A stretch of DNA of 64,000 nucleotides from assembly GCF_021869535.1 (NCBI RefSeq), contig NW_026262626.1, positions 10,726,001 to 10,790,000 of the forward strand, read 5' to 3'. The translations under genes were made by a program, and so were the position numbers. How positions within the stretch are numbered: position 1 is the first letter of the stretch; each line of letters starts with the position of its first letter. The notes beneath the pieces were generated by a model. That model was not told where the DNA came from. It was given only the letters and a program-made list of their open reading frames with translations, and made no database searches. This document shows, piece by piece, positions 1-64,000 of the stretch. The DNA is from Mytilus californianus (taxonomy: Eukaryota).

Positions 1-183
1 GGTAAGCAGATTCTGTTAGATGAATGACATCTGTCATGTTACTACTATAAAATATGTTAAGGCCATGTCAAACAAATTTTCTAGTTCTCAAACAATGACT
101 TCTAAATCAAAACCAATATGGGGTCTGGACCTGTGTGCTGCATGCAATTGATTGAGGTAATATGTATACTGGTTCACTTTGAT

Positions 184-560
184 GCCAAGAAAACTTTATC
201 GAAACTTTCCAACTTTTCCTTGTACAATGAGTGTTGTAAAAGTTTAAACTATCTGTAAACAGGAAGTGGCTACACGACAGATGTAAAAATTGCTTACTCA
301 CTACAACTCAACATCATCAAGCTGCAGATCAAATATTAAAATCATTCCCTTCAATAGGAGCCAAGAAAAGTTTGAAGAAAATTTTCCTTAAACAATGAGC
401 ATGACGAGTGTTGTAAAATTTCAAACTTTCTGCAAAAAGAAGAAAATACATGGTACAATGTAGATGAAAAAATTACTTAATCGCAACTACTCAACATCAT
501 CAAGCTGCAGACCTAATATTAAATTATTTCCTTTGATAGAAGCCAAGAAAACTTTGATGA
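184..560. repeat. Degenerate about 178-bp tandem repeat (about 2.2 copies)
   Basis: GCCAAGAAAA at about 184, 360 and 542; CTCAACATCATCAAGCTGCAGA occurs twice. Confidence 0.7.
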
Positions 561-1038
561 AAGTTTTCTTTCGGAAAAAGATGACACAGGTGAAAAGGAT
601 GAGGGGGGGGGGGGGGGGGGGGGGGGGGGCTGAGTATTTAATTTTTGAATTTAATATTTTTCTTAAACTGACCAGTATTTAACTCTGTATTCATTCATGT
701 TCAAGATTAAAATGCCAAGGGGCGATAAAAAAAATATCAAAAAATCAAAGTTATTACAACTTTGAGAAGACAAACAGCTAGTCTGCAAAATATTTCACAG
801 AAAACTAATTTCTCATGAAGAACACAATTTCAAATCATCAATGTTCATAACTGAGAATGTACATGATGTATGTGTTGCCTTTCTAGAAATTTATACAACC
901 TGTTAATTTGATACTACATTTAGTTATGTTGTTTTTATTTTACTAATGGGGGTATCATTATGTGATAATGAACTAACATATCAAACCACCACAGTGCTAT
1001 GCTGAATGTCAGAATAAAATTGTTTCTAGTAAAATTAA

Positions 1039-1427
1039 GGATGTTTGCTCCTCTTGTTTTTGAATTTCTGCAAGATTTTCGGAATCCTCTGGTTTTATCC
1101 ATGTATTGCCATTAAAAAATTTTGCCCACTAACCCCTACTTTTCATTTCATATTTTATTACATATAGTTTAAAAGGCCATCTTTGAAAATCTTATGAAAT
1201 CCTTGTTATTTTTTCATAGTTTTTGAAACAAAAAAGCGGCCAATGATAAAAGTATGAAAAATCTAGAGAGAATCATTTCCCGCCAAATTTTCAGTGGCTT
1301 TTATCTTGAAAACAAGCACACGGACCCTTCATTTTTTTCTGCTTTTTTAGTTCCTTTATTTATATACTATCATTTTAGTACAGACTTTTAAAAATCTTGT
1401 TATTTTGAAACAGAGTAGCGAACATCC
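1039..1427. mobile_element. Non-autonomous TTAA-flanked DNA transposon (Kolobok-like)
   Basis: TTAA|GGATGTTTGCT...AGCGAACATCC|TTAA. A closely similar copy lies at 62681-62964. Confidence 0.8.
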
Positions 1428-2139
1428 TTAAGCTATTAGAAATCCAGCATCATAAGAAAATCATAACCTTCTTCGGTATACTCAAGACAAAAAGTTTTGA
1501 AACCCAAAAACTCCCTAGACTGTACAGCTAATACTGTTAATAAGTATGAATAAAAAGAGACATTGGATAGTCATCAATGTGACCCCAACCTAACAACACA
1601 TTGACAACAAAAACAAAAAGACATCCAGAGAGCTGCATAGACATTCAGGCCACCATGGTCAACTTTGCAACAAAAGGCATACCTGTGCCTGTATCGCTCA
1701 CTGGTAAAAAAAATTGCCAGTTTACTAATTACTGTATTATGCACGTATACAATAGTTCCTATTAGAAAATGATTAGTGTTTCTGATCATTTTTGCAATTT
1801 ACATGTTTAATCCAGCTTCTATAGTATTTTTTGTTAACAGCCAAAACTGCAAAAAAACAAACAGTAAAAATCAACATTTCAGGGCAATAACTTAAAATAA
1901 TATCAGCGTGCTCAGAGTAAATAGATCTTCTCATGATGGTCATTGTTGTAGGTTACTTTTAACCTGTCGCCTCTGTGAGAAAATTGGGAGAAAAAAATGT
2001 ATATTTCAGGGATTTTTCTGAAATTTTCAGTTTCAATATAGATCTTGTCATGCTGATCATTTTTGTATTTACACTTTTAACCTAGCTCCTACACTTTTCT
2101 TGAAAACAGCCAAACAACTGCAATAAAATGCTTTGCTGA

Positions 2140-2920
2140 GCGCAGCCTGATACGACTGCACAGGTCTAACCCTGAACAGTTGGGGCAAGTTTGGACACAA
2201 TTTTCAAGCTTGATACTGTCTGAATTTGGATTGTGATCAAATTTTTGATAATATAGGTTTCTGACACAAAACAAATGTGGTCAAAGGTCTTACAAATCTA
2301 TGGCGCAATACTGTGCAATTGATGATTTCTTCTTGAAACTGTTCAAAAATTTGAAATTTGAAAAATTTTGAAAAAAATATGAACTCCTTAAAAACATTGG
2401 AAAAAAAAATCCCCCCCCCCCCCCCCCCCAATTTTTTGGAATCCCCCCTTGAAGTAATTACCCCCAAACTCAATCCCAGCCTTTTTTTCCTTTGTAGTAT
2501 GGAACCTTGTAGTACAATTTCAGAGAGAACCCTACACTTAAACACAAATTATTGTCTGGAAACTAGAAAAATGCTTGTTTTTGGCCCTTTTTTGTCCCCT
2601 AATTCCTGCATGTTTGGGGCAATTACCCCCAAACTCAACCCCAGCCTTCCCTTTGTGATATGGAACCTTGTGGTATAATGTCAGAGAGATCCATACACTT
2701 ACACACAAGTTATTGTCCGGAAACTACAAAAATGCTTCTTTTTGGCCCTTAATCCCTAAATTGTTGGCACCATAACCCCCAAAATAGATCCCAACCTTCC
2801 TTTTGTGGTATTAAACATTGAAGTACAATTCAAAAGCCATCGAAATACTTATACACAAGTTATTATTCTGAAACTAGAAAAATGCTTGTTTTGGACCCCT
2901 TTTGGGCCCTTCTTATTGAA
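2140..2920. repeat. Degenerate array of ACCCCCAAACTCAA..CCCAGCCT / AAAAATGCTTGTTTT units
   Basis: Three to four related units about 160-170 bp apart. Confidence 0.6.
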
Positions 2921-3397
2921 CTTTAAACATGTAGAAAAGAGATTACAAGCAATATGATGCAGGGTATATTTATTGTTTTCTTCCTAACTGATCCTCATGA
3001 TTATCATTTCTGTTTTAACATACATTTCACAAGTTTCAAAGGGAAAAAAGAATTCTGTCTCAACTGCTAAAATAAATACATACATGTAGTACAAAATTGT
3101 AACTTCAGCTTTAGCGTTTTCATCTGTATGATGGCAGTTTTTGAAATGACTTAAATACGCCAAAAGCATTAATTGACTTTCGCAGATTTTTATTTTATTT
3201 TTATTTTGTCGATTTCTCCGAGCTCTTTTGGATTAATTCTTTTTGTTATGAATCGGATTAAAAATAAAAGTGCTGTAGTCTTTTTTCAATTGCTAATTTT
3301 ATAACAATAAAATCGGCATAGCGTTTGCAAATAGGTTCCGATACATGTGGATTTACGTGGGAGGGATATTGTAACATCCATTATTATGTATATCTCT

Positions 3398-3581
3398 CAG
3401 TCTGCGCTAAGTATAGATATATCGAGAATTTTATCACGGTGTTGTTTACAAAGCGAAAGAAGAACGTCATATTAGAATTTGATATTTATCACTAAATTGA
3501 TCAAACAAGTATGCAAGTTTCTGTTCTAATCCTGAAAATTGGAAAATGAATACATAATTTTAACAAACTTATTTGTAAATG
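3398..3581 (+). other. Candidate first exon of HGD, ending in the start codon (ATG|gtatat at 3579-3583)
   Basis: CpG-containing stretch with an Inr-like TCAGTC near 3397. ATG at 3579-3581 is followed directly by GT, and joining to 10108 gives [11 protein letters not shown], the same spacing as human MAELKYISGFG. The donor is only moderate and a short uORF (ATG at 3546) precedes it. Confidence 0.25.
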
Positions 3582-6444
3582 GTATATATGCATTTGCATT
3601 TAAATAGCAATTAAAAGGAAACTTAAATCAGCATAGTTCATGGTTACAACAAAATAAAAAGTCATAGTCAATCAGGTATCTTAGCCTGTCAGGATCCCTT
3701 TATCTCTATGTATTTGTTTATACACATTTTTTGATACAATTTATTAGATGTCGCTGCTGAATACAAGTGTAAACTATGATTTTTAACATTAGCATGGAAG
3801 GGGCAGGCAGCACGTTTTACTGTAAGATTAGGGATAGAAAATCGATCTACATTATGATAAAGATATCTTTTCTTTTCCCAAGGCCAGAGTTTTTTAATTT
3901 GTTGGTTTACAGATTTTTAAGTGAAAAAAAAAGAAAAATATTTCTTACAAGACAGAAATACATGTATGTGTAAATTTGATAAATATTTCAGCTTACTAAC
4001 ATTAGTTTTTGTTATGGTTTTTCTTAATTTTTTGGTCCAAACATTATTGCGCAGCTGTTTTAAACGTACATGTACAATGCATACTATCGTCACATAAGTT
4101 TTTAAAAGGGGGTATGTCCACGGACAAACAGATATTAAATGGCCAATTCAACTACGAAAAAAAACAGCTAATCATGGCTTTATATTAACTTTCAGGAAAC
4201 AAAGTAAATGATGAGCACGAAAACACTTGAAAAAAAATTTTCACACGTCACACGAACACTTTACCATCTGTGTCATAAACGAAGTAGACCTGTCCAATGG
4301 AAAAACGAAGATATCGGTTTCATACTTTGGCAGGCAATATCGTTTTTTTTTTTTAATCAGACTATCTATGAATAAGAATATTCCAAATGGTTTGAGGATA
4401 TCTGATACTGTTAAATTGACGTCTTCCACGTTTGGACGGGTCTATTTCGAAAATCTAGGAGTTGAAAAGCTTAAGGAATTATGAAAAAATAGTAAACAAA
4501 CTTATTGTAAGGGGCTTTTAACAAAAGTTTCGTTTCGCAAAATTATTTGCATAAAAACATATCAAGGTCAGTTTAGATTTTTATTCTTTTAGAAATAGTC
4601 AAACTATTGTCAACATATTTTTTTTTTTGGTGATGTTTTCAACAATATACTTTGGGGCAAAGTAGCTGGCTGATTTCTGTGCTATAGACGAAGAAAACTG
4701 CCAGCTACCGGCTTCTAATGATAGCCCAGCCCCAATGTTGTTCTATTTTAGACATACATGTAGCTGCCATATATATTGGTTGATCAACCTGGACAAACAT
4801 CAATAACCTTATACATTGTAGATGACATCCTACAGATAAAGCTGACAAACTTTGGTTTCAATCCATTGAGCAGTTTCAAAGGAGAATATAATACTTTGAA
4901 AGAAAAGGTGAGCTAAAAAGGAAGGTAATATCCTTATCAATGAATTTGTCAACCAGCCTCTGAATAAAACCACACTTTTCTTAGGCAGCATAACAACCTT
5001 CTTGCAAGTTAAAATTTTGTCCAACATGATTAGCATTTTTTTTTTAAATTCTAACATACAGACAGAGGAATACAACTCAAAATTTCCATACAAGTTCAAA
5101 TATTTGCTTGATGACAATGTCCCCATTCATCAGGAGATGAAATGTGATCACAGGAAATATGAATTTAATTTCGCTAATTATTGCTGACACTGATTGTCTC
5201 CCTGGGAAAAAGTTCAAAATCTGGGGACTGGGGATAGAATTTATGAAAATCACGATTGTGGCTTGTTTTACAAACCCTAGTTCAGAATTCATTTTAAAGT
5301 ACCAAAAAGGGATAATACCTCCAAAATCAGGATAGTTGGCAGGTGTGTTATATTTTCCCTTGAATCCAAAAAAAAAAATTGTTTTGCACAGTAAATTTAT
5401 ATTCCATATGCCAAACGGGGTATTATAACCTATTTGGGTGATTTGTCCCAGTATGTTGAGCTTTTTGTTATAATTGCTTTTAAGCTAATTTATATTGCCC
5501 ATTGACTATCGTATCACTGTCATAACGGTTTTTTTTAAATGCATTAAATAAACGACTTCCAAAGCTACTAATTCAGAAGGAACAAAATGCAAAATGGAAT
5601 GCATCTATAGTGCAGAGTCAGACAATGCACGTGAATTTTCCAATATCGAGCATGCAATCATAAAAATTTACCTGAATCAGTTGTAGCAAATAATAAAACT
5701 ATTGTCAAGACAGCTGTTATTTGATCATCAGCGGATGCTCCTTTAGAAAAAGTAGCATTTTTCTTCAGTAACTAAAATTGTTTCAGCCCAAGAAACTAAA
5801 AGGTGAAGGTCATGAAGATAATTTAAATTTCTCTGGTTTTATGATAGTAAAGTATGATAAGTCTAGAACATGTTCGAAAAGATATATAATTAATTCAATA
5901 AAACGTTTAACGAAAGGTGATTTAGCAAGGGAAGCGTACAAAAGATCAAGATCGTTCAACATGAGCTTGCAAAAGGTAAACAACACCACTAATTTGTAAT
6001 ATTACATGAATTTTAACACAAATTACTTGTCGTCTTAGTGTATTATTGATAATACAAATTTTTGAAAGTGGTTACAATAAAATTTATAAGCTGTCACTGC
6101 ATTTGTTTGTGATAAACACTTTGATACGTGGTGACCTTGACATTTTTGTCAATTACTTGTTGGAAAGGTTTAGAATACGAATTTTTAAATTAATCTTTAT
6201 TTAAGAGAACCGGAATTCGTTTTGGCAAAGTATAACAATCTTATTGTAATAGTTTAAAGTTGTGGAATAGTAATTTCAAACCAACAGTTCTAGCTACTTT
6301 TGTGGGTGTGTCACATGCAACAATTTGATTGGTCATCAGTTTTGCATTTATCTTGTGAACATGTATGCCTAGTAATCTAAAAAAGAAATTTGGTGAGGCA
6401 GTCTAATGAATAATTTGGGAAGTGTTGTATACATTCATGGCGAC

Positions 6445-7410
6445 TGTGTAAAGCAAAATATTGTTTTATGAAATATTGTCCACCAAGACAATATTTCATG
6501 ACAATGTTAATCATGAAATATTGTCCTCATCTATGAAAAAATGTCCATTGCAAAATATTGTCTGTATATAGACAATATTTCACAGATGAATACTATGAAA
6601 TTTTGTCCTGTTAAAGGGAGGTTATATTTTGTGTGTATTGAGACAATATTTCATAGACAAATTGTCATGAAATTTTGTCTCATGAAGGGGAGGTTATCAA
6701 CATATATCATGTTGGATAATGATATTTTATTTGACTGATAATAACAAATAAACACAAATTAATATTTCAGTTACATTGTACTCCTGTACCTCCAAAACTC
6801 TGTTGCAAAAAGATTTTTCAATCTACCTTATTAAGGAATAATATTAGTACATTCAATTTTGAACATATATAAGTGATTGTCAGTACATTTAACTTATATT
6901 TAACCAGTATAATGTAGTACAATGGAACATACATTAGACAATTCTTTAATCTATAATTAACCATTTATAAAGTATCTATGCAAATTTGAAACTAGCTTAT
7001 GTTAAAATAAATATTAGTTTGAAATATAAAATACTTACTTTACAAAATAATTTCAGTTATAAATCTAAAAATGTGCATGCTGCATGCTTGTGTACTTTTT
7101 CTAATTTTGTAATAATTTGATTAAGAAATATTTTCATGGACGTTAATTTCACAGTGAAATATTGTCATGGACAGAATTTCACAGTGAAATAATGTAAAAT
7201 AGACAGTATTTCATAGTGAAATATTGTCATGGACAGTATTTCATAGTGAGATATTGTCATGGACAGAATTTCATAGTTAAATATTGTCCAGAAGGAGGTG
7301 ACAAAATTTCATGGACAAGGACACTATTGCATAATGAAATATTGTCCTGGACAGTATTTCATTATGAAACGGACAATATTTCATGGAGGACAATATTTTA
7401 TGTTACAACT
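6445..7410. mobile_element. Foldback-like element with modular arms of GAAATATTGTC/GACAATATTTC subrepeats
   Basis: Arms at about 6445-6700 and 7125-7410 are built from the same motif in both orientations around an AT-rich core. A 30-bp tandem lies at 7130-7280. Confidence 0.5.
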
Positions 7411-9194
7411 GCAACCCAAATAGGTACAACCAAAAAACATCTTGAAGTCATGCCTAAATTAATGTACCATCTACATGAGGGTCGTACTGGGGTGCATTCA
7501 TGACGAATAATGCTAAAAAAGTCTTGCCAAATGATGTTAACAGTAATATTTGGTGCATGACGATAAAATATACATTTTCTTTCTGAAGGTCAAAAAATCG
7601 ACAGATTTTGATGAATCACGTTAAATTGTTTCCAAAATAACGATAACAGCTAATTTTTTGAGACATCTGATGAATCACGATAAGGATACTTTGACGAATC
7701 ACGTTAAAAAAAGATATGAATATCTGCCTTCACCCCATTCCCCCCACCCCCACAGAAAAAACAAAAAACAAACAAAACAATAAAAAAAATAATAAAATGT
7801 AAAAAAAATTTAGATAAAACACCACATGCACAACATATTAAAATGATTAAGATATATTATCATGAAATTTCCTAGATTAAAATAAGTTCCAAATGGAATC
7901 AATATTCTGTAATAATTTATGTCTTCTGGTGGAACAAATATTACAGTACATGTATTTGTTACTAATGAAATAGATTATAGAATATTTGTTCCATCAGGAA
8001 CATATGTTATGGCATTGTTTATAACAAAGCTTCCAGTGGAACTTATGTTAGGTGGAACAAATATATATGCTTACAAATTGACAAAACTAAGGGTTTTCAT
8101 CAAACAATAATAACAAAAATTATATATTTTTTTATTCTGGACCTCCTGTTGTGACCATATACAAAAGTTGGTGAAAGTCTGTTTTATCAAGGTCAGATTG
8201 CTCAGGTCCTTTGATTATGTCAGAAAGATAGGCATAGAACAATAACACATCATCTGCTTGAAATATTAACTTTTAATATGTGAAGGTTGAGGAAGGGTCA
8301 TTATTGGCCCTAAAGTACCATGAAAATTAACTCCTGTAACTATAATACATGTTTGCCAGATGAAAAAAAATATGTTCTATATACAGTCAGAGGATTCTTA
8401 CTGAAATAAGTTATTTATAAAATCACTTATTTAAGTAGCAAATTCGAAATTTTGTCACAAATTGTGATTTTGTAGTTTTACCGAAGTTTTTAAACACATA
8501 GGTTTAGATTACCGGTATATCTTATTATTAGTAAAATTGAAAAAAATGAACCTTTTGCTTCTTTTAAGTAGCAAGGTTTATGCCATTTGATGCAATTTAG
8601 CTGTAAATTCTATTTTTGTTGAAAAAATGCTATAATGAAGGCTTTATACGTATAATGAACTGATACTTTCTTAACAGATTTTTCCCAGCAGTGGGAGTAT
8701 TTTCCTGTAAAATTCAAGGTTTCATCTTACAGATTATGTAATAAAAAATTTTTTTACTGTTCGCGATCAAAATTTCACTGTTCTGGGGTGTTGAAATTAG
8801 TGGGGATTATTAAAATAATAATACTTAAAGAATTGATTTTTTGGAAGAAAATAGAGGTATGATACTTAAACAAGTGATTTATGTCATTATCCCAGATTTA
8901 GTACAGGGTCATCACCTGACATGACCGGTCATCCTATCAACACACATGTTGGTTCTGATAATTTTAGCAGCATAATTAGTCCCATGATCATTAGTATTGT
9001 ATATTTAAAGCTACAATAAAATTAAATCACTTAGTCTAGTGATTTATTTGTACTACTTAAATAGGTGATTATTAAAGAAAGACAACTCTTACTTCCAACA
9101 TTTGTGGACAAAATGTTACTTGAATCAGTGATTTAGAAATAACTCATTTAAGTAAGTCCCATGGCTTTATCATGTATGCATATGAGGTAAAAGC

Positions 9195-9780
9195 AAAGGT
9201 CAATATCTAGAACGTCAAATTTACCTATGACCTTGAGCTCAATTTCAAGGTCATAAACCAAGGACTTCAAATCAAAAGACCATAGGTCTTAATTATATAT
9301 GGTTAATGAGTTATATCACTTTATGCCTAATTTTTAATATAAGAGGGGAGAAAACTCCAATTTAATGTTAGTGTACCCTTTCAACCAAAATTTATGTGTT
9401 ACGACATGTCGCAACTTACAATTTAGTAAAAATATGTTGTTGATATCTTATACGGTTTTTGAAAAGAATTGAAAATAAGCCAAAATCAAAATTTAAAATA
9501 TGACCTTGACCTCTGACCTTGACCTTATTTTCTTATTTTTGGACCAAGGACCTCAAATCAAAAGATCCTAGGTCTCTATCACTTATGGTTTACAAGATAG
9601 AAATGCATATCACTTATATCAAATGCATAAGGGGAAATAACTCTCATATGGAGTGTTCGTATGGTTTCGGTCAAAATTGGACAAATCATGCGAAGGATAT
9701 AACGAGCAATTTTATAAAATAAATTTGTCGCTTTCTTATACGGTTACGGAGGAGATGCAGTCACAAGGAAAACAGTGTTC
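9195..9780. repeat. HINE-type repeat with duplicated CAAGGAC.TCAAATCAAAAGA unit
   Basis: Motif at about 9260 and 9545, with GACCTTGA motifs shared with the other arrays. Confidence 0.5.
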
Positions 9781-10107
9781 GGGGAGATAACTCCTACAAA
9801 TAGTAACCAGGTAACCAGTCGACAAATTATATAATCTGGAGTCAAAAGTCGGTAATATGAAAATAGTCTATTAAAGACTGCAACACCAACCCCATCAAAA
9901 AACCAGGCGTACAAAATGTACTCTGGAAGGGTATGCAAATTCTGCTCCACATGTGGCACACTAAGGGATTTATAGTGATCATTAAAAGGAGTCATTTTAT
10001 AGGAGCAAACATATAATTTATGTTTTAAATTTACCTTATCTTTAAATCATTGAAATCACTTTGCTGAAAGTTTTTACTGAGGCTGATTATTCATCTTTCT
10101 GTTGTAG

Positions 10108-13100
10108 GATAAGTTACAGTATATGTCAGGATTTGGTAATGAATTTACCAGTGAAGATCCCAGGTGTCCTGGTGCTCTGCCACAAGGACAGGTATTGTAT
10201 TGTACATGTTAACGTTAATCTTTTTATTGTTCAGTTTAGTCTGCATTTTTTATGGGGCTATTTAAACAACTGTTAGATAATTAAATTTATGTTGTACAGG
10301 TGAGACAGTTTTTTCAAGGTGATACATTCCTTGGTTTACTTCAGTTCTACTTGAGCAATGAATTTTGATTGGTAATAGCCTTTCATTTAATTCAAATTGA
10401 ACTTAATTAATTGACAATTAAGTAACGTTACAACTTCGAACTTACTTTTTGTCTTATTTTAGGTTTTGAACAGTCTTGTAAAATTTGTAAATCAGGTTTT
10501 AAGCTGAAACCCCATCTTGACCAACCTAAACTAATGGAAGATTATCCTGGTAAAATTCATATATAAAGTGCATTTGTCACAAATGACCAAAATGCATCAG
10601 GAGGTCAAATTGCATTCTTTAACTATAGAACGGTGTTTATTCAATAAGTCAACCCCTAAGTCATGCTAGGACTAGAACATTCGTAAATAAATAAAACAGA
10701 GTCTTAAAAAGATTTACCAAAAATGCTGAATATCTTAAAGGACAAAAATATTAAAATATAACTAACGACAACCTCTACTGAGATTTCTGTCCTTGTGTAG
10801 ACACATTAACCTGTTGCTGGATTAGATTATTTCTTTTTTGTGCTAAAAACTCCCCTTTTTAATTTCAATCAATGGAGTAAAGCATGTGCATAGAAGAACT
10901 AACACACACATATATATGACAGAAAAGTGTGTCACGTTAAGTTTGCTTGTTTGGAACGTGGACAATAAAATCAGAATCAGCTTTATGAAGTTTAACTCAT
11001 TGAGAGATGTAATCAGGTTATCAGAAATTTTATATTTATTTCTTATTTTGACTGTATATTTTCAGAATAACCCACAGAAATGTAGATATGGACTGTATGC
11101 TGAACAATTATCTGGTTCTGCCTTCACTGCACCAAGGGAAAGTAATGTCAGGAGCTGGCTTTACCGTATCAGACCTTCCGTCAAACATAATCCATTCAAA
11201 GCAATCGACAATGGTCTATTTACTAATGACTGGGACAAAGTTAAACCAAACCCAAACCAGGTAATTAAAATTAGCACATGTCTTGGGCAAAAGTTAAAGA
11301 AGATAGAGAGAAACTTTTAACAGAAAAAATTATCAGATTTTTGTCATGAATTATATTCTAGTTCACAATCTTTGAGAATGTCTATTGTTGAAGATGCATA
11401 TAGGCCTTGGTGAGCAACATAGGCTCTTTAGAACCTTTGTAGTTAATGCTTACTCAGCAACCAAGCATAAGAAAGTGAGCAAGCAGGAAGATTTAATTTG
11501 AAGTAAATTGTAGATTCCACAGACTGACTGTAAAAGCAATGACAAAAGTCAAGTAAAGTTTGGTTTGATACTTTCAAGTTGTTATTTTTTACTGGTTCAT
11601 TATGCAACAAATTCAGAAGACTCTCAGACTGATTCCTTGAAAATAAATTTAAAAACTTTAAATTTAAAAATATTTGAAGTTTTTATTATTTGTGAAAATT
11701 GCGTCTGGATAGGTTTTGCAAAAATAAAGAATCACATTTTATATTTTGATAGCATTATTCGTGCTATTTGTATGTAAGATTTCCTGAAAATGCAATAATT
11801 AATACTGTAAATTCAGAAATTATTGCGTGCATTTATTATTGCGATTTTAAAAAAATGGACAATAATGCGAGTTTAATTATTGCAATTTTAGAATAATCTA
11901 CATACAGAATTATGGTTTAGTTATCAAAATGCGAGTTCTTATTATTGCGATACTCACCGAGTCGCATTATTCGCATTAATAAAAACCTCGCAATAATTTC
12001 TGAATTTACAGTATCCCAATTTTGTCCATTGCTCAAATACCCCAAAATATAATTATGCATAAAAAAAATTCTGAATTTAAAGTACTGTTTGATTTGGTAA
12101 ATATTTCTTGTTTCTGGGACATTTGGTCAAGTAATTATTAAACTTTGTCTGAAAATGAAATTGGACATGGAAAAACAGACTATCTGAACTAAAGTATCTC
12201 TAGCTATTGAGTAAATATTCACTTTTTTCTTGTTCAAGTCTTTAATAAAAAATTGAGGAATAACATCAATGACTTCTACTGAAAATTATGATACATCTGA
12301 GCTGCAAGTTGCAAGGTAATATGTATAATGTTGGAGCCTTTTTTATTTAACTTTTTTATAAGAGAGGTGAAGAATACCAAAGGGACATTCAAACTTTCTA
12401 AATAAGAAAAAGACAATCAGACAAACAACAGTACACAAAACAACATAGAAAACTAAAGACTGAGCAACACAAACCCCACCAAAAACTGGGGGTGATATAA
12501 GGCGCTCAGAAGGGTAAGCAGATCCTGCTCCACATGCACCCATCGTGTTGCTCATGTAAGTACAAACCTGGTGATATGTCTAATTCGGTAGGTCATATTC
12601 GGGGGAAGGGGACGAGATTGTAGTTACGACAATTGGAATTATGTTAATTTTTGTAAATGACAAAAATAGAACTCTGGTTGTCAATCCAAAAATATTTTTT
12701 CTGAAGTTGTGATAACAATTGTATATTTTTATTCTAATCCATGCATATAAATATTGCAGATGAGATGGAAACCATTTGATATAACAAAAGTAAGCCAGAA
12801 GAAAGTGGATTTTGTTCAGGTCTGTATTTGATACATATGTAAATTTAATTTTTACATCATTTCATGGTTGATAGTGAGACAGTAACATTTTTTTGGTTTT
12901 AAAAACTGGATTATTGAATCCAATACTATACATGTGAGACAAAAAATATAAGGTCTGAAATCGCTGCCATCTTATCTTGAGATTTATGTGACTCACAAAC
13001 CATTTTGAGAATTCCTGAATTGATTTGATAAAGGGGGGGGTAGGATGGGGTTCTGAAGACATTAATAAAAAGATATCAAATTAATGATTAGTGTGTGGTT

Positions 13101-16100
13101 CCATTGTACCCCCCAAAAAAATCTTTTAGAATGTTATGGAGCTATTGCTAGTATTGGCCCAAAACTGCTCATGCCATCACCAACATGATTAGTGATGATG
13201 AAATATCCAAAGTATTTCTTTATATGAAGGTGGAATGTTAGTCCTTGACAGTCTTGTCAGCTCAGTGATTGTGCACTGACAGAATTTATAACATGCCTAT
13301 CTTAAATTCTCTGTCGATAAATTTATGAATTATGAGGAAACTAAGGATCCAACTCTCTCAGGCAAAGTTGACACAGATGGATTTGGCTATTCATTTTAAG
13401 ACCAATTTTGGTCATATAGCTACTGGTACTCAAGTTTTCAAGAATCTATACATCCTTGACTTTCAAATTTTGAGGTTTGAGCATTTCTGATGAAAGTAAA
13501 TCCACAAAAGCACTTTGGATGTTCCTATAAATTTATGAAGAGTTATTTTTATTTTTCTTGGTTTTCTGGGAAGTTTTACGTCACTAATCAGCACAATGAT
13601 GCAGTGTTTATATGATTGCCATGCATGAAGATTGTTCTGTTGATTTGAATCCCATAAATATATTAAACAACCTGTCATATTACCCGGTAGTTCAAAATAG
13701 CCATTTCAATTAAGAATATACAGGTAGCACCAACAGAAGGTAGGCAATGAACTTTGTCATGGATCAGATATAGAGTAAATATAAATGTATATAAGCTTTA
13801 ATGTTTAACTTTCCTTTGCTGTGTGTTATATTTTATTTGTATACTGTAAACCAACTTATTTTCGCGGATACTTTATTTCGCATCTATCCCTGTCTAGTCC
13901 ATTTCCCGGCGATTTAATTTCGCGATTTTCTAATTTACTTGATGTAGTTAAATAAGGAAAGATCCAAGTTTTACATATTCGCTTTATTTTTCTACTCACG
14001 AATGTCGCAACAATAAATCGCTTGCGAAAATTAGTTGGTTTATATCAGTGTCCTGTTAACAGGGTATGGCCACAGTTTGTGGAGCAGGAGACACCAAAGG
14101 TAGACATGGACTGGGCATATATATTTACACCTGTAACACATCAATGGATAATAAGTAAGTCAATATACATACCCTCTGATTTTAGTTCCATTTAATGAAA
14201 AATAAAGTGCACTGGGTGACCAAGTGGTCTAGGCAAGCTGATTGGCAGTTGGGTCAAATTTCTCTAATACTGTTGATTCATCAATTTTCATTGTATTCTA
14301 CAGGATATATGCCAACCTTGGCAAAACCATGAAATCAATTAATATCCACGAAAATGCAAGTTTTCCTCAATCCACGAAAATTGGTACCCACGAAAATAAA
14401 TGAATCCGCAGTAGGCCTTAAAGTGAGAAACTCAATTATGATTTATAAACAAAAAGTCATAGAATAAAGATGTAAAAACTTACAAGTTATTAAATATAAG
14501 CAAAGAAGTGAATTTTCTGCAGAATTTCATTGTATGAAAATTAGGATTTTTTACTCTGAGATGCCTTTTCAGAAATGGTTCTTTGCATTTTGTTAAATTG
14601 CTGAAATTTTATTTATATCATATGATGCCTTAAAAATGGAACCACATGTATGAAAATGTCTTAGCTTCTAAAGGAGCCATCATACAAATCCAAGTCATCA
14701 GGAACAAAGGAATGGAAGAATATGTAACTTTTACTACCTAACTGAAATGAATTACTTTAGATTAATTAATTTTCATAGATTGAGGAAAAATTATATTTTA
14801 GTGGATATTTGATTTCGTTGTTAAGCCAAAATCTCCATACAGATCTATAAAAATTTGTACTATGTTGGACATTTGAACTCCTGCTTTACATATCTATACC
14901 CATAAAGTCAACGAAAATTGGTATTACACGAATAAAAAATGAATCCACAGTACCCATAATGCCCCATTTACCTGTGCAGATCACTTCAGGTGTTTAACTA
15001 ATTTCAGATTTTCAACTTTAGTCCTTGTTAAATTATATGGCACAGCCTCGATGTTCTTAGTAGTAAATAAAGTATGGACCAATCAAAATGTTCAAAACTG
15101 TGACATTCCTTAAATGCAAATGAACTAGTGGGGTTAATCGGCTCTCTGATTGTAATATAGAACCTAGCTGTTTCCACGCTTGGCTTACAAGGATCTGACA
15201 AAGCTCTGTTCTACTCTCTGTTTGAAAGGCCTTCCTTCAGGATCCTATGATATTGTAGTAATGATACACACCTTAAAAGATTTGGAGGTAGAAATTTGAT
15301 TGGCTGATTTAAAAATTAGCAGAATTTGATTGGCTGATTTAAAAATTAGCAGAATTTGATTGGCTGATTTAAAAATTAGCAGAACAGAAAGTTGAACTGA
15401 GTGTTCTCATATCCTTGTGAGCAAAGAGTGGACACAGGATCTGTATTTTAATTAGATTGAATAAACAGTTAACTCTCTTCAGTCAAAAGTTCATTAGTTG
15501 AATGTGATATTTGAATTGGATTAGATTGTGCTTCTTCATCTACAAAATTAGTATCTAAATTTGTGGTATGATACTCATTTGTGTCTAAAATTTAAGTCCA
15601 TATTTCCTCTGTCTGTCTGATGCAATTGCAATTTGTTCTTTAATTTGTCAGGTAATTTCTTCTTCTGTAGCAAGATGTCAAACATGGCTAACAGTTCCTC
15701 TCTGTCAAAATTTAGAATTTTCCTGGACAATTTTTGGGAAAAGTCTGTTAACAGCACTACAGTTGCCTTTTCTATTTGACTAAAACTTTAGTTACTCCAT
15801 TAGTCACATCAACATTAATGTAAGGACGATTTCAAATTCTTTAATTCTAATATAAGACAAAACTGCTGTTCACTTGTTAGTTACTAACAAAACTTAGGTT
15901 TCGATATGACATTTACCATGTATATAATGGAAATATTCCATTTAGCCGATCCTGCAGTCCTCTAAACATCTAAATTCACCGCTTCAGAATCTTATGCATT
16001 CTGGGGAATAATTTGAAAAGCAAACACCAAAACGTTGTGATTAGCTTACAACATGTTAAACAATGGAAATTCAACCGATGGCATGATGTTATTTTGATTT

Positions 16101-19100
16101 TGGATACTAACAATGAAATTACCCATAATACTTCAGTTTCTGCAACAGCAAATTAGCTGGAACATACGGAATATGGTTTTACTCTGCAGTTAGTAAAAAG
16201 TGTGTTCTAATGAAGTTAGACTTCCTCTTCAATATTTAATTGATATTTCATAAGAAGATCTATCACCAAAAAGAAGTAAAAATTAACAGTTGCTAGGTTT
16301 GAAACAATGTGGATAAGACATGATATACAATTCCTTTAATGAAATTTTTACTAAATAACTTAATTGAAATAAATCTTATCTATAGATTTGATAGTAAATA
16401 AATTAACTCATTTTATTTTCAGATGTTTCTACAGTTCAGATGGAGATCTTCTGATAGGTATGTTTATCACCCTGGTATTTGAACTTTGACCTGGCTGATT
16501 ACGTTGTGACATCTATCTGTACAAATTTTTGTCACTTCTGTTGTCATGATGACAGTAAAATCCACTATATCAACAATACTATGGATTCACCTATTTTGAT
16601 GGATAACAATTTCTCGTGGATTGAGGAAAAATTTTATTTTCATGAATATTTGATTTTGTTGTTTTGTTATAGTCTACATAAAAGCCATAGAAATTCATAC
16701 TTCGTTGAACATTTAAATTCGTGGTTTACCTATACTCACTAAATATTCAAAAATTGGTATCCCGTGAACAATAATGCATCCACAGCATATATATTACAGT
16801 TTGTTATATACTCACCAAGTGTCGATGTTTTACGTGCACACAACCCCACCCCCATTTTGTTTATCTCCACCATATGTTACCACCTCGGTGGTCTCGTGGT
16901 AGCATGTTTGCATTGAGTGTGGGAGGTCATGGGTTCGAACCCCGGCCAGGTCAAACCAGACTTTAAAATTGGTATTTGCTGCTTCTCCACTAAGCATGCA
17001 GCATTAGAGAGTAAGATCAAAGACTGGTCGGCTCGGAGTCAGAATAATGTGTCCGGGTAAGGTGTCTTCCTGCAGACTGTTACCTTCCTGCTCAGCGTGT
17101 CGGTCTAGTACAAAGCAGGGTTGTTATTCATATGACATTAACATGTTCTCATCCTAAATATGCATATCAATTTGCCGCTGGATGTTAAGCAGCCATCCAT
17201 CATCATCATCCACCATATGTTGTAAAAGAAAAACGCACAAAAAAAAACCTGTACAGTCCAGCTTCCAACAGGATGACCACTAACTTAAAAAGATGGCACT
17301 TGAATTGGAAACTGGGTCAAAATGTACTGGCTAAAACAGGAAGTTGGCTTTTGTAGCCACAGCCCTTGGTTGAATACTGCCTCTTGAGGAGACAAAAAGA
17401 AATAAAAAACTTAATATCAACATTTTTGTTTGAAACAACTGAGATATATTTATAGGCATCATTTTCAGCAACTGCTATGTAGTGAAACTGACAGAGATAT
17501 ATGGTAATGATATTTTGAATTGTCTCATCTATTTCTATTTTTCAGTACCACAACAAGGAGGAATTTTGATTACAACAGAGTTTGGAAAAATGCAGGTTGA
17601 TCCAAATGAAATCTGTGTTATTCAGGTATATAAGAAGAATACCACTTCAATTAAAGATTTCTTTAACTGTAAAATATTGGTCGCAAATATTTATTTTTAA
17701 TTAAAAAAAAATTCAAATAAAATAATGCAGACATAAATTATGGACAAAATTATTTTGTATATTTAAATCTACTTTATCATATTTATTTGGTTCAAATACA
17801 ATTTAAGCCCCAATGCTGATATATTTGGAAGTTTCATAACAGTTGAATATCAAATTAATTGAGTGACATTTGCTGTAAATCATTTCCACGAGTGTTATCA
17901 AATAACCCCTCCTGTCCAACAAAGTTGTTACTGTTAACCTAAAATGTGATAAAACGAATAAGTTAGTTTATCTGATCTATTTTTCGGCAAGAATATTTCG
18001 AAAAAGTGAACATTTTAAACTTGTGTCCCACATGGTATCTGGTCATCAGACTCTTTGAAACATAGTTTTACATTGGACCTTGTAGGATAGTTCATAAAAA
18101 ATCTTTTCTAAAACAAATAAGTCTTAAGGCTTGAATCATTACAGTATTGCTATAATTTCCATGTACCGTTACTTTAAGCAAGGATTCATTTGTATATTGT
18201 TAAAATACTAGTTTTACCTGATTTTAGCAACATGTAGTGTAAGTGTTTACAATTATTCTACAAGGAATAAGGTAACATATTTTACATGTTTTTTTCAGCA
18301 AGGAATAAGGTTTAGTGTTGCAGTATCAGGAGAAACCAGAGGCTACATGATGGAAGTATTTGACGGGCATTTTACACTTCCTAATCTAGGACCAATAGGT
18401 AAATCTTCAAGGACAGATATAAATGTGATCTTGATGATGCCATTGTAAATATTACATAAGAAAAACAGGGACCTACAAGATTTTATCAATGATGTCACAA
18501 CTACTTTAAGTATTTTTTCAGACAATACAAACTAACAAAATAGTTGTGAGATTGGCAATAAGTCTGTTTCAAAGATCATTATAAACGAAGAAAATGTTTA
18601 TCAATTTCACCATAGAGCTAGTAAATATGAACAACAACCTATACAATATGTTAAGCACTAAATTGACCCTTGTTTTGTTTCTTTGAATAGGTGCCAATGG
18701 GTTAGCAAATCCTAGAGATTTTTTGACACCTACAGCCTGCTATGAAGACAAAGATTGTGACTATACAGTTGTTAGTAAATTTCAAGGTCACCTTTTCTCA
18801 GCAAAACAGGTAAGACAACTGCAGTGGCTAGCTAGACATGTATACCAGCTTTCTATAAAAATTTGGCATTTAGACTGTCTGTATTTTCTGACTTGTTAAG
18901 TTATAGAATAATTCTGGTATACTCTTGTTTGATAATTAGCATTGACAGAAACTCAAGCTCTAGAGTTTTAATGAAATAACAAAGTAAGTCATATTGTTGG
19001 AAATAGCTTCTCATGTTTGCCGATGTCATATGCTATTTTGACTCCTGTAAAGTGACCCTTGGGTCAAAATACCATATGGAAAACTGACCCCTTCAGTCAA

Positions 19101-22100
19101 ATTTTTCTGATTGTAACTTAAACCAATCCATGAAAAATTGAACCCCTAATGGGTTGTGGAAGGGGTTAATTTTTATAGGGGTGACATATTGACTGGAGTC
19201 CAGGGGAGGGTGAAAATACCACATGAATTCAATTACATTTATAAATTATCAGTTTTTGTGAAAAGCTACTTTTGATGCAGTATCATCATGCAGAATGTGA
19301 CATCACATTGGAATATGGCATGAATTAAATTTGCACTGCATATTAAAATTATGCAGGTGAAACACCTGCCTTTATCTGACTTTATCTAGATTTCTTGAGT
19401 TCAACCATCTTAATTTTTATCCTCAACACCTAAAACTGGCGGTAGGAGCACAAAGTTTGTTGAAACGTCAAATCCAGTATTTTGATTGGTTTATTTCGGA
19501 GTACCATAATCGTACTCAAAATGTTTATGACTGTAAGATAATAAAATTACAATACAATAATTATTTACAAGAAAAAGTGGTGAACATTTTTAAGATTTCA
19601 GTTGTAAACTTGACATATTACATACTTGCACTAGATGTATTCTCAATTGTAACAACTTGCTGGGATCTCTGTTACTGTAAACCATTGCTTTATAATGACT
19701 ATATTATTCTTTCACAATTCAATTTTATGGTTAGGGCTGTTCCATTAAAACATACATGGTACCCAGGGAAGGCACTTTAAAAATGGGGTAACCACCTATA
19801 GTCTAGAGGCAAATTAAATTTCACTTACATTTCCACTATGCAAAAACATAGATGACACCCACCCATAGTTGCGATTTGGAAGTGTCTTCCCTGGGTCCCA
19901 TGTATGTTTTTATGGAACAGCCCTTACATTTCCATGAAGAAAATAACACAGTTATAGAAGACTTTTTAATGTGGTTTGTTCTGATGTTTTAGGATCATTC
20001 CCCATTTGATGTAGTAGCTTGGCATGGAAACTATGCACCATATAAATATAATCTGGATAATTTCTGCACTATGAATACAGTATCATTTGACCATGTGGTA
20101 AGTTTTAGTTACCTTAGAAACAATTACTTTTCTTGACCAAGTTGAGAAGGGGAGACAATTCAGACTCACTTGTTCCAAAATACTTCTGACCACTGTGGAT
20201 TCGTTAGTATTCGTGGAATACCTATTTTGTGTGGATTTCGATGGTATAAATAAGCCATGAATTTAAATGTTTAATGAATTACAAATTTACTATATGTTTC
20301 TAATCTATGCATTTTTTAGCAAAACCACAAAACCAAATATCCATAAAACTACAATGTTTCCTCAATCCTCTAAAATTGTATCCATGAAAATAATTTAATC
20401 CACAGGAATAAAGAAAAACAAAGTCTAACCTCTCCCATATTGGCTGTTTATAGGTAAAAACTTGGCCAATGATTACACTGAGGACATTTAAAAATACTAA
20501 ATTATCTCCCTTGTCACAAGTTAAAAAAATATGACTATAAATAAAAGGAGATGTGGGGTATGCATGAATGAGATGACAATCAATCAATACAAAAACCAGA
20601 AGACTTCTAGAAGTCAACATATGGTCGTATATATCTTACTATGCAGTATGGGTTTTACTCATTGTTTGAAGGTCCTAGTTGTTAACTTCTATGTCATTTG
20701 GTCTCTGATGAAGAGTTGTCTCATTGGCAATCATACCTCATCTTCTTATTTTTATATAAACAATATACAAGTGTATGACAGGTAATGTTTTCAAATGTAT
20801 CTTGTTTGATAAAATGTTTTATAAACCATAATACATGAGTTTCTTTTTCACTTTCACAGTAAATAGAACATTTCTGACTTAATTTTGTTCACTAAATGAG
20901 TGAAACAATGTAAATCATTTCTCAAGTATTTTATTTTTGAAATTCTTCCCAGAGCAGAAAAATAATGCTAATGTAAATGCCTTGAATATGGCAAACTTGG
21001 ATCTTGCTTTATATAAATATGTAAAGAAATTGAGAAAATTATGAAAAAAAATGGATCAATGTTGCCTTAAAAATTGTCATAATAGTTAAACCATGAGATA
21101 AGATACTTTCTTTAAATAAACCATGAAATAAATTGATGTTGTAAAACACTCTGGGTCTCTATCCTGAAGTATTTCTCTTTTGTCTGTAGCCTTTCTTTGT
21201 ATGTCTTTTGTGTCTATATCCTTAATTGTATGACTGACCCTGAAAGGAGCGGTATACTGCTTAATGTCTGTGTCCTCCTTCTGTCAATCTGTCTATCCCA
21301 TAAAATTTTGTTTGCACTCATGTTAGCATACTTTACTGAGGAATACTTATATATTCTTACACATGTTGGCCATGTATAAAAATTTGGAAGTGTTTTTCTC
21401 GAGAGCTAAAAATCAGAGCTTCCTGAACTTTGGTAACCAGCTAAATGTGTGCATGCTATACAGTATGATGCATTTTTAGATTCAATGATCATCCACTTAG
21501 ATTTCCTGTTCATCAAAACTTATTTATTCATACACATAATAGCCATGTATGACATTTTGTCACGCAATGATTTACAGTATACAGAATCAGTTTTATCTTA
21601 GGTTTTTAAAAGTTTTATCTTTTTCTTGGATGTAATAATCTGCATGAAGAGAAGCTTTTTCTCAGGAACTACAAATCAAGACTTTCTTAAATTTGGAATC
21701 AACTTTCATGTGAGCATGCTATACAGTATAATGTGTTTTAACATCCACTACTTCAACTACTTGTTTACTAAATATTTATAGTGGGGAACCATTAGTGAGA
21801 AATAGCTCACAGTTCAAATTTGAAAGTCTTTTGTCTCTGTCCTTAATTAATAGAAAGAAAAGATATGGGGTATCCATCCATGACACAAAATCAGTATTAT
21901 GCACAGCAAGAAACATAAAAAGCAAAGGAACAGCACTTCTATTGCTGTTGTTATCTCAAAGTCACAGTGAGGCCTTCAACACACAGCAAAATAAAATTCA
22001 CTGCAAGTAGACCCAAGATCTATAGAAGTCACTTCTACTTTTCAATATAAATGAAATAATAATTAGTTACTTACAAATGTTTGTTATTACATGTATAGAT

Positions 22101-25100
22101 AGACAATATTACTCTTTCCAGGACCCTTCAGTATTTACAGTTTTAACATGCCAGTCATTAAAACCTGGGACTGCTATAGCAGACTTTGTGATTTTTCCTC
22201 CAAGATGGAGTGTAGCACAGAACACATTTAGACCACCCTATTACCACAGTAAGTAACATAACAATTTTCAGTTGTATTGAGAAATGCCTTTGAAAAGACT
22301 TTTATAATTTTGATAAAAGGTGTTATGCCCCATCTTATCTACAATCATGAATATCTTTGAGACAGCAACCCAAGAACACAAGTCAACCCCAAAACATGGA
22401 AATTTCAGGTCACCATTTATGTGGTCTGTATTGAAGGACAAGCATCCACATTGTGTGGCAAGCTCTACATCTCCCCAAGTGAATAATTAGAAAAAGACAA
22501 CCAAGACTGGCATGCACTAAATCTGAAATGGACCAAAAATATAAAGCTCTAAATCTGCAGATAGGTTGTCAAAAATAGGTGAAAGATACAGAGTCATATC
22601 CAAACTCATTAGTTAATAAATAACTGACAATGGTATGGAAAAAATGGAAAACTATCAAGATACAAACAGCCATATGCAAAACACAACATAGAAAACTATA
22701 GACTGAGAAACATGAACCACACCAAAAACTGGGTTGGTCCCTGGGTGCTCTGGAAGGGTAAGCAGATTCTGTTCCACATGTGGCACCCATCCTGTTGCTC
22801 ATGTAATTACAAATGAATGAACCAAAATACACCCCAAGACTGTCCTTACAAAACCCACCTAATACTATAAATTTAGAAATTATTGCGAGGATTTTATTAT
22901 TAGGAATTTTGCAACTGGATAAGTATCACATTAATAAGAACTCACATTCTTAAATCTGACACATATGTTTGTATGCAGCTTTTCCTGTAATGCACACAAT
23001 AATTTACAGTATACAGAATCAGTTTTATCTTAGGTTTTTAAAAGTTTTATCTTTTTCTTGGATGTAATAATCTGCATGTAGAGAAGCTTTTTAAATTGCA
23101 GGCAATATATTTATTTATACACAGTATCATATAGTTTAGAGAAGCTCATAAACTTTATAGGCAATACATCAGGCTATATGATAAGGCACTAAAGTAATAT
23201 TATTTGGTAAAAGTCTCCAGTACCATATTCTGTTTCAGTATCAAAATAAAAATTTATTATCAATGAAAATGAAGTTGAAAGTGTTCACTTTTCATGCCCC
23301 ACCTACAATAGTAGAGGGGCATTATGTTTTTCGGTCTGTGCATCCGTTCGTACGTCCGTCTGTCCTGCTTCAGGTTAAAGTTTTTGGTCAAGGTAGTTTT
23401 TGATGAAGTTGAAGTCCAATCAACTTGAAGCTTAGTACACATGTTCTCTATGATATGATCTTTCTAATTTTAATGCCAAATTTGAGTTTTGACCCCAATT
23501 TCATGGTCCACTGAACATAGAAAATGATAGTGCGAGTGGGGCATCTGTGTACTATGGACACATTCTTGTTTGTAGATTTGGTATAATTTTCTTTCAGGAA
23601 ACTGTATGAGTGAGTTTATGGGACTTATACTTGGTAAATATGAAGCAAAGGTATGTTATTTACAAAGAACATTTAATGTTGAAAAATTATAATTATTACC
23701 TGAATAGTTTTTCAACAATAAAAGACAATACCATTGTATATAATCCTTTTTAGAGAATTTGAAAAGTTTTATTGTTGGTGACTTTATTTTGTTTCATGTT
23801 ATTTTAAAACCTTTAATAAGTTTTCAATGTGACATAATTTGAATAGGAGTTATTTCCCTTAGTTTCTTAACAATCCATGAACGTTTACAAATTTATCATG
23901 GAAAAAAAATTTAATCATTTATACTGTCTGTAAATGTTGACTGTACAGGCCTGATTTGTTCTAACAATCTGGCTACATATGTCTGCAATGTCAGCATGTT
24001 TAGATCACATTGGGACCTGGGATTTCAATTATATTACCGACCGTGCGAGGGCTGTATAGCATGTCAAGGTCGTTAAAAACTCCCATCATCAGCAATTATA
24101 TCCATTATAGGTCTCATTTTGTTACACGCCTGTAAGTTATATAAACAAATCTACTGTATATAGGTTTTCTTTATAAGCAGCTTGCAGTGCTACCATATTT
24201 TAAAAGTGGCAATGAACAAATTTCAATGTGACAAAAAGTGCATTTCTTTTTATTAATACAAACGCAATGAATTATTTGTGCATACATGAGAGACAAAACT
24301 TTAAAATGAGAACTTCATTGTATATTTAGGAGGAAGGTTTTAGTCCTGGAGGTGCTACATTACACAGTATGATGACTCCTCATGGTCCAGATGCCGAGTG
24401 TTTTGAGAGTGCTTCCAATGCTGACTTAAAACCACAAAGAGTAGCAGATGGAACTATGGTATAATTAAAACATAGAATGTCATGTTATTTCCTTTTTATA
24501 TGACTCATAAAGTGAAAAGTATTAGGCTAATGTCAGTGAGATCACAATCTGACAACAAATGTTTTAACAATGTAAAGTTTGGTCTTCATTGCTCAACAGA
24601 CATTCATACTCTAAAGAAATCCAGACTTGAATATTTGACACTATCGTTCCTTCCTCAAAGGTGTCTTTATTATTTGTGGATTATCTCCCTTTGTGGAGAG
24701 TATAATTGAAATATGTTGATTTTTTAGTTTTGATAGGAAAGCAAATGGAAATACAATGAGAAATTTTACTGTGTATAAAAATGATTTCATTAAAAACAGT
24801 CAAGGCATCAAGTTGGATGATCAATCTTTGATGTTGATATTACATGTAGGTCTAGGAATAGCATTTTTAGCAGTTCTGGCAACAGATTTGTTTATTTATC
24901 ATTATATCTGTCAATAGTAAAATCCAGGGTATTAAAACAAAACCCTGCATAAATAAGAAACCAATCGAAACTAAACTGTTATATTAGGATGACAGATGAA
25001 TATTCCTCAGTAGTTTAAGATGTGTAAAATGAACACTTCTTTACTCCAGCAAAATATTGTTTAAAAACAGTTTAAGATGTGTGAAATGGACACTTCTCTA

Positions 25101-26733
25101 ATCCAGCAAAATATTGTTTAAAAACAATATAAGATGTGTAAAATAAACACTTCTCTTATGCAGCAAAATATTTTTTATAAAAACAGTTCGGTTTAGACAG
25201 GTTTTAATTCACATAGTACAAAAATTTATCAATATTGACTTCAAGGCTATTTTTCAGACAGATTTTAAATTTGTAAAATTAATAGCTATAGAAGAATTAT
25301 ATTCCTTTATTTTTCAGGCTTTCATGTTTGAGTCATCATTAAGTATGGCTGTGACTGAGTGGGCAAATAAGACCAAAGTAGACGAGAAATATTATGAATG
25401 CTGGCAGCCATTGAAAAAACATTTTACGATAGCTGAAAATGATACCAGTATGTTTTTCAACAATTTGTTTTATGTCATTTATACTTGAGAAAATATAGCT
25501 CAACTGGCCTAAAGTGTTTATGATTGATTGCCACCACTTGACATTGTATTCTCTGTTTATTTTAAAGATCTTTTACTTTAAAGCAATGTGCTTTTCTTAC
25601 ACATATAAAATACAGGCTTAGTTGTACATTTTAAAAGGGATCCTATTTCCTTAAATAATACATTAAATGATGTTAGCTGTGACAGTGACAGACCTTTGAA
25701 TAAAATTTTAACTTCTCTATGGATCTTTTGCTAGCTTTTGATTACTGCATTACCAGTTTGTGATTTCAGTAAAAGTTTTGACTATTCTGTTGTACCAGAT
25801 AATTGATGTGTTGAAGTTAATATTCTTATGGCCCATCAACCATAGTGGGGGTTTTCATGTTTTCTGGTCCATCTGTTCATTTTTGACCATCCCTAAAAAG
25901 GATAAGTATTGGTCAAGGTAGTTAAGTTCATTATGATGTGATATTTTAAATTAAATGCCAAATTAGGATTTTGACCCACATAAATGTAGTGCAAGCAAGG
26001 CATGGTGTCCTATGGACACACAAGTCTATTTTTTAAAAATAGATATGCTAATCTTAAACCATTCAGGTCTAGCCAGATAAAATAATTACAACGTTTAGCT
26101 AGTTCAGCAAAGGATATATGTGTACAGGTTTTAAGCTCATTTTCAGCTGAATTATTTGCAACAAGTACATGCCATATCTTGAAAAAGACAATCTTATGGC
26201 AAGCCGTTTTACTATTATTCTAACTTCAAGATATCTAATAAATTTTATAAGATATCTCATATAGTTTATAAAATATCTAATATAATTTTCTTTATAAGAT
26301 ATCTTTTAAATTATATGAGATATCTTATAAACTATATGAGATATCTTATAAACTATATGAGATATCTTATAAACTATATAAGATATATGAACTATATGAG
26401 ATGTCTTATAATGTATATAAGATATCTTATAAAGTATATGAGATATCTTATAAAAACTATATTATATAAGATATCTTATATATTATATGAGATATCTTAT
26501 ATATTAAATAAGATATCTTATATATTATATGAGATAAATTGAAGTTAGAATAAATAGTAAAACAGCTTGCCATACAATCTGGTTAACCCCAATAAGGTAA
26601 TAAGCCATAATAAAGTTAATCAAACATAAATCAAAATTGTGTTTTATTTAATTGCTTGTTGTATATATTTTATTGTTATTTATTTTATTTTCTAGATGGT
26701 CCATCCGAAGCTAAAAAGAAGAAAGCAAAGTAA
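10108..26733 (+). CDS. HGD: Homogentisate 1,2-dioxygenase. Exons: 10108(or 10120)-10191, 11066-11260, 12760-12819, 14063-14154, 16423-16457, 17546-17625, 18299-18398, 18691-18809, 19993-20097, 22122-22248, 23598-23650, 24330-24458, 25318-25447, 26696-26733
   Basis: Manual splicing gives one open frame of about 448 codons with GT-AG introns in consistent phase. It reads [103 protein letters not shown], all hallmark HGD motifs; the Fe-ligand His/Glu/His positions are present. Most exon lengths (72, 60, 92, 35, 80, 100, 105, 127) equal those I recall for human HGD. Confidence 0.97.
11803..12013. mobile_element. MITE, TACTGTAAATTCAGAAATTATTGCG family
   Basis: Perfect 25-bp terminal inverted repeat including the flanking TA. 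Confidence 0.85.
12370..12640. repeat. Dispersed repeat with GAAGGGTAAGCAGAT.CTG.TCCACATG core
   Basis: Copies at 1-50, about 9880-9960 and about 22600-22815. Confidence 0.75.
13842..14049. mobile_element. MITE, TACTGTAAACCAACTTATTTTCGCG family
   Basis: Imperfect TIR, right end GCGAAAATTAGTTGGTTTATATCAGT. Confidence 0.7.
14268..14413. mobile_element. MITE, TACTGTGGATTCA family
   Basis: TACTGTTGATTCA...TGAATCCGCAGTA. Related copies at about 14770-14952, 16577-16787, 20191-20407 and 31668-31864. Confidence 0.7.
15291..15384. repeat. 30-bp tandem repeat x3 (AGAATTTGATTGGCTGATTTAAAAATTAGC)
   Basis: Two perfect copies and one near-perfect copy are directly visible. Confidence 0.95.
16577..16787. 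mobile_element. MITE, TACTGTGGATTCA family
   Basis: TACTATGGATTCAC...ATGCATCCACAGCA with the shared interior (GGATATTTGA / AAAATTGGTATCCC motifs). Confidence 0.65.
16879..17208 (+). mobile_element. Full-length tRNA-derived SINE (MetaSINE-like central domain) with 13-bp TSD
   Basis: A box TGGTCTCGTGG (16889), B box GGTTCGAACCC (16932), central GGTATTTGCTGCTTCTCCACTAAGCATGCAGCATT, (CAT)n tail. TSD TCCACCATATGTT at 16866-16878 and 17209-17221. Confidence 0.88.
19734..19923. mobile_element. PIF/Harbinger (Tourist-like) MITE
   Basis: About 45-bp TIRs (GGGCTGTTCCATTAAAACATACATGG...) with 3 mismatches and a TTA duplication on both sides. Confidence 0.85.
20191..20407. mobile_element. MITE, TACTGTGGATTCA family
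   Basis: CACTGTGGATTCG...TTAATCCACAGGA. Confidence 0.65.
22864..23011. mobile_element. Degenerate MITE of the TACTGTAAATT family
   Basis: TACTATAAATTTAGAAATTATTGCG at the left and AATTTACAGTA at the right. Confidence 0.6.
23288..23570 (-). mobile_element. HINE-like (Helentron-associated) element, single unit
   Basis: On the minus strand: AACAAGAATGTGTCC 5' end, GACG/GACA-type microsatellite, terminal hairpin ATGCCCC...GGGGCAT, then an A-run. Confidence 0.8.
25012..25190. repeat. About 59-bp tandem repeat x3
   Basis: AAGATGTGT.AAAT..ACACTTCT....CAGCAAAATATT.TTTAAAAACA repeated. Confidence 0.85.
26197..26572. mobile_element. TA-flanked TIR element filled with an about 21-bp quasi-palindromic AT-rich tandem repeat
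   Basis: TIR TGGCAAGCCGTTTTACTATTATTCTAACTTCAA versus TTGAAGTTAGAATAAATAGTAAAACAGCTTGCCA, TA on both flanks. The interior is (GAGATATCTTATAAACTATAT)-like. Confidence 0.8.
26696..26733 (+). CDS. HGD: Terminal coding mini-exon of HGD ([12 protein letters not shown]-stop)
   Basis: Donor acca|gtatgt at 25447/25448 (phase 1), long pyrimidine tract and tctag acceptor at 26695. The frame is preserved and the stop TAA is at 26731-26733. Confidence 0.7.
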
Positions 26734-27016
26734 ACTTCAGCCGAAATGGTTTTATCCTATGCAGATTGATATTTTATGAACTGTTATTGTTGCATCATCA
26801 CAGCTGCTATTTGTTGATCTCTTGTTTTTAGCTTTACTATTTACATTTATAGCATATATACTTGAGTGTGTAGAGAGCTCAATAATGTTCAGTTTGCCTC
26901 TTTTTTAGGCTGACTATGAAACTATTCTTCTTTGTGAAAGAGTACCAAAAGTTATTAAATGTACTACATTTCAGACAAATCCTTAGGATGACTTAAAAAT
27001 CTATTTTGATTAGTTC

Positions 27017-27530
27017 CATCTTTCCTAGTCAAGGGTTACGATCCTACCCCTTCCTCTTCACCATTGGCAGATTAAGACAGAATTTGTTTATACAGCTTTA
27101 TGCCATCTAGCTACAGACAGAGGTCATGACCACTCCGACTATATCATTCTTGACCAATGACATCACTTGTAAGATCTTTTATTTTGGAGGTGTAAAAATG
27201 GCTGTATCCAGTGTTTTAAAATCTTGTGAAGCAGAAATGGAATATATACATTGACTTTCCAAGAGGAACATACCAAAGAACTTCAGTTTATTAAAAACTT
27301 TAAAATTGTCTCTAAATGTCATCTATGTTTTTTGTAGTGAAGACTTGTGACACAATTGATTACATCTTCTACATTTACACATGATCATGTTACAGTCACT
27401 TTATGATTGGATGCAACCAGTTACAACTGCGACCCATGAAAATCAATATCTCGTGGATCCGAAATTGTGACTTAATCTGCCAAGGGTGAAGAGACGGGGA
27501 CAAGATCATAAATTATGGCTAGCAAAGATG
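27017..27530. repeat. About 69-bp imperfect inverted repeat pair in the HGD 3'UTR
   Basis: 27017-27085 versus the reverse complement of 27462-27530, sharing CTCTTCACC.TTGGCAGATTAAG.CA.AATTT. Confidence 0.75.
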
Positions 27531-28016
27531 TGTTAGTCCATTATTCACCAAACAAAAAAGCAAGCTTCACAGAAATGTACAAAAGTACAAATTCAAATAT
27601 TTCAGGTGTAACACTATGTATCTGTTAACATGTTAAATTCTCTTAAAAGTTTTTTGGAAACTGGTCAGGTGAATCCAACTTTTATCAGCAGCTGTTATAA
27701 CAAATAGAACAGAGGTGACCTCTTGCAATACCACTGGTTAGTCAATACGTTTTTGATAGAAATGTTTTGTAGTATTTTCAGTTTGCATTATTTATTTCAC
27801 TGAATGATGGAAGCAGGCAAAACTTGGTGATTTTTCCTTCATAACAACATTAAATACTCAAAAGTCCAATTTATATATTTTATTTTTTTTGAAAAGGGTG
27901 ATTTTCTGTACTATTTCATAAGTTTGTTTTGGTTGTGATTTTTCTCAACATATTTATATACATATATCTATTTTGTTCATGTTTGATGTTATTTTTACTG
28001 CATTTTACTGCATTTA

Positions 28017-28022
28017 AATAAA
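28017..28022 (+). promoter_or_regulatory. Candidate polyadenylation signal (AATAAA) for HGD
   Basis: Canonical hexamer about 1.3 kb after the stop, following a U-rich 3'UTR-like region. Other hexamers exist further on. Confidence 0.35.
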
Positions 28023-28639
28023 ATAGTTTTTAACTGAGGGCAGCTTTATACAGTTCTGAAATAGAATATGTTGAAAAAAAGTATTTTCTCATTTAAACAT
28101 ATCTCATGCTCTCTCTCCCGCAATTTTTTTTTATTATTATCAGAAAATGATCTGGTCCATATTGTTGGGAGATCAGTGTGGGTATTTGTATTTTTTTGCC
28201 ACTTGCTTGTAAGATATCATTGTCTGCTAATACAGATGTCCTTTTGAACTTGTATCAAACAATTACATCAGAAACTTTTCTAATTCTACTATAAAAATGA
28301 GTGGCCAATAGTTATCCTAGAAAGCAAGGTATTTAAACAGATATTTATTTTTTGTGGTTTTTTTGGGTTTTTTTTTTGTCTAACCTGTAATGAAAGCTGC
28401 AGAATGTGAGACATAGGAATGCAAATCTGATGGTGACAAGGGTATAAGCTATTCATATAAAGTTTTGTATTTTAGAAGGTAGAAGGATCATACCTTGTTT
28501 ATAGATGAGTTATGTTTTCATGGTTCAGCTATTGCTTAAAAAACCCTTATAGTTTATTTGTCATGTGAATTTCTCTCTTATTATTGAATAGGATAATAAT
28601 ATTTGGTATATAGAATCCTTACATGTCTACATGTTTGTC

Positions 28640-29030
28640 AGACAGGGTTCACCTGTCCTTGGCCTAATTTATTGTATCAGTGATCAAGGTTAAAGTTACA
28701 TGATAAGGTCCGTTTCTCAGATACACCAAACAATCAATCAGCTATATTTGGTTTATGCAATGATTGAAAGGTGTGCATGTCCATCTGGCAGGTTTCATCT
28801 GACCTTGACCTCATTTTCTTGGTTCATTAGTCAATGTTAATTTTTGTGTTTTGGTCGGTTTCTCAGATATGATAGGCAAATGTCAACTATATTTGCTGTA
28901 TGGAATATATCATAATTGTAAATTTTAAATGTCTGTTAGGAACGTATCATCTTATCTTGACCTTATCTTCATGGATCATTGGTCAATGTTAAGTTTTCAT
29001 GATTTGGTCTGTTTCTCAAATACAGGTAGA
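28640..29030 (-). repeat. Inverted-orientation copies of the GAGGTCAAGGTCA array unit
   Basis: TGACCTTGACCTCATTTTC motifs. A further plus-orientation set lies at about 35480-35790. Confidence 0.6.
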
Positions 29031-30189
29031 TCCAACTAGAACTAAAGAAAATGGTGGGTGATCAATAATTATCCCAGTTAGCAAGGTATTTAATCAGATA
29101 TTTAATTTCTATAATATTTTTTTTTCATACTATAAAACCAATAAAGTATTTAACAATAAAGCATTTGATGTGTCTAGTAATTAAAAGAATAGATTTTAAA
29201 AGTACTGTAGTAATATGCAGGTTGAAGATGAGTTTCCTTTCTTTTTGGTGGAATGCACTGCATGTGAGAAAGAAACAAATTTATTCTTGAGGCAGCATGT
29301 TTTGCTTTTATATTTCAGAGAACAATTAGGTTTTTTTAGTCTTTTTTTTTTTTTAATGTTTTGCGAATCAGAAAATGTTAATACTTCAGTGTCAATATTT
29401 ATTAGTTCTTGTTATAAAATAAGAAAATTTCATTCCAGAGACTACTTAATTATATTAGATACATAACATGTATGTATTAAAATGTGAAGAATGTTATTTG
29501 TTATGTATGTCTTAAGTACAATAAACTGTAAATGTAGAGATATGTCTCACCTTTTTGTTATTTTGATTGTAAAATGCAACTGTTGAAATTGAAATAGCAA
29601 TACTTAAACATATAAGTTATACAAAATATTCAAAGTCAATGAACCATGACTGAAGGTACAGGGCCAAATAATCTCATGGAAATGAGATGTGCCAATGCTA
29701 ATAAAACTGCATATCAGATATCATTGACCTACCACTAGTCGTTCCATATAAACTGACATAATCACAAACTAATACATGTAAACTAAGCAAAAGTTTTTAA
29801 GTCAATAGACCATGACTGAGGGGGCCAGGCCAAATAATCTCCATAGAGAAGTAACATAGAGACCTAATGGGTAACTTTTTTTATTATTGGCCCAAAATTA
29901 TGATATTCATAGTCAGAGTTCGTATATATCATACATTAACATACATCAAGAAAAAAAATGTTTATTTGGAAAAATGAATTTTTAAGAATTATTTTCTGAA
30001 GATTTATGGAAGTCAAACGGACTATATAATAAGACGCAGGTTTCTTCAAAAGTGATGATTTTCTATAAATTGTTTGAAATTTCACAGTAATATCATAATT
30101 TAACTTTGTTTAAACCTGTTTATTTACTTTTGCCTTTAATTATTTATCCCTTGTAATTTTTTATTAACTGACTGTGTATTTGCATTCAG

Positions 30190-30650
30190 GTGTCACAGGT
30201 CAAATTTATTCGTTCATTGTGTGTTAATTTACGTTTTTTGATTAAGTTAAGCCTTCCAATTGATATTTTATAGTGTGTTTTTCTATGTTGTGATGTTATA
30301 CTATTGCTTCAGAAAAGGGAGAAGGTTTGGTACCATTAAAACGTTTAATCCCGCTGCAAATGTTTGCACCTGTCCTAAGTCAGGAATCTGATTACAGTAG
30401 TTGTCGTCTGTTTATGTAGTTCATACGTGTTTCTCGTTTCTCGTTTTTATATAGATTAGACCGTTGGTTTTTCCGTTTGAATGGTTTTACACTAGTAATA
30501 TTTTGGGGCCCTTTATAGCTTGCTGTTCGGTGTGAGCCAATGCTCCGTGTTGAAGGCCGTACCTTGACCTATAATGGTTTACTTTTATAAATTGTAACTT
30601 GGATGGAGAGTTGTCTCATTGGCACTCAAACCACATCTTCCTATATCTAT
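30190..30650. repeat. Abundant dispersed repeat ending GAGAGTTGTCTCATTGGCA.TCATACCACATCTTC
   Basis: Same terminus at about 20700-20757, 34860-34915, 37945-37985 and 58415-58462; inverted at about 20540-20590, 51921-51965 and 58815-58860. Confidence 0.8.
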
Positions 30651-31667
30651 TCAGGTAGCAAATCATATAAATTTATCATTTCGGAATGTAGGGCAGGCAT
30701 CCTTACCTATTGTCATTCATAAGAAATTTTTTAACGAACAATTTATTAGGCCTCTCTTGTGAGTAGAAAAATTACACAAATATAAATCTAAACAAATATA
30801 TCAAACTTGGATCTTCTCTTGTAGGAGGATCTGGGTTGGGGGGGGGGGGGGGGGGACTTATTTCTGTATTTTTTAATTTTTAAGTAATTTTTCTCTATTC
30901 TTTATATTTTTTGGTCATAATTCTCTATTCTTCATATTTTATCCCCCCATTATGTGTATTCTTAATTTTTTTCCCCTATTTTTCTCTATTTTTTATTTTT
31001 TTGGGACCTTTATTTTGTACCTTTTACCAATTATTCTCTATTTGAAAACCCCATCCAGATCCCCTTATATAAATACATCAACATATTAGGAAATAGCTCA
31101 GTTAAATCTCATTTTTTAAAAAGTCAGCTAGAAAGGACATAATGTAAAAAAAGTATCCATGAAAATAAGCTGGTTTACAGTAATTGAAAATAAAAGTGAC
31201 AACTGATTATTGTTCAATTTGCTGTTTAAAAATCTAAAGGACTATGGATAGTTTTAATGTTCGTACCCTAAAATAAAAAAACAATGTCATGTCATCAATT
31301 GAATTTGCATTGTTTATAGGACCTTGTGAACCAATTGCAATCTGTTGGTGTATACTTTTGAAAATATTACCCAAAATGCATTAGATTTTGAAACAACCAA
31401 TAGTCAGCAACCTTAACCAAGACACATAAATCTCTATGGGACCATAGATATCTCAACAGATATTAGTCTGAGATTATTTACATTCTAGTCTTATTGTCTA
31501 TATGTATAAAATATATCCATCATTTTCATGGTATTGTGAGAATAGCAATTGTACTCGTGTAAAAAAATACATTTATGTATAAAAATGAAATTGCCACACA
31601 ATCAATAAAGTGTTTTACATAACTTGTAGTTTTAGGTGAAGCCTTCTTGTGCCATAGTAAAGTCAAG

Positions 31668-31864
31668 TACTGTGGATTCATTATCATTATTTCATGGATT
31701 GAGGTAAAATTGTATTTTTGTGGATATTTGATTTCTTGGTTTTGCCAAAGTCAGCATATATAAAGCCTATAGAAAATTTGTACTGTGTCAAACATTTGTC
31801 GTTCAGCTATACCTAAGAAATCAATGAAAATTGGTATCCCACAAATAGTAATGAATTCAGAGTA
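31668..31864. mobile_element. MITE, TACTGTGGATTCA family
   Basis: TACTGTGGATTCATT...AATGAATTCAGAGTA. Confidence 0.65.
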
Positions 31865-31905
31865 TGTCTCAGTCTGAAATTCAGTGAACATTACAAGGGG
31901 GAGAC

Positions 31906-32491
31906 AACTAAAATAAATGGGGAATGTGTCCATGGGACACAGATGATTGCATATCATTTAAAACTATAAAGGGACATAACTGAAGAACGGTAAAAGTAAC
32001 ATTACCCAAATTTGTACTTGATCTCAGTTTTGTGATAATAAGCATTGTGTATAAGTTTCATAACATTTGGTTGAGGCTAACTTAAGTTAAGAGAACAGAA
32101 ACGAAAAATTCAGCAATTTTTCAATTTGTAAACGGGCATAACTCTAGAACTGTTAAAGTGACACCACCAAAATTCAAACTTGATCTGTATTTTGTGGTAA
32201 TAAGAATTGTGTATAAGTTTCATTACATTTGGTTGAGGCAAACTAAATTTAGAGAACGGAAAACGAAAAATTCAGCAATTTTTCCATTTGTAAAGGGGCT
32301 AATTCTAGAACGGTTAAAGTGACGCCATCAAAATTCAAACTTGATCTGTGTTTTGTGGTAATAAGCATTGTGTATAAGTTTCATAACATTTGGTTGAGGC
32401 AAACTAAAGTTAGAGAATGGAAACCAACTTTCGGACGTACGGACAAGGGTAAACATTAATGCCCCCTCCGCTACGGCGGGGGGCATAAAAA
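31906..32491 (+). mobile_element. HINE-like element with three about 161-bp central repeats
   Basis: Tandem units (ACTTGATCT...TTTGTG...AATAAGCATTGTGTATAAGTTTCA) at about 32015, 32177 and 32338; GGACGTACGGAC; 3' hairpin ATGCCCCC...GGGGGCAT then AAAAA. Confidence 0.8.
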
Positions 32492-34320
32492 GATGAGATG
32501 AAGACTAGTGGCTTCAGACGACAATTAATTGCCTTTGTTCGTGGTCTAGGAATATCGTTACAAGGATTATATGGGATATTTCTTCCAAACTATTCTGACT
32601 ACTGTTTTCTTTGAAAAGTTTACTATTTAAGTGGTCCTATCAGTTGCATATATATTGAAATAAGTAAAACATGTTCTAAAAAATTTACTGTTGAAAGTGA
32701 AAGTAGTGATTTGGCCAAAATGAAAGTAAGGTAGAAATTAGTCGTCGGCATTTATTCAAGATTCTAATTCTACCATTGGCATGTTCATAGGGCTCTCAAA
32801 AGAAAAAGCACTGATTGATTGTCCTGGGACAAGCATATTTTATTAGAAGAATAATGGTCTGTGAGCAGTTAAATTTATTTCATGTTTGAACCGGTGCAAA
32901 TTTTTTCAATTCAATTTGACTTTTACAAAGAAATGCATTGTAACCAATGGGAAGAATAATTGTGGTCTGAGGCCTAGTATACCACACATGAAAAAGCCTG
33001 CAACACTGAAAACAGGCATGGATACTATAAATTCAAATAACTTAGTGTGCATTTATTATTGTAATTACTGAAAACTGTACAAAAATGTGAGATTGATTAT
33101 TTTCTTTTCAGTAAATGCTTCATACAAATAATGCTATCAATATCTAAAATGAATTTTCATTTTCAAAACCTATTCTGTCACATTTTTTGCAATCATAACA
33201 ACATCACAAAAATCTCTGAATTTCAGTTTAACAAATTTTTCAGAGACAACAAAAAACAGCGGCAGAACATAAAGGAGCATCCAAGACCAGACATTTTTGG
33301 CATTAACATATAGGTTTACTAACTGTGACTGTGACAGCTGAACTATGAAATTGTAGCATATTCGTGTAGTTTAATTCCTGATGCATCAGCATCAGCATTT
33401 CCTTTCAACCAAATGACCTCAAACCTATAACAACAATACCACCAATGGTCGTAACTGCCTTTTTGCATGTAATCTTTGTACTTCAAACTTTCAAGTTACA
33501 CAATAGAAAATATTGTTTTAATATCTCTTTGAAACATATTTTATGGTGATGTATATATGATAGAAATATCACAGATAAGGCATAAAAAGACTTTGTTTGG
33601 TCATAGATGCGGTTTGGTTATTTTTTTGTTGGGTTGTTGTCTGACCCACTAGGCTCTGTTCGAAGTTATTATTGTTTTAAAGACATCAGGGAAAATCACC
33701 TAAATTTAGGATTTCATCCCTTTGGAATTCAATTGTTCCATGTCAAGGTTTAGGTCATAAAGTTTCCAAAATATACGATTGCTTTGTGCTTTTCCCACAT
33801 AGGTCCCTTTTAGCCTGAACGCCATAAAGGCTACACACAAGAAGAAACACTTTTAATATTGGGGTCACTGGTACAAAGGGGTACTATGTGGGTCCAAAGA
33901 CATGTGAAATATATATATATATAAAGGTGTCAGAAATTTTTTTTTAATATTAAATTTAATGATTACAAAAATATGAATTGATGAAAAACCTCCATGTACA
34001 ATCTTAATATTATCAAGTGCTAAGTGGTGGTAGACTGCTAAACTGTATATTATGGGTCTTCCAATATACAAAGCTCTATTCCTGGTGTTATTGAATAAGA
34101 GGAATATGCTGGTGTTACTCAGGCCTATACCATTTATATATTTTTACAAAAATGTATCATACATCAAGGTTAATATAAACATGACTGCATTTTCCTCACC
34201 ATACTGCAACACTATTGTCATAATTGGCCAGCTGTATCACTATTGCCAATATTTGCCTGCTGCAACACTACACTATTGCCAGGATTGGCCAGGAACATAT
34301 TTCTATCAATACTGATAACC

Positions 34321-37300
34321 TTAACAACAAAAGTATTCATTAAAATCTTGTATCTGTAAACATCCCAACCAGAATAAAAAATCAACTAACTCATTTCTGT
34401 CCTCCATTTTCATGATATCAAACGATTTTGTGTAATGAATTGTTGATCTATGGCTGTCAGTGATGTTGTTTGCCATCAAAGCTTCATAATGGTTAAAATC
34501 TGTGTCCATGTACAGAAAAATTATCTAAAATGATAAAAACAAGGGGGGAACAACAACATTGATGCAAATTTGTCCTAAATTGCTTCAACTGAACTTTGGC
34601 GCCAACAAACTACTTTAACCCCGCCACATTCTGCATGTGACTGTCCCAAGTCAGGAGCCTGTAATTCAGTGGTTATCGTTTGTTGCAGTGTAACATATTT
34701 GTTTTTTCGATATTATTTTTACATAAATTAGGCTGTTATTTTTCTTGTTTAAATTGTTTTACATTTGTCATTTCAGGGCCTTTTATAGCTACGTGGTATG
34801 GGCTTTGCTCATTGTTGAAGGCAGTACAGTGACCTATAGTTCTTAATTTCTGTGTCATTTTGGTCTCTTGTGGAGAGTTGTCTCATTGACAATAATACCA
34901 CATCTTCTTAATTTTATATATATATATATATACATAAACCTTATCTGTATCTAATCATTATACATGTATCGTATCATAAACAAGAGGCTTCTAAGAACCT
35001 AAATCGCTCAACAGGAATTTTTGTGTAGATGAATATTTTTGCTGTTTAATATAAATTAATATGTTTCTATTATGCTCTTCAAAGTTTCTTTCTATGTATC
35101 ATTTTTTCTAAAAAAAAAAAAAAAAAAAAAACAAATATTGGGAAAAAAAAATCATCTTTATGGGCAATAACCTTATAAGGGATCAAACTTTATACAAGAT
35201 ACATGTACCATATATGGATCATTGATTGTTGGTTGCATAATGTCCAGTGGGATCATTCACTCCAAGGTTAGTTGAAATTAGTTTGGTTTCAGAGAAGATT
35301 TTTGATAAAGAGTATGACAGACAGACTATTAAAGACAACGAAAGACCAGTAATGGCAAAACCTCACAAGGCCAGGTGAGCTATTTAAAAAAAAAATCTGT
35401 AAAATCATCTTTCAAGGTCATGTTAACTTATTGGTAGGTCTTTCTTTGATGCTTTTGTTTAAAGTTTCTCTCTATAGTTTATGCAAAGACTTAACATTGA
35501 CCAATGAACCATGAAAATGAAGCCAAGATCAAATGAATTTGCCAGTTAGACATGTACACAATAATATCATTCATACATTAAATATAGTTCATTTATTGCT
35601 TATAGTATCTGAGACACAGACCTACCCTGAAAACATAACATTGACCAATGAATCATGAAAATGAGGTCAAAGTCAGATCTAGAAGAACTTGCCAAACATG
35701 TACACCATAATATCAACCCATACACTAAATGTAGTTAACCAAGAAATACATTTATTTATTATAGTATCTGAAAAACAGACCTAACCATGAAAACTTTACG
35801 TAGCCAGTTTATCATAAGATGATGGAAAACCCAGTTAAAAATTTGTTTGTTGTATATTATCAATATGTACTATTAACCTTTTGTTTGTTGTATATTATCA
35901 ATATGTACTATTAACCTTGCTAATCAAGTGTTCATAGAAGATGCACGACCTAAACTGGTTTGCAAAATTTCTGAAGAGTTTCAAAGATCTGGATGGAAAA
36001 ATCACTTTTTGAAAATTTTGTTGAAAATTGACTAATTGCCTAAGCTCCCAAGTCTGGAAAAATAGGTAAAACAACGTAAAACAAACCATTAAAGCAGGTG
36101 CACAACTTCAATATAAGCCCAATCTTCCTGTGAAGTTTCAGCTATTTTCATTAAAATGTGTAGGGCTGATTACACAAAAAAGGGACCCATTTTTACATGA
36201 CAGCCCATTCACCAGCCCAACATCGCCATACTATTAGCAGGCATTGAACTTTGTGCAACCCAGCTTAGAATATGTTATCTTACCTCAGTCCCCATGCAAA
36301 CAATCCCTAGACTCTTTGGAACAAACACAGAGTGCCAACATTCTAATAATAGCTGTGATCCAATCTGTCCAAGTACCTGTTTTTTTAAATGTTTTTCTAT
36401 CCAGGGGGTTTTGGAGTCATCATCATCATCTGCCAGCTTTAATGCATCTTTTTTCACCTTATAACATAAAACATTTTTGTGAAAGTTATTTGTTGGATAC
36501 AAATAATAACTAGAGGCTCCGAGGAGCATGAATCACTCACCAGGAAATAATTGCAAAAAATTCCAAATTAAAATTGAAGATTCAACTTTTAAAGATGTTG
36601 CACAAGTGCCATTGATATGCAGCAAGGAACACATTTTTTTTTTATCAACTGTTAGTCCACAATGATAAACGAAAATAACATTTAAATTATTATTATTATT
36701 ATTATTGAATTCGGTGTGTCTGCATGGGCTTTTCTAGTTTACATTCTTCAGAAAGGCGCAAATAAAAAAATTCAATAGAAAAAATAAAATATCATTTAAA
36801 CTGTAGATGTGTACTTCATGAATTGTCCATTTTTTTCAAATTTGAGCTGTGACAATTGTACAATACATGCTTTTTTCCTTTACAATAAACTTATTTCCAG
36901 TGTTGTAGTAGAACTGTGTAATTTATTTTCTAGTAATCATTCCATTCACCAAATAAATTTGACAAAATGCTTAAAAAGACAAAAAATACACTTTATAAGT
37001 TCTGTGTGTCCAAATTTAAAGTGTTTTCTAGATTTACCTTCATTAGGTACCAAAACCCAAGGATGTACAAATACCTTAAAACATCAGGAGCTATATGCCC
37101 CAAAAGGACCTAAAAATAATAGCCAAATCCATCTCAGGATTGACTAAGGGATTTACACCTACAAGATGTCAACTGATAGAACCACTGTTTAAAGTATACA
37201 TTGAAAATTATTTTCTGTGGTTTATGCAATCTTCTACTCACCTCTGCCAGCATAAGCAATAAACAGGATCTGCCTTCAGATTTCTGTACACGTTGATTAA

Positions 37301-40300
37301 ATCTTACATCAGGAATACATCCAACATACTTATTTCTTATCTTTATTGAAATCTTTCGGTTTTCTCCAAAGCTAAAATAAAGAATATGGAATGGAATGAC
37401 TGCTTGATAGATGCACACAATACAGAATCAGCTTCAGATTAATGTCGTGCTGTTACACCACTGTCTAAGGTTAGGGGAGGGTTGAGTACTCAAAAACATG
37501 TTTTACCCCACCACATTCTTTATGTGCCTGTCCCAAGTCAGGTGACATTAGTTCAGCTGTCATTGTTGGTTTATGTCTATCATATTTGTTTTTGTAAATT
37601 GTTTTGTTATAAACTATAAAATAAAATTGAGAATGGAAATGGGGAATGTGTCAAAAAGAAAACAATCCGACCAAAGAGCATAAAACAGCCCAAGGCCACA
37701 AATGCATCTTCAACACACCTAGAAAATCCTGCAACCCGAGGCAGGCTTCAGCTGGCCCCTAACCAAAAATATGTATATACTTATTATACTAGTTCAGTGA
37801 AAATGTTTGTTTCTGTTTGAATTGTTTTAAATTTTTCATATAGGGGCCTTTAATAGCCTACCATACAGTATGGGTTTTTATCATTGTTGAAGGCCTCACA
37901 ATGGCCTTTAATTTCTTGTATCTACTTTATTTGAACTCTAGTTGATAGTTGTCTCATTGGCAATCATACAACATCTCCTTATTTTTATTTAGGTAAATAA
38001 ACATTGATTAGCACAACCAAATTAATCATAAACAAGAACATGTGTCCACAGGACACCATGACACGCTGGCACTATCAATATTCCATTTTCAGTGTATAGT
38101 GATATTGATGTCAAATTGTAATTTGGCATAAAATCTTATAAGTTCACATCATAATGAACATGTGTACTAAATCTCAAGTTGATGTGACTACAACTTCATC
38201 ATGAACTACCTTGACCAAACTTTAAACTTGAGAAAATAATAGTTGCATACTATCACCATTCTATCTATATATACTTAGTGACCCGTGAAATTTTAATTAA
38301 AATTATAATTTGGCTTATAAATTTAAACAAGAGTGCACATGCTGAAATGTCTCGCCTTCTTTACAAACCATTGATTTTATGTTGATAGTCCTAAATATAA
38401 AGCTTTACTACAAGTAACACATAAACTTAACATGATCCAAGAAAATGAGGTCAAGGTCAGATAAACCAAACAAGAAATACATGTACACCTTACAATCATT
38501 CAATAAACCAAACATAGTTGACCTATTGCTTATAGTTTCTAAGAAACAGTCTTAACCAAGAAAACTTAACATTGACCAATGAACCATGAAAATGAGGTCA
38601 AGGTCAGATGAACCATGCCAGACAGACATGTACACCTTACAATCAATTTATGCATTAAATATAGTTGACCTATTGCTTATAGTATCTAAGAAACAAACTT
38701 AACCATGAAAACTTAACATTGACCAATGAACCATGAAAATGAGGTCAAGGTCAGATGATACCTGCCAGACAGACATATACACCTTACAATCCTTCCATAC
38801 AACAAATATAGTTGATCTATTGCTTATAGTTGAAGAAAAACAGACCAAAACACAACAAGAATGCACATGCTGAAATGTCTCGCCTACTATACTGACCATT
38901 AATTTTATGTTGATAGTCCCAAATATAAAGTTTAACAAGTATCACATTTACGATCCAAGAAAATGAATTCAAGGTCAGATAAACCAAGCCGGAAACTCAT
39001 GTACACCTTTAATACAATCATTCCACACACCGAATATAGATGACTCATTGCTGATAGTATGAAAGAAAGACCAAACCATGGAAATTTTATATTAATCAAT
39101 GAACCATAAAAATGAGGTCAAGGTCAGATGAACCCTGCCAGACAGACATGTACACCTTAAAATCATTCCATGCATCAAATATAGTTGACCTATTGCTTAT
39201 AGTATCTAAGAAACAAAGATAACCAGGAAAACTGAACACTGACCAATGAACAATGAAAATGAGGTGAAGGTCAGATGATACCTGCCAAACAGACATATAC
39301 ACCTAACAACCGTACACCAAATATAGTTGACCTATATATTGCTTAAAGTTTAAGAAAAACAGACCAAAACACAAAAACTTAGCATTAAGAAAAGAACCAT
39401 GAAAATGAGGTCAAGGTCAAACAAAACCTGCCAGACTGACATGTACATCGTAAAATATTTCCTTACACCAAATATAGCTGACCTATTGCATACAGTATTA
39501 GAAAAACAGACCAAAACACAAAACTTAACATTGAGCAATGAATCGTGAAAATGAGGTCACGGTCAAATAAAATCTGCAAGACTGACATGTACATCATAAT
39601 ATATTTCCATACACCAAATATAGTTGACCTATTGCTACAGTATTAGAAAAACAGACCAAAACACAAAAATTTAAGATTGAGCAATGAACCGTGAAAATGA
39701 GGTCAAGGTCAAATAAAACCTGCCAGACTGACATGTACATCTTAAAATATTTCCATACACCAAAGATAGTAGACTTATTGCATACAGTATAAGAAAAACA
39801 GACCAAAACACAAAAACTTAACTATAACCACTGAACCATGAAAACGAGGTCAAGGTCAGATGACACCTGCCAGTTGGACATGTACACCTTACAGTCCTTC
39901 CATACACCGAATATACTTGACCTACTGCTTATAGTATCTGAGATATGGACTTGACCACCAAAACTTAACCTTGTTCACTGATCCATGAAATGAGGTCGAG
40001 GTCAAGTGAAAACTATCTGACGGGCATAAGGATCTTGCAAGGTACGCACATACCAAATATAGTTATCCTATTACTTATAATAAGAGAGAATTTAACATTA
40101 CAAAAAATGTTAACTTTTTTTTCAAGTAGTCACTGAACCATGAAAATGAGGTCAAGGACATTGGACATGTGACTGACGGAAACTCCGTAACATGAGGCAT
40201 CCATATACAAAGTATGAAGCATCCAGGTCTTCCACCTTCTAAAATATAAAGCTTTTAAGAAGTTAGCTAACGCCGCCGCCGGATCACTATCCCTATGTCG

Positions 40301-43078
40301 AGCTTTCTGCGACAAAAGTCGCAGGCTCAACAAAAACTTAACACTGAGAAATGAACCATGAAAATGCGGTCAAGGTCAAATAAAACCTGTGAAACTGGCA
40401 TGTACATCATAAAATATTTCCATACACCAAATATAGTTGACCTATTGCATATAGTATTAGAAAAAAAGACCAAAACTCAAAAACTTAACTTTGACCACTG
40501 AACCATGAAAATGAGGTCAAGGTCAGATGCCACCTACCAGTTGGACATGTACACCTTACAATCATTCCATATACCAAATATAGTAGACCTACTGCTTATA
40601 GTATCTGATATATGGACTTGACCACGAAAACTTAACCTTGTTCACTGATCCATGAAATGAGGTCGAGGTCAAATGAAAATTGTCTGACGGGCATGAGGAC
40701 CTTGCAAGGTATGCACATACTAAATATAGTTATCCTATTACTGATAATAAGAAAGAAATTTATATTACAAAAAATGTTGACTTTTTTTCAAGTAGTCACT
40801 GAACCATGAAAATGAGGTCAAGGACAATGGACATATGACAGACGGAAACTTCGTAACATAAGGCATCTATATACAAAGTATGAAGCATCCAGGTCTTCTA
40901 GCTTCTAAAATATAAAGCTTTTAAGAAGTTAGCTAACGACGCCGCCGCCGCTGCCGGATCACTTTCCCTATGTCGAGCTTTCTGCGACAAAAGTCGCTGG
41001 CTCGACAAAAATCACATTATAAGGAACATGTTGAGTAATCATGTTTCAAGTTGATGTGTCTTCAATTTCATCACATACTACCTTGACCAAAAATTTAACC
41101 TGATATGGGACGGATGAAGGAATGAACTGAGACACAGACTGGAAAAATAATGCCTCACTACTATCATACACTTATTGATCCCAATGTTCTATTTCAGCCA
41201 TGGTTGCCATGTTGTTTTTTTTTTATGTTGCAAGCATAATTGATATTTTTTTTTTTATATTGCAGGCACATTTTATTGATAATTTGTTTTAAGCAAGTTT
41301 GTTAATGGATCAAATCTTCAGATAAAATTTTTAAACAAGATTACATAAAGAACATTCATGTATTTTGTAACATCTGGCCCACTACAGGAGAAGATTTTGA
41401 TTTTTTTTAAAGTTGAAAAAGACGGACAAACAGAGGCCCATGATGGATGCTAAGTAATGGCAGTAGCATGCATGGCCTTTTTGGCCAAATGACCTGAAAA
41501 TGTATTGACCCCAATGTTCTATTTCAGTCATGGAGGTCATGTTTTGAAAGTTGCAGGCATGATTGATATTTTTTTTAAAATTAGAAACCTCAAGGGTGAT
41601 TGAGGCCAAGTTTCTCGTAATTGGCCTAGTTGATTCAGAGAAGATATTTGCAAAACTTTACATTGACCTATGATGATGGGTGTCATTTCACCATTACTCC
41701 AGGTAGTGCTCTAAAAATATAACAAAGATGCACGTTTTTGTAGAACACCAAGTGATGGCAACTTAATGGCAGGTGTCTGAGGTGAGCTTAGAAGTTTTAG
41801 ACGCACGGACAACAGATGCCAAGTGGTGGCAATAACTGCTTTGGATCTTTCAGGACTACATGTTACCTACTCTGGCTGAAGAAAAAAGATTTCTGTAAAC
41901 TTCATGAACAAACTTGTGAAAACACTTTCCCTTAAAATAACATCTTCAATTTTATCTCTAATCGGTTCAGGTGGTACTTCCAATGGTAAACCTAACTTTT
42001 GAAGTACTTTCTGTATCTCCGAAAGAAATCTGGATGTATTCGTGGACCAATCCAAAAACATTCTGCAAAAAAGTAAATAACAAACTATACATGTACAATG
42101 AATGCTTTCAAAGGTGATATTGCAATATCCAACATCTTTAATGCGATCTATAAAAGCAGTAATGTACTATATAAAATACAATCAATTTTTAGCCCAGGTA
42201 ATATCCATTGGTTCTCAGGTTGACTTATTGGGTTTTGGGGTGTTTTGGGGGAAATCGGGGTACCAAAATTAAACAGTTAAAAGTACAAGTTTAAGTTCAT
42301 ACATGTACATGTATTCTTGAAAAAAAAGATGGATATCCAGGATCAACTGAAACAGATTAAAGTAATGATTCATTCAAGGGAAATAATTTTACACGAGTAA
42401 TCTAGAAATTTCAGACTCAATGTATTGAGGCTTAACAAAGTATTGGTTTTTTGTAACGTTTTAGGTGCATCGTCTTCACAAAATTTGAATCTTGGGAGCA
42501 AGTACATGTACAAATATGAACATGGAACGGGCAGCCCAACAACTATAATTAGTTCTTGAGAGTCCTCGGGAAATCGTGGTTCCCTACCTTTTGCCAAGTT
42601 TGTCAGTCATCAAACCAGACTCATTTGTCTCACCATTCAGAAATTCTTCTGAAAATTCCATAAGAAGTATTTTTGCCTCCTGGAGGTCTATGATTGCTTC
42701 TTTTTCAAATTCTAAAAGTTCATTTCGAAATTTTGGTGCTAATGACACTTTCTTATTCCAGTCAACATTCTCCAGGTTAAAATTAACATGCTCTTTTGTA
42801 AACTTGCACAGTGACTCAATACACGTGGGTATCTCTACAGTGTTTCTTCTCAGATTCCTACGGCTTCTTCTGTCATTTAGTGGAAATATTTCCAGTGCAA
42901 GTTTAAGCTTTTTTTTTAGCTCTAACACAGTAATCGGATTGTCCGCGAAAAATAGCCCAATGTCCGTCAATTCTTCTGTTCTGAAGTCCGATGATTTTAG
43001 TCGTTTGCTTTCTGAAGATGACAGCTTGCGATCGTATTGAGACTCTTCTGATGATGATAATTTTCTTTTTTCCATCAT
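34321..43078 (-). CDS. Uncharacterised PD-(D/E)xK nuclease-fold protein, about 396 aa. Exons (minus): 43078-42588, 42062-41871, 37371-37242, 36457-36284, 34524-34321
   Basis: Five exons with GT-AG sites (gtaggg, gtaggt, gtgagt, gtaaga donors) join in matching phases (2,2,0,0) into one ORF: ...LRESVFTSLFMKF...KYVGCIPDVRF...LLLMLAE|VKK...VLGQIGSQLLLE...LGIVCMGTE|IIFLY...STIHYTKSFDIMKMEDRNELVDFLFWLG. The gene structure is well supported; the fold call is from motif recognition only. Confidence 0.8.
35843..35918. repeat. Perfect 38-bp tandem duplication
   Basis: TTGTTTGTTGTATATTATCAATATGTACTATTAACCTT x2. Confidence 0.95.
35916..36053 (-). CDS. Possible cryptic or cassette 138-nt exon of the nuclease-like gene
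   Basis: Strong pyrimidine tract and ttttccag acceptor, open phase 0-0 frame, weak donor gttaat. The flanking exons already join sensibly without it. Confidence 0.2.
38326..41011 (+). mobile_element. Composite HINE array of about 120-135 bp CATGAAAATGAGGTCAAGGTCA units, inside intron 2 of the nuclease-like gene
   Basis: Two 5' ends AACAAG..GCACATGCTGAAATGTCTCGCC (38326, 38854), about 20 related units, and two 3' ends with (GCC)n and the hairpin GCGACAAAAGTCGC (about 40336 and 41011). Confidence 0.85.
42395..42490 (-). CDS. Possible optional 96-nt exon of the nuclease-like gene (FKFCEDDAPKTLQKTNTLLSLNTLSLKFLDY)
   Basis: Acceptor cttgctcccaag after a 97-nt intron; phase 2-2 symmetric and frame-preserving. 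The donor (gtgtaa) is weak. Confidence 0.4.
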
Positions 43079-43222
43079 AAACAAAACAGGGGAATACAAC
43101 GAAGGGGAGGGAAACGGATAATAAAATGTTAAGAAGCTTCTTCTAAGTATTAGCCTCTAGTACGTAGGAACACCTCCATAATATGGAGTTTATACTCTTA
43201 GTAATAAGATAATGTACAGCAG

Positions 43223-43330
43223 ATTGATTGATTGATTGGTATTTTACGCCACTTTCAACACTATTCTGCTATTTTGTGGCGGTCAGTTTTAATTGGTGGA
43301 GGAAGCCAGAGTGCCTGGAGAGAACCACAT
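43223..43330 (-). mobile_element. 3' fragment of a SINE with (CAAT)n tail
   Basis: (GATT)n run followed by GGTGGAGGAAGCCAGAGTGCCTGGAGAGAACCAC, a motif I recognise from bivalve SINE 3' ends (recall). Confidence 0.55.
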
Positions 43331-43534
43331 TGCCTTCCAAAGAGCTCGCGCGCGCACTGTCAGCAGATCATAACATGTTAAACCAAGGATTTATATAGTG
43401 TTACTATATAAAGAGAAAACTCATAAGAATTTTGTTGACCTAATTTTTGCAGAATAACTTCGGCTTCAACCATTCATCATGTGTTAGATGGGTGGTATTA
43501 AATGGCTCATTTTTGTTATTTTACTTTCAACCAA

Positions 43535-44812
43535 ACCATGAAAACTTTATATTGACCAATGAACCATGAAAATGAGAACAAGGTCAGATGAGTCCTGCCA
43601 GATAGACCTGTACTCTTTACAAATCATTCCATGGATCAAATATAGTTGATGTATCAGATATAGTATCCTGGAAACAAACTTAACCAAGAAAATTTATCAT
43701 TGACCAATGAACCATGAAAAAAGAGAATAAAATTGAGAATGGAAATGGGGAATGTGTCAAAGAGACAACAACCCGACCAAAGAGCAGAAAACAGCCGAAT
43801 GCCACCAATGGGTCTTCAACACAGTGGGAAAATCCTGCACCTGGAGGCGGGCTTCAGCTGGCCCCTAAACAAAAATGTGTACTAGTTCAGTGAAAATGGA
43901 CGTCATACTAAACTCCAAAACATATAATTGAACTACCACGGTAAAATTAAAAATCATACAAGACTAACAAAGGCCAGAGGCTTCTGACTTGGGACAGACG
44001 CAAAAATGCAGCAGGGTTTCTTGTTTCAAGGTCAGATGATACCTGCCAGACAGACATATAAACATTTCAACCATTCCATACATTCAACATTATAAGTTGA
44101 CCTATTGCTTATAGTTTAAGAACAATAGAGGTAAGACCAAAACACAAAAACTTAACATTGAGCAATTAACCGTGAAAATGAGGTCAAGTCAAATAGAACC
44201 TGCCAGACTGACATGTACATCACAAAATATTTCCATACACCAAATATAGCTGCCCTATTGCATACAGTATTAGAAAAATAGACCAAAACACAAAAATTCA
44301 TCTTTAACCACTGAACATAGGTCAGATGACACCTGGCATTTGGACATGTACACCTTACAATCATGCCATACACCAAATATAGTAGACCTATTGTTTAAAG
44401 AATCTGAGATATGGACTTGACCACGAAAACTTAACCTTGTTCACTGATCCATGATATGATGTCAAGGTCAAGTGAAAACTGTCTGACAGGCATGGGGACT
44501 GTGCAAGGTATATTATGCACATACCATATATAGTTATCCTATTACTCATAATAAGAGAGAAATTAACATTACAAAAAATCTTAACTTTTTTTTCAAGTAG
44601 TCACTGAACCATGAAAATGAGGTCAAGGACAAAGGCATATTACAGACGAAAACTTCATAACATAAGGCATCTATATACAAAGTATGAAGCATCCAGGTTT
44701 TCCACCTTCTAAAATATAATGCTTTTAAGTAGTTTGCTAATGCAGCTGGCGCCGGCGCCGGATCACTATCCTTATGTCGAGCTTTCTGGACAGAAGTCGC
44801 AGGCTCGACAAT
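43535..44812 (+). mobile_element. Further copy of the same HINE array, interrupted by a different repeat at about 43727-44025
   Basis: Same units and 3' terminus (ATGTCGAGC...GCTCGACA). The insert begins AATAAAATTGAGAATGGAAATGGGG, also seen at about 37619. Confidence 0.8.
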
Positions 44813-44860
44813 AAAACTTGCTTTATAGCCTTTAATAATAACCTGTTATATTATATACAT

Positions 44861-45875
44861 ATAATAATAATAATAATAATAATAATAAATTCTTTTTTTA
44901 AAGAGGGTAATCTCAGTTAGTTACAATAAACTAATCTTCCCTGAGGCCCTCACATACAAATTACAATACAATCAAAAACAGATATTTACACATAGTTAAT
45001 TTACAGTCAATTAGTTCAATGTAATATTACTAACATGATAAGATATAAGGCTGTTCAAGATGTACATGTAGTCAAAAAATCAAATACAAATAAAAATAAA
45101 AGAATATAATACAAATTCATTGTAGAAAATATAATCTTATCAGGACTGTGTTAAGTACTTCTTGATACTTTGTTTAAAAGTATAAATGTTTTGAGCTTTA
45201 CGCATTTTGTGTGGTAGTCCATTCCATAACACTGATCCAGAATAAACAAAAGATTTCTTAAATAGCTCAGCTTTTGGCTTAGGAACTATCAGATTACCTT
45301 GAGTGACGCCTCTCAGGGAGTAAGGATTATTATCTGATTTCAGTTTAAACTTTTGAACTAGGTACATTGGTGCTTCCATACGCATACATTTATATAGAAG
45401 TAAATATTTGTGGTATTTTATTCTATTGTCAACTGTCATCCACCCAAGTTTTTTAAATAAGGGGGCTGAGGGGGATAAAGGATCTGCATCTAGAATTAAT
45501 CTTGCTGCCCTTTTTTGGAGTTTTAAAATTCTTGTTATCCCTTCATTTTTACATTCACCCCAAATAATACAGCAGTAGTCAATCAGGGGCAGAATATATC
45601 CATTGTAATATGTTATCCTTGCATTTATATCTAAAAATTTCTTTATTTTAGAAAGAAGGTATATTCTGGATGATATATTAGCACAAACTTGGTCAATTTG
45701 ATTTCTCCAGTTAAGTGTGCTGTCAATTTTAACACCTAATAATTTTTCACATGAAGAATTTTGTAATACTTTTGAATCTATTATTAAGTTTGGTTGATAA
45801 GTCTGAATTCATTTTGTTATTTCAGGTTTCATAACACATAGTATTTTCGTTTTTTGAGGAATTTGGCAGTCTAAT
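44861..45875 (-). mobile_element. 5'-truncated CR1/L2-group LINE (RT C-terminal region, 3'UTR, (TTA)n tail)
   Basis: Minus frame reads EKLLGVKIDSTLNWRNQID...YILPLIDYCCIIWG...LQKRAARLILD...KSFVYSGSVLWNGLP, with an in-frame TGA near the 5' end. The microsatellite tail is at 44861-44888. Confidence 0.9.
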
Positions 45876-46139
45876 TGATTGTAGTTTTTCTCAGCTTGAA
45901 TTTAAAATATGACATCTCGGAAGATGACAGAGGTTCATGTAGGGTGTACTATAAACACTTATACCTTAAGATTTTTTTGACACCATTGGTCTGCACAAAC
46001 CAACTAATTGCAATTTTATTTGCCAGTAACCAGAATTCTTACCAGGATACTTTAATTTCATCTCCCTTCCTTTTATTTTAAGACAGCCATTTAAGAAAAT
46101 CAGGTCTAAAAACCTGCAACATTTTATCAATATGGCAAA

Positions 46140-47050
46140 GAACCAATAATAAGAGACTTTAAGAGCCTGTGTCGCTCACCTAGATCTATGTGCATCTTCT
46201 ACAATGAACACTCCCCAAAATTTTAGACTTGAATAGAAGTCATGACAAAAATCTCTCGTCTTGTTAACCATTTTTGCTGTTAAAAGTGGCTATCTATCTA
46301 TAAAAGATTTCAAGATAATCGGCAGAACACTAAAAATGGGTAAAGATCACCATTAAAGAACAATAACTTCAATAAGGAGTGAACTGATAATTACGGTACA
46401 CAGATTTGTTGGTAGATATTGTCTTGCTGATAATATTTGCTTATTTAAGTTCGTATCTATCTATCGTAGTTTTTCAGATATTAGGCAAAAACACAAAAAA
46501 ATGATAAAAACCATCATTAGAGGGTAATTACTACAAAAAAGAGTTTTCAAATGATTTGAACCATTTCACTTATTTGTAGATCTCGTCTTGCTTATCATTT
46601 TTACTTATTCAAGTTTTATCTATCTATTAAAGTTTTTTTTCAGTGATAAGGCAAAAACCCAAAAAGGTGGTAAAAATCATCATCAAAAAGCAATAATTCC
46701 AATAGAGATTCATCAGATAATTTCAACAATGCTGAAAATTTTTGCTTTTTCAAGTTTCTATCTATTATAGTTTTTCAGATATTAGACATAAATACAAAAA
46801 ATTGATAAAAATCATCATAATAGGACAATAACTCAAATAAGCAAAATGTCTGACGATTAAGACCAAATTAACTTTATTGTAGATCTTGTCTTGCTGATCA
46901 TTTTTGCTTTTAAAGTATCTCTTTATCTTTTATAAATTTTAAGACAATAGGCAAAATGAAAAAAAATTGGTAAAATTTGTCATATAAGGGCAGTAACTCC
47001 TGTAAGAAGTCGTCTAACAGCTTTGAGAATAGGTAGATCTCATCATTCTG
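46140..47050. repeat. Degenerate array of GTAGATCT.GTCTTGCTGATCATTTTTGCT units (HINE-like; related sequence at about 1770-2080)
   Basis: Recurrent motif about every 160 bp after AAGAGCCTGTGTCGCTCACC. Confidence 0.6.
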
Positions 47051-47974
47051 ATCATTTCTGTCTCTACATTTTTGGATTTTTACGTTTACAAAAATTGTTG
47101 ATGGACAGACATGAATATATCTTCTTTGCTTGTCACTTTCAGAAGTTTGTCCCCACTTTTCGGTCTAATCAAACGTCAATGCTATATCTTTATACTGAGT
47201 GTAAGCAAAATGGTTTAAATCCAATTATGACATCAAGCTTTATTAAAATTAGACCATGGCTTTGTTCACATACAAGAATACCTAATATTGAAAACTGAAT
47301 ATAAATCATTCTCATAAGACATGTGATATAAGCAAATGAATGTATCAGTTATTTATACATAAATTCACTTTGCCAAAAGCTCATGACGCTGCAAAGTAAA
47401 AAAAAAATGCTGAATATGACTTATATCCCTTTTTTTTAATTTGTTTTACTTTTTCGTTTCAGATATTCAAAGAAGTATAAAAAAAAAAGAGTAAGAACTA
47501 TGAATTTTTTCAACAACACAAAAACCTAGAGGTTAATACACAGGATTACACAATATCAATCCCCCCTGTGTCTAATAAACTTATATAAGACCATAAAAAA
47601 TCTGCCATCAAGGCAGCAAAATAAAACTTTTTAAATGCCAAAAAACAATTAACTCTGATTAGGATATTATAATATATAATGTAAATATTTATTTGAATAT
47701 ATTTGTAAGTAGGCATATATAACAAAGTCAGTACATTATTTTTTTTTATAATTAGCACAATCACATGCATACACATATATGAAAAATTCTATTTCTGAAC
47801 AAAACTGCTATTTTTGTATTCCAACATTCCTCACAACCATCAACATTTGATTTATAAATGGAACAAAATGACTAAAAAATTAAAGAACCTTAGTGAGCGC
47901 GCTCACATACCCCACGTTCCCACATTGTCATTGGAAAAATAAATTAAATTAAGAAAAAAAAATTGTATCAGAAA

Positions 47975-49095
47975 AAAAAATTGAATCATAATTTCCTGTC
48001 AATATGCACATCTACATAGTATGTCCTTATTATCTACACAGTTTCATGAAATTCTGTTGTGTGGTTTGAGAGGAGTTGCGATGACAAAAGATTGCAGTAG
48101 TATATTGGGCAAATAAGTTCAAAGGGGCGTAACTCCTGGAAAAAAAATTGAATCGTAATTTCCTGTCGATATGCACATCTACGTAGTATGTCCTTATTAT
48201 CTGAAAAGGTTTCATGAAATTCTGTTGTGTGGTTTGAGAGGAGTTGCGATGACAAAAGGTTGCAGTAGTATATTGGGCAAATAAGTTCAAAGGGGCGTAA
48301 CTCCTGGAAAAAAAATTGAATCGTAATTTCCTGTCTATATGCACATCTACGTAGTATGTCCTTATTATCTGAAAAGGTTTCATGAAATTCTGTTGTGTGG
48401 TTTGAGAGGAGTTGCGATGACAAAAGGTTGCAGTAGTTTATTGGGAAATAAGTTCAAAGGGGCATAACTCCTGGAAAAAAAATTGAATCGTAATTTCCTG
48501 TCGATATGCACATCTACGTAGTATGTCCTTATTATCTGAAAAGGTTTCATGAAATTCTGTTGTGTGGTTTGAGAGGAGTTGCGATGACAAAAGGTTGCAG
48601 TAGTATATTGGGCAAATAAGTTCAAAGGGGCCTAACTCCTGGAAAAAAAATTGAATCGTAATTTCCTGTCGATATGCACATCTACGTAGTATGTCCTTAT
48701 TATCTGAAAAGGTTTCATGAAATTCTGTTGTGTGGTTTGAGAGGAGTTGCGATGACAAAAGGTTGCAGTAGTATATTGGGCAAATAAGTTCAAAGGGGCG
48801 TAACTCCTGGAAAAAAAATTGAATCGTAATTTCCTGTCGATATGCACATCTACGTAGTATGTCCTTATTATCTGAAAAGGTTTCATGAAATTCTGTTGTG
48901 TGGTTTGAGAGGAGTTGCGATGACAAACTGTTGCAGTAGTACATTAAAGTAAATAAGTTCAAAGGGGCGTAACTCCTAGAAAAAGAATTGAATCGTAATT
49001 TCCTGTCGATATGCACAACTACATAGTATATCCTTATTATCTAAAAAGGTTTCGTGAAATTCTGTTGTGTGGTTTGAGAGGAGTTGCGATGACAA
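47975..49095. repeat. 168-bp tandem (satellite-like) array, about 6.7 copies, inside a HINE-like element (about 47878-49135)
   Basis: Near-identical units (AATTGAATCGTAATTTCCTGTCGATATGCAC...) giving 56-aa periodic ORFs, followed by a GACG/GACT microsatellite. Confidence 0.95.
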
Positions 49096-49500
49096 GAAAC
49101 AGGACTGACGGACTGACAGACTGACGGAATGACGTGATTTCTTTTAATTCATATTTCCAACAGTCAAAACGAAGAACAGCAATACAAACATTGTTCCCGT
49201 GAAATACTGAAAATTTCAGAAATTTTTGTTTGCATTTATTATTATGATTGTTCAAAAATCAACAAAAATGTGAGATTTTATTTAAGTGTCAATCTGCCTA
49301 AGAATCAGGCAGTGGTGTAAACATGACAAACAAAAAGCGGCTTAACTTTACATTAATTTATTAAGTTCCGAATGTTTAATGGTGCACTTGTTTCTTTTTC
49401 CTGTTCTGATATTTCAAGATATAATTTGGTTGAAATGCACTGGAAATTAAAAATTAAGGGGAGATAACGCTGTAATTTGCTATCATTCTAACCAAAAGAT

Positions 49501-49721
49501 TACTGTAAATTCACAAAGTATTTCGACATATTGCGTGCATTTATTATCGTCATTTTTGAAGAATGGACAAAAAAGCTATATTTATTTTTGAGATTTCAGA
49601 AAAATCTAAATACATATATATGTATCAGATATCAGAATGCGAGTTCTTATTATTACAATAATCAACCAGTCGCATTATTCGCATTAATAAAAACCTCGCA
49701 ATAATTTCTGAATTTACAGTA
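49501..49721. mobile_element. MITE, same family as 11803-12013
   Basis: Same right TIR and collinear interior. Confidence 0.8.
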
Positions 49722-50590
49722 TCTAGATATTTTTCGAATTACCAGACACACAGGAACGAAATAAATATATTTTAAAAGTTCAAATCCTTATGAATATGAG
49801 TACTAAGCTTTCAGTTATGTGATCCCATCTTCATGGTAAACTAACTTAACCAAGAATTATATACCGAAATGGAGGAACAGACAAATAAACATTTGCAGGA
49901 CATAAAAAAAAAATCAACAAAAACAAAGCAAAGGCACTTTTCCTGTGTGTTGTGATATATAATGCAGGGGTTGATTAAGTAATAACACAATTGTAAACAA
50001 ACCACACTTAATCTCTCAAAAAAAACTAAACATTCAAGCTTTGTGCAAAGTTTAGAAGAGTTCATGTACATCTGAGTGCAAATTTCACTTATTGGTCTCA
50101 GCAAGAAATTTGTAAATTCGTTTAAAGGAAAATCATTCAGTAGTCAAATTAACAAACAACTTTTAAGTGAAACTGCTCTATACAGAACCCTGCATGAACA
50201 AGAAAACTGTCTAGAGTGAATTACTATAGGAGAACATCAAGTAACATTGGCAGATCAAGGATTTTCAAAAAATGGGGTTTGAAAGTCAAAAATCAGAAAA
50301 AAGTACTAAAAAAAACCACACAATTTCAGCCCAAGGGGAACTGACCACCTTAGGGGCTTCACTCCTGACAAAATATATTGTAGTCATTTAACTGAGTAGT
50401 AAAATATTCAGTCCTAAAGAAATAGTTTAAACACATTTCACAGAATTTCTCATTTAAATAACACTGACATGACATTTAGACAAAGATAGCATAGACAAGT
50501 TTCTTTCTATAAAATTCAATGTTTTTGAAACTCTTTTTCAACTGAGACCAATATATAAGGTATGAATCCCAGATTTCTATGTAAAATTAT

Positions 50591-50670
50591 TGTCATTTAA
50601 TTGTACGTGGACTGGTCCAGACTCTAGAGATGTCATTTAATTGTAAATGGACTGGTCCATACTCTACAGA
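50591..50670. repeat. 40-bp tandem duplication spanning the MTRES1 stop codon
   Basis: TGTCATTTAATTGTA..TGGACTGGTCCA.ACTCTA.AGA x2 with 4 mismatches. Confidence 0.9.
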
Positions 50671-53600
50671 TAACTTTGCTATTCCCTTTCTTTGTTTTTT
50701 TTGCTTTTATTTTTAACACACGGACACGCTGCACAGTATTATGTCCTAACTTATGTCCCACTATTCTGTCTATATAATCTCCTATGGCAACCTAAAAAAA
50801 GATAAAAATTACAATGTAATTACAATTTCACAAATAAGGCCATAATAAAAAAATCCTATATCCTCATCAAACTTTTTTTTTAAATTGGGACAGGGGGACC
50901 TATTTATATGTATAAATGAAAGAAAATAGTAATAAAGCAAAATACATATTTTGGGTTATAATCAGGATTCTTTATTATTATAGCCTTACTTTTATTCTTA
51001 TACATAAGAAACTCTGGATTTTTCTATTTCCATAGGTACTGATTTTTTTAATTTTTTTAATTTTGATTTTGATATTCATGAGGTTATCTTGTTTTAATAT
51101 CAAAGCTGTACCTACAATCTTCATTACCTGGACATAAATGCAAGTTTTGATCTCAGGTCAATGTAGAATTATGTTAAATAATGTCATGTTCTGGTATACA
51201 TATGGAGTGAAAACCAAGCCTACACCATAACATTTCTATCCACCTTGGTGATAAAAAATAACTATAAATTAAACAGCATAAAAATTCGTAAGGGTTCCAC
51301 GGAACCCAGTGTCTTGCCTACTTTTTCTGTTAATCGCAGGCTCAACAAAAATCAGGAAGTAAATCAATAAAAATATTCCTCTTGATACTATCTTTTGATT
51401 GTAAGAATCTTCTGTTCAGTTTGGTAAAAATCCAGGATAGTTTATGAATCTAATAAATGTTTAAAAACTTTAACTGCAGACTGAATGTAATGTTAACTGG
51501 AAGAAAACAAAATGTCCTTCTAGATACAAGCATTTGATCATAAACAAGCTTCTGTCCAAGTTTGGTACAAATCCAATATAGTATAAGAAAGTTATTAAAA
51601 TTTTTAAAACTTTAACCACAGAGTGAATGTGTTGTTTCCTGGCAGAAAATCTAAGTCCATTTAAAAGTAAAATTAGGAAAAAATGGATTTATTTTTTTTA
51701 CAAAATTTACTTCTGGATACTATCTTATGATCATAAACAAGCTTCTGTCCAAGTTTGGTAGAAATCCAGGATAGTTTACGAAAGTTATTAAAATTTCAAA
51801 AACTTTAACCACAGAGTGAATATTTGTGGACGCCGCCGCTGACTACGACGTGGACGACGCCGACAGAATGTAGGATCGCTATGTCTCGCTTTTTCGACTA
51901 AAGTCGAAGGCTCAACAAAAATAAGGAGATGTGGTATGATTGCCAATGAGACAACCATCCACCAAAGTTAAAATGAAGTGGATGTAAGCAATTATAGGCA
52001 ACTGTATGTCCTTCAACAATGAGAAAAACATATACTGTATAGTCGGTTATAAAAGGCCATGAAATGAAAAATATGAAACAATTCAATTGATAAAAAACTA
52101 ATGGCCTAATTTATAACAAAACAATTTGCGAAAAAAAAAAGTTGACAGACATGAACCAGCGACAACCACAGAACTACATGCTCCTGACTTGTGACAGGCA
52201 CATACAGAATGTGGCAGGGTTAAACTAGTTTGGTGGAGCTAAACCCTCCCCCTAACCTTGGACATTGGTGTCACAGTACAACATAAGAACAAACTATAAA
52301 AATCAGTTGAAAAGGGCTTAACTCATCAGATCGATAAAAGCAGAAAACATCTAACAAAAACACAGACCGGACATAGCAGCATATCTATACATCCCAAAAC
52401 AACAAAAACACACCATTAAAGTAAAGATCTGAGAGTACTCAAAGTTACTGACAGCTAGATCAAAGCCAATAACAACTAATAGAATAAACTGTTGACACAT
52501 AGATATGTCTCGCCTGTCCGCATAAAATTCAGAAAAAGACAATCTGATGGGCAGCAACATTGCTTATTAATTCAAAGTCGCTGGACCATGATCTTGACAA
52601 ACTCAGATGTGCTGATAGTAATGCAACTTTATACAAAATATCATTGATCTGTCACAACTGACTTAAGGATGTATTCTTCTGATGCTTCAGTCTCGTTGAA
52701 ATCTCGTTCTGGAATTATTTCCAAAACATGTGATACAAGTGGAAAATATCAATGAATTTAAAAAATGTTATAATCAAACTTAACTCTATGAAAAAATTGT
52801 GTATTTACAATAAGTAGTTTTTGAGTAATAAATTTTTTAAATTTTATTACCAATCAAGTCATTCTTTTTAGCCCAAATTTTGATAAAATGGGTGAGGGGT
52901 ACAAGAAATGATTTTACCAGAAATATGTACATCCCATATCACTTTTTTCTTTTCAAATTTCTTAGATATGTATTTTTTCAATCATTTATAACAAAGAAGT
53001 TGAAATAATACGCGTTTTGTTCTTAAAATAGAGAAAAATCACAAATTAACAAAATTGACAACATGGTAAATTTGACACGAAAAAGCATCAAAATATGACA
53101 AAACTTATTAACACCTACCTATAGTTTTTTAAGTTAAATTTATTCAGATTGGTCCACTTCATCTTTATTGAAAGTATGAAAAAAAGTTTAATTGTGGAAC
53201 TGTGATTTTTTTCACGATAATAGCCCAAAAATGGGTAAAAATTGATGAAAAATGAGAAAATCATCAAAATTGGGTACTTTCAAAGGACCCTAGCAAAAAA
53301 AGAAGTGCACCACCATATGAATTTTTCTTCATCAATTATTTTTTTACAGTCATATAATCCCAAAAATCAGGTTAAGAAAAAAAGTTTAATTCTAGAATTT
53401 TTTGGCTCCTCAGAGGTGTACATCCTTAAGCAGAAAACTTAACATTGAAAATTGTTAATTAATTCAAAGTCACTGGACCATGACCTAGGGGGCATGGCCT
53501 CAAAATAGTCGTCAAACAGATATGTACTGATAGTAATACAACTTCATACAGAATATCATTGATCTATCACAAGTAGAAAAAAAATTAGTAGATCCTATCA

Positions 53601-56600
53601 AACTAACTCAAGCAGAAAACTTACCATTGAAAATTGCTTATTAATTCAAAGTCAATTGGAGCATGACCTAGGGGGCATGGCCTCAAAATAGTCATCAAAC
53701 AGATATGTACTGATAGTAATGCAACTTCATACAGAATATCATTGATCTATCACAGGTAGAAAAAAATTAGTAGATCCTATCAAACTAACTCTAGCAGAAA
53801 ACTTACCATTGAAAATTGCTTATTAATTCAAAGTCAATTGGAGCATGTCCTAGGGGCCAGGACCTCAAAATAGTTGTCAAACTGATATGTACTGATAGTA
53901 ATGCAACTTCATACAAAATATCATTGATCTATCACAAGTAGATCCTATCAAAATAACTAAAGCAGAAAACTTAACAATGAAAATTGCTTATTAATTCAAA
54001 GTTACTGGATCATGACTTAGGGGCTGGGCCTCAAAATAGTCGTCAAACTGATATGTACTGATAGTAATGCAACTTTATATTAAATATCAATGATTTATCA
54101 CAAGTAGTTCCTATCAAACTAACTTAAGAAGAAAACTTAACAATTGTTGACGCCACCGCCATTGAAAGAAAAAATCCCTATGTCTCGCTTTCCACGACCT
54201 TCGTAGCAGGCGAGACAAAAATCATTAATCTAAGACTAAAATATCAATCAGTACACATCCAACATCCAATGTCACAACACAACAGTCAATATCTATCCCC
54301 TTGGTTTGTAATTAATTGTAGTGGATTTATTATTTTTGTTGGAACCAATTTTTTATGGATCTTGCAGGTGTATGTGAACCACAAATTTAAATTTTCAATG
54401 CTATAAGCTTGCATGCAGACTTTGGCAAAATCACTAAATCAAATATCTAGGACAAGTGGTATTAGGGAAAATAAATGAATCAGCTGCAACACTGGTTCTA
54501 ACAATAAGTCAGTTTACCTACCTTTGAACTTTTATTTTTGAAAACTTCTCCGTTTACTCTTAATTTCTTAGTGTAAAACTCCTCATCCATTTTCCTATCA
54601 ACAGAATTGATAAATTGTAAGTAAATTAAAGGTATAATTTGAGATGTCATATAACTGGTAAATCCCTTCAAGTAAGAATGAGCCCATCAAAAAATCAAAT
54701 GTTAAGGATGTAGTTAGGTGAAATTAAAAAAAACCTAGAACTTAAAATTGGTACTACAAGTCAGAAGAGCATTAGTAAAGGAACAAAATATGCTAAAAAT
54801 ATTGATAGGTTATGAAACTCCTTTTTGAGATATTTGATTTTTAAAAATATGACGGGAAAAGGCTAACTCAGACTATTATCTTACATTTAGCATTGACATT
54901 ATTTGGGTCTCAAATCGTACGAAAGAAATCAAGAATCTGCTTGAATTTTGGTAATGACTTTTTTATGAGCTATTGATGTCTTCTATGAAAAGAAAAGTGG
55001 GTGATATGGGGCAAAATATTTTACCCTGTATTGTAGGAAAAAATCCCAGGAGTCTAAACATCTGACAAAAATTCCTAACCTGACCTGACTACATAATAAA
55101 ACTTTCAAAACCTAATTGTTTACTTCAATATAATATAATTACTCTATGTTAATGCCAAAATTTATTTTGAAAATCACAAACCACATGTTCTTGAAAAATA
55201 ATGAAAATAAAGCTCAGCTCCATCCTATGTGACCTGCTAGGATGAGGGATATATGCGGTAAAAAAATTGGGGATATGGGATATAAAGGGTAAAAAAAAAG
55301 GTGGAGATGTGGATTATAGGGGGTAAAAAAGAGTGGTATCTGGGGAAAATAAGGGGGATAATTGGAAGTGGTAAAAATTACAAAAAAAAAAGGATTTGGA
55401 AATGCGCACCCCTTGTCCCTGTCTCCTACATCTGCCAAAGATGTTGGAGGGAACTTCTGTGAAAAGGGGTTGTTGCTAATAATCTTCTATTACAGCATGG
55501 AATTACTAAGATACAAGAAAAAGAAAATCAACAAAAAAATTATGAAAAATTGTATTGAGTATTGATGATATAATTGCTGAGGCTAATTGAGTTATCTCCC
55601 ATGTTAAGTAGTTTACATTCTTAAACCATTCAATCCTGAGATTCTAGTGGGGCATTTTTTCAAATTTTAGTCACAAAGAGTAATGAGCTGTAGTAAGATA
55701 ACACAATATAAACGAAAGCTGTGTCAAATATTTACGTTCTACTTTCTCCCAAAGATTTGGCTAACAAAGCATCAACCCTCATGGCTGACACTACAACCTC
55801 TTTCTCTACAAATTCAGTTGTTGCTACTTCATCCTCTTCATATAACTCAAATTCTTCATCTGACTGAAAAAAAAATAGTAAACATGTAAAAAGTATTTCA
55901 ATCTTTAATTCAAATGTTTAAGTTGTTCTTCAATAATTCTTTAATAATATATGATCTTCTATGTAATTTATTACCAGATTACCGGTACCCTTCTGGAGCA
56001 GCTGCACCTATGTTACCTATCCATTTTTGGTTGGGATTCAAGTTGATACCAGTATATACATAGTTAGCTCAATCTAGACAAAGTTCAATTTCTGTATAGT
56101 TTTATGGACTGCTTTTTGTTGTTGTCTTTTTGTCCATTTTTTCTTTAGACTTTTTGTTTTTTTTCATTTGGATGTGATCAGTGGGGGTGTTTACAAGTCT
56201 CTCTTCCTTCCACTTATAATTTTTATTGTTCCATTGATATCTTTTCTGGTTGAATATAATCTTCTTAAGCAAATGCCTTTCAAAATAAATTGGAACCTTA
56301 TTATTTATAATTCACCAGGGAACTATAAATGTCGATTTTTGTCAGTTCTATTGTCCCATTGAACATGTTGCTAAAGTTAAAGCACATGCATTTAAAGCTC
56401 TTGTCCGACCAAAACTAGAGTACTGCTCAACTATTTGGGATCCACATCAAAAACAGCAAATTTCACAAATTGAAAAAGTTCAGAGAAGAGCAGCGCGCTT
56501 CTCATGCAACCGCTTCCATAACACCAGCTCAGTTACTGAAATGATGACAGACTTAAATTGGTACCCACTTGAAATTAGGCGTTTACGATACAGACTTGTA

Positions 56601-57706
56601 TTCTTCTACAAAATTATACACGAAATTGTTGCAGTCCCTACATATAACCTTTTTATCCCACTAGACAATAGAACTAGACATAGCAATCCACACTCATTTA
56701 GGCAAATACAAACATCTGAAGACAGTTATAAATATTCATTTTATCCACGAACAGTTATAAATTGGAATCATCTGCCACAACAAATAGTATCATGCAGTAC
56801 AGTACAGGGATTCAAGAGTATGATCTCAGAATCTGCTCTCATCCCCATTTTCTATCCCTAACTATTTTGTTATCAAATGTATATAGTTTTATCTAAATGA
56901 AATTTTTTCAAATGTACATACATTATTTTGATATTTTGATTTTGTTTTTTTAATTTTTCTTGCTACAATGTAAATTATAAAATTTTATAGTCGATGCCCG
57001 GCGAATAATCTTCAATAATTGAAGGATCGCTAGAAACTTAAAGAAGAAGAATACAATATGTGACTTGAAGATATTTGCTTTCAGACGTCCTTTTTTCCAG
57101 GAAAAAGTAACGTGTTCGATTGAGTAAAACAGGCACAGTTTGCATTGTCAATAATACTGATATTAGACCCAAAGAATAGAACTTTTGGTAAAAAAGAGGG
57201 ACATTCAGGTTTTTAACGGCTTCAGGGGGTATCGTCTCTTGAACAGGACCGACTTTTATATAATAGACGACTTTCGAATTCATGGACTTTCTAGAAAATT
57301 TTCTGTTTTGCAATGCTTGTGTAATTATGTTACAGCTATAGTAAGAACCTATTGTTTGATGCTGTTGTTTACACTTTTTATATTTGGTACAAACCTCTTC
57401 TTCCAAGTCTTCGTTGTCATCAGTCTCTGAATCTGAATTGTCTGCTTGTTCAATCTTTTTTCTCTTTTTTTGCAAGTTATCAGTAGTACTAAAATGTCTT
57501 TCCACTGTTGGACAACACAGTGTTACTAAGTTTGAATAGCTATAGGTGTCTTGAGATTTCTTTTCAGCTGAAATTCCTTGAAGTTTCTTGAAACAACAAT
57601 AAGAAAGTGTTGATCTTTGACATAAATTATATGTGAAATTCTTTGACACTACAGATGGTAATGAGTATCGACTGACTATTCGAAATATTTTAGAAAAGTT
57701 CAACAT
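50633..57706 (-). CDS. MTRES1: Mitochondrial transcription rescue factor 1-like (C6orf203), 223 aa. Exons (minus): 57706-57395, 55863-55736, 54594-54522, 50791-50633
   Basis: Basic, Ser-rich N-terminus resembling a mitochondrial presequence, an acidic linker, then an S4-like domain: VSAMRVDALLAKSLGESRTKMDEEFYTKKLRVNGE...VAIGDYID...QRVRVLKI...KVICRVW. This parallels human SFRYDVVLKTGLDIGRNKVEDAFYKGELRLN...VKVGDTLD...MRILLKK...RVVLRRW as recalled. All introns are GT-AG and in phase. Confidence 0.9.
51285..51920 (+). mobile_element. HINE-like element with degenerate central repeats
   Basis: Repeated AAGCTTCTGTCCAAGTTTGGTA units, a GACGCC-rich stretch, and the 3' hairpin TTCGACTAAAGTCGAA followed by an A-run. 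Confidence 0.7.
52488..54221 (+). mobile_element. HINE-like element with 165-182 bp units, containing the nested TTAA element
   Basis: 5' ATGTCTCGCC and 3' ATGTCTCGC...GCGAGACAAAAA; units CAGAAAACTTA..ATTGAAAATTGCTTATTAATTCAAAGT at about 53431, 53613, 53795 and 53963. Confidence 0.8.
52667..53425. mobile_element. TTAA-flanked (Kolobok-like) element nested in a HINE array
   Basis: TTAA|GGATGTATTCTTCTGA...TCAGAGGTGTACATCC|TTAA. The host array unit resumes exactly after the right TTAA. Confidence 0.8.
54706..55095. mobile_element. Further Kolobok-like element with a degenerate right end
   Basis: TTAA|GGATGTAGTTAGG at the left and CCTGACTACAT at the right; the right TSD is not intact. Confidence 0.5.
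55230..55425. repeat. Purine-rich GGGGTAAAAAAAGTGGGA-type repeat family
   Basis: A related copy lies at about 59750-59925, both ending GGAAAT..GCACCCC. Confidence 0.6.
56373..57051 (+). mobile_element. 5'-truncated CR1/L2-group LINE with (GAA)n tail, antisense inside MTRES1 intron 1
   Basis: Open frame KALVRPKLEYCSTIWDPHQ...IEKVQRRAARF...LNWYPLEIRR...SFYPRTVINWNHLP, typical of the post-RT LINE region. It ends in aagaagaagaa. Confidence 0.9.
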
Positions 57707-58013
57707 GGTTTCACTTAAAATGGGGATGTTTATGGCACGGGAAGAGAAACAAAAAAATCATGGTGCGCTGTGTAAAAATATAATCATACATACAGTAAAA
57801 CTCTGGAATAGGGTGATATTCAATTACTTTTTATTAATCTTGTGATATACCTGATTATACTAGAAAATTCAATTAAAAAAATGTATCTACTATTCTAAAA
57901 AAAAAATATATACCAAACGACAACTCGGAAACGCTTTTCAACTTTTAGGTGGACTTTTCTGACGTGCTAATTATTAAACTGTAAAAATTTGGCGGGAAAG
58001 GTTGAACACCGCA
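57707..58013. promoter_or_regulatory. Bidirectional promoter region shared by MTRES1 and Mis18
   Basis: Divergent ATGs only 307 bp apart, with locally raised CpG content near 57915-58012. Confidence 0.65.
57988..57999. promoter_or_regulatory. E2F-type site TTTGGCGGGAAA
   Basis: Matches the canonical E2F consensus and lies 14 bp upstream of the Mis18 ATG, a cell-cycle gene. Confidence 0.5.
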
Positions 58014-61000
58014 ATGTCCAATGGTGTAGATAGCCTAGAAAATGCACCCAGCATAGATGAAAACCCAACAGAAGAAAATCCCAATGGCAATGAGACTCTA
58101 GTTTTGCAATGTTCACAATGTAGTTCAATTGTTGGGGATACAACCGCTTGGGCTTTTGCTGATGATGTATTGAGGACTGTCAGTTTGAAAAGTATGTCCA
58201 AATTTCGTGCTTAATATTGATATAATTATCCTGGGATCTTGATTACCTATGACGATACAGCCCATGCACAGTCAATCATATTCCAACTTAATTTAAATTT
58301 ATGTGGTATCCTCTCACGAACACATGATTAATCTCTCGTTTCATTTGTTAAAAACACAAGATGCAAATATGCACCTTGACCTATAATGGTTTACTTTTAT
58401 AAATTGTAACTTGGATGGAGAGTTGTCTCATTGGCACTCATACCACATCTTCCTATATCTATATCCCATCTTTCAGCACTCAAATTGTCTTTTTCATCCA
58501 TTGTATTGCTTTTCTTTTGTGTACATGTTTATCATGTATATGTAACATCAAAAGGATATACCATATTGACTCTGTCAGCTGAAAATGAAAATTCACAGCA
58601 GCATTAATGACTGGCAAACATAACAATAATTTCACATTATGAAGTATAATGTATGTCCAAAAGAAATCGGAGGAATAGCTCAACACACTTTCAAGGGTTC
58701 ATGATTTGAGTATGCAATTATTGTGCAGGTAATTTTGCCACAGATGAGGCAAATCATTTTGAAACAGAATATCATATTTGTATTCATCTTCCATCCTTTG
58801 ATTTGATAAAACTATAAAAATAAAAAGATGTGGTATAATTGCCAATGAGACAACTCTCAACCAGAAACCAAATGACTTGGGAATTAACAACTATAGATCA
58901 CCATACGACCTTCAACAATAAGCAAAACCCTTTCACTTTCTTACATGTCTTTTCACCAACTCGAAACACTTTTTATCTTGAAACAATGAACTTAATACTT
59001 GTACCTCCTGTACTTTTATGGTGTTGCAGTATGAAATCTGTTCTGAAGTGCAGCTACTGATATTACAGTGGAGGTATTTTGAAATCAGCAGATAAATTAC
59101 TTTGAGCTTGCATTCAGTAATTGCGAGCTTCCCGAAACATGATATCGTCTATTATTGTTTTGTTGTTTGTACTTGGTTTTATGCACATGTACAAATATTT
59201 TTGATATTTAGATTTACTATATGAGAGTATTTTTTTTATTATCATTTTACAGATGCATCTGAAAAAGTTTTGATTACAGAAGTCTTGGAAACATCAAAGA
59301 ATGGCACAGATTTCGGCAGGTATAGTGATATTGTCGAAGGAGGGAAGTAAATACTAGCTGTTAACATTTACCTTTTCTATTACCATGATTACAGAGTTAA
59401 GAACTGAGACAATAGGACAAATAATCAATAATTTTGAAATGAAAAAACATTTTGCACTCATGGTTCAGCTGATTGTTAAGATGTTAAATTTTGATATTTG
59501 AATTTGTATTTAATTTTAACTATCTATTTTTAGTGCCTTTAATGTGCTGAAATGTGAAGTATGTAATGAAGAGATTGGTCGAATGTACAGGACAACACCA
59601 ACTCAGCTGGATCATTTACGTGGCCTCTTCTCACTGTTTATCGATAAACTTACCAGGTGACAATGCACTTTCATTTAATATTAAAAAATAATCAGAATTT
59701 AATCCACATTCTCTAAAAAATTTACAATGAAGAGGGGATTGAAATGCTTTTAGGATGTGGGATTAGGGGTAGTAAAAAAATAGTGTGTGGGATATAGGGG
59801 TAAAAAAGTGGGGATGTGGGATATAAGGGGTTAAAAAGTGGGATCTGGGAAAAAGGATTAAAAGTGAGAAATGGAAATAAATTTCAAAAAGGCGGGATTT
59901 GGGAAATGAGCACCCCATATCATCCACCTCAATTAACAATATCAATAGATGTGATTCCTTTACATGACAAATTGATGAGTTATTTAATACTCTAGTAGAA
60001 TATTGCAAAAAATGGAACCCACCTAAAATGTTCGATTTTATTATTGTACAATGGGATCTTTTTTTTTTTTTACATATAAAAAAGGCAAAGCACTTTTTGG
60101 GAATAAACAATAGTGAAAAGCCCCAGAACATTGATTACATAGAATGTTCTAAGTCTTGTTACTTTGAACTAATGGCTGGAAGAGCCTAAAGTGGTAAGAT
60201 TGGTACAAATAGCACAGAAATTCTTTTGAAGAACTTAAATATTCAACTACTTTATTTGTGATGTGGTTATAACCTTGTCAAGAGTCCATCTTCTATGGAA
60301 CTGTTTTATTATTTTTTATTTCATCATATTTTCTGGTGGGTTTGAACCCAACCCTACTGAAAAATTTTCGATTTTAATACGATCTTGAGAGGTGAACATT
60401 GACCGAACTGTGTTTCTTTGTCATTCAAGTATTACCTGAAATTACAGCAGTCCATCCATACTGACTGGAAGTAAATGTGACTTGAGTGTCTTGCTGGGGA
60501 ATTATTATTGGCAAGCCAGGTCTGCTTAAATGTCAATTTTTACAGATTTCTGACAAAACGGTGACCTAGATTTTACAGACCAGATTTCTTTTGGCCATAT
60601 TATACCTCCTTGTGTTCCTGTACCACCTATGCATGTATTTATGATAATAGTTAATACCTACAGCCCATACCAGTAATGTAGTGGAAATCAAGACTCCCAC
60701 CCCCACCTGATTTTGGCTATTTTTCATGTTTTTCTGATTTTGAACTCTAAAAAGGCCATTAAAGTTGCCATATTTTCATAAATACACATCTGAGAAGAGT
60801 TTATGGACTATGAATTGCATGGTTGAAGTCCCTGCTGTCAAGACAGTTCAGCTGGGGCAGTTCTAAAAAAAGTATGGAGGGTCATACAGGCCATCAAAGA
60901 ATGGTGGTCGCCATCATGACTACGGGTGGGATTTAGGGCGAATGGGTTAAGGTACCGTAGTACTCCATTTAAAGATCTCAATGAAGGCAAAATGGTTTCC

Positions 61001-63654
61001 GTCAAGACATTTTGAAAAGGAGGTACCTCAATTTTGCTACATAACATGATTTAAAGGATGTATTATATTGTGACCTCACTAACTGAACCATACATTTCAT
61101 ATGTGATTCATTTTTTTCTTTTTGTATGAAGGGCTAATTTTGCCAAAGGAGCCATTTAGTGTTCTTGGAGTCTCTTGTTTTAATGTTTATTTCTCAAAAT
61201 TAAGCAAAAAAAATTCATAAACCTATTTATATTTTTCCAAAAATTTGAAAATTTTACATTTTGCAAAATTTAAATGTGGTTACTTTTGATTCAGTAGCAG
61301 AAGTGTATAATGTGTACAATATAAATATTTTTTTGCAGTTACCAAGTTGGTTCATGTTCACAGAACTGCCAAGCTGTGACCTTAGATGACACTTTGTCTT
61401 TTGGAGAACTGAAAGAAATGCACACCAAATTAAATAAGGTATAACTTTTAATAATTTCATTGTGATCATATGCTATATATATTTATTACAGAAGAAGGAT
61501 TTTCTTATTGCGGAAATAGTGATGGGAAAGATTTTGCAAACATAAAAACTCACATTTTTATGCAGCATTTCCTGAAATCGCAACAATTAACATCGCATTT
61601 CTGTCCACTTTTCAACAATGGCAATAATAAATATACAAAAACATTTTTGACTCAGTTATTACAGTATTAGCTTCAAACTGAAAGTCAGTACAGAATGTCT
61701 TTGCCAGCCCTCAATTTAGTCTACTGAAATGGTCGCCTGGGCGACTTTAAAAGCTGATTGGCGACCAAAAATTCTTAACTGGTCGCCATTTGGGCTATTA
61801 GAATATTGAAAATCTGGCGACCGTAAATTTTTCGGAAATTTTGCCCTGATCAGAGTTTGGTTTTAAAAATTGTCTGAGCGCTTGACAGTAACACAAATTT
61901 ATACTGTATTTCAAGCGCCTTTTGGATTTCAGCTTGATCTTGTCAGCGCTTTATTGCATCAGGTAATTGTTGGTCATTTGTAAGCATGGACTGAAAATGG
62001 CACAGATCTATCTTCTTCGTATTTTAGCACTCAGTCACAACTTTGACTATTACGTGCCGTTAGAAAGAAAACCATTGGCATTTATAGATTGTGTTATTGA
62101 AAGCACATGGTTGAGCCTCATTCTCGATTTCGTCAGTAAACAGATGAAACAAGGTCGGCGACAATATTGTAACTTGTTCTCATAGATTCAGTTAAATACC
62201 GGCTACAATTTCGCAAACGATTTTAGAGATTTTACTAGACTGGGGCTTCAGACTACCGCTAAACATTGCAGATTGATATAAAACATGTTCAATGAAATAA
62301 AATTAAATAAAAACACAGAACAAAAACATAATACTTTTATTTCACAAGGGTTTTTTAGCTAGAAAAAAATGTAGGCCACCTGAAATTATTTCCTGGCCAC
62401 TGAAATTTTGAGTTGGCCTCTAAATTTTCATATCTGGTGGCCAGTTGGCGACTTCATTTCAGAAGCTACTTAACTTTGAAGGCTGTTTGCATTTTCTAGG
62501 AATTTTTTGTGAATATCCTATATATATATTTGTTAATAGTTGGTAACAATGACTAATGCTTATTTTAAAGACACAATAATACTGAATGAGTGAGGTCTTT
62601 ATGATAGTTACCATCAAACATTCAAACTGTTTAATATCAGGAAATCACTCCTAAAGTTTGTTTCCTATGAATAATATTAAGGATGTTTGCTCCTCTTGTT
62701 TTTGAATTTTTGTCAGATATTCAGAATCCTTTAGTTTTATCCATGTAATGCCAATAAATATTTTGCTGGTTAACCCCTACTTTTCTTTTTATAATTTTGT
62801 TACGTATAGTTTAAAAAGCTTTATTTGAAAATCTTACAAAATCCTTGTTATTTTTTCATAGTTTTAGAAAGAAAAAAAGGTGCCAATGTTAAATGTATGA
62901 AAAATCTAGAGAGAATCACTTCCCGCAAAATTTTCAATGGCATGAAGCAGAGTAGCGAACATTCTTAAATTATTTGGCAGTTTCAATTTCTATAATTTTC
63001 AGATTATTAATTCTGAAGTTTAAGTACTTAAAAATTTATTTGGCTCAGTTTTGTTGAGTTTTCTGTAATTGTGCCTCATTAATATTTTTATGGATAACAT
63101 AAGTTAGATGGGGGATCACTGATGCCAAGTGGAATCACACCATCAGCATTGTTTATTTTTTATTACAGATAAAGCAAGTACTGATATCTGTAGACGGTAG
63201 ACTGAAACATATAGAGACATTCCTTGAGGAGTATGACGACCAACCAGAAAGTGTCCCCGATGACAGTCACAATATCAATCCTATTGAAATGTCTAGGAAA
63301 GAAGGCGGTTTTCACGCATTTATACCACCACAGCAACCAGAAACAGTTAGAAGACCAGAGACAGTGTCCAGGGAAATGTACAATTCTGGCGTGATCTCAG
63401 AAAATAATGTTCAGTCATACAATGCAGGGATGCTGTCAACAAAGGGTGCACAGAAAAGACCAGCGTTTAGGAAATTAGATGATGGGAATAGTAGTGTTTT
63501 TTCTAGAAGTGATGATCTTCTTCAGGAGACTGATGATGGACTTCAATCCAGCTACAGAACAAGTCAGTCATACATGGAGACACTTAAAAGGAAGAAGAAT
63601 TCTGATCCAAGGGCAGATAATTCAACTTACAAAAATAAAAGAAGCAAATATTAG
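58014..63654 (+). CDS. MIS18A: Mis18-family (Yippee/Mis18 Zn-binding fold) centromere licensing protein, Mis18-alpha-like, 317 aa. Exons: 58014-58191, 59253-59319, 59534-59656, 61339-61438, 63169-63654
   Basis: Two CxxC pairs (LVLQCSQCSSIVGDT; LKCEVCNEEIGRMYRTTPTQLDHLRGLFSLFIDKLTSYQVG), then a coiled-coil-like ELKEMHTKLNKIKQVLISVDGRLKHIE segment. Splice phases are consistent (1,2,2,0). The alpha versus beta (OIP5) assignment is tentative. Confidence 0.88.
61705..62485. mobile_element. Non-autonomous TIR element with CAG termini and an apparent 5-bp TSD (TTTGC)
   Basis: TTTGC|CAGCCCTCAA...TTGAAGGCTG|TTTGC, with repeated subterminal GGCGACC/GGTCGCC motifs (left) and GGCCAC/GTGGCC motifs (right). 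Confidence 0.6.
62681..62964. mobile_element. Internally deleted copy of the same TTAA-flanked element, in Mis18 intron 4
   Basis: TTAA|GGATGTTTGCTCCTC...GAGTAGCGAACATTC|TTAA; collinear with 1039-1427. Confidence 0.8.
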
Positions 63655-64000
63655 TCTGGGTACTAAATGTTTAAGTGCTAGAATGTCTAAAATCATATAT
63701 TATACCATTGTATTTAGAAATACAATATACCAGAAATGCTGGTGGGAACATTTGAATTAATGAAAGGAGTAGGTTAGATATAAGGCCCTAGAATGGCCCC
63801 TGATTCTAGCTTAAATTTGAAATTAGGATTTATTGACCAATGTCACAATAAATCATAGCTAATACAATTACTAAATAGGAAAAACATGTACATCTTTTTG
63901 TTGAATATTTACGTTCCTGCATTCTATTAATGGTGTCACAAATAGGACTCATTTTGATTTTCCGCGAAAAATAAATTCAATGAAAACAGGTAAATTAACA

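Follow-up and report, generated by a model that had tools for sequence, protein, structure and literature searches.

Positions 34321-43078 of the window, by which we mean the whole 64,000-nucleotide stretch of Mytilus californianus DNA analysed here, hold the gene LOC127724194, whose five minus-strand exons run from 43078 to 34321 and splice into a 396-residue open reading frame without an internal stop (coding sequence 1191 nt). All four introns begin with GT and end with AG, each carries a polypyrimidine tract, and their phases are 2, 2, 0 and 0. The gene is laid out as follows, with structural elements as predicted:

Exon 1, 42588..43078, minus strand: coding nucleotides 1-491, residues 1-164; ATG start (MMEKRKL); donor AAAAG/GTAGGG.
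Intron 1, 42063..42587, minus strand: 525 nt, phase 2, GT..AG.
Exon 2, 41871..42062, minus strand: residues 164-228; second long helix and nuclease-fold helix alpha-1; E209 codon at 41929-41927.
Intron 2, 37372..41870, minus strand: 4499 nt, phase 2; skipped in RNA contigs.
Exon 3, 37242..37371, minus strand: residues 228-271; strands beta-1 to beta-3; P248-D249 (D codon at 37310-37308).
Intron 3, 36458..37241, minus strand: 784 nt, phase 0; lies between E271 and V272, inside the E-V-K motif.
Exon 4, 36284..36457, minus strand: residues 272-329; V272-K273 (K codon at 36454-36452), then an acidic loop.
Intron 4, 34525..36283, minus strand: 1759 nt, phase 0, GT..AG.
Exon 5, coding part, 34321..34524, minus strand: residues 330-396 and a TAA stop.

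Exon 1 begins with a disordered, basic, serine-rich stretch (pLDDT below 50 over residues 1-20) that contains a KRLK motif at residues 24-27, followed by several small alpha/beta elements and by the first of the long helices. Exon 3 ends with E271 (codon at 37244-37242; donor GAG/GTGAGT), and exon 4 also carries the helix 297-313, with Q302 (codon at 36367-36365) and E310, and the strand 320-326. Exon 5 supplies the final strand of the core, a hairpin and the helices of the C-terminus, and bears the family-wide signature IxYT...DR...LFWLG..Q, including R372, retained in 53 of 54 family sequences. Intron 2 is full of highly repeated elements, among which a 146-147 bp satellite forms arrays at about 38432-40678, and its depth is very high in all sequencing runs.

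RNA-derived contigs from runs X1, X2 and X9, the last a declared RNA-Seq library, carry exons 2, 3 and 4 contiguously with exact joins; contigs from X15, a presumed DNA run, read through at each exon/intron border. The junction of exons 3 and 4 is present in contigs of all three RNA-derived runs, its aligned position shifted by 4 nt because GTGA fits both sides. On the upstream side, contig pieces from X1, X2 and X9 begin at the exon 2 border with a 2-nt AG ambiguity, and the contigs extend beyond it by lengths consistent with exon 1; on the downstream side, the pieces stop at the exon 4 border and the records continue for 563-592 nt, fitting exon 5 plus a 3' untranslated region. Splice sites lie at homologous positions in paralogues from the same genome and in the M. 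trossulus orthologue. A sequence-only reading of this DNA had assembled five open-reading-frame fragments into one spliced gene, and this model stands, as its introns are GT-AG, their phases match, the RNA contigs of three runs confirm the joins between exons 2, 3 and 4, and the annotation is identical. The gene is not hidden, as that reading had supposed, because the spliced translation equals the NCBI LOC127724194 protein of M. californianus (P0003) letter for letter, with 100% identity over residues 1-396. LOC127724194 is an intron-bearing, expressed, ordinary host gene of the California mussel, already in RefSeq as an uncharacterised protein, and its orthologues are annotated in four Mytilus species.

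Structural modeling indicates that the protein is tripartite: a disordered, basic N-terminal segment leads into a helical hairpin, and a PD-(D/E)xK domain makes up the C-terminal part. In AlphaFold2 models of the full-length protein (pLDDT 85.4, pTM 0.87) and of the domain (residues 200-396; pLDDT 89.3), a helix at 209-221 is followed by strands at 235-239, 242-246, 250-255 and 264-271, a helix at 297-313, and strands at 320-326 and 329-336. The core alpha-beta-beta-beta-alpha-beta fold of the PD-(D/E)xK superfamily is present in these models and was recovered by structure searches. When the domain model was compared with representatives of solved structures, the best 50 matches listed were all restriction-endonuclease (REase)-fold proteins, with Z up to 8.8; a Z of 8-9 is middling by the tool's own grading, and the weight rests on the uniformity of the match list, not on single scores. 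These matches include mL65 (Z 8.8, 168 residues aligned), BpuSI (8.3, 132 aligned), DrdV (8.2), 9y1l (7.7), mL37 (7.3), an HsdR fragment (7.0) and Hjc (6.1), together with Vsr, lambda exonuclease, VRR-NUC, RecB and McrC chains. A second structure comparison of the domain gave Z of 8.4-9.1 for mL65, 8.0-8.6 for mL37 and up to 8.4 for DrdV, and EcoR124I HsdR matched the domain model at 5.3. Foldseek matches were weak (E of 3e-3 or higher), yet to the same kind of protein. By shape, atlas clusters of fungal DUF7924 (TM-score by query 0.62), PDDEXK_12 (0.59), Pkinase_fungal (0.59) and HSDR_N (0.56) resemble the domain, as does, at 0.42, a cluster from Mucoromycota in which 17% of members carry a Crinkler header; by language-model features, the nearest named clusters bear HSDR_N (score 0.80), which we treat as a lead only. 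Profile searches of Pfam, NCBIfam, PADLOC and the PDB returned no match and hence provide no sequence-level tie to a characterised nuclease.

Collectively, the models assign to the C-terminal half of LOC127724194 a restriction-endonuclease fold whose catalytic motif looks intact, an assignment that the sequence-only reading had anticipated and that structure matches and family conservation now support. The motifs it had quoted are all present: LRESVF (E209), GCIPDVRF (D249), LAE/VK (E271 and K273), GQIGSQLLLE (Q302) and LGIVCMGTE/IIF. In the predicted secondary structure, P248-D249 lies just before strand 250-255, E271-V-K273 closes the neighbouring strand 264-271, E209 begins helix alpha-1 and Q302 falls within the helix that follows beta-3, a placement that agrees with the superfamily arrangement of an aspartate on beta-2, (D/E)xK on beta-3 and an optional acidic residue on alpha-1. 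Across 54 family representatives, counting only sequences with a residue in the column concerned, P248 is conserved in 47 of 53, D249 in 45 of 53, E271 and K273 each in 47 of 54, Q302 in 48 of 53, E310 in 42 of 53 and E209 in 34 of 51, which corresponds to 85-87% for D, E and K, 91% for Q302 and 67% for E209. In about 9-15% of family members, paralogue models in the M. californianus genome among them, D, E, K or Q is missing, and E209 is absent in a third. Most likely, as judged from the models, E209, D249, E271-V-K273 and Q302 form a classical metal-binding and catalytic constellation. The fold does not in itself prove activity, because mL65 and mL37, which it resembles most closely, are non-enzymes.

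Modeling further suggests that the protein pairs with itself. A predicted homodimer reached an ipSAE of 0.47 (runs 0.39, 0.47 and 0.50) against 0.00 for the best control; the model passed its controls, at least 43% of contacts were common to the runs, and partner pLDDT was at least 73. In calibration, 21 of the 30 proteins with solved same-chain pairs attained the mark applied to such dimers, against none of the 23 with solved single chains; on eukaryotic proteins, 17 of 29 pairs and 0 of 30 single chains attained it. The predictor was calibrated mainly on microbes.

We propose, as the explanation that we consider reasonably probable, that LOC127724194 is an ordinary expressed host gene for a predicted endonuclease, dependent on a divalent metal and active as a symmetric homodimer, probably on nuclear DNA. 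D249, E271 and K273, together with E209 and Q302, would bind a divalent metal and cleave nucleic acid, the substrate probably being DNA, and the protein would act as a symmetric pair. It would reside inside the cell, probably in the nucleus, as suggested by the KRLK motif and a sequence that lacks a signal peptide or mitochondrial presequence. Domain search and model agree with the earlier view that no kinase or NTPase is fused to it, and the view that it has no vertebrate name was likewise upheld.

LOC127724194 belongs to a large family expanded in pteriomorph bivalves and without a Pfam model. An exon-5 profile search retrieved 130 representative proteins and placed at least 54 loci in the M. 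californianus genome, some in local clusters, with about six pseudogenes; apart from a single nemertean, all named relatives come from pteriomorph bivalves. Such a lineage-specific expansion and patchy range would fit an effector nuclease of innate immunity or genome conflict, from a rapidly expanded bivalve family, that destroys DNA of foreign or transposon origin or brings about cell death. It would be related to the REase toxin domains found in Crinkler-type proteins and in conflict proteins of fungi, a possibility that would refine the endonuclease explanation by role. The fungal structural neighbours point the same way (PDDEXK_12, DUF7924, the fungal-kinase N-terminal part and the Mucoromycota cluster bearing Crinkler headers), although their TM-scores are modest (0.42-0.62). 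The gene itself is under purifying selection, with a dN/dS against M. trossulus of 0.19 overall, falling to 0.155 within the domain, and no catalytic residue changed; between two paralogues the ratio is 0.27. This conservative evolution, with one-to-one orthologues across Mytilus, is not the signature of an arms race, and the searches detected neither a Crinkler header nor a signal peptide nor a sensor domain. We regard the effector role as possible, though on balance rather unlikely.

Alternatively, the protein could be a catalytically silent scaffold or nucleic-acid binder that keeps the REase fold for RNA or DNA binding or for dimerisation, its conserved polar residues serving binding instead of cleavage. 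Precedent comes from mL65 and mL37, ribosomal structural proteins that bind rRNA and are described as repurposed endonucleases (PMC8998825). These are the top matches of the whole model (mL65, Z 10.0, rmsd 4.6, 222 residues aligned over model residues 20-388; mL37, Z 9.4, 217 aligned), their alignments span about 85% of the domain (167-174 of 197 residues) as against about 63% for bacterial nuclease domains, and the predicted symmetric dimer would suit a scaffold too. However, this protein has the full E...PD...ExK...Q set, which most of the family keeps, the pattern expected under catalytic selection, and the serine-rich N-terminus appears unlike a mitochondrial presequence. Nor was a sequence relation to the family of mL65 and mL37 (PDCD9, PF07147) detected, as none of the 54 members matched PF07147 and an hhalign comparison between the family profile and P0167, a full-length PF07147 protein, gave a probability of 0.6%; moreover, a separate, genuine PDCD9 gene lies elsewhere in the mussel genome, on another contig, C99. 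We consider a silent scaffold an unlikely account of this protein.

One further alternative concerns the origin of the gene. Mobile elements of eukaryotes are known to include nucleases with the REase fold, and this gene lies among dense repeats and has many genomic copies, but a recently domesticated mobile-element nuclease, or one still part of an element, is highly improbable here, given that all four intron positions are common to paralogues whose exons are 27-57% identical, that family copies in the genome match exon by exon at separate places with no intronless copy found, that the Mytilus orthologues are conserved under purifying selection, that the domain search found no transposase, reverse transcriptase or integrase domain in the protein, and that the repeats sit in introns and not at the gene ends. 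The earlier description of the nuclease as probably domesticated, taken to mean from a transposon, is accordingly not supported: no transposon hallmark came to light in passing, old paralogues have the same intron positions, and the orthologues are one-to-one and under purifying selection.

Among characterised systems, the N-terminal nuclease domains of the type IIG/IIL enzymes BpuSI, DrdV and BsaXI and of type I HsdR share with the mussel domain a PD-(D/E)xK core followed by a C-terminal helix. Those restriction enzymes are large bacterial multi-domain proteins with methylase or helicase modules, whereas the mussel protein stands alone with a helical N-terminal half, and none of the 54 family members matched HSDR_N (PF04313) at E of 10 or below. 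PDDEXK_12 (PF20516), DUF7924 (PF25545) and the fungal-kinase N-terminal part (PF17667) are eukaryotic REase-fold domains of similar size, and their models likewise found no sequence match in the 54 members. These fungal and Crinkler-linked families are uncharacterised or conflict-associated and have fungal or oomycete hosts, whereas the mussel family has animal hosts. In the Crinkler literature REase domains are regarded as a toxic module (PMC5289972). Set against the C-terminal architecture of Crinklers, the mussel protein has the REase fold without an NTPase or kinase partner, and the Crinkler/Ubl header (PF20147) had no match at E of 10 or below in the 54 members. The suggested likeness to Crinkler-type REases survives in part: the weak fungal structural neighbours are compatible with it, but the header was not detected.

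The closest structural counterparts remain mL65 (MRPS30) and mL37, animal proteins whose fold derives from an REase and which work as a (pseudo)dimer (PMC8998825). The mussel protein shares their three-dimensional architecture, and for it too a dimer, a symmetric one, is predicted; unlike these structural rRNA binders, its family retains the complete catalytic motif. Sequence comparisons gave no support to membership in the PDCD9 family itself, of which the mussel has a separate gene, as described above. More speculatively, and in our judgment improbably, the bivalve and nemertean family could be a catalytically intact sister of the animal-specific mL65 and mL37. In that case the family would be living kin of the endonuclease that the metazoan mitoribosome repurposed. 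It would share whole-protein architecture and dimeric mode with mL65 and mL37 while retaining the ability to cut nucleic acid, and in lophotrochozoans it might serve as an expanded nuclease for defence or genome maintenance.

The gene under study, LOC127724194, is a genuine five-exon spliced gene, as attested by three independent lines of evidence: RNA contigs, an identical annotated protein, and the splice sites of paralogues and orthologues. Its exons are as follows.

Exons of LOC127724194 (window coordinates)
43078-42588, minus strand: exon E1, open segment, GT-AG joinable
42062-41871, minus strand: exon E2, open segment, GT-AG joinable
37371-37242, minus strand: exon E3, open segment, GT-AG joinable
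36457-36284, minus strand: exon E4, open segment, GT-AG joinable
34524-34321, minus strand: exon E5, open segment, GT-AG joinable

All four introns start with GT and end with AG after a pyrimidine-rich tract, their phases (2, 2, 0, 0) match, and the joined reading frame encodes 396 amino acids with no internal stops. Every amino acid string cited in the sequence-only reading is found in this translation; the L-A-E/V-K motif is interrupted by phase-0 intron 3. Contigs of four public sequencing runs were aligned over 36200-42199, and one contig each from X1, X2, and X9, the last a declared transcriptomic RNA-Seq library, lies on 41871-42064, 37238-37371, and 36280-36453. These pieces are contiguous within each record (429-622, 623-756, and 757-930 in X1), which demonstrates that E2, E3, and E4 are joined directly. 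Offsets of 2-4 nt at the ends of the pieces reflect alignment ambiguity, since AG and GTGA can be placed on either side and GTAA is one letter from ATAA. Upstream of E2 the X1 contig continues for 428 nt, and past E4 the RNA contigs run on for 563-592 nt, overhangs that fit E1 on one side and E5 plus a 3'UTR of ~360-390 nt on the other, the E1-E2 and E4-E5 junctions being judged by length. Contigs of X15, a large run presumed to be DNA (its record gives no library type), cross exon/intron borders unspliced at 36200-36963, 37221-37409, and 41274-42089. A library-wide HMMER search with an exon-5 profile returned the database protein P0003, which is 100% identical to the spliced translation over residues 1-396. 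Since P0003 is the annotated, uncharacterized NCBI product of LOC127724194 from Mytilus californianus, the gene is not hidden, contrary to the sequence-only reading; its status is ordinary, annotated and conserved. A literature search found no mention of LOC127724194 or its nearest relatives.

Several other features of the window were noted. At 37347, in exon 3, all four aligned runs carry T>A on the plus strand, a synonymous change at Ser236 (TCA to TCT); its presence in the presumed DNA run as well identifies it as an allelic difference from the reference rather than editing. Intron 2 holds tandem arrays at 38432-40678 (unit 146-147 bp, 2.4-6.8 copies per array, 76-86% matches) of a repeat that is extremely common across the genome and also found in RNA-run contigs, and the adjoining 37400-38000 is an interspersed repeat of even greater abundance. 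A housekeeping gene has an exon upstream of LOC127724194, at 10886-11320 (plus strand), where an open frame clearly matches the homogentisate 1,2-dioxygenase N-terminal domain (PF20510, E 1.6e-25). The tandem repeat at 48030-49016 (minus strand), whose units have two reading frames uninterrupted over 117-192 aa (...SSQLLSNHTTEFHETFSDNKDILRRCAYRQEITIQFFFQEL... recurring) with marginal Pfam matches, is probably satellite DNA and not a gene.

Sequence comparison placed the protein in no known family. Pfam searches with single exons, with 10 full-length members, and, at E <= 10, with all 51 domain and 54 full-length members gave no consistent family, NCBIfam and PADLOC had no match to the family protein, and PDB sequence-profile searches with full-length and domain alignments returned coiled-coil noise only. 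Structural modeling supports the nuclease fold proposed in the sequence-only reading. AlphaFold2, run with a 54-sequence family alignment, gave a confident full-length model (pLDDT 85.4, pTM 0.87). In this model the N-terminal aa 1-20 are disordered, aa 26-97 form small alpha/beta elements, and aa 115-188 fold into a long helical hairpin; the alpha/beta domain that follows runs helix 209-221, four strands, helix 297-313, two further strands, a hairpin, and helices at the C-terminus. Because hits to the helical hairpin (residues 110-202) dominated the full-length structure search, the nuclease domain (residues 200-396) was refolded alone (pLDDT 89.3). Against ~48,000 representative solved chains, all 50 matches listed for the domain are restriction-endonuclease-fold proteins: the animal mitoribosomal protein mL65 (Z 8.8, 168 residues aligned), the nuclease domains of BpuSI (Z 8.3, 132) and DrdV (Z 8.2, 120), the putative REase-domain protein 9y1l (Z 7.7, 123), mitoribosomal mL37 (Z 7.3, 156), an HsdR fragment (Z 7.0, 125), Uma2/DUF820-type proteins (Z 5.8-6.7, 115-123), and Hjc (Z 6.1, 106), with tRNA-splicing endonuclease, Vsr, lambda exonuclease, VRR-NUC, RecB, and McrC among the others. 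None of the individual Z values is high, and it is the uniformity of the list that settles the fold. Foldseek searches of PDB with the full-length and domain models returned nothing at E <= 0.001; their weaker matches belong to REase-fold proteins and serve as corroboration only, and re-examined Foldseek candidates agree (mL65 Z 8.4-9.1, mL37 Z 8.0-8.6). An Atlas shape search recovered the family's own mollusc clusters, along with fungal DUF7924 (TM 0.62), PDDEXK_12 (0.59), the N-terminal part of fungal kinases (0.59), and bacterial HSDR_N (0.56).

The active site, which had been described as intact-looking, holds up in the model and in most of the family. E209 starts helix alpha-1, P248-D249 directly precedes strand 250-255, E271-V272-K273 ends the adjoining antiparallel strand 264-271, and Q302 and E310 lie on the following helix. 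By predicted topology and conservation, E209, P248-D249, E271-V272-K273, and Q302 occupy the textbook PD-(D/E)xK positions. Most of the 54 representatives retain these residues (counted over sequences with a residue in the given column): P248 in 47/53, D249 in 45/53 (N in 5), E271 and K273 each in 47/54, Q302 in 48/53, E310 in 42/53, and E209 in 34/51. The motif lysine is gone in a minority of members, including the gene models of paralogues on contigs C88 and C122, which may be inactive or may have a misplaced exon-4 acceptor.

We propose that P0003 would probably be a divalent-metal-dependent endonuclease, given its motif and modeled fold. A homodimer model passes controls (ipSAE 0.47, runs 0.39, 0.47, and 0.50; best control 0.00), with at least 43% of contacts common to runs, partner pLDDT of at least 73, and a symmetric predicted interface to which residues 133-174 (helical hairpin), 189-214 (linker and alpha-1), and 228-239 (a nuclease-domain strand) contribute. 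The threshold applied was met by 21/30 proteins solved as one-chain pairs and 0/23 solved as single chains, and by 17/29 versus 0/30 on eukaryotes, with the tool's caveats applying. The model speaks for, without demonstrating, the kind of dimer that REase-fold enzymes usually form. The basic, serine-rich N-terminus, the K-R-L-K at aa 24-27 (recurring as KRL[KR] in close paralogues), and the absence of a hydrophobic signal or presequence-like start suggest that the protein may be nuclear.

The exon-5 profile gives 130 family matches at E <= 0.001 in a 50%-identity representative library. The named members looked up all come from pteriomorph bivalves (Mytilus, Pinctada, Saccostrea, Ostrea) except one nemertean, Lineus, and a word-based search with the domain profile matched bivalves only. 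At the same threshold the M. californianus genome holds at least 54 loci, a lower bound, with local clusters on contigs C154, C132, C35, and C13; six of the 54 carry stops in the exon-5 match. Paralogues match LOC127724194 exon by exon, and their canonical splice sites fall precisely where homology predicts; in the M. trossulus orthologue the exon borders are the same and the introns differ widely in length. Orthologues are 87% (M. galloprovincialis), 88% (M. trossulus), and 95% (M. coruscus, partial) identical, and the closest Pinctada protein 39%. Against M. trossulus, dN/dS is 0.19 (0.155 in the C-terminal domain; dS 0.33) and no motif residue is changed; two close paralogues on contig C143 give 0.27. 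LOC127724194 is thus a conserved host gene, neither decaying nor a freshly inserted element.

Other copies were also noted. Those at C24:38617618-38623038, C91:8005734-8011189, and C97:2115443-2123775 each have TAG and TAA premature stops in the exon-5 match (C97 also TGA), at the identical two places in the retrieved C24 and C91 sequences; all three retain separate exon-2 matches and appear to be segmental duplicates of a single pseudogene rather than retrocopies. A near-identical copy of LOC127724194 occurs at one locus only in M. californianus, whereas the M. trossulus assembly GCA_036588685.2 has three loci (L043, L044, L045) encoding an identical 396-aa orthologue, two ~3.2 Mb apart on one chromosome and the third on an unplaced scaffold, reflecting either recent duplication or assembly redundancy. 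The 42.6-Mb contig carrying LOC127724194, C46, also carries a distant member, LOC127724369 (P0156, 394 aa; 31% identity over half of the domain).

In bivalves, strong lineage-specific expansion of a family is often linked to immunity, and intact-motif stand-alone PD-(D/E)xK nucleases are, to our knowledge, uncommon in animals apart from DNA repair; for these reasons the family is a reasonable candidate for a nuclease-based defense or genome-maintenance function. That LOC127724194 is specifically an immune or conflict effector nuclease fits the large expansion and patchy range, but this copy evolves conservatively and we regard the idea as tentative; the antiviral effector proposed in the sequence-only reading is not supported by these data. 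It is rather doubtful that the protein is instead a catalytically silent scaffold resembling mL65 and mL37, which are its best whole-protein structural matches (Z 10.0 and 9.4 over 217-222 residues) and have been described as repurposed endonucleases (PMC8998825): the catalytic motif is conserved in the family, no sequence kinship with PDCD9 was found (hhalign probability 0.6%; no PF07147 match), and the mussel has a PDCD9-family mitoribosomal gene of its own (C99:22513635-22525837, minus strand, its large first exon holding a 311-aa open frame). The domesticated transposon of the sequence-only reading is very improbable and we reject it, as no hallmark came to notice in the course of the other analyses and both orthology and intron positions shared with paralogues speak against a recent origin.

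Collectively, our data favor a nuclease, and they allow the fold and active site to be assigned with confidence for an animal family that lacks a Pfam model and in mussels, pearl oysters, and oysters has grown to dozens of loci. Its structural likeness to mL65 and mL37 offers a possible handle on the origin of those animal-specific ribosomal proteins. These findings do not overturn current knowledge. The LOC127724194 product has the fold and motif of the PD-(D/E)xK superfamily and by sequence matches none of the HSDR_N, PDDEXK_12, DUF7924, and PDCD9 models, nor the Crinkler header; we would classify its family as a new one of animals, without a Pfam model, inside a very well-known superfamily.
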